NCBI GenBank assembly: GCA_963743305.1
Contig: CAVUPH010000006.1
Location: forward strand, 128,001-192,000
Source: an uncultured delta proteobacterium
Lineage (GTDB): Bacteria > Desulfobacterota > RBG-13-43-22
Direction: 5' to 3'
Length of the DNA: 64,000 nucleotides
The position numbers and the translations under genes are program-made. The notes under the pieces were generated by a model, which saw nothing but the letters and a program-made list of their open reading frames with translations, was not told the origin of the DNA and made no database searches. This document shows positions 1 to 64,000 of this stretch, piece after piece (position 1 is the first letter of the stretch; every line of letters starts with the position of its first letter).

Positions 1-758
1 GTGATATTCTTCACCACTCCTTCCAGAATCTGCCCCTTTTCCAGGGTATCCAATATCTGGTTTCGCTGACTTTCCCTTTCTTTTTCCAATATGGATCGCC
101 GGGACAGAACGACATTGTTCCGCTTCTTATTGTATTTCAATATCTTAAAAAAGAGGGTTTGGCCGATGAGATGATCCATATCCCGAACCGGTTGAAGATC
201 CACTTGCGATCCGGGCAAAAAGGCCGGCAGGCCGATATCGACAGACAGGCCGCCCTTCACTTTCCCGACTACCCGGCCTTCAATGACCCCGTCATCCCGG
301 TAGATCCGGCTGATTTCATCCCAGATTAAAATCTTCGCCGCCCGTTCCTTGGAAAGACGGATATCGCCGTCATCTTCGTCTTCCCGCTTTTCAATGAGCA
401 CATCGATCCAATCGCCGACCTTGGCGGTTATTTCCCCGCCAACCGAACTCATAAATTCATCGATCGGGATCCGTCCCTCGGACTTATATCCGATATCGAC
501 CATGACAAATTCTTTCTCAATGCTCACGATCTTACCCCGAACGACTTCCCCCTCCTGGTAGGTTTTCAAGCTTTCTTCATATAAAGTCTGGAATTCCTGT
601 TCCCCCTGGACGGTTACCACGGATTCCTGGGTGGACGGTTCCTCCAAAGTCTGGAGATCCTCTTCCCCCCTGTCGGTTACCACGGATTCCTGGACGGACG
701 GTTCCTCAGTGTTGGTTTCTTGTTCAGGTTTACCCATTTCCTCGTTGTTTTTTTCCAT
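1..758 (-). CDS. rpsA: 30S ribosomal protein S1 (5' part; runs off window)
   Basis: Manual translation from ATG 758: MEKNNEEMGKPEQ...YEESLKTYQEGEVVRGKIVSIEKEFVMVDIGYKSEGRIP...LPAFLPGSQVD, S1 repeats; follows cmk. Confidence 0.95.
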   Translation of the reverse strand, partial: MEKNNEEMGKPEQETNTEEPSVQESVVTDRGEEDLQTLEEPSTQESVVTVQGEQEFQTLYEESLKTYQEGEVVRGKIVSIEKEFVMVDIGYKSEGRIPIDEFMSSVGGEITAKVGDWIDVLIEKREDEDDGDIRLSKERAAKILIWDEISRIYRDDGVIEGRVVGKVKGGLSVDIGLPAFLPGSQVDLQPVRDMDHLIGQTLFFKILKYNKKRNNVVLSRRSILEKERESQRNQILDTLEKGQILEGVVKNI

Positions 759-941
759 TTAATTGTTTATCCCCCTCAAAATCCTGGTTTATTATCCCGA
801 CCGCCTCTCCCTGACGGACAGGTGACCTTCAAAATCGAAATCAGCGTACAGACCAACCTCACTAAATCCGTATTAAAACTTTTCATTTATATCAAAAATA
901 AATAAAAAATCAAGTTTTTTCGTCAGCTTCGAAAAATAATA

Positions 942-1220
942 GGTTGTTCGCCCTTTTGGGTGGGTGGCCACAATAAAATGCAGCTTAGGGGGTCGCCGGG
1001 TCTCGGCGAAAGGGTTTTCCACATTGTCTTTTGGGTTCTAACCCGGCCCCGGTGTCTTCAAATCTTCCGGGAGGCAGGGCCAGCCTGGGAGGCATCAAAA
1101 GACTCGGAGTATGGGCCTGCTTTAAAAAAAGTTAGTCACTTTGGCCCGGGATCAAAGTCCGAAGTACCTTGGAAAAACCTTTCGCCGAGACCCGGCGACC
1201 GTACCCGATAGGCGGGGAGC
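942..1220. repeat. Repeat family R1 (~300 bp nested-IR MITE-like element), copy A
   Basis: TTCGCCCTTTTGGGTGGG end; inner IR 991-1021/1170-1200 (30/31 match); aligns with reverse complement of 56471-56784. Confidence 0.9.
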
Positions 1221-1257
1221 ATCAAATAATTACCATATTCCCCGGTAGACTCCCGGC

Positions 1258-1935
1258 TCAGACCGCCGGAGGGGACAGGCTGATTTTGGCCAACATTTTT
1301 TGCAATACCTCGTCAATCGAACAGCCGGAAGTATCAAGGACCAAGGCGTCGCTGGCCGGACGCAAAGGGGCTAAGGCCCGCTGTTGATCTCGAAGATCCC
1401 GCTGAGCCATTTCGGCCAGCACTTCGTCCAGACTCGGCGAGGGATACCCCGACTGGACCAATTCCCTTAATCGTCGCCGGGCCCGAACCTCCAGGGAGGC
1501 CTCCAAAAAAAACTTGATGGGAGCTTCGGGAAAAACCACGGTCCCCATATCCCGTCCCTCGGCGATCAAGCCCCCCAAAGACCCTATCCGCCTTTGTTTT
1601 TCGGTCAGAATTTCCCTGACCTCAGGCCGGGACGAAAAAATTGAGGCCCATTGACTGATTTCCGATTGTCGAATTTTCCGGGTGACTTCCACCCCTCCTA
1701 CTTGAACCGTTTGCCGGTCCCCCACCCCCTTTATTTCCACTTCAAGGGAAAGGATAAAGGCTTTTAATGGTTCTCCGCTTAAATGGCCTGCCCCCTTCTC
1801 TCGCAGAGCCCAGGCCACCGCCCGGTACATGGCCCCGGTATCCAGACATTCGAATCCCAGCCGATCGGCCAGCAGCCGGCATAAGGTGCTTTTCCCGCTG
1901 CCGGCCGGTCCGTCAATGGTGATGATGGGGAGCAT
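1258..1935 (-). CDS. cmk: cytidylate kinase
   Basis: ITIDGPAGSGKST P-loop, LDTGAMYR, EGRDMGTVVFP. Confidence 0.97.
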   Translation of the reverse strand: MLPIITIDGPAGSGKSTLCRLLADRLGFECLDTGAMYRAVAWALREKGAGHLSGEPLKAFILSLEVEIKGVGDRQTVQVGGVEVTRKIRQSEISQWASIFSSRPEVREILTEKQRRIGSLGGLIAEGRDMGTVVFPEAPIKFFLEASLEVRARRRLRELVQSGYPSPSLDEVLAEMAQRDLRDQQRALAPLRPASDALVLDTSGCSIDEVLQKMLAKISLSPPAV

Positions 1936-3040
1936 ACCCTGTTTTTCCTAACGAAAGGCGGAGGGCACTTAAAAACTTGGAGTTTTCCGAAGGAAGGCCG
2001 ACATTGACCCGTATGAACCGATCCAAACCGAAGCTTTTCATGGAGCGAATGATTACCCCCTGGCGGAGCATGTTCTCGTACAATATCTGGGCTTCCAGGG
2101 GGACTTCAATCAAAATAAAGTTGGTTTGCGAAGGGACTACCCTCAACCCCAGACGTTCAAGCTCCACTTCCAGCTTTTTCCTGCCCCTCAGGATCAGGCG
2201 GCGGGTCTTTTGATAGAAAGAATCGTCTTCCAGTGCCCCCAACGCTCCGGCTAAGGCCAGTGAATTCACATTGAAGGGTTGTCGGACCCGATTCAGGTAG
2301 TCCGCCAGTTCCGGGCTGGTCAACCCGTAACCTATTCGTAACCCGGCGAGACCGTAGGCCTTGGAAAAAGTGCGAACCACCAACAGATTCTTGTACTTGG
2401 CCAAATAATCCGTCCCCACAGGGCAGTTAGGATCCTCCACAAAATCGATATAAGCCTCATCCAGAAGTATCAATACTCCGGACGGCACTCGTTTTATAAA
2501 ATATTCCCAGTCCTTGCGGGACACAACGGTTCCGGTCGGATTGTTGGGATTGTTAACGATCACTATTCTGGTCCGCGGACCAATCCCTTTAAGCAGCCCT
2601 TTCAAGTCCACCGTAAATCCTGCTAAAGGGATCAATCGGTTTCGCCCGTTCAAGGCCTGAACGGCCTTGGTGTACATCAAAAAAGAGGGAAAAGGGGAAA
2701 GGACTTCGTCTCCCGGAGTCATGAAGGTTTTCAGGGCCAACTCAATGATCTCGTTGGATCCGTTGCCCAAAAATATCCGGCTCGCCTCCACCCTTAACCG
2801 TTCACTTAAGGCCTGCTTCAGATAATAGCCGCTTCCATCCGGGTAGCGGTGCAACTGGGCCAGCTCCCGTTGAATCGCCAAAACCGCTTTAGGGGAAGGT
2901 CCCAGCGGATTTTCATTGGAGGCCAGTTTAACTACTTCTCGGATCCCATATTCCCGGGTTAACTCGTCAATGGGTTTTCCGGGAGGATAGGGTACCAAGT
3001 CCTGGATGGTTTTCTTTACCGAGGGTAATCGCTTTTCCAT
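1913..3040 (-). CDS. hisC: histidinol-phosphate aminotransferase
   Basis: KLASNENPLG, NPNNPTG, DEAY, RTFSKAYGLAGLRIG. Confidence 0.96.
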   Translation of the reverse strand: MEKRLPSVKKTIQDLVPYPPGKPIDELTREYGIREVVKLASNENPLGPSPKAVLAIQRELAQLHRYPDGSGYYLKQALSERLRVEASRIFLGNGSNEIIELALKTFMTPGDEVLSPFPSFLMYTKAVQALNGRNRLIPLAGFTVDLKGLLKGIGPRTRIVIVNNPNNPTGTVVSRKDWEYFIKRVPSGVLILLDEAYIDFVEDPNCPVGTDYLAKYKNLLVVRTFSKAYGLAGLRIGYGLTSPELADYLNRVRQPFNVNSLALAGALGALEDDSFYQKTRRLILRGRKKLEVELERLGLRVVPSQTNFILIEVPLEAQILYENMLRQGVIIRSMKSFGLDRFIRVNVGLPSENSKFLSALRLSLGKTGYAPHHHH

Positions 3041-3199
3041 AGAGCCCTTATATCATCCTACTTTGAAAAATCAACTGCTAATTTTTTCTGTTCAGAGGTG
3101 ATCTTTTTCCTTGCATTTTTAAATAATATCAGTATCCTTTGCTATCAAGGTCTCTAAAAAGCGTTAAGTTTTCCCAAATTAAAAAGGAGAATTGGGGTT

Positions 3200-3478
3200 A
3201 TGAATAAATCGCAATTGATTGAAGCCTTGGCCAAAATGCAGGGTTTGACCATTAAAAATGCCGAATTCGTGGTCACCAATTTTTTTGATAGTATTGAGTT
3301 GGCTTTAGTACACCGGGAGCGTGTGGAAATTCGGGGGTTCGGAAGTTTTAAGGTTAAGAACTACCAGGGTTACCAGGGAAGAAACCCCAAAACCGGCTCG
3401 GTGATCAATGTCAACCAAAAAAAGCTTCCTTTTTTTAAAGTCGGCAAAGAATTGAAAGAAATGGTCGATATCTTATAG
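3200..3478 (+). CDS. HU/IHF family DNA-binding protein (IHF-beta-like)
   Basis: MNKSQLIE, VEIRGFGSF, GRNPKTG, FKVGKELKE; AGGAG RBS. Confidence 0.93.
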   Translation: MNKSQLIEALAKMQGLTIKNAEFVVTNFFDSIELALVHRERVEIRGFGSFKVKNYQGYQGRNPKTGSVINVNQKKLPFFKVGKELKEMVDIL

Positions 3479-3489
3479 AGTTATGCAGC

Positions 3490-3757
3490 TTGGTCGTGCT
3501 AGGCGGGGAGTTAGCGGTGCCCTGTACCCGAAATCCGCTTATGCGGGGCTGAATATCCTCTTGAGGACTTGAAATAGCCATGGTGATTACCTCTCTTGAA
3601 ATTGGGATTGGACGTTACGCAACAAACGATTATGAACCCCGTCAGGTCCGGGAGGAAGCAGCGGTAAATAATGCGGTTTGTGTCGTAACTGCCTCTAGTC
3701 TTTTGTTTCAGGCAGGGGACACCCTGGCTGTTGGTTCGAGAGAGGATGCACGGCCAA
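3490..3757 (+). ncRNA. ffs: large (Alu-domain) bacterial SRP RNA
   Basis: Helix-8 motif TCAGGTCCGGGAGGAAGCAGC (~3641-3663); 5' Alu-like GCTAGGCGGGGAGTTAGCGGTGCCCTGTACCCGAAATCCGC; ends TTGGTCGTGC/GCACGGCCAA pair; ~270 nt. Confidence 0.9.
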
Positions 3758-3936
3758 GAATAGGTTTAAATCCTTAAAGGACGCGAGGGGATGCCTTTCA
3801 GCTTTTTGTTTCCTGATGTCAAACCCTTGACCCTAATTTCCTTTTTTGTCACGAAAACAAGACAGTACGAGATGGCTCCGGGCGATATTTATGTTTAATT
3901 ATTTGAAATTATTTAATATTTTTATTTTACTGGTTT

Positions 3937-3952
3937 TGGCATATGAATTGCT
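3937..3952 (+). promoter_or_regulatory. sigma54 -24/-12 promoter of pilMNOPQ
   Basis: TGGCATATGAATTGCT (GG-N10-GC); AT-rich tract and TGTC/GACA motifs upstream. Confidence 0.8.
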
Positions 3953-4024
3953 TTAATTCCGACGAAATGTTTATATTTTAGATTGAGGATAAACGAATTT
4001 CCAAAGAGACGCTGAACCGAATTG

Positions 4025-5080
4025 ATGCGCTTTTCCAAACCCACTAAACTCATCGGGGTCGATATAGGTTCACAAGCCATTAAGGTTTGCCAAGTTGATC
4101 AATCGTCCGCTGGAATTGCCCTCGAACATTACGGACAGACCGACCTCCCTCCCCACTCCATTCAAGACGGCAGCATAAAAGATCACCAGGTCATTGCCAG
4201 AAGCTTAGCCACCTTATTGGAGCACTTAGAAATCTCGACCAAGGAGGCGGCCTTTGCCATTTCCGGTTATTCGGTCATAATCAAGAAAATCACCCTGCCC
4301 TTGTTGACCGAAAAGGAGTTGTCCGAGACTATCCATCTGGAAGCCGAACAACATATCCCTTTTGATGTCCGGGAAGTGAATCTGGACTTCCAAATACTTG
4401 GGCCGTTAAAAGATGAACCGGATACCATGGCCGTTTTACTGGTAGCCGGAAAAAAAGATATTTTAGAGACCTATCAGCAGATACTTCAGACGGCTGGATT
4501 AGAGGTCAAGATTGCCGATGTGACCGCCTTTTCTCTCCAGAATGCCTACGAAGTCAATTACCCCTTGAGCGGGAACCCGATTGCCGTTCTGGATCTGGGA
4601 TCGGACCTCATTACCGTTAATGTGTTTAATTCTTCGGGGCCTCTTTTCATCCGGGATTTGCCTTTGGGCGGCCGGCAGATAACTGAACAGATTCAAACCC
4701 AGGGCAAGCTGTCCTTTAATGAGGCCGAAGAGTCCAAGTTAAAATGGGACCCCTCCGTTCGGTCACTGGAGTCCATCGGTCCGGCCGTTTTGAATACCCT
4801 CGCCTCCTGGGCTGAGGAAATTAAAAGGGCCTTTGATTTCCTGGCCGCCTCCGATCCCGAAAGCCGCCCGACCAAGGTCGTTCTTTCCGGGGGATCAGCC
4901 TTGATCCCCGGACTGGCCCCGTTCTTTTCCCGGGAATTGAAGCTTCCGGTGGAACTGTTCAACCCCTTTACTCAGGTTAAAGTGAATCCCGACGTCTTTG
5001 ATCGAGAGTCACTCAACCGGGTGGCCCCCCAGGCAGTGACCGCTCTGGGGTTGGCCTTACGCCGGAGAGGCGATCGATGA
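4025..5080 (+). CDS. pilM: type IV pilus assembly protein PilM
   Basis: GVDIGSQAIK, EAEQHIPF, VVLSGGSA, ALGLALR; actin-like fold; first of operon. Confidence 0.95.
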   Translation: MRFSKPTKLIGVDIGSQAIKVCQVDQSSAGIALEHYGQTDLPPHSIQDGSIKDHQVIARSLATLLEHLEISTKEAAFAISGYSVIIKKITLPLLTEKELSETIHLEAEQHIPFDVREVNLDFQILGPLKDEPDTMAVLLVAGKKDILETYQQILQTAGLEVKIADVTAFSLQNAYEVNYPLSGNPIAVLDLGSDLITVNVFNSSGPLFIRDLPLGGRQITEQIQTQGKLSFNEAEESKLKWDPSVRSLESIGPAVLNTLASWAEEIKRAFDFLAASDPESRPTKVVLSGGSALIPGLAPFFSRELKLPVELFNPFTQVKVNPDVFDRESLNRVAPQAVTALGLALRRRGDR

Positions 5081-5685
5081 TCCGGATCAATCTGTTATCC
5101 AGGGAGGAACCGCGGGGAACGGATAAGTCCTCGTGGATCCGGAATATTTTTATACTCTCCCTGGGAGCGATCCTGGCTTTCGTCATCATCGGGTACTGGA
5201 TATTAGGCGCGCAGATTCAGCGTTTGGAGACAGAGCGCTTAAGCCTGGAAAAACAGGCCCAGGGTTTTTCGACCCTGCAACGGGAAATCAAGGTCTTGAA
5301 AGACAAGAAGGAATTGGCCCAGAACCGTCTGGTCCTGCTGACCCGACTGGAAAAAGAAAGACACGGCCCGGTGCGATTATTGGAGCAACTCGCCGTGGCC
5401 CTGCCGGTTAATCAGCTTTGGATCACCGCCCTAAAGGAAACGGACTCGGAGATCCGCTTGGACGGGATGAGCTTAAGCAATCAAGTCCTGGCCGATTACA
5501 TGAAACGATTGGATACCCTGGAACCCATTTCGCGGGTCGATTTAATCCAATCCAGCCAGGTAACCTACCCGACAGCGACCAAGGGACAACCCCCTCCTAC
5601 TTGGGAGATCAAAATCAACCAATTCACGATCACCGCCCTCAAAAAAGGGTCGGTGAGGCCTCCGGCGCCGGTGGAGAAAAAATAA
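5077..5685 (+). CDS. pilN: type IV pilus assembly protein PilN
   Basis: MIRINLL motif, TM helix, coiled coil. Confidence 0.93.
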   Translation: MIRINLLSREEPRGTDKSSWIRNIFILSLGAILAFVIIGYWILGAQIQRLETERLSLEKQAQGFSTLQREIKVLKDKKELAQNRLVLLTRLEKERHGPVRLLEQLAVALPVNQLWITALKETDSEIRLDGMSLSNQVLADYMKRLDTLEPISRVDLIQSSQVTYPTATKGQPPPTWEIKINQFTITALKKGSVRPPAPVEKK

Positions 5686-5689
5686 AGCC

Positions 5690-6343
5690 ATGGCCTTTTA
5701 CACCCCGCTGGTCGATCAATGGATCATGCTCAGTCCGGCCAAAAAAATAGCCGCCGGGGCTTGCGGCCTGGTTTTGTTGGCCCTGGCCCTGAGTCTCTTC
5801 ATTCTTAAGCCGAAATGGGATAAACGGGTGGAGCTTCAGGAAGATGTCCTTCGGGGTCGGGAACGGTTGGCCCAAATACAAAAAACGTTGGCTCAAATCA
5901 AACAATTTCAGAACGATCTGGTCCAGATTGATCTTCAACTCAAAGAAGTGACCGCTGTACTTCCCGCAGACAAGGAGATTCCGGAACTCTTAAAATCCGT
6001 TTCCTCTGTCGGTCAACAGAACGGCTTGGAATTTTTGCTTTTTAAGCCGGAACCGGAAATCGCCCGCGATTTTATTACTGAAGTCCCTGTTAGCGTTCAA
6101 CTGAGGGGCCATTACCACCAGATGGGTATTTTCTTTGATCAGATCCGTCGTCTCCCCCGCTTGATTAACGTCCATAACCTGGAAATGGGGGCCTATGACG
6201 AAAAATCAGGCCAGATAACCGCCCGATGTCAATTGGTAACCTACAAGCTTTTGTCAACCCCGGTTCCGACACCGGGACAGCCCCCCCAAAGCCCCTCGGC
6301 CTCGGGGACCAAACCCGTTCCCCCGGAGAGCAAAGTAAAATGA
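5690..6343 (+). CDS. pilO: type IV pilus assembly protein PilO
   Basis: TM helix, LPADKEIPELL, GHYHQMGIFFDQIRRLPRLINV. Confidence 0.93.
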   Translation: MAFYTPLVDQWIMLSPAKKIAAGACGLVLLALALSLFILKPKWDKRVELQEDVLRGRERLAQIQKTLAQIKQFQNDLVQIDLQLKEVTAVLPADKEIPELLKSVSSVGQQNGLEFLLFKPEPEIARDFITEVPVSVQLRGHYHQMGIFFDQIRRLPRLINVHNLEMGAYDEKSGQITARCQLVTYKLLSTPVPTPGQPPQSPSASGTKPVPPESKVK

Positions 6344-6855
6344 TCCAAAAATTCAAATATTTTTGGATAGGTATTTGTATCCTGGCCGCCTACGGGTGCG
6401 GTCCTTCCGGGGAAAGGCCGATCGCTCAAAAGCTAACACCCCTGACCTTGGGAAAAACCTTAACCCCTCAAATGGCCCTGCCGCCGTCGGCCGGTCCCTC
6501 GACTTTGCCGCCTAAAACTGAACCGTACTACGACCCCAGCGGAAAGCCGGATCCTTTCCAGCCACCGGTGCTGGAGCAGCCCCAACAGACCAAACAACAA
6601 CTTCCGCTGCAAAAGTTTGAAGTAAGTGAATTTCAGTTGGTTTCAACTGTCACCGGTCCGGGTGAAAAAAAGGCTATGGTCCAGGATCCCTTTGGAAAAG
6701 GGTACCTTATCAAGGTGGGGACTCCCATCGGCAAAAACCAGGGGCGGGTGGTGGCTATTGCGAATCGGGAAATTTTGATAAAAGAAACAATTAAAGACTA
6801 TTTGGGCCGGGAAAAGCCCCGAACCGTACTTTTAAAAATGCCCCTGGCCCCTTAG
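6340..6855 (+). CDS. pilP: type IV pilus lipoprotein PilP
   Basis: ATGA overlap with pilO; lipobox-like LAAYGC; YDPSGKPDPF, GTPIGKNQG. Confidence 0.9.
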   Translation: MIQKFKYFWIGICILAAYGCGPSGERPIAQKLTPLTLGKTLTPQMALPPSAGPSTLPPKTEPYYDPSGKPDPFQPPVLEQPQQTKQQLPLQKFEVSEFQLVSTVTGPGEKKAMVQDPFGKGYLIKVGTPIGKNQGRVVAIANREILIKETIKDYLGREKPRTVLLKMPLAP

Positions 6856-6921
6856 GTGCTTACATAACTTGCTAACCTATTTTCTATTTGAACGGAACTC
6901 CAATCATTCGGTGAGGAGCCA

Positions 6922-8877
6922 ATGACACCTAAATTAAGATCGAAAACCGGGATACTGGTCTGGATGGGTTTAATCCTGATGACCCTGGGGTCTTTCAGCC
7001 CTTCTTCCTGGGCCAAGGAGGGGAATAAACCCCAGGCCAATTTAGTGAATATTCAGTCCAACCGAACTGCCGATCAATTACGGCTGCAATTAACGGTCAC
7101 CCAACCGATTAAAATCCGGACCGTCTTTATTCTGGAAGAACCCCAAAGGTTGGTGCTGTATTTATCTCCCTGCCGCCTGGGTCTTAAACAGCCGCCGACT
7201 ATTTCGGATGACCCGCTGGTTTCGGACTTACGCGTCTCCCAATTCAATCCCTCTACCACCCGGATCGTATTGATCGTCCCCCAACGGCCTTCTTTTAAGG
7301 TATATCCCTCCAAGGACTCTCCTTTGATCTGGCATGTGGATCTGGCGACGGCTTCCAAAAAGAAAACCGCTCCGGAGTTGGTTGGTGGCGGGCCTCCGCC
7401 CCGGACCAAAGAAGTCCTCAATTTGAACGAATTCAAACGGGAGCAGGAAACGGCGCTGATACCTCGCACGCCCGTCTCTCCCCCGCGGGTCACCTTTGAT
7501 TTCTACAACGCCGACTTACACAACGTCCTCCGCCTGCTGGGGGAAGTGGGGCAGGTCAATATCATCGTCGGTGAAGAAGTGAAGGGCAAAGTGACCGTCA
7601 GTCTAAAAGGCGTCCCCTGGGATCAGGCGTTAGACATGATCTTGAATTCCAACCGGCTGATAAAAATAACCGACGGGAAAAACATCCGGATTTCCACTCT
7701 GAAGGATTATGTAGAGGTCGAAACCATCCGGCGGAAAGAAAGCCAGAGCGTGGTCAAGGAACAGCAGGACCTACTAAAAACCGAGCAGGAACTGCTAAAA
7801 ACCGAAGACGCGCTCCAGAAAGTCCAGGAGGGCCGACTTCCCCTGCTGACCAAAACGATAAAGCTGAATTATATTGCAGCGGAGGAAATGAAAAAAATAA
7901 TAGATGCCATCTGGGGCGGGGGGAAAGGACCGGACAGTCCGGGGATGAACGATGCCTCCGGTCCATCAACCACGGGTGCGACTAAATTGGGAAAAGGCAT
8001 CTGTGCGGCCCTGAAACAAACGAACTCCATTTTTATCCGGTCCAACAGAATAGATATCGACCACATCGAAAAATTGATAAGGGCCAATGACCAGCCTACC
8101 CCGCAGGTAATGATCGAAGCCAGGGTTGTCGAAGCCAATTCCAGCTTTGCCCGGGACTTTGGACTGCAATGGGGGGGCGGCGCCAGTTATTCAAATCCGT
8201 ATGGTCCGCTGGCGGGAACGCTGAGAGGATTCAGTTCCGATACCGGGAATGACGCCGTAAATCTTCCGATAGGATCCGGGTCTTCCCTCAATCCTTTTTC
8301 AGGGATGGCGGGGATCGGATTGACGATTGCTTCCGCCAATCTGAATATCGATGTCCGCTTGCGAGCCTTCGAACAACAGGGCGATGTTAAAATTATATCC
8401 TCACCAAAAATTTTAACCCTGGACAATAAAAAGGCAACGATCAAACAAGGCTTAAAACTACCGGTAACCACTCGCGACCAAAATAACGCTTTTACAACGG
8501 TGTATATAGATGCCAATCTAAGATTGGAGGTTACCCCCCATATAGCCAGAAACGGCAAGAAAATAACCATGAGCGTGAAACTTAACAACGACCGGATAGA
8601 GGATAGAATTCAAGATATCAACCTAAACCGGGCTATCAATACCCAGGAAGCCGAACTGGAATTGGCGATTAATGATGGAGAAACGCTGGTAATCGGGGGA
8701 ATAAAAAGCCGAACGGAAAGCAACACGGATCGGGGGGTCCCCGGATTGAAAGATGTTCCCATCTTGGGTTGGCTGTTTAAATCCAAGGAAAAGAGCACGG
8801 ACGATTCGGAATTATTGTTATTCATCACGCCCAAAATCATTTTGCCGCTGCAGGAAAAATTTGCTTCTGAAAATTAA
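6922..8877 (+). CDS. pilQ: type IV pilus secretin PilQ (AMIN + secretin)
   Basis: VPWDQALD, QVMIEARVVEA, DGETLVIGG, VPGLKDVPILGWLFK, ELLLFITPKI. Confidence 0.96.
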   Translation: MTPKLRSKTGILVWMGLILMTLGSFSPSSWAKEGNKPQANLVNIQSNRTADQLRLQLTVTQPIKIRTVFILEEPQRLVLYLSPCRLGLKQPPTISDDPLVSDLRVSQFNPSTTRIVLIVPQRPSFKVYPSKDSPLIWHVDLATASKKKTAPELVGGGPPPRTKEVLNLNEFKREQETALIPRTPVSPPRVTFDFYNADLHNVLRLLGEVGQVNIIVGEEVKGKVTVSLKGVPWDQALDMILNSNRLIKITDGKNIRISTLKDYVEVETIRRKESQSVVKEQQDLLKTEQELLKTEDALQKVQEGRLPLLTKTIKLNYIAAEEMKKIIDAIWGGGKGPDSPGMNDASGPSTTGATKLGKGICAALKQTNSIFIRSNRIDIDHIEKLIRANDQPTPQVMIEARVVEANSSFARDFGLQWGGGASYSNPYGPLAGTLRGFSSDTGNDAVNLPIGSGSSLNPFSGMAGIGLTIASANLNIDVRLRAFEQQGDVKIISSPKILTLDNKKATIKQGLKLPVTTRDQNNAFTTVYIDANLRLEVTPHIARNGKKITMSVKLNNDRIEDRIQDINLNRAINTQEAELELAINDGETLVIGGIKSRTESNTDRGVPGLKDVPILGWLFKSKEKSTDDSELLLFITPKIILPLQEKFASEN

Positions 8878-8895
8878 TTTTTTAAAGGGGAAAAT

Positions 8896-9300
8896 ATGAG
8901 CAGGTATAGGCATTGGATTCATATTCTTTATCCGCTTTTATTTAGTTTAATCTTTACCTGTGCGGGCCAGGCCGAAAACAGCAAAAAGGAAGTATTGCCC
9001 GCTTCCGCCATGTCCGGAATAATTAAGGGAACCTTTGAACCGGGGAAACTTTTACTATCTTCCAATGACAAGATCGTTATCGATTTGGAAAAAGTGTCTG
9101 GGACTAAACCCGGGGATTATGTGGAAATTTATCAACCCCTGGATATTGAAAAGAAAAAGGATGGCGAGGCGTTATATCGAAAAATCGGACTGGGAATACT
9201 TATTGAAAAGATTGACGAAAAGAAAGCCATTTGCATTATTGATTCCAGTGTAAAAGAAATATCCGTCGGGGATTTGGTCCGGGTGATTAATCCCCGGTAG
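8896..9300 (+). CDS. exported hypothetical protein, FlgT-C/TsaP-C-like beta domain
   Basis: Signal peptide; IVIDL..SGTKPGD..EIY and SVKEISVGDLV patterns; GGGG RBS, 18 bp after pilQ. Confidence 0.65.
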   Translation: MSRYRHWIHILYPLLFSLIFTCAGQAENSKKEVLPASAMSGIIKGTFEPGKLLLSSNDKIVIDLEKVSGTKPGDYVEIYQPLDIEKKKDGEALYRKIGLGILIEKIDEKKAICIIDSSVKEISVGDLVRVINPR

Positions 9301-9335
9301 GGGCTACTCGGTTTCAATTTTTTCGGAGACCCTTC

Positions 9336-10481
9336 ATGCAAAAATTTATTAAGGTTCTACTTATTTTTTCAATCGGAATTTCCATGACCGCTGCCGGATT
9401 CAAAACGGGCTTCGCCTCGGATTCATCGGCCGGCGCCTTCGCATCACCCGCTTTCAAGGACCTGGAACCTTTCTATCAGGACATCTTGGGGCAGGTGGCT
9501 GAAAAATCCGCGGACTTGGTTTATAATTATGATACGAGGCCGTTGATCCGGACAGTGATCATGGATTTCCTTGATCCAGCCGGGCGGGAAATTGCCGTGG
9601 GGAATGAATTGTCCGCTTATTTACGATCAGCATTGGATCGGGAAAATCAGTTTTATGTATACGGGCGGGAGCAAATACACCGTTCCTTGGGGCACTTTTT
9701 TCAAGTAAATCGCGAGATGAAGCCTTATCTGGTGAGCCGACTGCAAGAGCTGGTGCCGGTAGCCTTTAAGAAACCGATCCATCTTATCGTGGCCGGTGAA
9801 ATTCGAAAGACCGATGAAAATAGACTCCAGGTCAACGTCACGCTTATCCCATTTTATCAACAATTGAATCCGGTTGAAATAGAAGCGGAAAGCCTGCCTT
9901 TCCCCCAGCTTTCCTTTTTGAGTTCCAAGCTGACCGATGAAGAAATAAAACAGGCCTTGACCAAACCTAAAGGCGAGAAAAGGTTGGCCATAAATCCCGG
10001 CTATGGCCGCCTCATCATTCTGTCCAATTATCTTTTAGAAAAACCTCGAGAACAGGAACGCCGTTATTTGGGGACCTTGGAGGCCACCCGGCCCTCCAAT
10101 GAAAAAGAGCAAGGGAGTACCCTCAGACAATTAAATCTGGGTGACCCCCAGGATTTGATCGGTTGGCTGGACAAACAGGAGCTGTATATCTATGAAGATA
10201 GGCAGATCGCCACTTTTAGAGATTACTATTATAATATATTGAGCGGGTTCGGAGCCGATCAGATCTGGTTTGATGCCGAGGTCAAGGGGGGGGATCATCA
10301 ACTGGCCTTTAGCGTTTTCCCGGTCAACACCCTCAATAAAAAGGCGGTCTCCTACCCTTTCAAGCTGACCCCGGGGTCTACGACCTATCTCGTGGTCACG
10401 GTAGTATCCCAACCTCAAAGAGACCCGGATGTTTCGATAAAAATGGTAGTCGATCCGGATAATCGGTCCTATCCCTTTTAG
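9336..10481 (+). CDS. exported hypothetical protein (possible FlgO/CsgG-like N-domain)
   Basis: 381-aa ORF with signal peptide and GGAG RBS; family call weak. Confidence 0.7.
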   Translation: MQKFIKVLLIFSIGISMTAAGFKTGFASDSSAGAFASPAFKDLEPFYQDILGQVAEKSADLVYNYDTRPLIRTVIMDFLDPAGREIAVGNELSAYLRSALDRENQFYVYGREQIHRSLGHFFQVNREMKPYLVSRLQELVPVAFKKPIHLIVAGEIRKTDENRLQVNVTLIPFYQQLNPVEIEAESLPFPQLSFLSSKLTDEEIKQALTKPKGEKRLAINPGYGRLIILSNYLLEKPREQERRYLGTLEATRPSNEKEQGSTLRQLNLGDPQDLIGWLDKQELYIYEDRQIATFRDYYYNILSGFGADQIWFDAEVKGGDHQLAFSVFPVNTLNKKAVSYPFKLTPGSTTYLVVTVVSQPQRDPDVSIKMVVDPDNRSYPF

Positions 10482-10512
10482 TCCAAACCCGAATTACGGT
10501 AACCTGCGCCCC

Positions 10513-10551
10513 CCCATGCCCGGAGCGGGTACCTGCGAAGCATGAAAATCC
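10513..10551. repeat. short repeat R5 (TGCCC...GAAGCATGAAAATC)
   Basis: Related copies at ~24877-24915 (reverse), ~31711-31746, ~46849-46885, ~55606-55641. Confidence 0.6.
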
Positions 10552-10599
10552 ATGTTTAGATATTAAACCCTCATGCCACAGAGGGCGCCCTGAAGCGGG

Positions 10600-11136
10600 T
10601 TACTTTAGAGCCGCGTTCCTCCTCGAGAAATAGCTTCTATTCATACTCTGGTATTCCCATTCCGGTGTGTTCTTCCAGGCCTGCAACTTTTTTTTCCTCG
10701 ATCGAACTTTCTTTGAATTAGCCAAATCAGGAACAGGTCTTAGGTCATTAGTAACGGAGCCACGCTTTCCCCCCGTTTTCCGTCTGTGAGTTTTTTCTCC
10801 GGACGGAGCCTTCCACGGATTAAAGTCCCCTCGCTGTAAAGAAGGTCTTCCCTTTCTGTGAACCTCGGTGTCAGGGGTATTCCTCAAAGAGCGAGCCTCG
10901 GCTTCGACCGCACGCCAGTACTCGATTTCGGCTTGTTCACGCGCCCGTTCCAGCTCAGCCGAAACGGGTTTTGAATTTTCTGATAGACCCCGGCTTGGAA
11001 AATTACCCGCTGTAAGGGAATTGGAAAAACAGGGCACCCCGTTTTTATCGGTGTATCGGTGAATCGTTTCCGGATAACCCTGGGTCCAGCAACATAAGGC
11101 ACCTAAAAGACAGCAACCAACCATTCGCGGTTTCAT
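10600..11136 (-). CDS. DUF4124-like exported basic protein
   Basis: Signal peptide then TIHRYTDKNGVPCFSN; GGAGG RBS. Confidence 0.7.
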   Translation of the reverse strand: MKPRMVGCCLLGALCCWTQGYPETIHRYTDKNGVPCFSNSLTAGNFPSRGLSENSKPVSAELERAREQAEIEYWRAVEAEARSLRNTPDTEVHRKGRPSLQRGDFNPWKAPSGEKTHRRKTGGKRGSVTNDLRPVPDLANSKKVRSRKKKLQAWKNTPEWEYQSMNRSYFSRRNAALK

Positions 11137-11481
11137 TTTTCCTCCTCGTCTTCACTCCCCGTTTAAATTTTTGAATAATCCCGGGGAATAGAAAATACAA
11201 GAAAGATGCCATGACTGGGATCCGTATGACCCTGCCGGGCGCACAAATAAAAAATCCTCCCTAACACGAGAGGATTTTTATCCTTGCTTTTGTCGGTCCC
11301 TATTTCCTGTTGGTGAGTCCTCAAACGAATAGGGACACAGACGAGGGCGTCTGTGCTACATTAGATACATTGGCCGGCATAAGCTTGGAATATTTTAAGG
11401 GGAACTTTAAGGGCTGGGGCTGTTTCCTATGGCTCCCTCTCCCCCACGCGGGAGATGGTGTGGGGGATAACCGTAGTAAAA

Positions 11482-11612
11482 GTAGGGGCGGCGGGGTCGC
11501 CGCCCCTACTGCAGAATGACAGTTGCTCAGGGCCATGAGCTTTGTCGAATGGTCGGAATCCAGGTCTTTTAAGCTCGAGGTTCCTGGATGGCGGACCAGG
11601 TCCGACATGACG
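11482..11612. repeat. GTAG-type REP palindrome plus adjacent palindromic element
   Basis: GTAGGGGCGGCG-GGGT-CGCCGCCCCTAC (11482-11509), then degenerate ...GAATCCAGG...CCTGGATGGCGGACCAGGTCCGACATGAC. Confidence 0.75.
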
Positions 11613-11656
11613 ACAAAAAAAACTACATCAGACGGTGGTCGAGTCTTTTTACCCTA

Positions 11657-12316
11657 TTAACCGCTGGAGCAGCCTCGCTCTTCCATCCATTCCTTCAAAA
11701 CCCGGAACGAGGCCACATGCAGGTCCGCTTTCAGGCAAGGATTCTTATAGGCAACCAAGGGAATTCCGGCCCTTTGTGCGGCCTCGGCATCGACCACCGA
11801 ATCTCCGATGTAAACGGCATCTTCGGGCCGGAGTTGAAAGTGGGCGAGGATTTTAATCAGCGATTCCGGGTGGGGTTTAGGACAGGATACATCCAGGGCG
11901 CTGATCACCAGGTCGAAACATTCGCTCAGTCCATGGAAGGAAAGGACCTGCCTGATGGTGGTGGTGCGGTTGGTAGAAATGGCGGTCTTGACCGCCGGCC
12001 TTAAAAAGGTCAGGAACTCCTTAACCCCCGGTTCTTCCACCATGAGCCGGATGAAGGGTTCCGGGTCGAGATCCTGTCGATAGGCATGGGCGGCCAAACT
12101 TTCCTCTTCCGCCGGGAAAAGGAAATCGACGGCTTCAAACACCGTGTGCATATGCACGTAATTTAAGGCTTCTTCCGATAAGGGGGGGTTCCCGAAACGG
12201 GTCAACAGGAGATTATAAAACGCCCGGTTGGCTTCCCGAGAATCGAATAATACTCCGTCACAATCAAAGATTACAAGGCGGGGCCAGGGAAGACCGGAAG
12301 GGGGAGGAAAAGCCAT
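11657..12316 (-). CDS. HAD-superfamily hydrolase (phosphoglycolate phosphatase-like)
   Basis: FDCDGVL, KPHP, YIGDSVVD. Confidence 0.92.
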   Translation of the reverse strand: MAFPPPSGLPWPRLVIFDCDGVLFDSREANRAFYNLLLTRFGNPPLSEEALNYVHMHTVFEAVDFLFPAEEESLAAHAYRQDLDPEPFIRLMVEEPGVKEFLTFLRPAVKTAISTNRTTTIRQVLSFHGLSECFDLVISALDVSCPKPHPESLIKILAHFQLRPEDAVYIGDSVVDAEAAQRAGIPLVAYKNPCLKADLHVASFRVLKEWMEERGCSSG

Positions 12317-12698
12317 ACACTTTGATGAGGACTTCAGGACGTCGGGGGTCGTTACTGAGGACTCTGAAATATCGATCGAACTTGCCGTCCAGTTTCTCCG
12401 TTTCCAAGGCTATGACGATTTCTCCCTGCCCGCCGGGCTGGATCTGCGGATCGAACCGCACCACCTTCATGCTTCAGGTGTATTTGATTTTCGTAATGGA
12501 AAGCAGGGAATCTCCGGTATTAAGTACCTGGAACACTTTATAAACTGTGGAAGGGGCTCTGGTCAAATCCCCGGCATTATAGTCATCCGGCGAAATGGAA
12601 ATCGAAGGACCGGAAGAAGAATAACTCCGCCCTCCCGGCCCTCCGAAGGGAAGAACCAGGCTCAGTCCGACCGCCAAAAGAAATATAAGCCGCTTCAT
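12264..12698 (-). CDS. exported DUF1573-like protein with in-frame UGA (candidate selenoprotein)
   Basis: ORFs 12474-12698 and 12264-12470 are in one frame: NTGDSLLSITKIKYT-UGA-SMKVVRFDPQIQPGGQGEI...SNDP; UGA at 12474-12476. Confidence 0.7.
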
Positions 12699-12759
12699 TG
12701 AGGGATATTTTCAGACTTTCCCGTCCCACTGTCAAGGGAATAATCACTTCTCTTCCAAA

Positions 12760-12796
12760 AAGAAACGGGGGCTGGAAAACCATCCCCCGTTTCTTT
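12760..12796 (-). terminator. intrinsic terminator after qrcD
   Basis: AAGAAACGGGGG...CCCCCGTTTCTT hairpin with U tract. Confidence 0.75.
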
Positions 12797-12812
12797 CAAG
12801 AAGCCTAAACGG

Positions 12813-14051
12813 TCAGTTCAATTCTTTTTCCTGGGGAAAAATCGGCAAATAGCGGTACGACAAAGAAATCAGCAGGCCTCCGTAGGCCAGGATAGCAAAG
12901 GTGGGCGCCCATTCCTGCCAACTGGGCCAGTAGGTGACGAACCGGTCGAAAGGCATAACCGGGATGGCCAAGGTGACGATGGTCATAATAAACCGGTTAA
13001 AGACAATCCCGGCGCAGTCCAGGAGACAGGCAAAGACCAGCCAGCCGTAACTGTTTCGTCGTTTGGACAGGAGGATCCAGGCCGGAAGGATGCCCAGGAC
13101 CCCGATTTCCATCACCATCAGCCAGATCCCGTAAGGACCCTGGAACTGACTCCCGAAGGTGATCCCCCGATTGGGCAGAATGGAAAAGGCCCAGCCGAGG
13201 GTATCCAAAATCTTGAGGATCAAGTAGACCGCCAGCAGGCTGCCGGCGATCTTGCCCATCAGAGAAAGCACCTCCAGTTTGACCAGTTTCCGGCCGGTTA
13301 CCTTTTGGACAATAGCCGTGATCAGCACCGTGAAGGCCGGGCCGGAGGCGATGGCCGAGGAGATGAAGAGGAAGAAAGTCCAGGGCCAGATAAAAATCCC
13401 TTCCCGGAAGGCAAAAGGCCGGGCAAACATGACTCCGTACATTCCGCCCAAAGAACCCTGGTGGAAAAAGGAAAGAAAGGTACCGGTCCCGGCAAAAATA
13501 AACATCAGGTGGTGAAGGTTGTGGGCGAAGTAATGGGCCCCGGGGTTTTTATTGATACCCCGGTTCTCCAGAATCAAGGGCAGGTATTCGATGGCCAGGA
13601 CCCCTAGATACAGGGTGATGCAGAACATCACTTCGGTCAACATGGAATGGACGTTGGGGTGCCAGAAACCGTACCAGGATCGTAAGGGCTGGCCCACGTC
13701 CAGGGTGAGTATCAGGATGGCCCCGCTATAACAGATAAAGCCGATGATCACGGCGAAATTGATAATGGCCTTCAGTTCTTTTTTACCGATGATATAGGTC
13801 AAAAACCCGGTAAAGAAGGCCCCGGCACCTAAGGCGATTATCGCCAGGTCAAAGGTGATCCAGAGGGCGAACCCGAAATAGTCGTTCATGTTGGTCTGGT
13901 TCAACCCGAAGATCAAAACCAGAATGCCTCCAACCAACCCCCAGCCTACGACCAGGAGAAGAAAAAAGATCCAGGTCAGAAATTTTGGCAGGGAACCCCG
14001 TTCCACCCCCTCCGGGAATAAGGCATGATCAACAGGCAAGGTCTTCTCCAT
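12813..14051 (-). CDS. qrcD: menaquinone reductase membrane subunit (NrfD/PsrC family)
   Basis: LWITFDLAIIALGAGAFF, DVGQPLR, SMLTEVMFC, SFFHQGSLGG; ~10 TM. Confidence 0.93.
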   Translation of the reverse strand: MEKTLPVDHALFPEGVERGSLPKFLTWIFFLLLVVGWGLVGGILVLIFGLNQTNMNDYFGFALWITFDLAIIALGAGAFFTGFLTYIIGKKELKAIINFAVIIGFICYSGAILILTLDVGQPLRSWYGFWHPNVHSMLTEVMFCITLYLGVLAIEYLPLILENRGINKNPGAHYFAHNLHHLMFIFAGTGTFLSFFHQGSLGGMYGVMFARPFAFREGIFIWPWTFFLFISSAIASGPAFTVLITAIVQKVTGRKLVKLEVLSLMGKIAGSLLAVYLILKILDTLGWAFSILPNRGITFGSQFQGPYGIWLMVMEIGVLGILPAWILLSKRRNSYGWLVFACLLDCAGIVFNRFIMTIVTLAIPVMPFDRFVTYWPSWQEWAPTFAILAYGGLLISLSYRYLPIFPQEKELN

Positions 14052-14098
14052 TATGTTACCCCTTTTAATAGAATATCCTTAAGAAGCAATCGATTCGG

Positions 14099-14878
14099 TT
14101 ATTTATGCCCGGACGAGACCCTTTTGAGGGTCTCCCCCTCCAAATAATTGTCAATTTGCCGCTGAATCCACTCCTGAGAGGTCAGATAATACACTTTGGG
14201 TTGGCTTCCCAGTTTTTCCAGCAGGCGAAAGGCCCGGGGACTTTTGCTCAGCCTGGCCACCGCACTTTCGGGGTTTTGCAGGTTCCCGAAGGTTATGGCC
14301 TGGGTAGGGCAGGCCTCGGCGCAGGCCGTGTTATATTCACCCTCTTTCAGGTCCCGGCGCTCTTCCATAAAGGCCCGGTCTTTCGCCCGCTGATAGCGAT
14401 GATGGCAGAAAGTGCATTTATGGACCACTCCGCGCATGGCCACGGAAACGTCCGGATTCAGGTAGTTTTCCAGACCCTGAGGGAACACCGGGTCCCACCA
14501 GTGAAACAACCGGGCATGGTAGGGGCAGGCGGCCACACAGTACCGGCAACCGATGCAGCGGGGATAGATCTGGCTGACCACCCCTTGTTCATCAATCTTA
14601 GTGGCGTTGACCGGGCAGACCGAAACGCAGGGCGTATGGTTCTGGCAGTGCATACAGGGACGGGGGAAATAGGCTACCTTGGTCTTGGGAAAGGGCTTTC
14701 CGTTGTTCAAACGGTACAGCCGCATCCAGGTGCCCGTTCGCAGCTTGTCGGTCTCATCCGTTCGATAGGCGATATTATTTTCAGCCGAACAGGCGACGCC
14801 ACAAGCCCCACATCCGGTGCATCGGTCTAAGTCGATCACCATGCCATAGAGTTCTTTGCCGAGAGGAATTTCTTTCAT
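14099..14878 (-). CDS. qrcC: menaquinone reductase Fe-S subunit
   Basis: GMVIDLDRCTGCGAC, CMHC, CIGCRYC, KCTFC. Confidence 0.93.
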   Translation of the reverse strand: MKEIPLGKELYGMVIDLDRCTGCGACGVACSAENNIAYRTDETDKLRTGTWMRLYRLNNGKPFPKTKVAYFPRPCMHCQNHTPCVSVCPVNATKIDEQGVVSQIYPRCIGCRYCVAACPYHARLFHWWDPVFPQGLENYLNPDVSVAMRGVVHKCTFCHHRYQRAKDRAFMEERRDLKEGEYNTACAEACPTQAITFGNLQNPESAVARLSKSPRAFRLLEKLGSQPKVYYLTSQEWIQRQIDNYLEGETLKRVSSGHK

Positions 14879-14888
14879 GGCTACCCTC

Positions 14889-14981
14889 TAGATTTTTACA
14901 TCCATTGTTCCGAGAATTTGTCTTTAACCATGGACGTAAAAATCTAAATTAAAAGAAGTTATTTTGAAATATTTTTGGCTA
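14889..14981. repeat. Repeat family R2 (TAG-bounded hairpin element)
   Basis: TAGATTTTTACATCCATTGTT-CCGAGAATTTGTCTTT-AACCATGGACGTAAAAATCTA, then AAATATTTTTGGCTA. Confidence 0.75.
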
Positions 14982-17294
14982 AATTTTTCTAATTTTCACT
15001 TTGGTGACCCAGGAGATCGGTAACCCGCTTGCCGGGTCAATAATATTATCCAGCAGCGGATAGGGATTCGCCCCACGATTTTTCAAAGTCGGATCAAAGG
15101 CCTCGTGCCCCATTCCCAGGGGAACGAAAATGACCTGAGGCATGGCCCCTTCAAACAATTGGACCCCCACCTTAATGCTCCCTCCCGCCGATTCCAGTGT
15201 CACTCGGTCTCCCTGCTTCAACCCGAACTTCTTGGCGGTAGTCGGGTGAAACTGGGCCATCAGGTCATTGGCTTTTAGAATTTCTTCGCCCAGGTACTTG
15301 GTCATGAAAGGGGGATTGGGGAAGTATCCGTTTTGGAGCAACATCAAGGACAGCGGCACCATCAAAAGCGGGCTCTCCCCTCCGGGATAATAAGAGAAGC
15401 TCAGATCAATTTTTTCCGGTTCCTGGCGGAGGGCGGCAGGATAGAGGTCGATCTTTCCCTGTCCCCCGACCCCGGCGCCTTCCAGATGATACCAGGTCCC
15501 TTCCCGGACCAGCCCTTCCCAGAATTTATCAAAAGATTCAAAAGAGGCGGAGCCGGACTTGCCGGCTTCCGACGGCGGGCTATCGCTCAGGCGGCCCTTC
15601 TTGGTCTCGAAAACGGTTTTGGCGCTCTGCTTAACCACGGCTTCCATATTTTCGAAGCTTAAGGCCTCCTGAACCGCTCCGCCCAGACCTTTGGCCAAGG
15701 CGATCAGTACCTCGCCCGGATTTCGGTTTCCGTGAAGGGGGGGCAATACCGGCTTGGCCAGGCCATAAACCGGAAAGGGCACCCCCGGGACGCCATAGGC
15801 GTCATCCCAGCGCTCCAGGAAGGTCGGAGCCGGCAGGATCAAGTCCGCTAATTGGGTGGTTTCATCATAGAAAGAGGAAAAACTGACAATATATGGGATG
15901 CGGGCCACGGCGGCTTTGATCGCCTCATCCCCCAACCTAAAGGCCGGGTTGGCCTCGTGAAGCATCAGGAGGTTGATCGGATAAGGTTTCTGTTGGGCCG
16001 CATTGCTGAAAAATTGGATATAGTTGGGTTGGCCCGCCGGAAACTTGGAACTCCCGATGCTGTCCAGCCGAGGTTGGGCCAGCCCTTTCTCAGCTATGCC
16101 GTCCAGCGACGCCTTAGGCCAAGCGGCGGTCAGTCCACCCTCGGACTTTAAGAAAACCCCGCCGCTGCGATTCAACGCCCCGATCAGAACGTTCAAGGTA
16201 AGGATGGCCGCACCCTCAGAAAAAGGAATGGCCAGGTCCCCTTTCCCTCTCCCCATCAGGGCGACCGCTTGTTTGGCCGAGGCGAATTCCTTGGCCAGTT
16301 TTTCAATCTCCTCGGGAGGCAAGCCGGTAATCTTGGCCACCTTGTCCGGAGTATATTTTTTATCCAGCACTTCTTTCAAACCTTCCAAACCTGAAGTCCC
16401 CGCCTGGATAGCCTCCCGGTTAACCCAGCCTTTGGAAATCATGATTTGGGCCAAGCCCCAGGCCAAAGACCCCTCGGTCCCTGGTTTTACCGCCACCCAT
16501 TCATCCGCCAGGGAGGCTGTCGTGGAGGCTAAGGGTTCCACCTGGACTAATTTGGCCCTTCCCGCCGGGGGATCTTTTCTCCATTCCCGGTAAGCCTGGC
16601 TCACCCAGGTCGGAGTTCCCCAACCGTCCAACAATCCCGCGCCGAAGCTGAGGATATATTTGGCCTGGGGCAGGTCATAGGCCCAGGAGGAACGGGCCCC
16701 CTGAAGGGAGGCCGTCACCATCTCTTCCATATCTCCCAGTCGCGGGGTTCGAATATAATTAGGGGAACCGTAGCTTCTCATGAATCGGGTCATCAACAGG
16801 GAAAGGCTTCCTTGTCCGCCGCGACCATCCAGAAGGGCCGCCGTGTGGGTCTGGTTATTCTGACGTAATTCCTTTAACCATTTGGTCAAATCACCATAGG
16901 CCTCTTCCCAGGAGACCGGCAACCAATCCCCTTTCCCCCGAGGACCGAAACGCTTCATCGGACCCTTCACGCGGATCTCTTCCTGGTACAGGTACTGCAA
17001 CCCGGACAAGCCCAACGGACATAGCCCGCCTTGATTTACCGGATGGTTCGGCTGGCCTTCGATTTTAACGGCCCGCTTACTTTCGATCAGCCGGACTTTG
17101 ATGCCGCAGGCCCCCGGACAAAGGAGGCAGATAGAATTCAGATAAGAGGATTCGCCGCTCTCGGGAATGGGGGCCCAACGCTGGCTCCATTTGGCCACTT
17201 CATCCATGGGCACCCAGGGCAGGGGTGAAACAATGGTCCCCACCGCGCCCCCGACGATAAACTTCAGGAAATCTCTGCGATCAATGGTTGGCAT
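14979..17294 (-). CDS. qrcB: menaquinone reductase molybdopterin-oxidoreductase-like subunit
   Basis: Tat signal DRRDFLK, CLLCPGAC...LCP, ADLILPA; between qrcA and qrcC. Confidence 0.92.
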   Translation of the reverse strand: MPTIDRRDFLKFIVGGAVGTIVSPLPWVPMDEVAKWSQRWAPIPESGESSYLNSICLLCPGACGIKVRLIESKRAVKIEGQPNHPVNQGGLCPLGLSGLQYLYQEEIRVKGPMKRFGPRGKGDWLPVSWEEAYGDLTKWLKELRQNNQTHTAALLDGRGGQGSLSLLMTRFMRSYGSPNYIRTPRLGDMEEMVTASLQGARSSWAYDLPQAKYILSFGAGLLDGWGTPTWVSQAYREWRKDPPAGRAKLVQVEPLASTTASLADEWVAVKPGTEGSLAWGLAQIMISKGWVNREAIQAGTSGLEGLKEVLDKKYTPDKVAKITGLPPEEIEKLAKEFASAKQAVALMGRGKGDLAIPFSEGAAILTLNVLIGALNRSGGVFLKSEGGLTAAWPKASLDGIAEKGLAQPRLDSIGSSKFPAGQPNYIQFFSNAAQQKPYPINLLMLHEANPAFRLGDEAIKAAVARIPYIVSFSSFYDETTQLADLILPAPTFLERWDDAYGVPGVPFPVYGLAKPVLPPLHGNRNPGEVLIALAKGLGGAVQEALSFENMEAVVKQSAKTVFETKKGRLSDSPPSEAGKSGSASFESFDKFWEGLVREGTWYHLEGAGVGGQGKIDLYPAALRQEPEKIDLSFSYYPGGESPLLMVPLSLMLLQNGYFPNPPFMTKYLGEEILKANDLMAQFHPTTAKKFGLKQGDRVTLESAGGSIKVGVQLFEGAMPQVIFVPLGMGHEAFDPTLKNRGANPYPLLDNIIDPASGLPISWVTKVKIRKI

Positions 17295-17344
17295 TTTCCT
17301 ATTCCTCGTGTTTTACCTGAGTTAGGGTCTGTTCAGGTTCCAAT

Positions 17345-17926
17345 TTATTTATGACATACAAAACAGGCGTTGCTTTTGCCTTTCTTTTGGTGACAGGCTT
17401 CACAGGTTTCCATCATCATCACTTCAGGAGCGTAGCCTGAAATCCACTTGTATTTATATACCGGGTTTTTATCGGTTTTGCCGCCCACCATCTTGTGGCA
17501 ATCCGTGCAGTTTTGTTTGGCCATTTTGACATGAGCCACGTGGGAGAAAAAAACGTTGTCGGGCTGCTGAGAGTAGATCAACCAGGAAATATTTCTATTC
17601 TCTTTCTTCAGTTGCTCCGCCAATTTAATAAAATCGGCCTCCTCCTTGGAACTGCCCTGAGCCGACTCGTGGCATTCCAGACATTTGGCCAGAGGCGGAA
17701 TACCGGCGAAGGTGCCATCCTTCCGGAAGGAATGGCAATCCTCACACTGCGCCCCGGCACCTCCCTCCCCATGCTTGAGATGGCTGAAATGCACGGGTTG
17801 GACCTTCTTGCTCTGGATAAGTCCCGGGAAGATCAGCCAGCCTAAAATCAAGGATGCCACGACCCCGACCCAGAAAAACATCCAGGTGCCCTTGGATTTT
17901 CCCTCTTTTTCCATCTCTTTTTCCAT
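17345..17926 (-). CDS. qrcA: membrane-anchored multiheme cytochrome c
   Basis: N-terminal TM, five CxxCH, QPDNVFFSH, ends NACFVCHK. Confidence 0.93.
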   Translation of the reverse strand: MEKEMEKEGKSKGTWMFFWVGVVASLILGWLIFPGLIQSKKVQPVHFSHLKHGEGGAGAQCEDCHSFRKDGTFAGIPPLAKCLECHESAQGSSKEEADFIKLAEQLKKENRNISWLIYSQQPDNVFFSHVAHVKMAKQNCTDCHKMVGGKTDKNPVYKYKWISGYAPEVMMMETCEACHQKKGKSNACFVCHK

Positions 17927-18103
17927 ATTCCCTGTCCTAATTTTGTTATTTTATAAAAAAACCCGATCCGGTCTATAGCAATCCATAGTCCAGGTCGGGC
18001 CGATACGATATACGATAATGGATAACCCCCAGGGTTTCAATCGCAGGCATCTTTTATTGGCTATTTCGATTTGTTGGGAATTATAAAGAGTAAAAGTACT
18101 TCG

Positions 18104-18413
18104 TTAATACTTCCCCAACCCTTTTTTGTCAAGAAAAAATTCTTTTTTCAGGTCAAAGGCTTTGCGAATAATCGGGCCGGTTCCCGGAGTTAGCGCCAGG
18201 CGCTCAATACCCCCTAAAGGATAGAAAGCGGCTTCCAGGGCATCGCTTCCCCCCTTTAGCCGGCCAGCCACCACCCGGCAAAGGTAATCGATCAGCACAT
18301 AATGATAAAGGACGCGATCCTGTTCATCGACGAATTAATAAAACCCGGTCCTCCTCAAAAACAATGGCCCCGACCCCGATAAAGGGCCGTTCGGGGTAAC
18401 GACGGTCATCCAT
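18104..18413 (-). pseudogene. Nudix hydrolase with internal deletion
   Basis: MDDRRYPERPFIGVGAIVFEEDRVLLIRR* joined out of frame to VDEQDRVLYHYVLIDYLC...GSDALEA; Nudix box absent. Confidence 0.8.
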
Positions 18414-18431
18414 ATTTATTAACGGTTAACC

Positions 18432-19109
18432 TCATGGCCGGCATAGGCGGCAGGGGCTGAAGCCCTGGAGATAGGCGTCTTTCTTGTGCTTGAAAAGGAC
18501 CAGGTTCCTTACCGTTATCTTTTGTCCGACGAGGCAATTCCTTCGATGAAATTTCCTGGTGATCCGCTGACCAGTGTATTCCGATTCGGTTTCTTCCAGG
18601 GCCTTGCTCCAGATACCCCGCCGCTCGTCTATGGCTACCCGCTGCCACTTCAACAGGGCTTCGAACTTCTTCGTATTGGGCGCCTGGTAGAGCACCTGGG
18701 CCAAGCCTTTTTTGACCATCTCCCCGTTCACCCAAAGGCCGTTCTTCAAATACACGTGGGCCAACAGCCGCTGGTAGCGGTCCAGAAGCTCCACCTCATA
18801 TTCCAGCCGGATGTCCTGACCCCGAACCAGTTGACGATTGAAACGATGGGCCTCTTCGGCCAAGGGTTCGCCTTTCCCCGGCCCTCCCCGCTCCGGGGAA
18901 TCAATCCCCAGGTAGCGGACCCGCCGACCTTTATCCAGCGTAATCGAATCCCCATCCTCCACGCTGACCACCCGGCGCCACTCCGCCGGGGATTCGGACC
19001 AAGTCAAGCCGGCCAAAAAGAAAAAAACGGAGGGCAGAGAAATAATAAAGACCAGAAGACGGAGCGGGGCGATCGTTCGGTTAGACGAAAAATTCAGACC
19101 AGACGGCAT
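18432..19109 (-). CDS. thermonuclease (SNase) family with C-terminal Ada-like Zn motif
   Basis: VEDGDSI, VRYLGIDSPE, DRYQRLLAHV, FHRRNC...PCRLCRP. Confidence 0.9.
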   Translation of the reverse strand: MPSGLNFSSNRTIAPLRLLVFIISLPSVFFFLAGLTWSESPAEWRRVVSVEDGDSITLDKGRRVRYLGIDSPERGGPGKGEPLAEEAHRFNRQLVRGQDIRLEYEVELLDRYQRLLAHVYLKNGLWVNGEMVKKGLAQVLYQAPNTKKFEALLKWQRVAIDERRGIWSKALEETESEYTGQRITRKFHRRNCLVGQKITVRNLVLFKHKKDAYLQGFSPCRLCRP

Positions 19110-19113
19110 TGGT

Positions 19114-20055
19114 TTAATTGTTTTGTTGGACTGCCTGGCGAAGGTATTCGATGGTCAGAACCAGGCCCTCTTCCAGCTCCACTTCCGGAAACCAGTCCAA
19201 ACGCTCCTGGGCTAAAGCAATATCCGGTTTCCGCTGAATGGGATCGTCCTGGGGCAGGGGTTTGAAAATAATCGGGGCCGATGAACCGGTCATGGCTTTC
19301 ACTTTTTCGGCCAGGGACAGTATGGTGAATTCCCGGGGGTTGCCCAGGTTGACCGGGCCGGGAAAGGCCTCCTGCTCCATCATGCCCTTCAGCCCCCGCA
19401 CCATATCGGAGATGTAACAAAAAGAACGGGTCTGCCGCCCATCGCCATACACTGTCAACGGTTCACCGCGCAGGGCCTGGATGATGAGATTGCTGACCAC
19501 CCGGCCGTCGTCCAGGGCCATCCTCGGGCCATAGGTATTGAAAATCCGTACAATTCGGATATCCACCCGGTGCTGGCGGTGATAATCCATCATTAAGGTC
19601 TCGGCGACCCGCTTTCCTTCGTCGTAACAGGCCCGTGGTCCGATGCAGTGGACGTTGCCCCAATAGGTTTCTTTCTGGGGATGCACGGCCGGGTCCCCAT
19701 AGACCTCCGAAGTGGAGGCCTGCAGGATTCGGGCCTTGACCCGTTTGGCCAATCCGAGCATGTTCAGAGTGCCCATGACGTTCGTTTTGACGGTTTTAAC
19801 CGGATTGAACTGGTAGTGGATGGGCGATGCCGGACAGGCCAGATTATAGATTTGATCCACCTCCAGGACGATGGGGTTGATAATATCATGTCGCAGCAAC
19901 TCAAAATGAGGATTATCCCGCAGATGAAGGATATTCTCCTTCGATCCGGTATAATAGTTATCCAGGCAAACTACATCATTTCCATCCTGGAGCAAAACTT
20001 CGCAGAGGTGACTGCCGATAAAGCCGGCCCCCCCCGTCACGAGAATTTTTTTCAT
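19114..20055 (-). CDS. UDP-glucuronate decarboxylase family (UXS-like)
   Basis: [33 protein letters not shown]. Confidence 0.93.
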
Positions 20056-20066
20056 GCCTTCCCCTT

Positions 20067-20199
20067 TAGGTGCTTATTCCATTGTTCTGAGAATTGGTCG
20101 CTAACAACGGAGGTAAGAATCTACTATAAAAAACGTTCTTTAAAATCCTTTTTAGAGGTTTTTTATTACAGCCAAAAAAACTCGATTTTTTTTGGCTAG
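20067..20199. repeat. Repeat family R2 copy
   Basis: TAGGTGCTTATTCCATTGTTCTGAGAATTGGTCGCTAACAACGG...TTTTTGGCTAG. Confidence 0.75.
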
Positions 20200-20348
20200 T
20201 CCGAAGATGATAGCAGTATTGGCATGAGTCACCCGATTTGTCAAGTCCGTCAACCATCCCAACTCATTGAAAGAAATAAAATTAGTCCTTTACCCCTTTC
20301 CAAATATATGCTACCGTTTGAGTTTCAAGAACAGATTCGAATGATCAA

Positions 20349-20652
20349 GTTTGACGGACTCGCAAGAAGTCCGTCAGCAGCCCGAGCGCGATTAAGCGCC
20401 GGGCTGGGGTAGGGGTGGAACCATTTGAATTCACTTCAAATGGCGGGGGAGGGGAAGCCCTCCCCCGCCGAGCAGAAAGTCGTTTTTTGACTTTTTGCGA
20501 GGTCATCAAGTTTGATGGTTTGGCAAAAAGTCCCCTGGGCTCTCATTGCGAGGAGTGAAGCGACGAAGCAATCTCGTATTGTAGGCTAGTTACCAAAGAC
20601 GAGATTGCTTCGCTTCGCTCGCAATGACGGGTTCTTGGCCTTTTTGCGAGAG
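20349..20652. repeat. two tandem IR-bounded units; second carries palindrome R3 (20543-20627)
   Basis: TTTGACGGACTCGCAAGAAGTC...GACTTTTTGCGAGGTCATCAA, then TTTGATGGTTTGGCAAAAAGTC...CTTTTTGCGAG; R3 = TCATTGCGAGGAGTGAAGCGACGAAGCAATCTC...GAGATTGCTTCGCTTCGCTCGCAATGA. Confidence 0.85.
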
Positions 20653-20670
20653 GCTCTGAGGAGGGACGTT

Positions 20671-21012
20671 TTGGCTGATAAAATACTCTACCCGGAAATG
20701 ATCGAACAATTGCCGGATATCGATATTCCCATCCCGGGGGTCCGGGGTAAACTCTTTCAGGGCGAGGGCCGGCAGGCCGTGTTCTTTTCCGTGGAGACCA
20801 CAGGGGAAATCCCTCCCCATCAGCACCAGGCCCAATGGGGGGTGGTGCTGGAAGGGGAGATGCAGATGACCATCGGCGGGGTTACTCAAAGGTACGAAAA
20901 GGGGGATTCCTATTTTATTCCCGCCGGCGTCACCCATTCGATTCAAATCCTTTCTCCCCTGAAGGCTCTGGATTTTTTTGATGAACCGGCCCGCTACCGG
21001 CCCAAACCCTAG
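20671..21012 (+). CDS. cupin domain protein
   Basis: IPPHQHQAQWG, YFIPAGVTH; TTG start after GAGGAGG. Confidence 0.88.
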   Translation: MADKILYPEMIEQLPDIDIPIPGVRGKLFQGEGRQAVFFSVETTGEIPPHQHQAQWGVVLEGEMQMTIGGVTQRYEKGDSYFIPAGVTHSIQILSPLKALDFFDEPARYRPKP

Positions 21013-21102
21013 CCAAAAATATTTGAAAATTTTCTTTTTATCTTTAAATGTTTACCTCCATTGTTCTGAGAATTTGTCTCTAACAATAGAGGTAAACATT
21101 TA
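21010..21102. repeat. Repeat family R2 copy
   Basis: TAGCCAAAAATATTTG...TAAATGTTTACCTCCATTGTT-CTGAGAATTTGTCTCT-AACAATAGAGGTAAACATTTA. Confidence 0.75.
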
Positions 21103-21118
21103 GAGGAGGAGACCACCG

Positions 21119-22300
21119 ATGGCCATAGCTCAAAAAATAAAAAACTCCATGGAGCAGTCCTCCTGGATCCGAAAGATGTTTGAACAGGGGGCACTGCTCA
21201 AGGCCCAATACGGAGCCGATCAGGTCTGTGATTTCAGCCTGGGCAACCCGAACCTGGAACCGCCGCTGGTGGTCCATCAGGCCCTCATTAAAATCCTTCA
21301 GGAATCCCCGGCCGCCCTGCACGCCTACATGCCCAACGCCGGGTACCCGGAGACCCGGACCGCCGTGGCCGATTTTCTTTCCCGGGAGCACGGATTGCCG
21401 TTCACCCTCAAAGACATCATCATGACCTGCGGCGCTGCCGGGGCCATCAACGCCGTTTTAAAGGCGCTAATCAACCCTGGCGACGAAGTCATTATTTTAG
21501 CCCCCTATTTTGTCGAATACCTTTTCTATGTGGACAATTTCCAGGGCCAGCCCAAAATCGTTTCCACGAGGCCCGATTTCTTACCGGACCTTAAGGCTAT
21601 CCAGGAGGCCATTACCCCCCGGACCAAGGCGATCTTGATCAACTCTCCCAATAACCCTACCGGACGAGTCTATGGCCAAACGATTATCCGCGGTCTGGGA
21701 GATTTGCTGGCCGATTATTCACGAAAGGGGCAGGTGATCTATCTGCTGGCCGATGAACCCTACCGAAAAATCGTTTATGACGGCGTCCAGGTTCCAAGTG
21801 CCTTCCAGGCTTATAACGAAAGCATCGTGGTCACCTCTTATTCCAAAGATCTTTCCCTGCCGGGGGAGCGGATCGGTTTTCTAGCCGTGCACCCGCAAGC
21901 CCCTGATCGGGACGAATTGATTAATGCCCTGACCCTCACCAATCGCATACTGGGTTTTGTCAATGCCCCCGCTCTGATGCAGCGGGTGTTAGTCGATCTG
22001 CAGGGACAAACCGTGGACATTAACCTCTATCAAAGAAAACGCGACCTTTTCTGTGACGGACTCTCCCAGGCCGGCTATCAGTTCGATCGGCCCGAGGGGG
22101 CCTTTTATCTCTTCCCCCGCTCCCCCATTCCCGATGAGGTGGCCTTCGTCCAGGCCTTGCAGGAAGAGCGGATCCTGACCGTCCCTGGAAGGGGCTTTGG
22201 AGCCCCCGGCTATTTTCGGATCGCCTACTGTGTGGCCGACGAGGTGATCGAACGTTCCCTGCCGGGCTTTACCAGGGTCATGAAAAAATTCACCCCTTAG
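21119..22300 (+). CDS. PLP-dependent aminotransferase class I/II
   Basis: NSPNNPTG, ADEPY, SYSKDLSLPGERIG. Confidence 0.93.
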   Translation: MAIAQKIKNSMEQSSWIRKMFEQGALLKAQYGADQVCDFSLGNPNLEPPLVVHQALIKILQESPAALHAYMPNAGYPETRTAVADFLSREHGLPFTLKDIIMTCGAAGAINAVLKALINPGDEVIILAPYFVEYLFYVDNFQGQPKIVSTRPDFLPDLKAIQEAITPRTKAILINSPNNPTGRVYGQTIIRGLGDLLADYSRKGQVIYLLADEPYRKIVYDGVQVPSAFQAYNESIVVTSYSKDLSLPGERIGFLAVHPQAPDRDELINALTLTNRILGFVNAPALMQRVLVDLQGQTVDINLYQRKRDLFCDGLSQAGYQFDRPEGAFYLFPRSPIPDEVAFVQALQEERILTVPGRGFGAPGYFRIAYCVADEVIERSLPGFTRVMKKFTP

Positions 22301-22322
22301 CCCCCCTGAGTCTGTCGATGGT

Positions 22323-23369
22323 ATGAAATTAGCGGCCATCGCCCTGAGCGGCGGTGTGGACAGCGCCACGGCGGCCTGGCTGCTCCAGGAACAGGGTTTT
22401 GAGGTCCTGGGTCTGCATGCCGACTTGGGATTGACCGATCCGGCCAAGACCGCCCTCCTGCGGGAAGTGGCTGGCTTTCTCCGTATCCGTCTGGAAATCA
22501 TCCCCTTGCAGGAGGCCTTTCGGAAGCAGGTCATGGATTACCTGCTGGCGGAATACCAAAGGGCCCGGACCCCCAACCCCTGCGTGGTCTGCAACCAAAC
22601 CGTCAAATTCGAACATCTCTTCCGCGCCGCCCGGGAATCGGGGGCTGAAAAATTCGCCACCGGTCATTATGCCCGGACTGTCCTCTGCCCCTGGGGCCAG
22701 GGGTTTACTATCGGTCGGGGGGCTGACCCCGCTAAAGACCAATCCTATTTTTTGCACCGCCTTAACCGGGAAGTCCTCCCGCACCTTCTGTTTCCCTTGG
22801 GTGACCGGACTAAAACCGAAGTAAAAACCCTGGCCCGGGAATTAAGGCTTCCTGTTTTCGGGGGGGAAGAAAGCCAGGATGCCTGCTTTCTCCCGCCGGG
22901 CGGGTACCGGGAATTCTTGATCCGGGAAGCGGGGCCTACCTGGATACGGCGAGGAAATATGGTGGACCTACAGGGCCGAAAGCTGGGGGAGCACCAGGGA
23001 TTATACGCCTACACCATCGGTCAACGCCGGGGCCTGGGGCTGCCCGGGAAAGAACCCTACTATGTGGTCCGGATGGATCCCCAAAAAAATGAGCTGGTTA
23101 TTGGATCTAAAAGGGACTTGGAACAGATTAGTTGCCGGCTGGGGAAGGTCCACTGGCTTTGCCGTCCCCCGCAAATCGACGGGCTGAGGGTCCAAGTGCA
23201 GATCCGCTACCGCCACCCTCCGGCTTCAGCCAACCTCTCTCTGAAATCGGATCAAAACCTCTGGGTTCACTTTGACCACCCCGAGAAAGCCGTCACTCCC
23301 GGCCAGGCCGCTGTAATCTATTTGGACGGCACGGTGCTGGGCGGCGGCTGGATTGAATCCAATCTTTAA
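22323..23369 (+). CDS. mnmA: tRNA 2-thiouridine synthase
   Basis: SGGVDS, TPNPCVVCN, ATGHYA, KDQSYFL, TPGQAAV. Confidence 0.96.
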   Translation: MKLAAIALSGGVDSATAAWLLQEQGFEVLGLHADLGLTDPAKTALLREVAGFLRIRLEIIPLQEAFRKQVMDYLLAEYQRARTPNPCVVCNQTVKFEHLFRAARESGAEKFATGHYARTVLCPWGQGFTIGRGADPAKDQSYFLHRLNREVLPHLLFPLGDRTKTEVKTLARELRLPVFGGEESQDACFLPPGGYREFLIREAGPTWIRRGNMVDLQGRKLGEHQGLYAYTIGQRRGLGLPGKEPYYVVRMDPQKNELVIGSKRDLEQISCRLGKVHWLCRPPQIDGLRVQVQIRYRHPPASANLSLKSDQNLWVHFDHPEKAVTPGQAAVIYLDGTVLGGGWIESNL

Positions 23370-23379
23370 AAAAGTGAAA

Positions 23380-24687
23380 ATGAAAAAAGTCGCCATTCAG
23401 ACCTTTGGCTGCAAAGTCAACCAGTTCGAATCCGAGGCCCTGATTCGGGCCTTTCAGGAACGGGGCTGGAATCCGGTGCCTTTCCAGGAAGCCGCCGACC
23501 TCTATCTGATCAATACCTGCGCCGTGACCGCCGAGGCCCAGCGCCAGTCGGCCCAAGCCGTGCGCGGGGCCATCCGTCGCTCTCCGGAGGCCCTGATTGC
23601 CGCCGCCGGGTGCGCCGCTCAACTCTTCCCGGACTATTTCAGCCAGATAGCCGGATTGGACTACCTCTTCGGGACCGGGAATAAATTGCGGTTCCCTTCC
23701 AGCGATGATTTTTCCCGAAAACCCGCTTCTCTTCAGATCCGGCTTGAACCGGTTTCTTCCTTTCCGCCCTTATCCCTGGAATGCCCGAATCCCTTATTTC
23801 GTACCCGGGCGGTTTTCCGCATCCAGGAAGGCTGCGACGCCCACTGCAGCTACTGTGTCGTCCCGCAGGCCCGCGGACCTTCCCGTAGCCTGTCACCCGA
23901 GCAGGTCCGAGAGGGCCTCTTCCGTTTAGAAGCCTCGGGGATCCTGGAGATAATTCTGACCGGTATTCATTTGGGTCAATACGGACGGGACCTCCAGCCC
24001 CCCTGGAGTTTGACCGAATTACTGCGAGAGGTACTGAAAACTCCCGGACGACCTTTTCTACGCTTGAGTTCCCTGGAAATGCATGAGATCACGCCGGACC
24101 TGATTTCTCTGTTTCAAAAAGAACCGCGGCTGTGTTCACACCTGCATATCCCGCTGCAAAGCGGCGACGGACGTATTCTTACTCGAATGAGCCGACCCTA
24201 CTCGACTGTTGAATACGCAGACCTCCTCCACCGACTCCACGCCGAACTTCCTTTAGCGTCTTTGGGGGCGGACGTCATCGTGGGTTTTCCCGGGGAAGAT
24301 GAAGACGCTTTTCAACGAACCCATGATTTGATTGCCACTCTGCCTTTGGCCTATCTCCACGTCTTCCCCTATTCCCCTCGGCCCGGCACGTCGGCCGCCC
24401 TTTTTACCGGACAGGTCCCGGCCGGGGAGAAGAAAGAGCGCGCCCGGCGGCTCCGGGCCTTGGATCGAGACAAGCGATCTGAGTTTTACGGGCGATGTGT
24501 CGGGCAAGAGTTCTCGGCCTTGGTGCTCCGTACAACCGACCCGGATGGCTGGTGTGAAGGAGTGACCGACAATTATTTGCCCATTCGATTCCAGGGGCTT
24601 TTCCACCCGAACACCCGTCTCCGGGTCCGAATCACCGGACGAGACGGAAAAGGGATATTGGCTGAACCTTTGAATGAATGGATTTGA
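23380..24687 (+). CDS. mtaB: tRNA t6A methylthiotransferase (radical SAM)
   Basis: TFGCKVNQFES, INTCAVT, QEGCDAHCSYC, HVFPYSPRPGT. Confidence 0.92.
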   Translation: MKKVAIQTFGCKVNQFESEALIRAFQERGWNPVPFQEAADLYLINTCAVTAEAQRQSAQAVRGAIRRSPEALIAAAGCAAQLFPDYFSQIAGLDYLFGTGNKLRFPSSDDFSRKPASLQIRLEPVSSFPPLSLECPNPLFRTRAVFRIQEGCDAHCSYCVVPQARGPSRSLSPEQVREGLFRLEASGILEIILTGIHLGQYGRDLQPPWSLTELLREVLKTPGRPFLRLSSLEMHEITPDLISLFQKEPRLCSHLHIPLQSGDGRILTRMSRPYSTVEYADLLHRLHAELPLASLGADVIVGFPGEDEDAFQRTHDLIATLPLAYLHVFPYSPRPGTSAALFTGQVPAGEKKERARRLRALDRDKRSEFYGRCVGQEFSALVLRTTDPDGWCEGVTDNYLPIRFQGLFHPNTRLRVRITGRDGKGILAEPLNEWI

Positions 24688-24962
24688 AAATCCGGATTAT
24701 TCATGGTATTAGTATAAAAACAGCTTTTACCCGCGGGGCTCCCCCACACCTCCACCCGCGTGGGGGGGGGAAAGAGGGAGCTTAAGAAACGATCCGAGTC
24801 CTCTAGCTTCCCTCCCCGCTGGGGGAGGGGACTTCGACATGAGCTCAGTCGAACGATTGAGTAGAAGGATAACTCGGGATTTTCATGCTTCGCGAGTGCT
24901 TCCCCAGGGCGGGGGAGTAAAATACCAAACCAGAGGGTTATCCCGGAAAGAGGAGCCAACCG

Positions 24963-25601
24963 ATGAAAGTCAAAAATAGAATGACCACCGATGTCACCAC
25001 CCTGACCCCGGATACGACCATGCTTCGAGCCATGACCATCATTCAGCAGAAGGGAATCCGCCATTTGCCGGTTATCCAGGGAAAACAGGTCGTAGGTATG
25101 GTTACCGAACGGGATATCCGGCGGATGAGCGCCTCGGATTCCTCTACGCTGTCGATCTATGAGCTGAACTACCTGCTGGATAAGATTAAGGTCTCCCAGT
25201 TTATGACCAAGAAAGTTTTTACCGTGGATCCCGATGAACCCATCGAAGTGGCGGCCAAGCAGATTTATGACCACAAGATCGGTTCCCTGCCGGTGGTAAA
25301 AAACGGCGAACTGGTGGGGTTGATCACCAGTTCGGATATTTTGGAAACATTCATCGAGGTCCTGGGCATCAATGAGCCCAGTGTCCGCATCGAATTAGAA
25401 CTGGAGAACCGCACCGGTTCCTTGGCCGACGCGGCCAAGATCATCAAGGACTTGGGGCTCTATCTGGTCAGCGCGGTCACCCTGCCCAAAACCGAAGGTC
25501 TAACTCGAGCCACGGTTTTCCGCGTTCAGCCCACGGATTTGAAAAAACTAAAGGAGCAACTCAGCGCCGCCGGTCCTCCCATCGTGTCCGTCCACGACTA
25601 A
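24963..25601 (+). CDS. CBS + ACT domain protein (AcuB-like)
   Basis: IRHLPV, TLSIYELNYLL, KIGSLPVV, C-terminal ACT-like region. Confidence 0.9.
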   Translation: MKVKNRMTTDVTTLTPDTTMLRAMTIIQQKGIRHLPVIQGKQVVGMVTERDIRRMSASDSSTLSIYELNYLLDKIKVSQFMTKKVFTVDPDEPIEVAAKQIYDHKIGSLPVVKNGELVGLITSSDILETFIEVLGINEPSVRIELELENRTGSLADAAKIIKDLGLYLVSAVTLPKTEGLTRATVFRVQPTDLKKLKEQLSAAGPPIVSVHD

Positions 25602-25616
25602 GCCGTTTTCTTTATC

Positions 25617-25836
25617 GGCGCTTCGCCCTTTTGGGTGGGTACCCTCCCAAAAGGGCGAAGCGCCAAATGATCTAAAAGCAGGCCCAAGCCTAGAGACCTT
25701 TAACGCCTTTCCACCCGGCCCTGCTTCCAAGACGATTTGAAGCCTCCGGGGCCGGGTTAGAACTGAAGAAAGAAGTGTGGAAAACCCTTTCCCCGAGACC
25801 CAGACGGCCACGGGAGCTTGGATCCGGGTTTTAATC
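25617..25836. repeat. Repeat family R1 copy B
   Basis: Hairpin GGCGCTTCGCCCTTTTGGG...CCCAAAAGGGCGAAGCGCC (25617-25664) then R1 body (GCAGGCCC, GGCCGGGTTAGAAC, TGGAAAACCCTTT). Confidence 0.85.
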
Positions 25837-26904
25837 GTCCGCGCCGAGACAGAGATCATCCGTATTCAAGTAAACCACGCCGTATTCCCTGTTTTTGCCT
25901 CCCAGCAGGATCAGCGTCTTATCTTCCACGCTTTCAATTTTTCGCATTTCCGGATGATCGAAGACCTTGACCCGGTCCCATTTAATCCCATCGACCGTCC
26001 GATATAGGGCGGAAGTCCCCTGACGGCTTTCCCAACCGGAGTCGGCCAGTGCGAATAAATATCGACCGCAGGCGGCCAGACTCGTCACCCCGTTCATATG
26101 AATATCGGCCAGTACTTCCACCCGCTTCAACCCATCATAACGGTAGATTCCGGCCGTGTTAGGGGCCTGTCGATTGTTGCTCCACCCGCCGGTCCCCAGA
26201 TAAAGAGTTCCATTCCAGGAAAAGGCGCATTGATATTCAGCCCCCCCTTCCAAGGAAGGAACAGGGTCATAACGACGTCCATCCCCGGTCCTGAACGCCG
26301 TGGCCTTCCCCTGGGAATAAGGGGTCCCCTGGTGCCCTAATAGATAAAGCGATCCCTGGAAAACGACGGGAACCCAAGCCCAGTCGCCCAGGGCGACGAC
26401 TTCCTCGAACCTTTTCCCATCCGCAGACCGCAACACCTTTATCCCTTTTTTGAAACTACCGGTCAGGTAGAGTTGATTTTGAAAAACCTGCGCGAAAAAA
26501 ATCCCCTCCGAGGGCGGAATGGGCACCGGATCCCAGTTACCGGTCTCCCGATTCCAGCGGCGAATTTCTGAGGGACTTTTTTCAACCAAGGCATAAAGGG
26601 CATTTCGGAAAACGATAAAATCCAGTACGGCTTCCGCCGGATCATCCGGATGGGGAAGGATGCTCCCTTTCATCCCTGAACCCAACTGATCGAATTTTGC
26701 GGAATAAACCGCGCCCGGGCTGTGGGTCCCGGCGAAAATCAACCCTTCAAAAAATTTTCCGGATACAAACCGCGAAGCCTGTTTGTCCTTAAAGAAAAAG
26801 GCCTTCCATCCTTTTTCCCCGGAAAGGGCGGGAGGCACTATCGACAAAAGATAAGGGAGAAAAAGGGCTAAGAAAAAAATTAAACGGAAAAGGAGTCGGA
26901 ACAT
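25831..26904 (-). CDS. exported hypothetical protein, probable beta-propeller
   Basis: Signal peptide; repeated VFxNxLY and RSxDGxxW/F motifs. Confidence 0.75.
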   Translation of the reverse strand: MFRLLFRLIFFLALFLPYLLSIVPPALSGEKGWKAFFFKDKQASRFVSGKFFEGLIFAGTHSPGAVYSAKFDQLGSGMKGSILPHPDDPAEAVLDFIVFRNALYALVEKSPSEIRRWNRETGNWDPVPIPPSEGIFFAQVFQNQLYLTGSFKKGIKVLRSADGKRFEEVVALGDWAWVPVVFQGSLYLLGHQGTPYSQGKATAFRTGDGRRYDPVPSLEGGAEYQCAFSWNGTLYLGTGGWSNNRQAPNTAGIYRYDGLKRVEVLADIHMNGVTSLAACGRYLFALADSGWESRQGTSALYRTVDGIKWDRVKVFDHPEMRKIESVEDKTLILLGGKNREYGVVYLNTDDLCLGADD

Positions 26905-26930
26905 GGAATGATATAGTTAACTATTTTATA

Positions 26931-29360
26931 TTATGTTGGCAAACACCCAGGGTCTCCCTGATCCAGGATCTCCCGAATTTTTACGGAAACCTCTTTCAGA
27001 TCGAAAGGTTTCTGGATAAATCCCTGGCATCCCTGGCCCAGGATCTCTCTGGCTAGGCCGTTGATGCTGTAGCCGCTGGAAAGAAGCACTTTAACCTCAG
27101 GATTCAGCTTTTTCAGGATTTGGAAAGTTTCCCCGCCGCCCATGCCCGGCATGACCAGGTCCAGGATCACCAGATCGATTTCCCCCGCTTTTTGGGAGTA
27201 GAGATCCAGGGCCTCTCGGCCGTTATGGGCCACGAATACCGTATACCCCAATTTTTCCAATAATTGGGCTGCCACTTGGAGGATGATCTCCTCGTCGTCC
27301 ACCAGCAGGATCCCTTCCTGGCCCGTCATGAGGGTGGCCTGCTCTTTCTTTTCTTCTTCGACCGACTTGGCGGAGGCGGGAATATAGAAATTAAAGGTGG
27401 TCCCCCGGTCCGGCTCGCTGTAGACCGTGATGAATCCCTCGTGTCCCTTAATGATCCCGTAAACGGTCGCCAGTCCCAGGCCGGTCCCCCGCCCTCGCTC
27501 CTTGGTGGTAAAAAAAGGCTCGAAGATCCTTTGTTTGGTTTCCTCATCCATCCCGATCCCGGTGTCGGTCACCGAGGTCTTCACATAATTTCCCAATTTG
27601 ACCTCAAAAGGCTGGACATAATGCTCATCTAAGAAAACGTTTTGGGTTTCCAAGTAGAGATCCCCTCCCTGGGGCATGGCTTGCCAGGCATTGACCAGCA
27701 GATTAAGGAGGACCTGTTCCATCTGCCCCCGATCGACTTCCACCGTCCACACCCCCCGGGCAAATTTTTTGTGAATCCTCAGGCCCTTTTGGGTCCGCCC
27801 AAACAGGGCGGAAGCCTTGTCGATCAAGTCGTTGAGATCGGTGGCTTTGACCTGGTATTTCCCCCTTCGGGCAAACCCCAGCAATTGTTTGGTCAGGTCC
27901 GCCCCGCTGCGCACGCAGCCTTCGATATGCTGCAAGCGCTCCCGGTCCGGGTGAGGGGAAGGCAGGTCCATGAGCATCAGGGAAACATTCCCTTGGATAG
28001 CCATCAGCAGGTTGTTAAAGTCATGGGCGATCCCCCCGGCCAGGGTCCCCACCGCCTCCATCTTCTGGGCCTGAATAAGCTGAATCTCCAGTTTCTTTCG
28101 ATCGGTGATGTCTTCGTAAATGACTAATTGGTCCCCGGTTTCCATGGACACCGGGCTGAAATGAATGACCTTTTCCTCCCCGTCTTTACAGATCACCTTA
28201 AAAGTCCTCGGACGGGACTCGCCGCTGGGAAAATCCCGCAGGTCTTGCAACCACTGGGCTACGACTTCGTGCCGATAAGCCACATCCGGATAGGCTTTCC
28301 GGAACCATTCCCGTCCGTCCGGGATATCTTCCAGCGTATAACCGAAAATGGCAGTAAATTTGGGGTTGAGGTATTTGCAGCGGCCCTCCGGCCCCATCAA
28401 GGAGACGCCCAAAGGAGAGGCATCGATCAGGATCTGAAATCTTTCTTTCTCCCTTTTTAAATTCTCCTCCACTCTTTTCAGTTCGGTGATGTCCAACCCA
28501 TATACATTGACATACCCTTCCTCGGATACCGCGGCCACGGTAAAAGAGAAAGTACGGTCATGTATCCGGTCTTCCCATTGCCGGGACGTTCCCGAAGACA
28601 AGACCTCTTTGATGACCTTATCCAGCTCCGTTGGGACTTGGCTGCCGGTTTCCTTTTTCCAGTGTCGCAACAGGGCTTCACTGGCCAGATTGTAATATAA
28701 TAGGGTCCCGTCCATCTGGATCCGTAATACGGGATTGGGGTTCTCACCGGGGAACTTGGCCAATTTTCTGATCTCATCCTGGGCTCGTTTCTTTTCAGTG
28801 ATATCTTCAAAGATCGAATAAACCTGAAAAGGCTGATCTTCTCCCGGCCGGAACTGAGGTACGGCATGGATATTGATCCAGGCATAATCTTTGCTTGCGG
28901 GATGATAGACCCCCATGATTACATTTTTCACTTCCTGGCCCGTCTCCAGGGCCTTTATGGCCGGGTGGGTTTCCCCGGGAAAATCGGATCCGTCCTCATG
29001 AAGGGCCCGCCAGAGGGGATCCACGGAGGTGCGTCCCAGCAGTTGATCGTGGGTCAGTCCCAGGATCCGTTCGGCCGCCGGGTTGGCGCGGAGGATTTCC
29101 CCGTGGCGGTCCTGATAAACCACCCCCAAAGGCAGAGTTTCAAATAAAACTTGAAAGCGCTCCTCACTGGCACGGAGCGCTTCTTCGCTTTTTTTTTGCT
29201 GCGCCATACGGGCCTCCAGTTGAGCGATCCGCCGGCGCAATTCCTCGGCTTCCTCTTTCATTTCGCTGCTCGTCTGCTCCTGATCTTCCCTGTTTTCCTT
29301 AGTCCAATGATTCACCAATAGCTCGAGGACTTCAGGCAATTTGCCCCGTTCCAAGGTCAC
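26931..29360 (-). CDS. hybrid PAS sensor histidine kinase/response regulator
   Basis: PAS repeats, [25 protein letters not shown], receiver ILDLVMP; start uncertain. Confidence 0.93.
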
Positions 29361-29446
29361 CCCATCTAAAAATCACTATTTCAAATTGAACTTCAATGAA
29401 TCTTATTGTATTTTATGGAAAGAGTCAAATACGGAGGAGGACCCTA

Positions 29447-30476
29447 ATGGAAACGACCGAATGGAATCCGGGAAAGCTATTGGAAGTCTCGGGAAGCTAT
29501 TGGAAGGCCTGCACCCTGCACGCCGGCGTCAAGCTCGAAATTTTTTCCCTGATCGGGGACCGGTCCCGCACGGCCCGGGATATCGCCGATGACCTGAAAG
29601 GCGATCTCAGGGGAGTGACCATGCTGCTGAACGCCCTCTCCGCCCTGGGACTGTTGTCCAAAAAGGAAAACGCCTATGCCAACAGGGACATCAGTAAAAC
29701 CTTTCTGAAGAAGGATTCGCCGCAGTATCTCGGCTATATGGTCATGCACCATCACCACCTGGTGGAGTCCTGGAGCAAACTGGACCAAGGGGTCATCACC
29801 GGCAAGGCGACCCGGTCCCGGTCCGGCTTCGAAGAAGCGGTGGTGCGGGAAAGTTTTCTCATGGGCATGTTCAATATGGCCATGAACCTGGCCCCCCGGA
29901 TCGTTCCGCAGATAGACCTCTCCGGCCGCAAACACCTGCTGGATCTGGGGGGAGGTCCGGGTACCTACGCCATCCATTTCTGCCTGAAGAACCCCGGGTT
30001 GAAGGCCACGGTCTATGACCTGCCCACCACCCGGTCCTTTGCCGAAAAAACCATCGCTCGTTTCGGGTTGTCCGATCGCATTGAATTCCAGGAAGGCGAT
30101 TACCTGGAGGGATCGATTCAGGGGACCTTTGATGTGGTCTGGCTGTCCCATATTCTCCATGGGGAAGGACCGGAGGATTGTCAGCGAATGATCCGGAAAG
30201 CCGTTTCCAGCTTAGCGCCCGGCGGATTGATTTTGATCCACGAATTTATCTTGAACGACGAAATGGACGGCCCGGTCTTCCCGGCCCTTTTTTCCCTGAA
30301 TATGCTCTTGGGAACGGAAAACGGCCAGTCCTATTCCGATCGTCAGACTCCGGGAGATGCTGGTCCAGGCCGGGGTCCGGGAACTCCGGCGAATCCCCGT
30401 TCAGACGCCGAATGATTCCGGAATCATTCAGGGAAGGATCGAGGGTACCGAGACGGACCGAAGAAACCATGATTAA
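29447..30476 (+). CDS. SAM-dependent O-methyltransferase; apparent +1 frameshift at ~30347
   Basis: LLDLGGGPG, WLSHILH, FSLNML; dropping A30347 gives YSDRQLREMLVQAGV... Confidence 0.85.
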
Positions 30477-30520
30477 GAAAACCTTCGCCGGCTCCACCCA
30501 ACCGTTCTGTCCCGTCTTTC

Positions 30521-30647
30521 GTAGGGTCGGCGACCCCGCCGAACACCTCGGACTTGGGGTTCACCACCTTTTTGGGCTAATCGTTCTATTCCCACTGCAA
30601 GCACCCATTCTCCTTACCATCCAGGCCGGCGGGGTCGCCGGCCCTAC
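30521..30647. repeat. GTAG-type REP inverted pair
   Basis: GTAGGGTCGGCGACCCCGCCG...CGGCGGGGTCGCCGGCCCTAC. Confidence 0.8.
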
Positions 30648-30688
30648 TTTTCCTTGTTGAACCCGACCGGATATGATAATGGAAAAGC

Positions 30689-31663
30689 ATGCTCAGGATA
30701 TTGTCCCTTCCTCTACTTATTATACTGGTATTTTCTGTTTTCCCGGCCCCTCTATCGTCCGCCGCCCTCGAAGGCCCTTTCAGGGTTAAAAATCAATTCC
30801 CTCTTTTCCTCCATCTGAATTCACCCATCCTGGAAAAGGCCGCTCAGGAGGATTCGCTCGTCTTGAGCCTGCATTATTCCAGCGCCTTTATGAAAAGAGG
30901 GTCCTCCGACTGGCTGGTTGACCTCGATTTGGAGTCGGCGGAATTTGATTTCGTCTTTAAAAGAAATCTACCCGGGTGGATCGAACTGGGACTGGAGATC
31001 CCTTTACTGGCCTTCAGCTCCGGGGTCCTGGATCAGCCGCTGGAGAGCTATCACAGCGCCTTTGGCTTCCCCGACTACGGCCGCAGCCGGTACCCGAAAA
31101 ACGAGTTTCACTACCGGCTGTTTCGAAAAGGAAAACTCCTGGTCGAGGGGGAAAGCGGCAAGGTCGGGCTGGGTGACCTGCGACTGACCGGAAAAAAGGA
31201 GTTTTCTTTCGGAGAAACGCTCTGGGCCGTCAAGGCGGATCTGGAATTGCCGACCGGGGACCCCAATACCGGTTTCGGGAACGGCAGCCTGGATTGGGGG
31301 CTGGCGCTCCTGGGGGAACGAAAACTGGGCCAAACGTTCAAGCTGACCGGCGCCTTGGGTCTGGTGCTGCCCGGGGACTTAAGGGCCAGGGAAACCATAG
31401 GCCTGCAACCCTATTATTATCTCGGCGCGGTCGTGGAGTGGGCCTGGTGGAAAAATTTTGAAGTCCTGGGCCAGTGTCTGGCCCAGACCTCCCCCTTCCC
31501 GGAAACCGGGATATCCGCTATCGATCAGACCGGCGTTATCCTGACCTTGGGAGGCCGGTACATCTTCGGCCTGAATTCTCTGGAATTGTCCTTTACTGAA
31601 GACCTGAACACTACCGGGGCCCCGGATTTCACGTTTCAGCTTGGCCTTAAACATAAGTTCTAA
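30689..31663 (+). CDS. outer-membrane protein, DUF3187-like
   Basis: Signal peptide, GPFRVKNQFP, YHSAFGFP, ELPTGD, terminal Phe. Confidence 0.75.
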   Translation: MLRILSLPLLIILVFSVFPAPLSSAALEGPFRVKNQFPLFLHLNSPILEKAAQEDSLVLSLHYSSAFMKRGSSDWLVDLDLESAEFDFVFKRNLPGWIELGLEIPLLAFSSGVLDQPLESYHSAFGFPDYGRSRYPKNEFHYRLFRKGKLLVEGESGKVGLGDLRLTGKKEFSFGETLWAVKADLELPTGDPNTGFGNGSLDWGLALLGERKLGQTFKLTGALGLVLPGDLRARETIGLQPYYYLGAVVEWAWWKNFEVLGQCLAQTSPFPETGISAIDQTGVILTLGGRYIFGLNSLELSFTEDLNTTGAPDFTFQLGLKHKF

Positions 31664-31759
31664 TAGCTATTATCTGGTTGGTTGGATTACGAAAAATTCT
31701 GTCTTAACATCCCCTGCCCGACGGGGCGCCCGCAAAGCATAAAAAGGACAGTTACCCTG

Positions 31760-31866
31760 GTCATTGCGAGGAGTGGAGCGACGAAGCAATCCCCCGGGTG
31801 GCTTATAGCATTTTCCAAGCTCGACTTGGAGATTGCTTCCCCCGGATCAGTCCGGGGTCGCCATGA
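31760..31866. repeat. palindrome R3 copy
   Basis: GTCATTGCGAGGAGTGGAGCGACGAAGCAATC...GAGATTGCTTC. Confidence 0.85.
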
Positions 31867-31909
31867 GAGAGGTTTTCAATTTTATTTTCGGGTTAAAAGG
31901 AGGATGAAA

Positions 31910-32665
31910 ATGAAATGGATTGATGCGGTCACGGACGATTCGGTCCGAATTCTGAAACTTAACCATGGCGTCACCAACGCCCTCAATGGGGAACTCTTAA
32001 AAGAACTTGAAGATTGCCTGTTGGAAATCAGAAACGATCCCGAATCCTCCGCCCTGGTGCTGACCAGCGCCAACGAGAAGTTCTTCTCTGCCGGTTTTGA
32101 TCTCCCCGAACTCTATTCCCAGGAGGTCTCGGGATTCAAGGGATTTTTTCATTCGTTCAACCGGATTTGCCTCGACCTCTACACCCTGCCCCGGCCCACG
32201 GTAGCCGCCCTGACCGGCCACGCCGTGGCCGGTGGTTTTATTCTGGCTTCCTGCTGCGACTATCGATTTATGGCCCAGGGGAAAAAATTATGCGGTTTGA
32301 ACGAGATTCAAATCGGGGTACCGGTGCCCTACATCGCCGATTTGATTCTCCGCCAACTGGTGGGGGATCGGGCGGCCACCGAGATCATGTACACCGGTAC
32401 CCTGGTGCCGGCCGAAAACGCGCTTCAATTAAAATTCCTGGATGCCCTGGTTTCACCCGAAGGACTCCTCAGCGAAGCCGTTTCCAAAGCCCGCACCCTC
32501 GGCCGTCTCCCCCGGGCGGCTTTCCAGACCATCAAAACCAATCGGACGGCCGAAATAGCCGCCCTGGGCCGGCAAAAACTGGAGGAAGATGTCCAGACCT
32601 TTTTGAAGATGTGGTATAGCGAAGAAGCTCGGGCGCGTTTAAAGGAAGCCATGAAGAAATTTTGA
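31910..32665 (+). CDS. enoyl-CoA hydratase/isomerase
   Basis: FFSAGFDL, GHAVAGG, GLNEIQIG; AGGAGG RBS. Confidence 0.92.
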   Translation: MKWIDAVTDDSVRILKLNHGVTNALNGELLKELEDCLLEIRNDPESSALVLTSANEKFFSAGFDLPELYSQEVSGFKGFFHSFNRICLDLYTLPRPTVAALTGHAVAGGFILASCCDYRFMAQGKKLCGLNEIQIGVPVPYIADLILRQLVGDRAATEIMYTGTLVPAENALQLKFLDALVSPEGLLSEAVSKARTLGRLPRAAFQTIKTNRTAEIAALGRQKLEEDVQTFLKMWYSEEARARLKEAMKKF

Positions 32666-32833
32666 ACCGGCAGAGCGCTGGGTGCGGAGCGCGGGCCGTA
32701 AAACGACAATCAAGAAAACAAAACTTACTTGTCGGTTTAGTTCGAGCGTTCCTTTCGCCCTTTGCTCTTTGCCCTTTGCTTTTTCCGCTATGCGCCCTGC
32801 GCTTCGCGCTCCGCGCCTTACAGGAGAGGAATT

Positions 32834-33364
32834 ATGGAAGTCAAAATCGGAGAGACCTTATTCTTTCTGGAGGAGGGTGACATAACCCGACAGGAAACCG
32901 AGGCCATCGTTAACGCCGCCAATTCCCGCCTGGCCGGAGGAGGCGGGGTTGACGGGGCCATCCACCGCGCCGGTGGCCCGGCCATCATGGATGAATGCCG
33001 AAAAATCGGGGGCTGCCCCACCGGCCAAGCCGTCATCACCACCGGCGGAAAATTGAAGGCCCATCGCGTGATCCACACCGTGGGGCCTATTTATCGAGGC
33101 GGGACCCATGGAGAAGCCGACCTCCTGGCCAGCGCTTATCTCGAAAGCCTGAAGCTGGCTCGGAAAAACGGCATTCGCTCTCTGGCCTTTCCGTCGCTCA
33201 GCACCGGGGCTTATGGATACCCATTGAATGAGGCGGCGGGGATCGCCTTAAAAACGGTACTAGGGTTCATCAAAGCCGACCCGGTATTCGACCGGGTCGG
33301 CTTCGTCCTTTTCGGCCCTTCTTCCTATCAGGCCTATGAAAGGGCTCTAGCAAATTTGATTTAA
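32834..33364 (+). CDS. macrodomain O-acetyl-ADP-ribose deacetylase (YmdB-like)
   Basis: GDIT, AIVNAAN, GGGGVDGAIH, FPSLSTGAYGYP. Confidence 0.94.
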   Translation: MEVKIGETLFFLEEGDITRQETEAIVNAANSRLAGGGGVDGAIHRAGGPAIMDECRKIGGCPTGQAVITTGGKLKAHRVIHTVGPIYRGGTHGEADLLASAYLESLKLARKNGIRSLAFPSLSTGAYGYPLNEAAGIALKTVLGFIKADPVFDRVGFVLFGPSSYQAYERALANLI

Positions 33365-33465
33365 AAGACGACTCTTCATCGGACGCCGTCCGGATAATTG
33401 TCGCGGGAGGATCTCAGAGAACCCCAATACCCGGTGAAGAAGAGGGGTTCTTTGATGGAGAAGTA

Positions 33466-33885
33466 CTACTTCCCACCGGCAAGTTTTATCTTTTCGGCCG
33501 AAGCCGGGGTAAGGGGCTTGTCGTCTGGTTTGACGTTGTTGGCCTGGAGGGCAAAGGAGATGATCTCCAGGTATTCATTGTCCTTCAAGCTGCCGGGCTT
33601 ATTCGCCGGCATTTTTTTCTTCGCGAACTCATAGGCCTGACCGGCTGTCTTCATTTTCGGTAAATATCCAGGACCGGCTACCGGAGAAACCTTAACGCCG
33701 GCCATTTTGCCGAATTGCTCGGGAACCGTGCCGCCCTCACCATTGGCCCCATGGCATACGGCACAATATTTACCATAAAGCTCCTTTCCCTTTGACGCCT
33801 GCTCAGGGGTATAGGCAAAGGTTGTTGCCACCACCAAAGCCGAAATCATGACACCTAGAATCAACTGCCAAATCTTGTGCGACAT
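33466..33885 (-). CDS. periplasmic monoheme cytochrome c
   Basis: Signal peptide, CAVCH, distal MP motif. Confidence 0.9.
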   Translation of the reverse strand: MSHKIWQLILGVMISALVVATTFAYTPEQASKGKELYGKYCAVCHGANGEGGTVPEQFGKMAGVKVSPVAGPGYLPKMKTAGQAYEFAKKKMPANKPGSLKDNEYLEIISFALQANNVKPDDKPLTPASAEKIKLAGGK

Positions 33886-33994
33886 GCTGTCCTCCTTTTT
33901 GATTTATGTTCAACAAAACGTTCAGAAACAGAAGAAATTGGCACTAGAGAAAAAACGATACGCAAAAACCTCCACATCGGATCGTCCCCCTCTA

Positions 33995-34243
33995 CTATCT
34001 TCTTCTATGTCTGTAACCTCCAGCGGATTCGCCGACTAAATATCCACCCAGGGCACCTATCCCCGCGCCAAGGGCAGCCCCTCCGAGGGTATTCCCCCCT
34101 ACCAAAGTACTGAACAAAGCCCCACCCCCCGCACCAATGGCTGCTCCGCTTAAGGTTCCCTGTTGCGTTCTAGACATCCCAACGCATCCGCTTAAGGCTA
34201 CCATAAGAACGAGAATAGTTACGGCAATAAAGATCCGTTTCAT
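33995..34243 (-). CDS. glycine-zipper lipoprotein
   Basis: Lipobox LSGC, GAAIGAGGGA/GAALGAGIGA. Confidence 0.85.
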   Translation of the reverse strand: MKRIFIAVTILVLMVALSGCVGMSRTQQGTLSGAAIGAGGGALFSTLVGGNTLGGAALGAGIGALGGYLVGESAGGYRHRRR

Positions 34244-34261
34244 TTTTCATCCCCCTTTGGT

Positions 34262-34726
34262 TTAGTTTTCGGGCCTCAATGGGCGCCCGGCGATCCCCGT
34301 GGTTATATTCGGCCTGACCACGGAGTGCCAGAGCACGCCGACCACGGGCTTATCCAAATGGTCCGGATTCGTTTGATAGTATTGGTCGATCAAGGCCACC
34401 GTTTGATTAATAGTAAGCGGCGTTTTATTGTACCCTTCGACGACTTTCGAGGAGAAATTGTCCCTTTTCAAGTCCGGATACTTATTCATTAAGTATTCTT
34501 CGATGGCTACCGTGTGCCAAACTCCCAAAATGAAAGCCATCTTGGAGTCTTCCGTCATCTTTTGCCAGAGCTCTCCGGTCAATACCGTCATGGCGAAGGT
34601 CTTTCCCATTTCTTTGGTCAAGCCCTTCTCCCCGCGCTCCGCGGCCGTTACGTATATCGAAGTTAAGGCGATTCCGATTACGGCGGCGGCCACCACCAAA
34701 TTCCTGGCCATTATTAATTTTCTCAT
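34262..34726 (-). CDS. exported hypothetical protein
   Basis: Signal peptide, GGGAGG RBS, TGELWQKMTEDSKMAFILG. Confidence 0.75.
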   Translation of the reverse strand: MRKLIMARNLVVAAAVIGIALTSIYVTAAERGEKGLTKEMGKTFAMTVLTGELWQKMTEDSKMAFILGVWHTVAIEEYLMNKYPDLKRDNFSSKVVEGYNKTPLTINQTVALIDQYYQTNPDHLDKPVVGVLWHSVVRPNITTGIAGRPLRPEN

Positions 34727-34989
34727 GACTCCCTCCCCTGAAATTTTTGAAACCTCGCGGCTTTCTTTCCATAGAGAATGCTCATCGCCAGCCCTTGTGG
34801 ATCTTCGATTTATTCTACGATATTATTCTCTATGAATGGTCTTAGATAAATAACGGGAAGTACGTATTTTTCGAACAAATATTATGTATTTCACTGGCCC
34901 ATGGTTCAAGGCTCCAACTTTCGCTGCAAGGTGGACCGTCAAATCAGGTCAGAAGCGCTTAAGCCCTTTATTATCCCTGTTTTTTCTCC

Positions 34990-36594
34990 TTGACCCTTCT
35001 CAAGGCCTATTTTAAACTCTGCCCTAACCGAAAGAAATTCTTATCTAACAAATTGAAGAGACAGACTCATCCCATCTGGTCTTTAGAACCCGGCCAGGCC
35101 GTGCGGCCGGGACGGCCCCATATTATCCTGATTTTCCTCTGGACCAGTATCGCTCTGTTGGTTGGGGAATTGGGTACTTTTTCTATCCCTTTGGTTGAAC
35201 AAGCAAGTCTTTTCTGGCCGGCGATGGTCTTTCAAACTGTAGGCGGATTGTGGTTTGGAGGACTTGGAATTCTCTCCGCCATGATCTTTCCCCTCGTCTC
35301 CAATGCCCTGGGCGGGTTTCCCTGGCCCCAAAACCTAGCCTGGATCGCGGGCAACTTCATCCAGGGTGGATTATTGCGCTTCTATTTTCAATATAAAGGT
35401 TGGGATCCGTCTCTACCTACCGGCAAGGAGATCTGGGCCTTCATCTGGATCGGGGCCATCCTTTCCAATGTCCTGGGCGTGTTGGTCACCATGAGTATCT
35501 TGGGCTTGACTCCCTACGGGTTGCCTTGGTCCAGAAGCCTGACCTACTGTGCCACTTCCATTATCGGCAACGGCCTGCCCTGCATCCTGCTGGGCCTTCC
35601 CCTGTTGAAATATTTTTCACCTTTGGTCGTCAATTCTCCCCTCTTTTTCCCACGGTTATGGCTGACTAAAAGGTCCCCGGATCCGGCACCCGTTTCCTTC
35701 GGCGACTTCCCTATCGTTTTGAAACTGATGATAGGATTTTTTGCCGGGGGCTTTTTCCCCCTGGCCATCCTGGCGGCGTTTTCCGTATCGGAAGAGGAGC
35801 GTCAGTTTAACGTATTTCTAATCCTGGGTTTATTTTTGTGCCTCATTCTTTCAGGAGTTATTGCCAATCATATTAATACACCCCTTAACCGTATCAAGGA
35901 ACGTCTACGTCAAATCGGTGACGGGGACTTTAAAAAAGAGTTCAAGATTGAAAGCCGGGATGAACTGGGCAGGATTGGCGACGGCCTTCAAGAGATGGCC
36001 TTGAATTTGGCCCGGCTTTACGCCGAGCAGGAAGCGCTTTTCTTAGAGACGATCCTTTCCTTGGCCGAGGCCATTGATGCCCGCGATCCTTATACCCGGG
36101 GCCATTCCGATCGGGTCAGTCAGTACGCCTTGAGGACAGCCCAAGCCATGGGCCTTTCCGGAAAAGAGAGCACGGAGATTTACCAGGCGGCCATCCTCCA
36201 TGATATCGGTAAAATAGGAATACGGGAGGACGTTCTGAATTATGACGGCCCTCTGGATCCGGAGAAATACGCCCATATGAAGACCCACCCCGAGATCGGT
36301 GCTCGCATTCTGGGAGTCGTGAAGGATTTCGGGAAAATCCGTCTGATGGTGCGGGCCCATCACGAGCATTATGACGGCGGCGGGTACCCCGACGGATTGA
36401 AAGGCGGGCATACTCCTTTAGGGGCCAGGATCCTAGCCGTCGCCGATGTCTACGATGCCTTGACCACCGATCGTCCTTACCGGGTCGCCTGGAAGAAGGA
36501 AAAGGCATTGCAAACCATCCAGGAAAAAGCCGGGTCCCAATTTGATCCCCAGGTGGTATCCGTTTTCATCTCCATCATGACGGGATCGCAATAA
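34990..36594 (+). CDS. membrane HAMP + HD-GYP cyclic-dinucleotide phosphodiesterase
   Basis: Many TMs, SRDELG, TRGHSDRV, LHDIGK, HHEHYDGGGYP; start uncertain. Confidence 0.92.
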   Translation: MTLLKAYFKLCPNRKKFLSNKLKRQTHPIWSLEPGQAVRPGRPHIILIFLWTSIALLVGELGTFSIPLVEQASLFWPAMVFQTVGGLWFGGLGILSAMIFPLVSNALGGFPWPQNLAWIAGNFIQGGLLRFYFQYKGWDPSLPTGKEIWAFIWIGAILSNVLGVLVTMSILGLTPYGLPWSRSLTYCATSIIGNGLPCILLGLPLLKYFSPLVVNSPLFFPRLWLTKRSPDPAPVSFGDFPIVLKLMIGFFAGGFFPLAILAAFSVSEEERQFNVFLILGLFLCLILSGVIANHINTPLNRIKERLRQIGDGDFKKEFKIESRDELGRIGDGLQEMALNLARLYAEQEALFLETILSLAEAIDARDPYTRGHSDRVSQYALRTAQAMGLSGKESTEIYQAAILHDIGKIGIREDVLNYDGPLDPEKYAHMKTHPEIGARILGVVKDFGKIRLMVRAHHEHYDGGGYPDGLKGGHTPLGARILAVADVYDALTTDRPYRVAWKKEKALQTIQEKAGSQFDPQVVSVFISIMTGSQ

Positions 36595-36885
36595 ACGGAC
36601 TCGTTCCCATCTCCTCTTTTTCAACTATCGGTATCACCGGATCCACCTGACCGTTCGATCTACCCCCGATAGCGATCGGCTATTTCCGGGGTCTCGGGTT
36701 GATGAGCCCTATCCCCCAAAGTATTGCCCTTTTTTTCAGGTTATCGGGGAAACGATGAGGCAGACTCACCTGGAGATTACCCCACCATGAAACAACCCTA
36801 AGTAACGATGCCGATCAAAAAGCCAAATTGCTATTCGGATAAAAATAAGATAATATCCTAATCGCTGAATCGACGAAGAGTCCAG

Positions 36886-38454
36886 GTGGTTTCGAGGGTG
36901 AAAATTAAACCGCAGGTTTGGTTTTTATTAGTGGCCTTTGGTTGGGGCGGGTTCCTGTTCATTCATCGGGCGCAGGCCCGGTCCGGCATTTCGTTAATCG
37001 AAAAAAAAATCTCGGCTCCGGTCTTAGCCGACACGGCGGATAATCGTGCGGGGAATTTCCTGGTCATTTTGAACAATCAACCGCAGGGGAAGTGGCCGGC
37101 CGGAATGGAAGGAGATCGAAAACAGAAAAGAAAAAAAATAGTCCAAATCCTGAGGCAGGCGGCGGGGTCCAGCCAGCCAGGGATCACAGCCGAACTGGAC
37201 CTTCTGGGGGCTCATTATCGCCCTCTCTGGATCATCAACGCCATTGCCGTCAAAGGGACCCGAGCGGTGGCGGAAACTATGGCGCTGCGGGAGGATGTCA
37301 CCCGGATCGAATCCGATCGGGCCTTCCCGGTTCTGCCGGAAAGGCCCGGGCTCACGCTGCCGGGCACTCCGAGTAGCCCACCCTGGAACATCCAGATGAT
37401 CAAGGCGCCGTTTCTTTGGGGATTGGGGTTTACCGGGGAGGGTACGGTTTACGCCAACGCCGATACCGGTGCCCAATGGGACCATCCGGCGTTGATAAAC
37501 AAATACCTGGGCTGGAACGGGCAGAGGGCAGATCACGAATATCACTGGTGGGATGCTATCCATGAGGACTTGAGCGGCAACGGGACCAATCCCTGCGGTT
37601 TTTCTTCGCCGGTCCCTTGTGATGATTACGGCCATGGGACCCACACCATGGGCATCGCGGTAGGCGATGACGGAGAAACCAATCAAATCGGCGTGGCCCC
37701 TGGGTCTAAGTGGATCTCCTGCCGAAACATGGAGGAGGGCTACGGAAGGCCTAGCACCTATCTGGAATGCTATCAGTTCTTCCTGGCGCCGACGGATTTG
37801 AATGGCTTGAACCCCGATCCGGAAAAAGCGCCCGAGGTGGTGGGGAATTCCTATAGCTGTTTTACCTCGGAAGGCTGTTCCCCTCATATCCTGCAACCGG
37901 CGCTGGAAATGCTGCGGGCGGCGGGCATTTTCATGGCGGCCTCGGCTGGCAACAAAGGTTCTTCTTGTGAGAGCATCGTGGATCCGCCGGGTCTGGAGGA
38001 CTCGGTAGTGACTGTTGGCGGGGTCAATTCCCTGGAGGGGATTTATGGCCCGAGCGGCCGGGGACCGGTTACGGTGGACGGCAGCAACCGCCTCAAGCCC
38101 GACCTGGTGGCCCCCGGAGAGGGGGTGCTTTCCAGTACCCCCGGAAACACCTATGCCGTTATGAGCGGCACCTCCATGGCAGTCCCCCACGTGGCCGGAG
38201 CAGTGGCCCTGCTCTGGTCGGCCTTTCCATATTTGGCCGGCCAGGTGGAACAAACGGAATCTATTTTAAAGCAGTCGGCTAAAAAAATTATAACGACCGA
38301 GACTTGCGGTGGGATACCGCCCGATCAGTTCCCCAATCCCGTCGTCGGCTCTGGACTGATCGATCTCCAGACGGCCTATGACTTAATCGTCAATCCGTTT
38401 GCCTACCGGACCTGTCTTCCCCTGATTATGGATGGGTATCAAAAAAGTCATTAA
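36886..38454 (+). CDS. secreted S8 subtilase
   Basis: Catalytic triad ADTG, HGTH, GTSMA; propeptide; tail YRTCLPLI. Confidence 0.93.
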   Translation: MVSRVKIKPQVWFLLVAFGWGGFLFIHRAQARSGISLIEKKISAPVLADTADNRAGNFLVILNNQPQGKWPAGMEGDRKQKRKKIVQILRQAAGSSQPGITAELDLLGAHYRPLWIINAIAVKGTRAVAETMALREDVTRIESDRAFPVLPERPGLTLPGTPSSPPWNIQMIKAPFLWGLGFTGEGTVYANADTGAQWDHPALINKYLGWNGQRADHEYHWWDAIHEDLSGNGTNPCGFSSPVPCDDYGHGTHTMGIAVGDDGETNQIGVAPGSKWISCRNMEEGYGRPSTYLECYQFFLAPTDLNGLNPDPEKAPEVVGNSYSCFTSEGCSPHILQPALEMLRAAGIFMAASAGNKGSSCESIVDPPGLEDSVVTVGGVNSLEGIYGPSGRGPVTVDGSNRLKPDLVAPGEGVLSSTPGNTYAVMSGTSMAVPHVAGAVALLWSAFPYLAGQVEQTESILKQSAKKIITTETCGGIPPDQFPNPVVGSGLIDLQTAYDLIVNPFAYRTCLPLIMDGYQKSH

Positions 38455-38526
38455 AGGCAGCCCCCGCTGATAACGAAGCAACTAAACCATAGACCTGTAA
38501 CTTATTATCAAAAGGAGGGAAAAACG

Positions 38527-38988
38527 ATGAGACCTGTATTTTTCGGTATTGTTTTCATTTTGGTGGTTTTGGCCGGTCTGCTCGCTTCGCCGGTCTTTAC
38601 CGGCTCTGATCGGGCGATGGCGGCCCCCGATATCTTCGCCAGCCCGGTTCACGGCGGCTGCTACATCGCCGGGCCGTCCGATTGCCGGATACATGTGGAA
38701 CCTTTTACCATCAACATAGCGGCTGGCACGAAATTGGTGCAGTTTCAGTTGGTGGCTATCCAGGGGGGTACCGGCGTTCAAAAGGTAATCTATGATTTTC
38801 GGCCAGACCAATCCAATCCGGCGCCCTCCCTCGGGACTACCTATACGCCCTCACTGGTTACCCAGGACTTCGCCGCTACCTGCGGCCAATCGTATGAGAT
38901 CAGTCTACAGGGCAAAGACACCGGCGACACCAGCGTCTTCAACCTGGGCTTAACCGGCCAGTTCACCTGTCCAACGACCATGCCCTAA
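38527..38988 (+). CDS. exported hypothetical protein, 4-Cys (paralogue 1)
   Basis: GGAGG RBS, signal peptide, close paralogue of next gene. Confidence 0.85.
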   Translation: MRPVFFGIVFILVVLAGLLASPVFTGSDRAMAAPDIFASPVHGGCYIAGPSDCRIHVEPFTINIAAGTKLVQFQLVAIQGGTGVQKVIYDFRPDQSNPAPSLGTTYTPSLVTQDFAATCGQSYEISLQGKDTGDTSVFNLGLTGQFTCPTTMP

Positions 38989-39043
38989 TTTCTAACGGGC
39001 CCTTCGGTTATCTGAAGCAACCTAAGACTGAGAGGGGAATTCT

Positions 39044-39534
39044 ATGACCTTAAAGCAGATAGGGAATTTACTGAAAGCGGGGATCTTCTTAGCCCTGGCC
39101 CTGTTGTGGGGATTTTGTCCCCCCAGGTGGCACAGGCCGGGCCGGATATTTTTGCCAGCCCGGTACAGGCCGGCTGCTACCTGGCGAAGAATGACCGCTG
39201 CAAGATCCACGTGGATCCTTTTACAATCAACCTGGCGGCTGGCAAGAAACTGGTGCAGTTTCAGTTGGTGGCTATCCAGGGGGGCACCGGCGTTCAGAAG
39301 GTAATTTATGACTTTCGGCCTGACCAATCCAATCCGGTGCCTCCTTCCGGAAACACTTTCACGCCTTCACTGGTCGCCAAGGATTTCGGCGCCACCTGCG
39401 GCCAGTCCTATGAGATCAGCTTGCAGGGTAAAGATACCGGCGACGCCGGCCTATTCAATCTGGGGTTGACTGCCCAATTTTCCTGTCCCAAGGGAGATTT
39501 CCGGGATTTCCTGCCGTTAATCAACAAAAATTGA
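39044..39534 (+). CDS. exported hypothetical protein, 4-Cys (paralogue 2); apparent frameshift at ~39108
   Basis: Signal peptide (from 39044) and mature domain (from 39106) are in different frames; one extra G in the G run at ~39108 joins them; tail DFLPLINKN. Confidence 0.8.
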
Positions 39535-39675
39535 AAGATGCGCAATGGTGCCGTTCCAAAGGTAAACGGCACCCCGTTCATCTGGAGGCCTCAAAACATT
39601 TCCGGGAACTTTTTGGAGCCCTCCCTGCTCTAAACCAGGAAAGAAGTTCATTTCCAAGGTTTAAGGAGGTTCCCG

Positions 39676-42000
39676 ATGAAAGGCTTCACACGAATTCTGG
39701 CGTTTTTGACCTTGCTTTTAACATCGCTCTATTCAGGCAACGCCTTCCCCGATCCCGGAGAACACGAGGACCGGACGCTCTCTCCCTTTTTCTTCATCAA
39801 AAGCGACAACCCGCGGGTAGATCAATTGCCGCTGAAATCCACTTCGGCTAAGGTGAACATCTCCGGGGTCATGGCGGATGTTTTGGTCACCCAGATCTAT
39901 AAAAATGAAGGCCGAAAACCCCTGGAGGCCATCTATATCTTTCCGGCCTCCACTCGGGCGGCGGTCTATGGTCTGAAAATGACCATCGGGAAACGGGTCA
40001 TCGAGGCCCGGATCCAAAAAAGAGCCGAGGCCCGGCGGACCTATGAACAGGCCCGGGAGCAGGGGAAAACAGCCTCTCTTCTGGAACAGCAACGGCCCAA
40101 TGTCTTTCAGATGAATGTGGCCAATATCCTGCCGGGGGAAGCCATCCAGGTGGAATTGAACTATACGGAATTGTTGGTGCCGACGGACCGGGTTTATGAA
40201 TTCGTGTATCCCACGGTGGTCGGGCCGCGTTATTCCAACCAGCCGACCGAGAAGGCCCCGCCCTCGGAGCATTGGGTGAAAAACCCTTATCTTCACCAGG
40301 GCGAAAATCCGCCTTATGCTTTTGATCTCTCCGTCAACCTGGCGGCCGGCATGCCCATCGCAGATCTGTCTTGCCCCTCCCATAAGGTGGAGACCCATTT
40401 CCCCAACCCTACCCTGGCCAAAGTGGCGTTGGATCGCTCCGAGACCCGGGGCGGGGATCGGGATTTTATCCTGCGCTACCGTTTGGCCGGAGGGCGGATC
40501 CAATCCGGCCTGCTGCTCGCTGAAGGGGAGAAAGAAAACTTTTTCCTGCTGATGATGCAGCCTCCCAAGCGGGTGGTCAAGGAACAGATACCTGGACGGG
40601 AATATATTTTTATCGTCGATGTCTCCGGGTCCATGCACGGCTTTCCCCTGGAGATCTCCAAGACTTTGTTGAAAAATCTGATCGGCCGGCTGCGTCCGGC
40701 GGACCGCTTCAATGTCCTGCTCTTCTCCGGCGGGTCCTCGCTGTTGGCTGAACAGTCCCTCGCGGCCGGCCAGGAAAATATCGACCGGGCGATCCGGCTC
40801 ATCGACCGCCAGCAGGGGGGCGGCGGCACGGAGCTGCTGCCGGCCCTCAAGCGGGCACTCTCCCTGGAAAAGCCTGAGGGCTATTCGCGAACCCTGGTAA
40901 TCGCCACCGACGGCTATGTCACCGTGGAAGAAGAAGTCTTTGATCTGATCCGGAAGAATATCGGACAGGCCAACCTCTTTGCCTTTGGAATCGGCAGCAG
41001 CGTCAACCGTCACCTCATTGAAGGAATGGCCCACGTGGGGCTGGGAGAACCCTTTATTCTCACCCGCCCGGAAGAAGCCGCCTCCCGGGCTGAACGGTTT
41101 CGGGAAATGATCCAATCGCCGCTGCTGACCCGGATCAAGGTCGACTTCAATGGATTTTCAGTGGCCGATGTTGAACCCGCCGGGGTTCCCGACCTTTTTG
41201 CCGAACGCCCCATCATCCTTTTTGGCAAATGGCGCGGACAGCCTCGGGGAAAGATTACCTTAACCGGCCTTTCGGGAGAGGGTCCCTTTCGGGAGGTCAT
41301 CGAGGTGAAAGGAATCACTTCGCTGCCAACCAACCGGGCACTGCGCTACCTCTGGGCCCGACAGCGAATAACAATCTTGTCGGACTTTAACCAGCTTCGG
41401 TCCGACGACCGCCGCATCCGGGAGATAACCGAACTCGGACTCACCTACAACCTTTTAACCGCCTATACCTCTTTTATAGCCGTGGATACGCAAATCCGAA
41501 ACCAGGGCGGGACTTCCTCTACGGTCAAACAACCCCTCCCCCTGCCCCAAGGAGTTTCCGATTATGCCCTGGGCGGGACTGGAAAGGTGGCGGGATTGGC
41601 GCCGATCAGGCCATCCGCCCGATTCGCTCCGGCCGAGTCCGCCGACTCGTCCCCTTTGAAAAGGGCTTTATTGAAAAACGAAGAAAAGGATCAGAAAAAC
41701 GGATTTGCGATGGAAGAAGTCAGGGTGTCCGGAAATTTGGCCAAAGAGGAGGTCCTTCGGGCCATTGGGAAGCAAACTCGTGAAATAAAAAGCTGCTTCC
41801 CGAACGGTTCCCACCCGGAAAGAATTATGATGAAGCTGACAATTAACGCGGATGGAACCGTAAGGGCGGTAGATTTTTTCCCCAAGATCGATGCCGGTAC
41901 CAGAAAATGCATTCTGGAAAAAGCGAAAGGGTGGATTTGCCCAGCCACTCGGGACGGTCTCCAGGGGGAAGTGTCCATAACCCTTGCCCCGGGGGTCTGA
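39676..42000 (+). CDS. exported VIT + vWA domain protein
   Basis: LEAIYIFP, SLLEQQRPNVF, MIDAS DVSGS, TDG, FGIG, LLTAYTSFIAVD. Confidence 0.92.
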   Translation: MKGFTRILAFLTLLLTSLYSGNAFPDPGEHEDRTLSPFFFIKSDNPRVDQLPLKSTSAKVNISGVMADVLVTQIYKNEGRKPLEAIYIFPASTRAAVYGLKMTIGKRVIEARIQKRAEARRTYEQAREQGKTASLLEQQRPNVFQMNVANILPGEAIQVELNYTELLVPTDRVYEFVYPTVVGPRYSNQPTEKAPPSEHWVKNPYLHQGENPPYAFDLSVNLAAGMPIADLSCPSHKVETHFPNPTLAKVALDRSETRGGDRDFILRYRLAGGRIQSGLLLAEGEKENFFLLMMQPPKRVVKEQIPGREYIFIVDVSGSMHGFPLEISKTLLKNLIGRLRPADRFNVLLFSGGSSLLAEQSLAAGQENIDRAIRLIDRQQGGGGTELLPALKRALSLEKPEGYSRTLVIATDGYVTVEEEVFDLIRKNIGQANLFAFGIGSSVNRHLIEGMAHVGLGEPFILTRPEEAASRAERFREMIQSPLLTRIKVDFNGFSVADVEPAGVPDLFAERPIILFGKWRGQPRGKITLTGLSGEGPFREVIEVKGITSLPTNRALRYLWARQRITILSDFNQLRSDDRRIREITELGLTYNLLTAYTSFIAVDTQIRNQGGTSSTVKQPLPLPQGVSDYALGGTGKVAGLAPIRPSARFAPAESADSSPLKRALLKNEEKDQKNGFAMEEVRVSGNLAKEEVLRAIGKQTREIKSCFPNGSHPERIMMKLTINADGTVRAVDFFPKIDAGTRKCILEKAKGWICPATRDGLQGEVSITLAPGV

Positions 42001-42149
42001 TAGCAAAAGGCCAGGGTTCATTGGCGCACCTTCGGCCCAGGAACCCTGGCCTTTCTTCTAGCTGTCTTAAATCCCCAAATCTGGGCCGGGGAATAAATTT
42101 AACGGGTCAAATTTCAAAATCCAAACGTTCTGGTTTAGGCCGGCGACGA

Positions 42150-42262
42150 GCCCTTCGACAAGACTTCGGCGAGCCCTTCGATTGACTCAGGGCCTTGAGC
42201 TAGCCGAAAGGCTCAGTCGAGTCGCTCAGGGCCTTGAGTTTGCCGAGAGGCTCGGCCGAGTC
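42150..42262. repeat. tandem palindromic repeats
   Basis: GAGCCCTTCGA x2; CTCAGGGCCTTGAG..TGCCGA.AGGCTC.G.CGAGTCG-like unit x2. Confidence 0.7.
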
Positions 42263-43500
42263 GATTTCGTGTTTCTTATTTCGAATTTACCGGTCCCCTT
42301 ACCCATAAAACCGGGTTTCCTCCCGAAAGATTTCTTTTCATACTCAAAACTCGGGACTGTTTTGCGGGCGATTCTTTTCTCATAATCGAATCCCGGGACT
42401 GTTTTGCGAGGTAAACGCTGGCCAAGGCTCTGCTCGATGGACCGGAACATTCTCTCTTCGTCCGGCGCAACGAGGGTGCAGGCATCGCCGGTGGCGTTGG
42501 CCCGCCCGGTCCGGCCGACCCGATGCACATAGTCTTCCGCCTGGCCCGGCACGTCAAAGTTGCAGACCAGCCCGATGGCTTCCACGTCAATGCCCCGGGC
42601 CGCGATGTCCGTGGCTACCAGGACCTGGAAGCGGCCCGCCTTGAAGCCGGCCAGGGCTTCGGTCCGTTGACCCTGGCTACGGTTGCCGTGAATCCGGCCG
42701 CAACGTACTCCCTTTTTTTCCAGGAAGTCGGCCAGACGATTGGCCCGGTGCTTGGTCCGGGTAAAGGCCAGGACGCTCTTCGGCTGGTCCTGCTTCAGGA
42801 GGGCCAGCAGGAGGTTCGATTTCATTTCCTGAGGTATAGTGTAGGCCACTTGGGTAATCCCGGCCGCCGACATGGGTTTCGGGGTGATGTTTAGAGAAAC
42901 CGGATCCTTCAGCATCTCGCGGGCCAGGGTTACTATGGGTGGCGGCAAGGTGGCCGAAAAGAAAAGGGTCTGCCTCTTAACCGGGAGGCCTCCGAGGATA
43001 CGCCGAATATCGGGCAGAAAGCCCATATCGAGCATCCGGTCCGCCTCGTCCAGCACCAGATGGGTAATACCGTCCAGGCGGGCGTAGTCACTCCGCATAT
43101 GGTCAAGGAGCCGACCCGGGGTGGCGATAATGGCATCCACCTTTCGGCGAAAAGCTTGTACCTGCGGAACGGGAGAGACACCCCCGTAAACCGCCATGGC
43201 CTTAAGCGAAGTATAGCGGGCCAGGTCCTGTAGGTGATCCGTTATCTGCACGGCCAGTTCCCGAGTGGGGACCAGGACCAAAACCCTGGTTTTCCCCCGG
43301 GGCTGCCCGATCAGTTGGTGGAGGATGGGGAGCAGGAAGGCGGCGGTTTTGCCGCTTCCGGTCACCGCCGTAGCCATGATATCCCGGCCTTGGAGCAGTG
43401 GGGGGATGGCCAGCCGCTGGATCGGGGTAGGTTGCTCGAATCCTTTTTTCGCAATGGCTTTCAATAGGTTATGGTTAAGTTCAAAAGCTGTAAATGACAT
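42226..43500 (-). CDS. rhlE: DEAD-box RNA helicase (RhlE-like)
   Basis: PTPIQ, TGSGKT, PTREL, DEAD, SAT, HRVGRTGR. Confidence 0.9.
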   Translation of the reverse strand: MSFTAFELNHNLLKAIAKKGFEQPTPIQRLAIPPLLQGRDIMATAVTGSGKTAAFLLPILHQLIGQPRGKTRVLVLVPTRELAVQITDHLQDLARYTSLKAMAVYGGVSPVPQVQAFRRKVDAIIATPGRLLDHMRSDYARLDGITHLVLDEADRMLDMGFLPDIRRILGGLPVKRQTLFFSATLPPPIVTLAREMLKDPVSLNITPKPMSAAGITQVAYTIPQEMKSNLLLALLKQDQPKSVLAFTRTKHRANRLADFLEKKGVRCGRIHGNRSQGQRTEALAGFKAGRFQVLVATDIAARGIDVEAIGLVCNFDVPGQAEDYVHRVGRTGRANATGDACTLVAPDEERMFRSIEQSLGQRLPRKTVPGFDYEKRIARKTVPSFEYEKKSFGRKPGFMGKGTGKFEIRNTKSTRPSLSANSRP

Positions 43501-43737
43501 AATTCTCCTTTTTCCACGGGCAATCTAGACCTGAACAGGCAGGTCCGGCCCGAGAGATTAATCCGGCTGGTTCATTTGGAAGTCGTGGGACTTTAAATAA
43601 GAAAAACGGAGGGATTGCCGGTGAAGCCGCCGTTCAGGCTCTGCTGTTCCACTTGGTCTTGCGAAGTGCGCCAAAGGCTAAAGGCTGACGGGTTAGGCTT
43701 CCGGAGCTTTAGGCAAGAACTGATTTATTAATTTTCT

Positions 43738-43766
43738 AAAATACAACAAGCCTGAGTAGATGTCAA
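43738..43766 (-). promoter_or_regulatory. sigma70-type promoter for the helicase
   Basis: TTGACA-17 nt-TATTTT on minus strand. Confidence 0.55.
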
Positions 43767-43827
43767 GGTAAAACCGCTTTGCCGATCAGCGGGTCATTAT
43801 TGATGGCCCCATTTTTTATAGGCAACT

Positions 43828-43869
43828 AATAAAAAAGGGTGGATCTATAAGGATCCACCCTTTTTTATT
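43828..43869. terminator. intrinsic terminator
   Basis: AATAAAAAAGGGTGGATC-TATAAG-GATCCACCCTTTTTTATT. Confidence 0.85.
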
Positions 43870-43888
43870 AGTTGCCTTGGGAAAGGAA

Positions 43889-44173
43889 TTACTTCTTTTC
43901 CATCGGGGCTGCGGGGGCTTTCTCTTCAGCCGGCTTTTCAGCGGCCGGAGTAGCCTTCTTGACCTTCTTCTTCTTGGCCGGGGCCTTCTTCTTCTTGGCC
44001 GGGGCCTTCATTTCTCCTTCAGCCTTGGGCTCGGCAGCCGGCTTTTCAGCAGCAGCAGCGGGAGCGGCGGCGGCCGGAGCCGCTTTCTCAGCAGCCTTAT
44101 CGGCGGCGAAAGCAGCCATCGAGAAAGTCAAAGCAAAAGCCAAAACCGTCATTAAAGCGAATAACTTTTTCAT
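43889..44173 (-). CDS. small exported Ala/Lys/Pro-rich protein
   Basis: AAGGAGGTG RBS, signal peptide ending AFA, low-complexity KAPAKKKK repeats. Confidence 0.85.
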   Translation of the reverse strand: MKKLFALMTVLAFALTFSMAAFAADKAAEKAAPAAAAPAAAAEKPAAEPKAEGEMKAPAKKKKAPAKKKKVKKATPAAEKPAEEKAPAAPMEKK

Positions 44174-44257
44174 AGATTTCCACCTCCTTTCCTCTAAATT
44201 AAACTTTTTCATGAGCCGTGAAGCGCTATGAACGTTTTGTGTTTTGACCATATAGTA

Positions 44258-44273
44258 AGCAATCACTATGCCA
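44258..44273 (-). promoter_or_regulatory. sigma54 promoter
   Basis: TGGCATAGTGATTGCT on minus strand. Confidence 0.75.
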
Positions 44274-44492
44274 AATTGGAAACAATAAATACTTATAGCT
44301 AAATCGACATCTTATCAAAGTGGTGGATTCAGACGAGTCTTCCGGGAAGGGCTATTTTTCTATTTTTTGGAATATTACCGATTTCTAATGAAATATTGTC
44401 TATATTTTGGAATCACCATTGCAAAAAATGATTGACGAGAATTAGAATAACCGGGAAGTATATTCACGAACACCGGTGAAAAGGAGGTGCCC

Positions 44493-45053
44493 ATGTTATC
44501 CCTGGTAGTAGTCCTGGCCCTTTCAGGTCTAATCGTCCTTTCCATAATTGTGATCTACAATAAGTTGATCCGGCTCAAAAACACTGTCCAATCGTCCTGG
44601 TCGGATGTGGATGTCCAGTTAAAAAAACGGTACGACCTGGTGCAGAACCTGGTTGAAACCGTTAAAGGATACGCCGCCCATGAGAAATCGGTCTTTCAAA
44701 AAGTGACGGAAGCCCGCTCCCAAGCTATGCAGACCGCCGGCCCTACTGAAAAAGCTTTGGCTGAAACCCAGTTCCAGGCAACACTTAAAACCCTCTTTGC
44801 CCTAGCCGAGGCCTACCCGGATCTGAAGGCCAGTGCCAATTTTACCCAGTTGCAGTCCCAGCTTCAATCCCTGGAAGGCGATATTGAGAATGCGCGGCGT
44901 TACTACAATGCCGTCGTTCGGGATTACAACATCCTGATTGAGTCTTTTCCTTCCAACCTCGTCGCCTCCGGATTCAAGTTTGAAAAATCGGACTTTTTCG
45001 AATTGCAGTCGCCGGAAACGGAACGTCAACCGGTGAAAGTCGGCTTTTCGTAA
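44493..45053 (+). CDS. lemA: LemA family protein
   Basis: YNKL, VQLKKRYDL, AEAYPDLKA, RRYYN, FPSNLVA. Confidence 0.93.
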   Translation: MLSLVVVLALSGLIVLSIIVIYNKLIRLKNTVQSSWSDVDVQLKKRYDLVQNLVETVKGYAAHEKSVFQKVTEARSQAMQTAGPTEKALAETQFQATLKTLFALAEAYPDLKASANFTQLQSQLQSLEGDIENARRYYNAVVRDYNILIESFPSNLVASGFKFEKSDFFELQSPETERQPVKVGFS

Positions 45054-45270
45054 GGCTGCCGAATGGTAGGGCGTCATCACCGACACTGGGTTGTCGTTTC
45101 AATCTACCCAACCTACAGCTTCTACCAGGAACCGCCGGACTGGGATTCCTCCGGCGACGGTTTTGGCGGAGGAAGCTGGTAAGTTTCTTCCCGCCAAAAA
45201 TTGGCAGCCCCTCGTCAACTTTTTGCGCCGCCGTCCCTTCCGGCCCCTGGGGCCAATCCTTCCATCATTT

Positions 45271-45338
45271 TAACTAATTGATATAAATACAAATCTTATT
45301 TTATTAGACTGTCGGCCCAAGTTGGTACTGGTATTGCA
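45271..45338 (+). promoter_or_regulatory. IHF site + sigma54 promoter of pilA
   Basis: 45271-45283 reverse = TATCAATTAGTTA (WATCAANNNNTTR); 45323-45338 TGGTACTGGTATTGCA. Confidence 0.8.
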
Positions 45339-45546
45339 TTTACGAAAGGCAACAACCAACGGTCTAATACCTAACAGATAAATTGTAAAACCAAATGATA
45401 GAAGGGGGTGAGGGAAACAGGCAGCGCGTTCAGATCCATCAGGTTGGGGAGAGGGTCACTTTAATTGGTAAGCATGGTCAGCCCTTAAAGTCTTTAAAAA
45501 ATAAACCGATAAAACAATAAAAAATCATTCTAAGGAGGAACAAAAA

Positions 45547-45945
45547 ATGATCAAGCAATTAAACAAGAAGAGGAATCAAAAAGGTTTTACCCTGGTGGAA
45601 CTTTTGGTGGTAGTCGCCATCATCGGTATTCTGGCCGCCATTGCCATTCCGCAGTATAACCAGTACCGGAGCCGAGCATTTATCGCCTCAGCCAAATCGG
45701 ATGCCAAGAACCTCTTCACCGCCGTTCAGGCCTTTATCTCCGACAATCCGGGTGCTGCCCTGGTAGCCGATACCAGCACGAACGGCGCGGCCTACGCCAC
45801 GTATCTCTCGGCCGGCAGGACCAGCCCGTCAGTTACTTGCGCGGTTGATGCGAATGGGGTGGTCACGGCCACCACTACCAATGCCGGCGGGAGTTATATT
45901 ATCGATGCCAATGGTACGGTGACGAACACTCTGGCGCCTCATTAA
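45547..45945 (+). CDS. pilA: type IVa major pilin
   Basis: KG|[22 protein letters not shown]; TAAGGAGG RBS; sigma54 promoter. Confidence 0.92.
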
Positions 45946-46036
45946 TCGATTCATGCCGGTCATAGCGGGCCTTTTCCACTCAATCGCTGCCGATGGTACG
46001 GTGGTGAGCACTTTGCCGCCCTGATAAAAAAACCTT

Positions 46037-46074
46037 CAAAAGTGCCCGGAGAATCTTCCCCGGGCACTTTTTTA
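46037..46074 (+). terminator. intrinsic terminator after pilA
   Basis: AAAAGTGCCCGG...CCGGGCACTTTTTT. Confidence 0.85.
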
Positions 46075-46139
46075 TTTTACCTCCTTCACTTTCCTCCGGC
46101 TCTCGTCTTATAGAATTTTTTCGATCTTTTTCAAGGCGC

Positions 46140-46832
46140 TTATCCTTGATGTGTTGGCAAAAAGTCCAAAGAGACCTGTGATTGCGGCCCCGGACTTGAT
46201 CCGGAGGGAATGCAGATCCGCCACCTATGGTAACTATCTTCAATTGACTTAAACAGGGGATTGGCATTCATCAGTCGGATGATCAGATCAACGCTTCGAA
46301 ACAAATCCCCGGCCACAAAGAAGTTGCTGCCGGGGTCATCCCGTTGGAATATCTTCTTCAACGTTTCGCGGCCTTGCCCGGTTTGAACCAAAATGGTTCG
46401 GCAGCCCACCCCTTTCCCCGCCTCCAAATCCTTGAGGGTATCGCCCACAAAGACGCATTTTTTCAAATTCAAACGGTGCTCCCGGGCGGCCTGTTTCAAC
46501 AGGGCGGTCCCGGGCTTGCGGCACTCGCAGCCTTCATCCGGGCGGTGCGGGCAATAATAGATCCCGGCTATTTCTCCCCCGGCCCGGGCGACTTCCCGGG
46601 TCATCTTGCGGTGCAGGCTATCCAAGGCCTCCCGGGTGAGGATCCCCCGGTTGATTACCGATTGATTGGTGATGATCAGCACGGGTATTCCAGCCTCCCG
46701 CAAGGCGCGCAAGGCCGCCTTGACCCCGGGAATAAACCGGAATTCCTCCCAGCTTTTGACATAATCCGCCCGATCCCGGCAAATTACCCCGTCACGGTCT
46801 AAGAAAAGAACACGATTCATTTGGTCTATCAT
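46140..46832 (-). CDS. gmhB: heptose 1,7-bisphosphate phosphatase
   Basis: FLDRDGVI, ITNQS, CPH...CECRKP, VGD. Confidence 0.9.
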   Translation of the reverse strand: MIDQMNRVLFLDRDGVICRDRADYVKSWEEFRFIPGVKAALRALREAGIPVLIITNQSVINRGILTREALDSLHRKMTREVARAGGEIAGIYYCPHRPDEGCECRKPGTALLKQAAREHRLNLKKCVFVGDTLKDLEAGKGVGCRTILVQTGQGRETLKKIFQRDDPGSNFFVAGDLFRSVDLIIRLMNANPLFKSIEDSYHRWRICIPSGSSPGPQSQVSLDFLPTHQG

Positions 46833-47215
46833 TTTTCTTATTAAACCTCCATGCCCGGAGCGGACACCCTCGAAGTATGAAAATCCCCCCCCTTTGCCAA
46901 AGGGGGGAGTTAAATTCCCCCTTTAGCAAAGGGGGATTTAGGGGGATTTCAAAAGGGTTGGAATAACCACCGAATCTTCTATTTTCGTATTAAATGCAAC
47001 CTTTAATAAAAGCTGTATTTTCTTGACATCATGATACGTTCGGATAGTATTTTTTCCGGGTACTTTGGAATTAGTTTAACTTTTCCCCAATCTTTCAAAA
47101 ATCCCCCTACCCCCCCTTTATCAAAGTGGGGAACCCTACCATCAGACCCCTCCCTTCAATAAAGGGAGGTTGGGAGGGATTTTTTGATTCATTCTTTCGA
47201 AAGGAACCTTGCCTT

Positions 47216-47866
47216 ATGGACTTATTTCAAGCCATCGAAAACCGCACCAGTTGCCGGGTCTTTTTGCCCGAGCCCGTTCCCAGGGAGTTAATCCGGGAGT
47301 TGCTCTCCTGGGCCGGGAAAGCCCCCTCGGCCATCAATGTCCAGCCCTGGGAATTCGTAGTGGTCACCGACCGGGAAAGAGATCGTCTGGTCCAGCGTCT
47401 TCTCCAGGCCCACCGGGAAAAGCAAGTTTCCTGCGGGGCCGGGACGTCTCGCCCTCTTCCGGAGCCCTGGATCGGTCGCCAGCGCCGGCTTTTTGCCGGG
47501 ATGAAACCTGTCGCCGAACAGCTTTCCCTGGATTTGAATCACTTCATCGGCGAGGGGAGCTGCCGCTTTTACGAAGCGCCGGCGGTGCTGCTGGTTTTTC
47601 TAGACCGTCTCTTCCCCGCTTCCCGGATGGTCTGCGTGGGGATGGCCCTGGGCTATTTCCTGCTGGCCGCTCAGGCCAAAGGCCTGGGTACCTGCCCGAT
47701 CGGGTTGATCAACGCTTATGAAGAAGAAATCAAAGAACAGCTCAACGTCCCGGAGGAGAAACAAATGCTCCTGGGAATTGCTTTGGGCTACCGGGATCCC
47801 CAATCCCCTCTGAACCAATTTAAATCCGATCGGGATGATATGGAAAAAATGATTCGTTGGATTTAA
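47216..47866 (+). CDS. nitroreductase family protein
   Basis: AIENRTSCR, APSAINVQPW, GLGTC, IALGY. Confidence 0.92.
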   Translation: MDLFQAIENRTSCRVFLPEPVPRELIRELLSWAGKAPSAINVQPWEFVVVTDRERDRLVQRLLQAHREKQVSCGAGTSRPLPEPWIGRQRRLFAGMKPVAEQLSLDLNHFIGEGSCRFYEAPAVLLVFLDRLFPASRMVCVGMALGYFLLAAQAKGLGTCPIGLINAYEEEIKEQLNVPEEKQMLLGIALGYRDPQSPLNQFKSDRDDMEKMIRWI

Positions 47867-47963
47867 TTTGGAAAAAATAATTCCATTCGGTCTTCGGCCT
47901 GGGGTCCATCTTTAATATAGCTGTGTCCCTCACGGTCTTAGAGGGCGTAATCCTGAAAAATTT

Positions 47964-48107
47964 AACTTCGAACATCGAACGTCCAACATCGAACATCGAA
48001 TGTTTATTGGAAAAAGATGAAGAAACAGGAATAGGCGCAGAGTGTCCGGCAATGGAGGTTTGTTTTTCATTCGAAGTTGGACGTTCGATGTTCGAAGTTC
48101 GACGTTC
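47964..48107. repeat. inverted arrays of 7-bp units (TCGAACA)
   Basis: AACTTCGAACATCGAACGTCCAACATCGAA...TTCGAAGTTGGACGTTCGATGTTCGAAGTT; same as outer shell at 52970-53237. Confidence 0.85.
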
Positions 48108-48172
48108 ATTGGTTTTGCCAAATTGGGTTCCCGCCCCGAGCCTGGGAGTTTAATGCGAAATCTGTAATTCCT

Positions 48173-48841
48173 TCACTTCAACGCCTTGACCTCCTGATCC
48201 AGCCGGGCAAAAAATCGGACCATAAAAAGGTGCCGGCTTTCAGCCAGGGCCTTCCCGGTCCGGGTTTGCATGCGATCCTTGACTTTCCTCAGTTTTACCT
48301 GAAATTCTCTGAAGGCGGTATCCTCCCAACTGTAGGAAACGGTCAGGGAAAGGTCTTTATGGGCATTGTGCAGCCTGGCCCCTACTTCCCCGGCAAACAA
48401 AAAGGCCCGTCCCACGCCCACGGCCCCGAGGGAGTCCAGCTTATCCGCATCAAAGAGGATCCGGGCTTCCAGACTGTCCGGGGGATGATTCCCTCTGAAG
48501 CGGTGGCTGCGAATACAGTGAATCACCGCCCGCCGGGTACCGGGGGAAAGGTTAAGGGGAGTCAGGATTTCAGCGGCTTTGCGGGCGCCGACCCGGGCAT
48601 GACAGACCTTCCCCTTAGAGGCCTTCTCCTCCTGCCGCCCGATATCGTGCAGCAGGGCGGCCAATCCCAGTATGGTCAAATCGGCCTTTTCTTTCCGGCC
48701 GATCTTCTGGCACAATTCATAAACCCGCCGCACATGGTCCCAACCGTGGCTGCCTGGACCTTGTCCAACGGCCTTCCGGGCAATTTCTTTTATGATGTTC
48801 CAGTCCGCCTCCGCGAGCCGGATCTTGGTCAAACGGTGCAT
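48173..48841 (-). CDS. HD-domain phosphohydrolase
   Basis: HGWDHVRRV, LLHDIG, DADKLD. Confidence 0.9.
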   Translation of the reverse strand: MHRLTKIRLAEADWNIIKEIARKAVGQGPGSHGWDHVRRVYELCQKIGRKEKADLTILGLAALLHDIGRQEEKASKGKVCHARVGARKAAEILTPLNLSPGTRRAVIHCIRSHRFRGNHPPDSLEARILFDADKLDSLGAVGVGRAFLFAGEVGARLHNAHKDLSLTVSYSWEDTAFREFQVKLRKVKDRMQTRTGKALAESRHLFMVRFFARLDQEVKALK

Positions 48842-49040
48842 AGTCGCTCAATCACTTAAGAAAATGAATTACCCCAGCCGAAATTTTGGAAATTTTTAGC
48901 CGCAGACCAAGGCGGGGCAGGGTCGCGGCGACTTGCTCGGCTAAGAAAAATAGTCCGCCTTGGTCCGCGTGCGTCCGCGGCAAAAAAAGGTTCAATAAAG
49001 AGGGGGATTGACCGGCGGAAAGGGCGAAAGCCCGGGAGAT

Positions 49041-49454
49041 TTATCGGATCTTTAGTTGATCCAGAAAACGCTTTTCGTAAGGTCCGGTTTCCGACAATTG
49101 GATCCAAGAGTTATCCGGATTCAAGCCTTTGACCACAGCCTGGCAAGTGATCTTAGTCGTCAACGCCTCTCGGCATTTCATTTCCAGCCGGTACCGTTCC
49201 TCAACTCTTTTATAGCCATCACCCGGCAGGGGATCATTTTGTACCGGCCCGGTTTCAATAAGACCCTGCGCCGGATCTACTTTCAGTACGGGAATTCGCA
49301 ACCGTTTTAGTTCCTGCTGGACCTTATCTCCCACGCTGTCGCAGGGGATATCACTGACGATCAGGTTAAGACCCGACTCCTGCCGGACCTCCTGACAGGT
49401 CGCTGCCATGGAGACGAAGGAAGCCAAAACGACCAGAAGCAGGATCAGTCGCAT
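49041..49454 (-). CDS. putative lipoprotein
   Basis: Signal peptide ending AATC; GAGGGG RBS. Confidence 0.7.
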   Translation of the reverse strand: MRLILLLVVLASFVSMAATCQEVRQESGLNLIVSDIPCDSVGDKVQQELKRLRIPVLKVDPAQGLIETGPVQNDPLPGDGYKRVEERYRLEMKCREALTTKITCQAVVKGLNPDNSWIQLSETGPYEKRFLDQLKIR

Positions 49455-49482
49455 GGTTGAACCCCTCGCCGCCTATCCGTCA

Positions 49483-50142
49483 TCAGTAATCCACCCGGAC
49501 GTTCATTTGAGTCCCGTTCGCCTGATAACGACCACGGTCGGGCATCTTTCGCTGCAACGACAGGAAAGAATTGATATCCCAGCCGGGTTCATGGGAATAA
49601 AGGAGCCCCATGAAATTTCTTAGCGTACCGGTAATGCTCCCGTTCCCTCCATCGGGGTCCATCAGGGTCCCGTCCGCGGTATGCCCGAAAAAGCCCAAGG
49701 CATGGGCCGTTTCATGGGTCAGGGTATTATCCAAACCTCCCCGGCAAAATTGCTGGTTGGAATTGATGGAGACTTCCGCCCTGGAAATCCTCCCGGAGTT
49801 AAAATAGAACGTATTGGTAACACCACAAAAGCTGGTAGAACCGGCCAAAGAAAAGGAGATGCCGTCGGAAGGAGGGGAACCGACAAAAACGAAATTAACC
49901 GGTCCGGCCCAGCGGTTTACGGCTGATTCGGCACCGGGAATTCCCGCGGTATATACTTTTATCGTATTGGATTGCCAGCGAATCGTGTGGCCGTCCAATT
50001 GCTGGGCATTGTGGTCGAAAAGAAATTGGTAATCCGAGTTCGATCCTCCACCTCCGGAGTCGGAACTGCTTCCCGAACAGGACCACAGGGAAACCGACAG
50101 CAGGCCCAAGAGGATCAACTGGATGACTTTGAATGGTCTCAT
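49483..50142 (-). CDS. lipoprotein zinc metalloprotease (metzincin/matrixin-like)
   Basis: Lipobox LWSC, HETAHALGFFGH, Met-turn TLM. Confidence 0.8.
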   Translation of the reverse strand: MRPFKVIQLILLGLLSVSLWSCSGSSSDSGGGGSNSDYQFLFDHNAQQLDGHTIRWQSNTIKVYTAGIPGAESAVNRWAGPVNFVFVGSPPSDGISFSLAGSTSFCGVTNTFYFNSGRISRAEVSINSNQQFCRGGLDNTLTHETAHALGFFGHTADGTLMDPDGGNGSITGTLRNFMGLLYSHEPGWDINSFLSLQRKMPDRGRYQANGTQMNVRVDY

Positions 50143-50172
50143 CGTGAGGTTTCCATCCCGATATTAGAAAAT

Positions 50173-50250
50173 TGGGGTGAGTGAAGGGGCTCGAACCCTC
50201 GACCTCTGGGGCCACAACCCAGTGCTCTAACCAACTGAGCTACACTCACC
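50173..50250 (-). tRNA. tRNA-His (GUG)
   Basis: GGTGAGTGTAGCTCAGTTGGTTAGAGCACTGGGTTGTGGCCCCAGAGGTCGAGGGTTCGAGCCCCTTCACTCACCCCA; G-1 and encoded CCA. Confidence 0.97.
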
Positions 50251-50443
50251 ATAAGTCAAAAATAGAATATTTTACCAAAATCAATAGATTTGGCAAGGAG
50301 TTTTTTCACTTTTTCCCAACAAGCGGCATAAACTCTCCAGACCCTTTCTGCTTGACTTGCTTCAACTTTCTTTTTTATGTAGACTCATTCAGTTCGATCG
50401 TGCGATCCCTAAACCCCAACAGGCACAAAGGTCCAAAATCCAA

Positions 50444-52264
50444 ATGAAACCCTCAGACCTGCTCGAGCTTTTCAAGCGCCGCACCCGACACCCCCGACGT
50501 CCCCGTTCGGCGGATATTATCCGCGTCCTGTTTAATCACTTTAAATACTTTACTCCCGTCGGGGAATCGCTGGTTTGCGGGGAAGGTCGTTTTAACGGAA
50601 AACGGATCCTGGTCATCGGGCAGGAAAAGCCCAACTTCGAAAAACTGCGGAAATCGGAAAACATCGGGAAATTGAATTTGGGAATGCTCTCGGCGGATGA
50701 ACATTCCCAAATTTTAGGCATGTTGAACCAGGCCCGGTACATGGATGCCAACGATCTCTTCGTTCTTTGTTTGATCGACACCTACGGCGCCGATATCTCC
50801 ATGGCTTCGGCCCGTCGTTTTCAAGCCTACTTCATCAGTCACCTGATCCGGGAATTCCTGACCATACCTATCCGCACCATTTCAGTAGTCCTGGGAGAAG
50901 GCGGGAGCGGCGGCGCGCTGGCCCTGCAGATGACGGACCGCCGGGGTCAAATGGAGGACGCCCTATACGCTACCGCCCCGCCCGAATCCATGGCTTCCAT
51001 AATCTTTCGGGACGCCGGCCGTATCCAGGAAGCCCTGGAAATATCCAAACCGACGGCCAAGGATCTAAAACGGATAGGGGTCATCGACCAGATCCTTCCG
51101 GTGCCCGAGGAGGTTACCGACCTGGAGGGTTTTGCCGCCTCCATCGGCCGTTACCTTCAGAAATCGACTCAGGAGCTCTCCCGGATAAAAATCAATAAAC
51201 TGCTGGAGCAGCGGGAAAGAAGGGCCTTATCTTTCGGCCTTCCCAAGCATCAGGGCAAGGTCCATGAATTAAAAAAATTACTGGAACGCCCCTTTAAAAA
51301 GTTTTTTTATAAACTTCCCCCGGATATCCAGGTGGTCAATTTTGACGGCTTAACTCAGGTGAACGAACAGTATGCCGACTTACAGGCCCTGGAACCCCAA
51401 CAGGACTATATTCAATGCGGCCGGGAAAGAGGGCAAAATCCGCCCAGCGGCTGCGGGCAATTGATCAAACTGGAGGAATACCTGGAGAACCATCAGGTCT
51501 GCCCGCACTGCGGCCGGCGGACCGTCCTGGATGCCGGCGGCTGGATCCAGTGCCTGACGGATAAGGAGAGTTTTTTTGAGCTCAACCGGGACCTGGACGT
51601 CAGCCAATTACTGGAACCGGAGGACATGACCCCTTATTACCAGGATTTTTTGAATAAGCAGAAAAAACGGTCCCATTTTCTGGAATCCCTGGTGACGGGA
51701 GAGGCCACTCTTTACGGCCATTCGGTGATCCTGGCCATCTCGGATTTTTATTTCAGCGGCGGATCGATGGGGGTAGCCTTCGGGGAAAAATTCCGGCAGG
51801 CGGTAGATCGAGCCATCGAAAAAAAATATCCCTTCATCACTTTGTGCTGCTCTGGCGGCGCCCGACTCTATGAAGGAATCCTGGCTTTGATGCAGATGGT
51901 AAAGACCATCGCCTCCCTGCAACGGCTGAAACGGGAGGGCCTGCCCTTTATTTCCATCCTGGGCGATCCCTCCACCGGCGGCGCCATCGCCAGCTTTGCT
52001 TCCCTGGGAGACGTGATCATTGCCGAGCCCAATGCCCTGGTTATTTTCACCGGTCCCCGGGTTATGAAATCCAGAGGCTTCGAAGTGGACGAAAAATTGA
52101 TCCGCTCCGATTCCCTGTGCGCCCTTTCCGGTCTCATTTTTCAATACCCGAACTTTTTCTACGGCATTCGCGGGATCCACACCGTGACGGAAAGAAAAGA
52201 CTTGAAGCGGGAATTGGTTAAATATATCGAATTTTATTACCGGAACCTGCCCGCTGTTCGTTGA
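50444..52264 (+). CDS. acetyl-CoA carboxylase carboxyltransferase, fused alpha-beta
   Basis: N-half IDTYGA, GEGGSGGALA (AccA); C-half VCPHCG, GGSMG, SGGARLYEG, PSTGG (AccD). Confidence 0.9.
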   Translation: MKPSDLLELFKRRTRHPRRPRSADIIRVLFNHFKYFTPVGESLVCGEGRFNGKRILVIGQEKPNFEKLRKSENIGKLNLGMLSADEHSQILGMLNQARYMDANDLFVLCLIDTYGADISMASARRFQAYFISHLIREFLTIPIRTISVVLGEGGSGGALALQMTDRRGQMEDALYATAPPESMASIIFRDAGRIQEALEISKPTAKDLKRIGVIDQILPVPEEVTDLEGFAASIGRYLQKSTQELSRIKINKLLEQRERRALSFGLPKHQGKVHELKKLLERPFKKFFYKLPPDIQVVNFDGLTQVNEQYADLQALEPQQDYIQCGRERGQNPPSGCGQLIKLEEYLENHQVCPHCGRRTVLDAGGWIQCLTDKESFFELNRDLDVSQLLEPEDMTPYYQDFLNKQKKRSHFLESLVTGEATLYGHSVILAISDFYFSGGSMGVAFGEKFRQAVDRAIEKKYPFITLCCSGGARLYEGILALMQMVKTIASLQRLKREGLPFISILGDPSTGGAIASFASLGDVIIAEPNALVIFTGPRVMKSRGFEVDEKLIRSDSLCALSGLIFQYPNFFYGIRGIHTVTERKDLKRELVKYIEFYYRNLPAVR

Positions 52265-52277
52265 GTTGTAGATCCTG

Positions 52278-52925
52278 ATGCCTCCTCTGGACCCGAATGA
52301 CACTTCCCTCTACCGGGAAGTCGACAAAATTCCCCCGGAATACTGGGAGGAATTGAACCACCAATCCCCCGAGGACGTCTGCCGGCGGTCCTGGGTAACC
52401 CATGACCCCGATACCGGCTATGCCCTCCCCTTTTTGAACGATCGCCTGCTTTGCCGACCGGATACCCGCCGACTGCAGTGGGAGAAGGTTCCCGAAAGAA
52501 GTCCGAGTTTTCAGGAAGCGCTGGTTTCGCTGATCTACCTCCTCCGGACCCGGGAAATCCCGCTTTCGGGAATAAAGGTGAACGAGAAAGCGTTAAACGG
52601 CGGGCCTCTTTTTTTCCGCGGGCCCCATGCCCTTTCCAAAGAACCCTTGGAAAAAAAATTTGCCCGGGATCCGCGGGGATTTCTGCAGGCCGGACTTACC
52701 CTGGGGGGAATAGCCACTCATCAAGGGGATGGGGCATTTGAACTGCGCGCCCTCCCCCGAATTTCTTTGGAGTATATTCTTTATGCGGAAGACGACGAAT
52801 TCCCGGCCCAACTGATCATTACCTTTGACCGGACGATCGATCGCCATTTGCCGTTAGACGTAATCTGGGCCTTGGTCAACGTCACCACCCGAAGCATTCT
52901 GAAGGCCGGGGAAGGCGGACCATAA
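52278..52925 (+). CDS. DUF3786-like protein
   Basis: GGPLFFRGPH, LPRI, DDEFPA, HLPLDVIWAL. Confidence 0.8.
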   Translation: MPPLDPNDTSLYREVDKIPPEYWEELNHQSPEDVCRRSWVTHDPDTGYALPFLNDRLLCRPDTRRLQWEKVPERSPSFQEALVSLIYLLRTREIPLSGIKVNEKALNGGPLFFRGPHALSKEPLEKKFARDPRGFLQAGLTLGGIATHQGDGAFELRALPRISLEYILYAEDDEFPAQLIITFDRTIDRHLPLDVIWALVNVTTRSILKAGEGGP

Positions 52926-52969
52926 GCGCCAGATTTATTGCTCCGGATCGACTGTAGAAGGGTCATTGA

Positions 52970-53237
52970 AAAAGATGAACGTCGAACATCGAACGTCCAA
53001 CATCCAACATCGAATCTTGATGACCTCGCAAAAAGTCACCAGGGCAGTCATTGCGAGGAGTGAAGCGACGAAGCAATCCCCAATAATCAGCTACTGGCCA
53101 AGACGGAGATTGCTTCCCCGGATCAGGTCCGGGGTCGCTATTACGGTTTTTCCGATTTTTTGCAAAACCATCAATCTTTAATGGGATTTTATTTCTTGAT
53201 TCGATGTTGGACGTTCGATGTTCGATGTTCATCTTTT
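52970..53237. repeat. three-layer nested inverted-repeat element
   Basis: Outer 7-mer arrays; middle TTGATGACCTCGCAAAAAGTC/TTTTTTGCAAAACCATCAA (53017-53174); inner R3 (53047-53144). Confidence 0.88.
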
Positions 53238-53262
53238 AAAATGCACTAAAGGGCATATAAGA

Positions 53263-54159
53263 ATGAAACAATCCATGAACGATTACTCCCCTTTTCTAAT
53301 CGAACTCCCCCAACCGTTCCCTGGGCTGGAACGGTTTATCGGGGCCTGGGTTATACCCGGTCCACCAACTATCGTGGTGGACGTAGGCCCCAGATCCTCG
53401 ATCCAGGGGCTCATTCAGGATCTGAAAGCCCGAGGGCTGGAACAGATCGATTATGTGTTGCTCTCCCACATTCACATCGATCATGCCGGCGGCCTGGGGC
53501 CTTTCTTAGCTGAATTTCCCCTGGCCATGGCCGTCTGCCAGGCCCAAGGCCGGAAGCATTTGCTGGACCCCGGTAAATTGTGGGAAGGAAGTGTAAAAAC
53601 CCTGAAAGAGATGGCCTGGGCCTATGGGTCCATAGAGCCGGTCCCGGAAGAGCGCTTAATCGATCATCTGGATTTTTCCCTTCCGGGTTTGACCATCCTG
53701 GAAACGCCGGGACATGCGCCCCATCATTTGAGCTTCGTTTATCAGGAAAGGCTTTTCGCCGGTGAGGGGGCCGGGATCTATCTCCCTTTCCGAGACGGGC
53801 CTTATCTCCGACCCCCTACCCCACCCCGGTTCTTTTTTGATCAGGCTGTGGCCAGTGTCGACCAAATGCTGGCTTTAGCAGACCGGCCCATCTTTTTTGC
53901 TCATTTGGGCGCATTTCCCCATAGCCGGGAAATCCTGGGCGAATACCGGCAGCAGCTCTACCGCTGGCTGGATGCTACCCGGCAGGCCCTGGAATCCCAC
54001 CCCGACGATCCGCTGGAAGCGGCCGCCACAGCGCTGTTGGATCAGGACCCCTGTCTGAAAAATTTCCGATTGCTGGATGAAAAGGCCCAACAGCGGGAGC
54101 GCACCTTCATGCAAAACAGCCTGGCCGGCTTTGCGGGTTATTTGCGGGACCGGTCTTAG
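53263..54159 (+). CDS. MBL-fold metallo-hydrolase
   Basis: SHIHIDHAGG, TPGHAPHH. Confidence 0.92.
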   Translation: MKQSMNDYSPFLIELPQPFPGLERFIGAWVIPGPPTIVVDVGPRSSIQGLIQDLKARGLEQIDYVLLSHIHIDHAGGLGPFLAEFPLAMAVCQAQGRKHLLDPGKLWEGSVKTLKEMAWAYGSIEPVPEERLIDHLDFSLPGLTILETPGHAPHHLSFVYQERLFAGEGAGIYLPFRDGPYLRPPTPPRFFFDQAVASVDQMLALADRPIFFAHLGAFPHSREILGEYRQQLYRWLDATRQALESHPDDPLEAAATALLDQDPCLKNFRLLDEKAQQRERTFMQNSLAGFAGYLRDRS

Positions 54160-54236
54160 GTGCTTATTCCATTATTCTGAGAATTTGTCTTTAAATCTGT
54201 TCAGTGGTTTTTATTACAGCCAAAAATATTTCAAAT
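54157..54236. repeat. Repeat family R2, internally deleted copy
   Basis: TAGGTGCTTATTCCATTATTCTGAGAATTTGTC...TTTTATTACAGCCAAAAATATTTC. Confidence 0.7.
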
Positions 54237-54262
54237 CTTTTCGGCTGGTTTTGAGGTGGGCA

Positions 54263-55048
54263 ATGGATAAAGCAGGGATAAGGGAAACTGCCCGGCAATG
54301 GTTCAAAGACCTGGCTCCCGTTATCCTCGTCTTGTCTTTCTCCCTTGTTTTTCAGCTTTTTTGGGGGAACCCCCCTTCTACGGACGGCTGGAGGGTGGTC
54401 TACCGGGTAATTCTTCGATTTTTCCGCTATGCCGTTTTTCTCTGCCTCCCCCTCTACCTGGTAAAACCCATCTACAACTCGGTTCTTAAGAAGAAAAGTC
54501 TGATTTTAGTCCAGATCGAGCCCGCCGGGAGATTAACTATCAGCCGCCTTACGCATTGGCTTTTCCGGCCGTTTCAAGGTATCGGGATAGCCTTTATTTT
54601 TGCTACCAAGCTGTTGGCCGTCATCCAAATAATCTCCGGCCCTTCTCCGAACTCTTCTGTTCCCTTTACCCCCGGTCATTTTCAGACGGGTAGACTTCTG
54701 GTCGCTGCGGGTATCACCATAGTAATCTCCCTCCTGTTATCCACCCTCTGGACTTTTGACGATCTCGGGGTTCGGTACCATAACCGGAGGGATCAAGAGC
54801 TGAAGATGGTCGGGAAGTATATCGGGACTCTGATGCCGACAGTTTTCGGGCTTTATGGAATTTTCAGCCTCTACGCCCATTATCCCGGAGAAGGTGCCCT
54901 TATCCATGTCTTTCGAATTATCATCGCCTTGTATCCCCCGCTGGTATTCTTTGCCGTCATTCATACTTATTTTATCAGGAGCAGGCTCGAATATTTTTCC
55001 GGAAGGGTTCCCCTCATGAAAGGAGGGATTTGGCGGGGTCAAGAGTGA
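54263..55048 (+). CDS. hypothetical membrane protein
   Basis: ~6 hydrophobic segments; GAGG RBS. Confidence 0.75.
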   Translation: MDKAGIRETARQWFKDLAPVILVLSFSLVFQLFWGNPPSTDGWRVVYRVILRFFRYAVFLCLPLYLVKPIYNSVLKKKSLILVQIEPAGRLTISRLTHWLFRPFQGIGIAFIFATKLLAVIQIISGPSPNSSVPFTPGHFQTGRLLVAAGITIVISLLLSTLWTFDDLGVRYHNRRDQELKMVGKYIGTLMPTVFGLYGIFSLYAHYPGEGALIHVFRIIIALYPPLVFFAVIHTYFIRSRLEYFSGRVPLMKGGIWRGQE

Positions 55049-55082
55049 GACGGTGAACCAAAAAAGGCCCGCCAAGGCGGGA

Positions 55083-55143
55083 GGAAAACCCTTTCGCCGA
55101 TACCCGACGGCCACGGAGGCCCAATTCCAGGTTAATCTACCCG
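55083..55143. repeat. Repeat family R1 fragment C
   Basis: GGAAAACCCTTTCGCCGA...ACGGCCACGGA...CAGGTTAATCTACCC matches 56689-56748. Confidence 0.8.
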
Positions 55144-55232
55144 GATTGTACCCGCCCATTTACAAACCCAGGAAAGCCGATTAATATAGGAAAATAGCAT
55201 TCTATAGTTGCCTTACTAAAGGAGGTACTCTC

Positions 55233-55604
55233 ATGAGCGAGCAAAATAAAAAACTGGTTTTTGTGGTAACGGCTGCGGAAGAGAGCCCGGAAAAGGCCAC
55301 GATCCCCTTCGTCCTGGGGAACACCGCCTTGGCGATGGATTCCGAACCGATTATTATTCTTCAGATGACGGGCGTCTATTTGGGCATGAAGAATTACGCC
55401 CGCCACGTCCACGCGGCCGGTTTCCCGCCGTTGCAGGAACTGATCGATTTGTATCTGGAGGGCGGCGGGATCATCTATGTCTGCGAACCCTGCATCAAGG
55501 CCCGGCAAATCCTCCCCGAGGACCTGATACCCGCCGCTAAGATTGTAGCCGGCGCCACCCTGGTGGACGCCTTTTTAGAGGCTCAGAATGTAATGGTCTA
55601 TTAA
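55233..55604 (+). CDS. DsrE family protein
   Basis: EKATIPF, TGVYL, IYVCEPC. Confidence 0.88.
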   Translation: MSEQNKKLVFVVTAAEESPEKATIPFVLGNTALAMDSEPIIILQMTGVYLGMKNYARHVHAAGFPPLQELIDLYLEGGGIIYVCEPCIKARQILPEDLIPAAKIVAGATLVDAFLEAQNVMVY

Positions 55605-55644
55605 TCCCCCTGCCCGCGACGGGCACCCCAAGCCTGAAAATATT

Positions 55645-56427
55645 TTATAATAAAAACTCCAGCACCGCCTGGTTGAAGCCCTTGGCCTGCTCTACGTTGG
55701 AGAGGTGGCGGGCGCCCGGCAAAATTACCAGCTTCGAATCAACCAGATGCTCTTGAATGGCCCGGGCGGCACTGACCGGCGTCCCCGAATCGTCCTCACC
55801 GACCACAATCAGCGTGGGGATTTTGATCTGCCCGAGTTTCTCCAAATAGTCCAGCTCCCTGATCGCCTGGCTGCAGCCTACGTAGCCGTTGATCGATGTT
55901 TTCAGGAATTGACAGCGTATTTTTTCCAGAATGGGCGGGCCTTGCCTGACAAAGTCCGGAGTAAACCACCGTTCGAGGGTCGGTTCCAGTAAGGGAGCCA
56001 ACCCCTCTTTCCGAACCAGTTCGATCCGTTCCTGCCAGATATCCCTGGAACCGGGTGGATTGGCGGCCGCTGTGTCACATAAGGTGAGGCTCACCAGTCT
56101 GTCCGGGTAATATAACCCCAGGGCCTGCCCGATCATCCCCCCCATGGACAATCCAACAAAATGGATCTTGGCCAGGCCCAGTTCGTCCAGAAGCCTGACC
56201 ACATCTTCGGCCAATAGCTCAAAGGTATACGGCCCGGCCACCGCCTCGCTCCCCCCGTGTCCGCGGGTATCATAGCGTAAGACCTGGAAATGAGACTCCA
56301 GCGCCGGCCGTTGCGGCTCCCACATAACCAAGCCGGACCCGAGGGAATGGCTGAGCACCACCACCGGCGCCCCTTCCTTACCGGTTACTTCATAATTCAA
56401 TAAAATTCCGTTGGCCTTGACCTGCAT
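55645..56427 (-). CDS. pcaD: 3-oxoadipate enol-lactonase-like alpha/beta hydrolase
   Basis: LRYDTRGHG, GLSMGG, RWFT, HLSNVEQ. Confidence 0.85.
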   Translation of the reverse strand: MQVKANGILLNYEVTGKEGAPVVVLSHSLGSGLVMWEPQRPALESHFQVLRYDTRGHGGSEAVAGPYTFELLAEDVVRLLDELGLAKIHFVGLSMGGMIGQALGLYYPDRLVSLTLCDTAAANPPGSRDIWQERIELVRKEGLAPLLEPTLERWFTPDFVRQGPPILEKIRCQFLKTSINGYVGCSQAIRELDYLEKLGQIKIPTLIVVGEDDSGTPVSAARAIQEHLVDSKLVILPGARHLSNVEQAKGFNQAVLEFLL

Positions 56428-56470
56428 GGGCTTCCTTTCAATTTTTCCTTCACTTTATTAATTTTGACGC

Positions 56471-56779
56471 TTCGCCCTTTTAGGTGGGCATCCCCTAGAT
56501 CGGGTATGGCTGTGGGGTCTCGGCGAAAGGGTTTTCCAAAGGTGCTCCGGACTTCGAATTCGGGCCTAACTTACTAATTTTATTTAAAGCAGGCCCATAC
56601 TCCGAGTATTTTGATGTCTTCTCGGCTGGCCCTGCCTCCTGGAAAATTTGAAAGTAAGAGGGCCGGGTTAGAACCTAAAAAGCAATATGGAAAACCCTTT
56701 CGCCGAGACTCCACGGCCACGGAAGCCGGATTTCAGGTTAATCTACCCTATCTTGTAGCCACCCACCCAAAAGGGCGAA
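56471..56779. repeat. Repeat family R1 copy D (complete)
   Basis: Outer IR TTCGCCCTTTTAGGTGGG/CCCACCCAAAAGGGCGAA; inner IR 56507-56538/56688-56719. Confidence 0.9.
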
Positions 56780-56798
56780 CAACCTTAATTTTTCCCGA

Positions 56799-57398
56799 TC
56801 AGTAATAATACGAAAATCCGATTAGATAAACCAGACTCTGAATGCCTCCATTGGGTTTCTTAATATCCGCGTTGGAAACATGGCGATATCGAAAGGAGGT
56901 GTTGACCACCCAATGACTTCCTAGAAAATAGAGGAGGCCGAGACCGCCTTGACTGTCGAAATTAAACTGGGTGGATTGGCTATCCGTAGACCAGGTCATG
57001 TAGTAAGGCCCGGTTCCCACTTCAATGAAAGGATAAAGCTTCTCAGTAAGCGGGAACCCATACTTGAGGAAGAAGGCCAAACCGAACTCCATAGTATCAT
57101 TAGGTTGGAGATTGTAACCGAAATGGGGCTCACACACCAACTCCAGCAAACCCTTGGGTTCCCATCCCAACTTCTTGCCCAAGGGTCTGAGGTCAAAACC
57201 AAAACGAACGCCTAAGGGGATAAACTCTAAGGTTTTTTGCCTTTCTAAATCCCCCTTCCCATATCCGGTAAAAAATCCAACTTCTTGAAGCCCTAAGCCC
57301 AAACCTCCCGCGGCTTCTTGGGGAAAAGCTCCGCCGGAGATAAAAAAAATCCCACCCAAAAACAGCAGCGTGGAGAGTTCTCGAATCGTTTTCCTCAT
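56799..57398 (-). CDS. PagL-like lipid A deacylase
   Basis: Signal peptide, YPFIEVGTG, FNF, YRHVSNA. Confidence 0.85.
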   Translation of the reverse strand: MRKTIRELSTLLFLGGIFFISGGAFPQEAAGGLGLGLQEVGFFTGYGKGDLERQKTLEFIPLGVRFGFDLRPLGKKLGWEPKGLLELVCEPHFGYNLQPNDTMEFGLAFFLKYGFPLTEKLYPFIEVGTGPYYMTWSTDSQSTQFNFDSQGGLGLLYFLGSHWVVNTSFRYRHVSNADIKKPNGGIQSLVYLIGFSYYY

Positions 57399-57618
57399 AG
57401 TTCCTGCCCAAAATCTCCTTTTGGTATTTCATCAACCCATCTTCCCAAATCCCAAACAAGCCGACTCGGGACGTTCCGCCAAAACCTTCACGACCCTATT
57501 GAGAAAATCGTCAAGAAAGCGTTGGCTATCGACCTGGCCGAGGTGATCCCTTAAAACTCCCTCGGTTTCATCCTCCCTGAACGCCGCCAATGCACCGAAA
57601 CTGAGCCGGCCTCGCAGA

Positions 57619-59524
57619 TCAGCCGCCTTCGAGGTTGGTCTTTTTATCCAGCTCCTCCCAGCGAAGGTAAGCCTGTTCGATATCACGCTCCACTTCGGCC
57701 AACCGGGTCTTAATCTTTAAAGCCTCTTCCTTCCCCTTTTTGTAAAACAAAGGGTCGGCGCTGGCCCCATAGAGTCTTTGCTGCTCCGATTCCAGGACGC
57801 TGATGCGTTGAGGCAGTCCTTCAAACTCCCGCTTTTCGTTGAATCCCAGTTTCCAGGGTTTCAGCGGTTTAGGCTTTTGAGCCGATTTTCCCCCGGCCTT
57901 TCTTCCCGGAACGGGGCGCCTCTTTCGGCTCCGGCCTTTGAAGCAGCCAGTCGTCGTATCCGCCGGCATATTCGCTGACCCGCCCATTTTCTTCGAAAAC
58001 GAGGGTGCTGGTAACCACTTGATTTAAAAAGGTCCGATCATGACTTACCAGCAAAAGGGTCCCTTGAAAGTCGAAGAGCAGCTCCTCCAACAGTTCCAGG
58101 GTTTCGGCATCCAGGTCGTTGGTCGGTTCGTCCAGCACCAGTACATTGGCCGGCTGGGTAAAAAGCTTGGCCAGCAGGAGCCTGTTTTTTTCTCCCCCGG
58201 AAAGGACCTGTACCGGCGTGCGGATTTTCTCCGCAGAAAAGAGAAAATCCCTTAGATAGCCGATCACGTGGCGCTGCTGCCCGTTCAGCAGGACAAAGTC
58301 ATTCTCCTGACCGATATTTTCCAAGACCGTCTTTTGTTCATCGAGCGGGATCCTGAGCTGGTCGAAATAGGCGATCTGCAGGTGAGTGCCGTGGCGAACG
58401 CTCCCGGACTGGGGGGCCAGGTTTTTCAAAAGGATATTCAGCAGGGTGGTCTTGCCCGCCCCATTGGGCCCGATAATTCCCACCTTGTCCCCGCGCATGA
58501 TCAGGGTGGAAAAATCCCGGACCACGGGGCTTTTCCCATAGGCAAAGCTCACCCGGTTGGCCTCGATAACCAGTTTTCCGGTCTTTTCCGCTTCCTGAAG
58601 CCGCAGTTTGACATTGCCTATTTTCCCGCGGCGGGCCCGGAGGGCTTCGCGCATCCGCAACAAGGCCTGGACCCGCCCCTCGTTTCTGGTTCGCCGGGCC
58701 TTGACACCCTGTCTGATCCAGGCCTCCTCCTGGGAAAGTTTTTTGTCGAACTGGTCATTTTGGTTTTCTTCGGCTTGCAAGACCGCCTGTCTACGTTCGA
58801 GATAAGTCCCATAGTCACAGTCATAGGAGAACAGGCGACCTCGATCCAGTTCCAACACCCGGGTGGCTATTTTTTTCAGAAAAGCCCGGTCATGGGTCAC
58901 AAAGAGCAGGGTCTTCACATAGCGCAGGATAAAGCCCTCCAACCATAAGATGGTCTCGATATCCAGATGGTTGGTGGGCTCATCCAGCAGCAGAATGTCC
59001 GGCTCCAGGGCCAGGGCCCGGGCGAAAAGCGCGCGGCGTTTCATCCCCGCGGAAAGGTCGGCGAATTGGGCTTCAGGGGGAAGATGGGTCCTGGACAAAA
59101 TAGTCTCGATCCGTTGAGAAAGAGCTACCCAATCCTCGGACCCCGAGAGGTCGGCCGGTTCATCCCAGCTTTCAGGAACGCCCGGGATTCCCCCGGATTC
59201 AGGTCTTAGGCCGATACGGTGGTATTCGGACAGGCCCGGCCCTTTCGGACCCAGGCCGCCGGCCACCACCTCGAAGATCGTTCCCTCGAATTCCCGGGGG
59301 ACAACCTGGTCCAGGGCAGAAACGGTGAGGCCTTGCTGACGCCATACTTCCCCACTGTCCGGAAGGATTACTCCGTTCAAAAGCTTGAGCAGGGTAGACT
59401 TTCCTTCCCCGTTGCGACCCAAAAGACAGATACGCTCCCCTTTTTCGATCTGAAAGGTGATATTTTCAAGCAGCGGGGGCTTTGAGAATCCCCAGCACAG
59501 ATCTCGTGCGCCGATTAAAGCCAT
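57619..59524 (-). CDS. uup: ABC-F ATPase Uup; apparent frameshift at ~57890-57917
   Basis: Two ABC cassettes, WIRQGVKARRTRN; C-terminal KLGFNEKRE...YLRWEEL in adjacent frame. Confidence 0.88.
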
Positions 59525-59554
59525 TCCTTAACCTTCTTTATCTGGGATAATATA

Positions 59555-60457
59555 TTAGCGGGTACGATCTCGAAGCTGCTGGATTAGCGGGGGTCCTTGG
59601 GCGAGATCCTGCAAATCAACTACCCCCAGAACGTATTTCCCGGAAGATTGCAGGCATACACCGCCATAAAGGGGGTCCCGGGCGCAAAGAATTTCACCGG
59701 AGGATTCCGGTTCCCTTTTCAGGGCGCCCCCCTTTTCTTTAAGGGCCTGTTCGTAGGCCTGTATCGTCTGGCGGGCTTCCGCGATCGATTCCTCCAGGAG
59801 AACAAAGATCCGGACCGGACGGCCGTCAAGGAGGGCCTGGGCGGTTAACCCTTTCTTGAAAAAGGGATACCCCAGGACGCTCTGGGGGATATATTTTTCG
59901 GTTTTGGGGATCAGGGCGGAAATCCCGAGTAATGTTAATTCCGGAGGGCTTTTGGATGAAGTCGGCAGATTCCTGGATATCAAACCGGCCAGGTTCAGAA
60001 AAACCGCCTGGTCTTGAGTGGCAGCACCGGAAGCATTGAGCTGAACAAAGTACCGGCCCTGGTAAAACATCAATTGCGACGGGCTGACAAAACCCTCGAT
60101 ACCCGCCTTTACCGGTTCGGCCGTCGGCTTACGATAGTTGGCGTAAATCCCGAAGGCTTCCAGGTCTGAACCCATCTCGTAGACATCGGCGGCAATACCC
60201 AGTTTTTCATTGCCGTCTTTTAAGTAAAGGCCGGCGGTCAGAATCTTAAAGCCGAACTGGAGATAGAGCTCGGCCTCCCCGTTGATATATTCGAAGAGGT
60301 CTTCCCCGGTGTATTTTTTGATTGGGCCTGCCAGTGCCCACCCGGGCAATAATCCGGAAAGCGGCAGTAGCCGCGTGTCGGCTTTCGCCTCCGGCAACAG
60401 CCCGATCCCTATCAGACAAAAAAAGAGTACCTGTATTATTCCTCGGATTTTCTTCAT
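59555..60457 (-). CDS. exported protein, DUF6599-like
   Basis: Signal peptide, LFEYINGEAELY, VYEMGS..EAFGIY. Confidence 0.75.
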   Translation of the reverse strand: MKKIRGIIQVLFFCLIGIGLLPEAKADTRLLPLSGLLPGWALAGPIKKYTGEDLFEYINGEAELYLQFGFKILTAGLYLKDGNEKLGIAADVYEMGSDLEAFGIYANYRKPTAEPVKAGIEGFVSPSQLMFYQGRYFVQLNASGAATQDQAVFLNLAGLISRNLPTSSKSPPELTLLGISALIPKTEKYIPQSVLGYPFFKKGLTAQALLDGRPVRIFVLLEESIAEARQTIQAYEQALKEKGGALKREPESSGEILCARDPLYGGVCLQSSGKYVLGVVDLQDLAQGPPLIQQLRDRTR

Positions 60458-60492
60458 GGTGTCCGGTTGTTCTTCCGATTGGTTTCAGAGCG

Positions 60493-61662
60493 CTAGGCAA
60501 ATACCCGTTTGGCCCGCTCCAGCTTGGCCGGGATATCGATCCCGTTTACACAGGAAGCCGTACATTCCGAACAATCCAGACAGGACTTCAAGGAGGCCTG
60601 AGGGGGGATTTCCCGATAGGTATCCATGGCCAAGTCTAGACTGTCGTAGGCTTCGGCGTACATCAGGGAACGGTTGATGTCGCTGATGGCCACTCCGCGA
60701 GAACAGAATCCCTCGCAGCTTCCGCAGAACTGACAGTAATAAGGACTGATGGCCTGACCATACCTTTTCAGGATCTGTTCATCCGCTCGGGTCAGGGCCA
60801 TCCCCATGACGGCCAGATCCTCCCGGAGATGCGCGAGATCCTTCATCCCCGGGATGGCCGCCGTTATGTGGGTATCCTGCAAGGCCCACTTCAAAGCGGC
60901 CTGGTGTGGGCTGACCGGCCCCAGGGCCGAGGTCTGATACCCTCCGGCCTGGGTCTTCATGGCCACGATGCCGATCCCGGCCTGGGAGGCCCGGGCGATG
61001 GCTTGCTTGATTTCCGGGGGACTTTTAAAATTGTAGCCCACCAGGGCCACGTCGAAGAAGCGGTCCGGGTCGTCGGCCAGGGCATTGACGACTTCGGCTT
61101 GGTTGGTGTGGGTAGTCACCCCGAAAAACCGGACCTTGCCCTGCTTCCGCAATTGGACCAGGGCCTCCCGCACTTCCGGAAGGAAGGCCCGCTCTTTACT
61201 TTTGAGGCTATGGAGCTGGAGGACATCGAGGTAATCCGTCTGGAGCTCGGTAAGGCTCTCCTCCACGTCCCGAAAGATTTCTTTTTGGGTATCCGAGGTG
61301 GGTCGGGCTTTGGTGGCCAGATAGATTTTGTCTCGCCGCCCCTTGATGGCCTGGGCCACGATCCCCTCGTTCTTACCGTTCATGTAACGTCGGGCCGTAT
61401 CGATGTAGTTGATGCCCTGGTCCAGGCCGGCCCGGATGACTTCCGGCTCCGGCGTCAGCATGGCCCCGAAGCTGACCACCGTGATTTTCAGGCCGGTGCG
61501 GCCCAAGGTCCGGTAAACCGGGACGGCTTTTTCAGCCGAGGTCATCGAAACGCCCTCGGCAATTTCGTTTAATCCGGTGAGCCCCAGGGCTGCGGCGGCC
61601 CCTCCGCAAACACCCGCCTTGATAAATTGCCGACGGTTTATTTTTTTATCAATGTTTTCCAA
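60493..61662 (-). CDS. aldo/keto reductase with C-terminal Fe-S motifs and Tat-like leader
   Basis: NRRQFIK, YRTLGRTG, IDTARRY, CQFCGSCEGFC, CLDCSECTASC; TTG start after GGAGG. Confidence 0.9.
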   Translation of the reverse strand: MENIDKKINRRQFIKAGVCGGAAAALGLTGLNEIAEGVSMTSAEKAVPVYRTLGRTGLKITVVSFGAMLTPEPEVIRAGLDQGINYIDTARRYMNGKNEGIVAQAIKGRRDKIYLATKARPTSDTQKEIFRDVEESLTELQTDYLDVLQLHSLKSKERAFLPEVREALVQLRKQGKVRFFGVTTHTNQAEVVNALADDPDRFFDVALVGYNFKSPPEIKQAIARASQAGIGIVAMKTQAGGYQTSALGPVSPHQAALKWALQDTHITAAIPGMKDLAHLREDLAVMGMALTRADEQILKRYGQAISPYYCQFCGSCEGFCSRGVAISDINRSLMYAEAYDSLDLAMDTYREIPPQASLKSCLDCSECTASCVNGIDIPAKLERAKRVFA

Positions 61663-61689
61663 AATAACCTCCGCAAATGCTCTCGAGTC

Positions 61690-61732
61690 GTCATTGCGAG
61701 GAGTCACTTAGGCGTGACGACAAAGTAATCCC
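61690..61732. repeat. palindrome R3, partial
   Basis: GTCATTGCGAGGAGT...GTGACGACAAAGTAATCCC. Confidence 0.6.
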
Positions 61733-61741
61733 TATTTCAGC

Positions 61742-62266
61742 TTACTCCACCAACAACTTGGTTACTTCCCCCAGACATTTTTCCACCCATTGGTCCAGCA
61801 CCGCATTCGCGGTGGCATTGATGGGATGAGGGATCAGGACAAAAGGATAATCCGGGAAACCATGGGCCAGGGCCATGGCCTTGCCGGAGGACAGGAAGGG
61901 TTCGGTACAAATCACCGCCGTGGGTCGACCCAGCTTCTCCATGATGATGCCATCGAGCACACTGCCCGAGCTGCAGGAGCCTCAGTCCCCGACCCCGGCA
62001 ATAACCACCTGGCATTGCTCAGCCAGTATTTGGGCTTGATCGGCCGGGAGGCCGTGGGATACGGATGGCTTACGAACGTAGCGGTGACCGGCCAATCCCT
62101 CCCGGGCCAGCAATTTTTCCAGTATCCCCTTCAAGAGGTAATCGGAATTTTTTTTGCCGTTGTCAATGACCCCCAGGGTCACTCCCTTAAGTTTTTCCGG
62201 TCGCGGGGCCAGGGTAAAACTGGTTTTTATGGGTCCGTCGGTCGGATCCAGTACAATATAAGACAT
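61742..62266 (-). CDS. UGSC-family selenoprotein (in-frame UGA 61982-61984)
   Basis: Two track ORFs join: VIAGVGD-UGA-GSCSSGSVLDGIIMEKLGRPT; hairpin right after UGA. Confidence 0.88.
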
Positions 62267-62353
62267 GGGGTCCCTCACCTATTATTCCAATAGAATTTGA
62301 TTCTGACAGGTTCACAGTCGGATTTCGAATTTCGGGTTTCGAATTTTTTCTTT

Positions 62354-63445
62354 TCAGGTCGCCGGCCCCAACTGGGCCAGGGAGCGGGTTCAACCCCCGC
62401 CCGAACAGGTGCCGGCTTCAATCGGCCAGGTCACCGCCTTGGACATGTGCCTCCCGCCCCAGCCCGGGATAAAGGCCGAAAACCTCCCGGCTACTCCGCC
62501 GGCCATAATCAACAAAATATGGTTCGGGGAGGATACCGCCCTGATCATAGTGGTTTCATCCGCCGGGACTAGCGGCGCTTCAATCAGGCCGCCCCGTTTA
62601 AGATCGGCCAGGGGTCGGCAGGCTCGTTCATAAAGAAACTGCCGGACCCGATCTTTCTGCCACCCGCCCTCAATCAGCGTCTGGTAATGTTCCCGGCAGA
62701 GGACCACCACCCCTTCCGTATCCCCCAACATATTAAAGCTGCCCAGGCTGCGCATGCGGTCGGCCATGGTCAGCAAGATGTTTTCCGGTTTCAAGGCCCC
62801 GTGATTCTGAACCTGGTTGGGTCCTTCCGCCGCGAAAACCGTCACCGTGGCGCTCTCCCGGGGAAAACCCCGGGTCACTTGCAACGGCTCCCAACGGCTG
62901 TCTTCCTCTTCGGCGATACAATAGGTGTATTTTCCCGGGTTCCCCAAGGTACCTCGATCGAATTCTCTCCCCCCCAGATTAAACAGGATCAGACGGATCG
63001 CCCGGCCGATGGTGGCGTTGGCCCGATGGCCCGGCCCGAAAACATTTTGGCCGCTGTTCAATCCGATCTCCCGGATGATCGGTCCGTTGACGATCATTAA
63101 AATGGCGGTCCCGGCCGTGGTGGCCGTTACACCGTGCAAACCGAAATCGGGGTGGCTCATAGCCCGCACCGCCGCCACCACCACCGGAAAATATTCCGGG
63201 AGGCACCCGGCCATGACGGCATTGATGGCCGCCTTTTCCGCCGTGAAGACCCGGTTTCGTTCCGGAATGGATCCCAAGATTTCCGTTGACGGCAGTTGGG
63301 CCGCCGCCAGAAAAGCCCTTACTTTTTCCTCGGTCGGCGGGATGATCGGGAGGCCGTCGGTCCAGCCTCGGTCGTAAAAGTGGTCCCGGGCCTGCTCGGC
63401 ATCACTGAACTCCAGCCTGTCGGCATTTCCCAAATTGATTAACAT
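62354..63445 (-). CDS. uncharacterised UGSC-partner protein; ends at 62390, or 62354 if UGA is Sec
   Basis: GWTDGLPIIPPT, NAVMAGC, RANATIGRA, GNPGKY; tail TCSGGG-UGA-TRSLAQLGPAT. Confidence 0.8.
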
Positions 63446-63460
63446 TCCGTTTCTCCCAAG

Positions 63461-63937
63461 TTATCTTCCGGTGGGGGTCTCCCAGACCATGACCCAGGCA
63501 TCCTCTCCTTCCGGGGCATAATATCGGGGCCGGTGGTACAGCACCTTAAATCCCAACCTTTCGTAAAGTCCAATGGCCGCCTGGTTGGAAGGGCGGACTT
63601 CTAAAAATATTTTTTCGGCTTCTCGGCTTTCAGCTTCCTGAAGGAGATGATTCAGCAGCTTTCGTCCCAGGCCTTTACCCCGCAGGTCCGGGTGAACCGC
63701 AATATTCACCAATTGCAATTCCCCGGACAGGGTCCAAAAACAACTATATCCCAGCACCCTTTCCCCCGGCATTTCCTTAAGGACGAAGAGGCTGGCCGGG
63801 TACTTGGCCAGCTCTTCCTGGAACATGGCCCGGGTCCACGGATGGTGGAAGGAAGCCTGCTCGATGGCCCAAACGGCCTCCAGGTCTTTTTTCCGCGCCG
63901 CTTCAATAACCAGAAAATCCGAGGGAACGATGTTCAA
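63461..63937 (-). CDS. rimI: ribosomal protein alanine N-acetyltransferase
   Basis: IEQASFHHPW, NIAVHP, FLEVRPSN, RPRYY...EDA; start uncertain. Confidence 0.92.
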   Translation of the reverse strand: MNIVPSDFLVIEAARKKDLEAVWAIEQASFHHPWTRAMFQEELAKYPASLFVLKEMPGERVLGYSCFWTLSGELQLVNIAVHPDLRGKGLGRKLLNHLLQEAESREAEKIFLEVRPSNQAAIGLYERLGFKVLYHRPRYYAPEGEDAWVMVWETPTGR

Positions 63938-64000
63938 AGGGATAAAAGGCCGGGCCGATCCTCTCCGGAGAGTCAGGCCACTTCTTTTCTTAGTATTTCC

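What the first reader, a model, noticed from the sequence alone, without database searches (positions are those of the whole stretch)
62354..63445. Hidden RNR-like CxGGxU selenocysteine tail on the UGSC partner protein: a candidate two-selenoprotein redox system
Seen: the 351-aa ORF ends EAGT-C-S-G-G-G-UGA. The next bases, ACCCGCUCC-CUGGCCC-AGUUG-GGGCCGG, form a hairpin whose loop starts about 16 nt after the UGA with G(U) at loop position 2. Read-through adds U-TRSLAQLGPAT. Known: bacterial SECIS elements are hairpins just 3' of UGA with an early loop G. Ribonucleotide reductases use a C-terminal CxxxxC tail (E. coli NrdA CESGAC, L. leichmannii RTPR CEGGAC) to carry electrons from thioredoxin to a buried cysteine. 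Inference: this protein has a Cys/Sec swinging arm, reduced by the adjacent UGSC selenoprotein, serving an internal Cys (NAVMAGC or KYTYC). That would be an enzyme system with unknown substrate that standard annotation truncates.
Basis: partly seen in the sequence, partly recalled or inferred. Interest (0 to 1): 0.85.

Follow-up and report, generated by a model that had tools for sequence, protein, structure and literature searches.

The report
Probable hidden selenocysteine tail on UGSC partner
A 351-residue enzyme-like protein of an unnamed but very large family, always found beside the UGSC selenoprotein, probably does not stop at its UGA but reads it as selenocysteine, giving a flexible Cys/Sec redox tail that annotation cuts off.

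Summary
The sequence facts are confirmed. The minus-strand ORF 62393..63445 ends ...TCSGGG-TGA. It is followed by 11 sense codons, a second TGA and a 7-bp hairpin.

Reading the first TGA as selenocysteine (Sec) is the best-supported interpretation, at about 0.65.
- The TGA aligns with the second Cys of a CxxxxC tail in 7 homologues.
- The hairpin meets the published bacterial SECIS model. Only 3.5% of UGA triplets in the window do, and 1 of 20 TGA-ended ORFs.
- TGA and hairpin recur in the only close relative with DNA (L001).
- The next gene is a UGSC selenoprotein with an in-frame TGA.

The case is not closed.
- Only two DNA sequences exist for the clade.
- L001's gene is damaged.
- 37 of 126 close relatives end at the same place without any tail Cys.
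- No sel genes lie in the window.

The protein belongs to a large family (5309 cluster representatives) with no Pfam or NCBIfam model and no PDB fold match. It has two conserved internal Cys, C81 and C176. UGSC is adjacent in about 66 of 80 loci and fused in several. trxB or trxA sometimes lies nearby.

"RNR-like" holds as an analogy, not as homology.

The parts
62393..63445 (-). Coding region (351 codons) of an enzyme-like protein of a large unnamed family. Conserved internal Cys are C81 and C176. The tail reads ...T-C347-S-G-G-G351.
   Evidence: ORF list and translation. No Pfam or NCBIfam match. 7981 relatives with E <= 1e-3 among 8000 scored. 5309 cluster representatives with E <= 1e-3. 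AF2 model with mean pLDDT 87.7, and residues 346-351 below 50. Residue conservation.
62390..62392 (-). TGA codon, candidate selenocysteine U352. Annotation reads it as the stop.
   Evidence: It aligns with the second Cys of CxxxxC in P0008, P0009, P0036, L061, L064, P0160 and P0136. TGA is also present in L001.
62357..62389 (-). Eleven sense codons (TRSLAQLGPAT) that would be translated after U352. They carry the hairpin.
   Evidence: L001 has a 9-codon counterpart, TTTLAQVGS.
62359..62383 (-). Candidate bacterial SECIS hairpin. The 7-bp upper stem is 62380..62374 paired with 62368..62362. The loop AGUUG is 62373..62369. Two outer pairs follow a 1-nt bulge.
   Evidence: Folds. Model scan gives spacing 16 nt, loop 5 nt, 7 bp, -12.5 kcal/mol. 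Controls.
62354..62356 (-). Second TGA, the real stop if U352 is inserted.
61742..62266 (-). UGSC family selenoprotein gene (stop included). Its Sec codon TGA is at 61984..61982, in the motif G-D-U-G-S-C.
   Evidence: The same gene follows the family gene in most related loci.

Best explanation
The TGA at 62392..62390 is most likely decoded as selenocysteine. The mature protein would then have 363 residues and end ...T-C347-S-G-G-G-U352-TRSLAQLGPAT. The hairpin 16 nt downstream would act as the bacterial SECIS, and the 11 extra codons exist mainly to carry it.

C347 and U352 would form a selenenylsulfide/thiol-selenol pair on a tail that the structure model leaves disordered. The body of the protein is an uncharacterised enzyme-like fold with two conserved cysteines (C81, C176) and many conserved Arg, Asp, Glu, Asn and His residues.

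Inferred mechanism: the enzyme reduces an unknown, probably anionic organic substrate and oxidises an internal cysteine pair. The C-terminal Cys/Sec arm swings in to re-reduce it. The arm is in turn reduced by the adjacent UGSC selenoprotein (U-G-S-C). UGSC is fed by thioredoxin reductase and thioredoxin in at least some organisms.

Shown here: the sequence anatomy, the Cys/UGA alignment, the SECIS-model fit and its rarity, the UGSC linkage and fusions, the occasional trxB/trxA linkage, and the conservation of C81 and C176.

Inferred only: Sec insertion, the direction of electron flow, which cysteines touch, and the substrate.
For: 1. Cys/UGA pair. In a MAFFT alignment the UGA column holds the second Cys of a CxxxxC tail in three close relatives: P0008 (CSGDVC), P0009 (CSGDIC) and P0036 (CSDGTC). 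The same holds in four distant ones: L061 and L064 (CGPDSC), P0160 (CVDGTC) and P0136 (CDDEAC).

2. Placement of the Cys forms. A quick IQ-TREE built on residues 1-340 only (65 rows; the careful search did not finish) places the three close Cys forms inside the 39-row clade whose other members end C-x-G-G-x. They are sister to the window's 8-row subclade with SH-aLRT 92.

3. Covariation with the partner. L061 and L064, the two loci with CxxxxC tails, are also the two loci whose UGSC homologue has Cys instead of Sec (CGSC, CGAC). No hairpin follows their second Cys codon, 0 of 2.

4. Two-Cys C-terminal tails recur in other clades. GVC[IL]DC appears in 12 of the 80 loci with mixed stop codons. 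Eight of 150 diverse representatives have CxxC, CxxxC or CxxxxC in the last 16 residues, plus one doubtful ninth.

5. SECIS. The hairpin meets all four constraints of the consensus bSECIS model: loop 5 nt, stem 7 bp, G then U at loop positions 2-3, spacing 16 nt, -12.5 kcal/mol. The same scan passes 3.5% of all UGA triplets in the window (66 of 1913), 1 of 20 TGA-ended ORFs, 0 of 34 TGA-ended family homologues in other loci, and 29 of 58 true UGSC Sec-UGAs.

6. L001. This Thermodesulfobacteriota MAG is the only close relative with DNA. It keeps TGA, the 16-nt spacing, the stem with two one-sided changes (C-G to U-G and G-C to G-U) and the loop AGGUG.

7. The organism decodes Sec. The next gene has an in-frame TGA at the family's Sec position.

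8. Flexibility. Tail residues 346-351 have pLDDT below 50 in an otherwise confident model.

9. Coupling to UGSC. A UGSC homologue was found in about 66 of 80 loci, mostly directly downstream on the same strand. Natural fusions occur in both orders: P0164, L083 and L085 have UGSC then family domain, and P0126 has family domain then UGSC. A UGSC/'Unknown_1' fusion is mentioned in PMC2398784 (passages read).

10. Thioredoxin link. Gene orders are trxB-trxA-family-UGSC in L081, trxB nearby in L082, and family-UGSC-trxB in L084. That is 3 of 7 annotated plasmid loci. By tblastn, trxB also lies in L052, L062 and L029, and trxA in L003, L007 and L023, out of the 80 genome loci.
Against: - Only two DNA sequences of the clade could be examined, the window and L001.
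- L001's gene has an internal gap of about 50 codons with a frame change, so it may be a pseudogene or a misassembly.
- L001's hairpin is borderline. It scores -7.2 without and -7.8 kcal/mol with flanking bases against the -7.5 cut-off, and my scan at -7.5 missed it. It is counted among the 0 of 34.
- Whole-segment folding energies are not better than shuffles.
- The 16-nt spacing sits at the lower limit of the model.
- Three close relatives that run on past this position have no Cys there: P0011, P0013 and P0038.
- 37 of 126 close-clade proteins, largely Bacillaceae-named ones, end at the same place with no Cys in the tail (xTGFT and similar). This position may therefore simply be the family's natural C-terminus.
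- TGA differs from TGC or TGT by one base. A nonsense change at a Cys codon, or a stop-loss at TGA, would also give a Cys/TGA alignment.
- TGA is an ordinary stop here, used by 20 of 61 ORFs.
- No selA, selB, selD or tRNA-Sec lies in the 64-kb window.
- Most family members have no Cys in the tail, although they have a UGSC neighbour.
Confidence: 0.65

Rival explanations
1. The TGA is the true stop. The protein ends ...TCSGGG with a single tail cysteine (or a tail of no redox role). The hairpin is an incidental or intercistronic mRNA element between the two co-transcribed genes, for example one that affects stability or processing. The extended CxxxxC relatives arose by stop-loss (TGA to TGY).
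For: - 37 of 126 close relatives end at the same place without any Cys.
- Three extended relatives lack the second Cys.
- TGA is a normal stop in this window, 20 of 61 ORFs.
- Segment folding energies are not exceptional.
- 9 of 61 ORF stops in the window are followed by some hairpin whose loop starts 16-37 nt downstream.
- L001's hairpin is marginal.
- No Sec machinery lies in the window.
Against: - A stop-loss at TGA gives Cys in only 2 of 8 sense single-base outcomes (my count from the code table). Yet Cys is found in both close extended lineages with a second Cys and in four distant CxxxxC forms.
- The hairpin satisfies the loop-G and spacing rules that only 3.5% of UGAs and 3 of 61 stops meet.
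- 0 of 34 TGA-ended homologues in other clades have such a hairpin.
- The C-x-G-G-x spacing is held in 42 of 126 relatives.
Confidence: 0.3
2. The hairpin is a transcription terminator or attenuator that separates the 351-aa gene from the UGSC gene.
For: It is a G+C-rich stem just after an ORF end.
Against: - On the coding strand it is followed by an A-rich stretch, not a U-rich one (GACCUGAAAAGAAAAAAUUCG).
- On the other strand the T run precedes the stem.
- UGSC follows the family gene at short distance in most loci and is fused to it in some. That argues for co-expression.
Confidence: 0.03
3. The gene is a decaying copy, with a nonsense mutation in a former CxxxxC tail and no function for the TGA.
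For: TGY to TGA is a single-base change. L001's copy is internally damaged.
Against: - The window ORF is intact over 351 codons and 95% identical to P0001.
- 42 of 126 cluster representatives share the same end, C-x4. That requires long-term retention.
Confidence: 0.02

Closest known systems
C-terminal CxxxxC tail of class Ia/II ribonucleotide reductases (E. coli NrdA, L. leichmannii RTPR); recalled, not tested by any search
   Same: A flexible, Gly-containing C-terminal tail with two redox residues four apart. It is thought to shuttle electrons from a thioredoxin-type protein to a buried cysteine pair. Here the corresponding elements are C347-x4-U352, a disordered tail and two conserved internal Cys.
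   Different: There is no homology: no RNR domain in Pfam, no PDB sequence hit and no fold hit (best TM 0.30). The second residue would be Sec. The proposed reductant is a dedicated selenoprotein. Most family members lack the tail cysteines.
Mammalian thioredoxin reductase C-terminal Gly-Cys-Sec-Gly arm; recalled
   Same: A Cys/Sec redox pair on a mobile C-terminal extension that carries electrons between an internal dithiol and a partner. Gene prediction cuts it off at UGA.
   Different: There the Cys and Sec are adjacent and penultimate, on a flavoprotein with a eukaryotic 3'-UTR SECIS. Here the pair is spaced by four residues, 11 residues follow, the SECIS is bacterial and lies in the reading frame, and no flavin domain was detected.
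UGSC/'Unknown_1' fusion noted in the GOS selenoproteome paper (PMC2398784; passages read)
   Same: The paper states that the UGSC-containing protein was found fused to a conserved domain of unknown function with conserved Cys. I found fusions of UGSC with this family in both orders.
   Different: I could not confirm that Unknown_1 is this family, because Figure S1 is a PDF and was not readable. The passages read say nothing of a Sec in the partner domain.
Bacterial selenoproteins with Sec near the C-terminus (SaoC 'Cys-Cys-COOH', KCU-star, UXX-star families), listed in the table of review PMC13188914 (passages read)
   Same: These are Sec a few residues from the end, found through C-terminal truncation where UGA aligns to Cys (method described in the passage).
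   Different: They are different proteins. The 351-aa protein matches no NCBIfam or Pfam model, whereas every family in the passages I read of that table carries a model accession. The motif here is CxxxxU, and the strings 'CxxxxU' and 'CxxxU' do not occur in that review.
Glycine reductase selenoprotein A with the thioredoxin system; recalled
   Same: A small selenoprotein with a Sec/Cys motif acts as a redox carrier between the thioredoxin system and a substrate-specific protein.
   Different: No homology was tested or claimed. The UGSC motif is U-x-x-C in a different family, and the substrate here is unknown.

Membership tests
Bacterial selenoprotein (UGA decoded as Sec) | The in-frame UGA aligns with Cys in homologues (Cys/Sec pair). 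| tested here: met
   The UGA column holds Cys in P0008, P0009, P0036, L061, L064, P0160 and P0136. It does not in P0011, P0013 and P0038, which run on without Cys.
Bacterial selenoprotein (UGA decoded as Sec) | A bSECIS hairpin downstream of the UGA: loop 3-9 nt, stem 4-16 bp, G in the first two loop positions, spacing 16-37 nt, MFE <= -7.5 kcal/mol (criteria from PMC13188914). | tested here: met
   Loop 5 nt (AGUUG), 7 bp, spacing 16 nt, -12.5 kcal/mol. The background pass rate is 3.5% of UGA triplets.
Bacterial selenoprotein (UGA decoded as Sec) | UGA-containing orthologues with a conserved hairpin in other organisms. | tested here: inconclusive
   Only one relative, L001, had DNA. It has TGA, the same spacing and a similar loop, but its hairpin energy is borderline and its gene is internally damaged.
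Bacterial selenoprotein (UGA decoded as Sec) | selA, selB, selC and selD present in the genome. | not testable with these tools
   None lies in the 64-kb window. The only tRNA is tRNA-His, and 60 ORFs scanned against NCBIfam gave no sel gene. Indirect support comes from the adjacent UGSC gene, which has an in-frame TGA at the Sec site.
Bacterial selenoprotein (UGA decoded as Sec) | Selenium found in the protein. | not testable with these tools
   This needs 75Se labelling or mass spectrometry.
Ribonucleotide reductase (as a family) | RNR catalytic domain by sequence or fold. | tested here: not met
   No Pfam hit at E <= 1 in any of the 34 members. No PDB sequence hit below E = 0.08. The best fold matches have TM 0.26-0.30, to class I fumarate hydratase.
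RNR-type C-terminal redox shuttle (works-like, not membership) | A mobile C-terminal tail with two redox residues, plus a conserved internal Cys pair. | tested here: inconclusive
   The tail C347-x4-U352 has pLDDT below 50. C81 is Cys in 144 of 150 and C176 in 138 of 150 representatives. The spatial proximity of C81 to C176, and the reach of the tail, could not be measured because no coordinates are returned.
UGSC family (the neighbouring gene) | Match to PF24696 / NF041046, with the U-G-S-C motif at the in-frame TGA. | tested here: met
   PF24696 at 1.1e-48 (166 bits, cut-off 25). NF041046 at 124.5 bits, half a bit under its cut-off of 125. The motif is G-D-U-G-S-C.
'Unknown_1' domain of Zhang & Gladyshev 2008 | Identity with the domain shown in their Figure S1A. 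| not testable with these tools
   The figure is a PDF supplement and is not readable here. Only the text passages were read.

The most novel reading that the evidence does not exclude
The whole close clade that ends C-x4 (42 of 126 cluster representatives), and perhaps also the one that ends C-x2 (31 of 126), would consist of unannotated selenoproteins with CxxxxU or CxxU C-terminal arms, not this gene alone. Together with UGSC they would form a two-selenoprotein, thioredoxin-fed reductase for an unknown organic substrate. This would be the first functional setting for UGSC, one of the most abundant aquatic selenoproteins, whose role has been open since 2007-2008. The body would be a Pfam-less enzyme family of thousands of members.
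Probability: 0.4. Interest if true: 0.75.

Novelty: new member of a known kind. Interest (0 to 1): 0.6.

Why it matters
UGSC is described as a selenoprotein of unknown function (PMC1976440, passage read). It is also named among the major selenoprotein families in ocean metagenomes (PMC2398784).

This work gives UGSC a constant partner: a very large enzyme-like family with no Pfam or NCBIfam model and no solved fold. It points to a thioredoxin-linked redox relay. It also indicates that in one Desulfobacterota-type clade the partner itself is probably a selenoprotein that every gene caller truncates.

If confirmed, this adds a selenoprotein family that I did not find in the passages I read of the 2026 review's table (PMC13188914). 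It also makes the function of UGSC testable with a defined two-protein system: the enzyme, UGSC, and TrxB/TrxA.

Tried and rejected
- **Cluster members.** The listing of cluster members, tried for names and organisms of clade members, answered that the database is switched off.
- **More Cys forms.** A search on the tail region of P0008 found only P0008 and P0009. A search with P0036 returned essentially the same 120 clusters, with 6 new.
- **Plasmid collection (tblastn).** 24 records matched, all below 45% identity and none of the C-x4 clade. They were useful only for annotated context.
- **Rfam on 61700..62500.** Only chance-level hits, all far below gathering scores.
- **Fold and sequence searches for function.**
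  - PDB profile search: nothing below E = 0.08.
  - Foldseek against PDB: 0 matches at E <= 0.001, and the best are class I fumarate hydratases at TM 0.26-0.30.
  - ESM Atlas: only 'hypothetical protein' clusters, plus one with UGSC on 16% of members.
  - I rejected a fumarase-like or PurM-like reading as unsupported.
- **Neighbour clustering in the 80 loci.** Beyond UGSC only weakly recurrent families appeared: SDR in 8 loci, CoA-transferase III in 6, luciferase-like in 5, MFS in 5, aldo/keto reductase in 4, TctC in 4. Greedy ORF picking in high-GC loci also produced antisense artefacts, so the counts are rough.
- **Other selenoproteins in the window.** A scan for internal-UGA ORFs found only UGSC.
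- **Not checked.** Supplement Figure S1 of PMC2398784 could not be read.
Full report
**1. Observation**

On the minus strand, the ORF 62393..63445 encodes 351 residues ending ...EAGT-C347-S-G-G-G351. The TGA is at 62392..62390. Eleven sense codons follow (62389..62357, TRSLAQLGPAT), then a second TGA at 62356..62354.

The bases after the first TGA are ACCCGCUCC, CUGGCCC, AGUUG, GGGCCGG. The last three parts form the minimum-energy hairpin: a 7-bp stem and a 5-nt loop whose first base lies 16 nt after the UGA.

The next gene on the same strand (61742..62266) is a UGSC family protein. It matches PF24696 at 1.1e-48, and NF041046 at 124.5 bits against a cut-off of 125. Its in-frame TGA is at 61984..61982, in G-D-U-G-S-C.

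**2. Is the hairpin more than chance?**

The folding energy of the whole segment is not exceptional. For 71 nt, z = -1.39 and 18 of 200 shuffles fold as well. For 53 nt, z = -0.80 and 47 of 200 do.

I then applied the published consensus for bacterial SECIS elements. I read it in the Fig. 2 legend of review PMC13188914. The constraints are a loop of 3-9 nt, a stem of 4-16 bp, a G in the first two loop positions (usually followed by G or U), 16-37 nt between the UGA and the loop, and MFE <= -7.5 kcal/mol. My script implements this with contiguous stems only.

| Set scanned | Pass |
|---|---|
| This hairpin (16 nt, 5-nt loop, 7 bp, -12.5 kcal/mol) | yes |
| All UGA triplets on both strands of the window | 66 of 1913 (3.5%) |
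| Same, at <= -12 kcal/mol | 13 of 1913 |
| TGA-ended ORFs in the window | 1 of 20 (this one) |
| ORF stops of any kind in the window | 3 of 61 |
| TGA-ended homologues in other loci | 0 of 34 |
| True Sec-UGAs of UGSC genes in the fetched loci | 29 of 58 |

The hairpin is therefore about ten to fifteen times more likely at a Sec codon than at an ordinary one. That supports the reading but does not prove it.

**3. Relatives**

The 351-aa protein matches nothing in Pfam or NCBIfam. None of the 34 aligned members has a Pfam hit shared by more than two members at E <= 1.

The family is nevertheless very large.
- 7981 of the 8000 scored candidates have E <= 1e-3 in the 90%-clustered database.
- 5309 representatives have E <= 1e-3 in the 50%-clustered library.

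The structure gives no functional lead.
- An AlphaFold2 model from the alignment is confident (mean pLDDT 87.7, pTM 0.89), except for the first four residues and the tail 346-351.
- It has no convincing PDB counterpart. Foldseek gave 0 matches at E <= 0.001, and the best are class I fumarate hydratases at TM 0.26-0.30.
- The profile search against PDB sequences gave nothing below E = 0.08.
- The ESM Atlas returned only 'hypothetical protein' clusters.

Conservation across 150 diverse representatives:

| Residue | Conserved in |
|---|---|
| C81 (NAVMAGC) | 144 |
| C176 (KYTYC) | 138 |
| R148 | 150 |
| E179 | 149 |
| N143 | 147 |
| D30 | 142 |
| C250 | 29 |

This looks like an enzyme with an internal cysteine pair and a polar, Arg-rich site.

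**4. The tail in relatives**

Among 126 close-clade cluster representatives (55-95% identity), a regular-expression count gave these classes:

| Tail class | Count |
|---|---|
| Ends C-x4 (CSGGV, CAGGT, CKGGT, CTGGG and similar) | 42 |
| Ends C-x2 (TCGT and similar) | 31 |
| Ends at the same place with no Cys (ATGFT and similar, many named from Bacillaceae) | 37 |
| Runs on as CxxxxC plus extension (P0008, P0009, P0036) | 3 |
| Other | 13 |

The 'other' class includes P0011, P0013 and P0038, which run on without a second Cys.

In a MAFFT alignment the window's UGA falls in the column of the second Cys of P0008 (CSGDVC), P0009 (CSGDIC) and P0036 (CSDGTC). The same is true of four distant forms: L061 and L064 (CGPDSC), P0160 (CVDGTC) and P0136 (CDDEAC).

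I built a quick IQ-TREE on residues 1-340 only, so that the tails could not drive it (65 rows). The careful search did not finish and support values are SH-aLRT. The tree places P0008, P0009 and P0036 inside the 39-row clade (support 97) whose other members end C-x-G-G-x. They are sister to the window's 8-row subclade (support 92).

Two-cysteine C-terminal tails also occur in other clades.
- GVC[IL]DC(D) appears in 12 of the 80 genome loci. There the stop codon is TGA, TAG or TAA, so those are real ends.
- CxxC, CxxxC or CxxxxC lies in the last 16 residues of 8 of 150 diverse representatives. A ninth, P0244, looks like an Arg-rich frame artefact.

A dithiol tail is thus a recurrent option in this family, but most members have no tail Cys.

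**5. DNA of relatives**

Their ORFs end with TGA in 36, TAG in 27 and TAA in 17, as expected for ordinary stops.

Only L001 belongs to the window's clade. It is a Thermodesulfobacteriota MAG with 75% identity.
- It reads ...GGGCTGGV-TGA-TTTLAQVGS-TAA.
- The hairpin UGGCCC/AGGUG/GGGUCG sits at the same 16-nt spacing.
- The two stem differences from the window are one-sided changes that keep pairing (C-G to U-G, G-C to G-U).
- The nine bases between the UGA and the stem are only 4 of 9 identical.

The weaknesses of L001 must be stated.
- Its hairpin scores -7.2 kcal/mol without and -7.8 with flanking bases. It straddles the cut-off, and my scan missed it.
- Its gene has an internal gap of about 50 codons with a frame change.

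L061 and L064, the two loci with CxxxxC tails, use UGC for the second Cys and have no hairpin after it. They are also the two loci whose UGSC homologue carries Cys instead of Sec (CGSC, CGAC).

**6. The partner and the context**

A phmmer search with the window's UGSC protein, run over TGA-read-through ORFs of the 80 loci, gave 70 hit ORFs. A UGSC homologue lies in about 66 loci, mostly directly downstream on the same strand. Nearly all carry TGA at the U position.

Natural fusions exist in both orders.
- UGSC then family domain: P0164 (542 aa), the Sporomusa plasmid protein in L083 and the Vibrio plasmid protein in L085.
- Family domain then UGSC: P0126, whose predicted protein stops at UGSC profile position 92 of 172, just before the U.

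[quoted passage not shown] I could not open its Figure S1 to confirm that this is the same domain.

Of 7 annotated plasmid loci examined, 6 have UGSC adjacent or fused, and 3 have trxB next to the pair.
- Arthrobacter: trxB-trxA-family-UGSC.
- Variovorax: trxB nearby.
- Roseovarius: family-UGSC-trxB.

Two further plasmid records carried no annotation at the site.

By tblastn over the 80 genome loci, trxB also lies in L052, L062 and L029, and trxA in L003, L007 and L023. None lies in the window.

Other neighbours vary: SDR, CoA-transferase III, luciferase-like oxidoreductase, MFS/TctC/TRAP transporters, acyl-CoA dehydrogenase and enoyl-CoA hydratase. This suggests organic-acid or acyl-CoA metabolism without naming a substrate.

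In the window and in L001 an aldo/keto reductase with a twin-arginine signal follows UGSC. The window also carries qrcABCD (12813..17926). Together with the relatives' names, this points to a sulfate-reducing Desulfobacterota-type organism.

**7. Interpretation**

The standard criteria for a new bacterial selenoprotein are a Cys/Sec pair, a bSECIS-model hairpin and a UGA-containing orthologue elsewhere (review PMC13188914, passages read). The first two are met. The third is met by one imperfect sequence.

The organism evidently decodes Sec, because the adjacent gene requires it.

I therefore favour Sec at U352 with confidence about 0.65. This gives a C347-x4-U352 pair on a disordered tail.

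The relay I propose is: internal pair C81/C176, then the tail, then UGSC, then the thioredoxin system. It is an inference from anatomy, fusions and neighbourhood. No step of it was tested.

The main rival (0.3) is that the TGA is simply the stop. Its evidence:
- 37 of 126 close relatives end at the same place with no Cys.
- Three extended relatives lack the second Cys.
- TGA is one base from TGY, so nonsense or stop-loss events would mimic a Cys/Sec pair.
- No sel genes are visible in the window.

**8. Comparison with known systems**

The likeness to the CxxxxC tail of ribonucleotide reductases, and to the Cys-Sec arm of mammalian thioredoxin reductase, is functional analogy recalled from general knowledge. 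There is no homology.

Bacterial selenoproteins with Sec near the C-terminus are known (SaoC, KCU-star and UXX-star families in the table of PMC13188914). Each family in the passages I read carries a Pfam, NCBIfam, TIGR or cd model, and this protein matches no Pfam or NCBIfam model. The strings 'CxxxxU' and 'CxxxU' do not occur in that review.

Full-text searches for 'UGSC' with 'selenoprotein' (9 papers) and for 'UGSC' alone (17 papers, of which 9 concern selenoproteins) turned up no title or abstract about a selenoprotein partner of UGSC. I read passages only of PMC2398784, PMC13188914, PMC1976440 and PMC9312934. Subscription journals and unreadable supplements may hold more.

**9. Verdict**

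This is a probable new selenoprotein family, or more exactly the Sec form of an uncharacterised family. It belongs to the known kind 'redox Cys/Sec selenoproteins missed by annotation'. Its added value is that it ties the long-unexplained UGSC protein to a defined enzyme partner and, in some genomes, to thioredoxin reductase.

Noticed in passing
L001:2895-3795: The only close relative with DNA has its family gene in two frames, with about 50 codons missing between them (query residues about 196-246). This is either a pseudogene or a MAG assembly error. Its tail, TGA and UGSC gene are intact.
   Followed up: partly
P0126 (protein id; no window coordinates): This is a family-domain-then-UGSC fusion whose predicted protein ends at UGSC profile position 92 of 172, just before the U. 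It is probably a fused selenoprotein truncated by gene calling.
   Followed up: partly
window 60493-61707 (-): An aldo/keto reductase with a twin-arginine signal (RRQFIK) and a Cys-rich C-terminal part lies directly after UGSC. An aldo/keto reductase also follows UGSC in L001 (4390-5535), and the ORF cluster covers 4 loci. Whether it belongs to the module is unknown.
   Followed up: partly
window 62267-62353 (-): The 124-nt spacer between the first TGA and the UGSC start is unusually long for this gene pair. It contains an A-rich run and repeated TTCGAAA-like words, which are partly conserved in L001.
   Followed up: no
window about 43820-43878 (-), downstream of ORF 43889-44266: A perfect 26-bp inverted repeat with a 6-nt loop (-42.5 kcal/mol), flanked by A and T runs. 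It looks like a strong, possibly bidirectional terminator.
   Followed up: no
window 12813-17926 (-): The qrcABCD menaquinone reductase operon (NCBIfam equivalogs; QrcB at 436.8 bits is just under its cut-off of 440). It points to a sulfate-reducing Desulfobacterota-type genome.
   Followed up: no
window 61742-62266 (-): The UGSC protein scores 124.5 bits against NF041046, half a bit under the curated cut-off of 125 (with U read as C). Automatic naming might therefore miss it.
   Followed up: no
P0125, P0133, P0135, P0137, P0144, P0174 (protein ids): Proteins of about 710-740 aa with two or three matched stretches, apparently tandem duplications of the family domain.
   Followed up: no
L081:7015-7830; P0139, P0190, P0229, P0266: Some UGSC or family proteins carry an extra C-terminal segment with a CxxC motif followed by [LV]-x-P (for example ACSDCVMP, ACAKCLLP). 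This may be another redox module replacing the short tail.
   Followed up: no
L086, L088 and hits H9-H11, H15-H17 (plasmid collection): The family, and in Natrinema the UGSC neighbour too, occurs on haloarchaeal megaplasmids. The module is therefore not confined to bacteria.
   Followed up: partly
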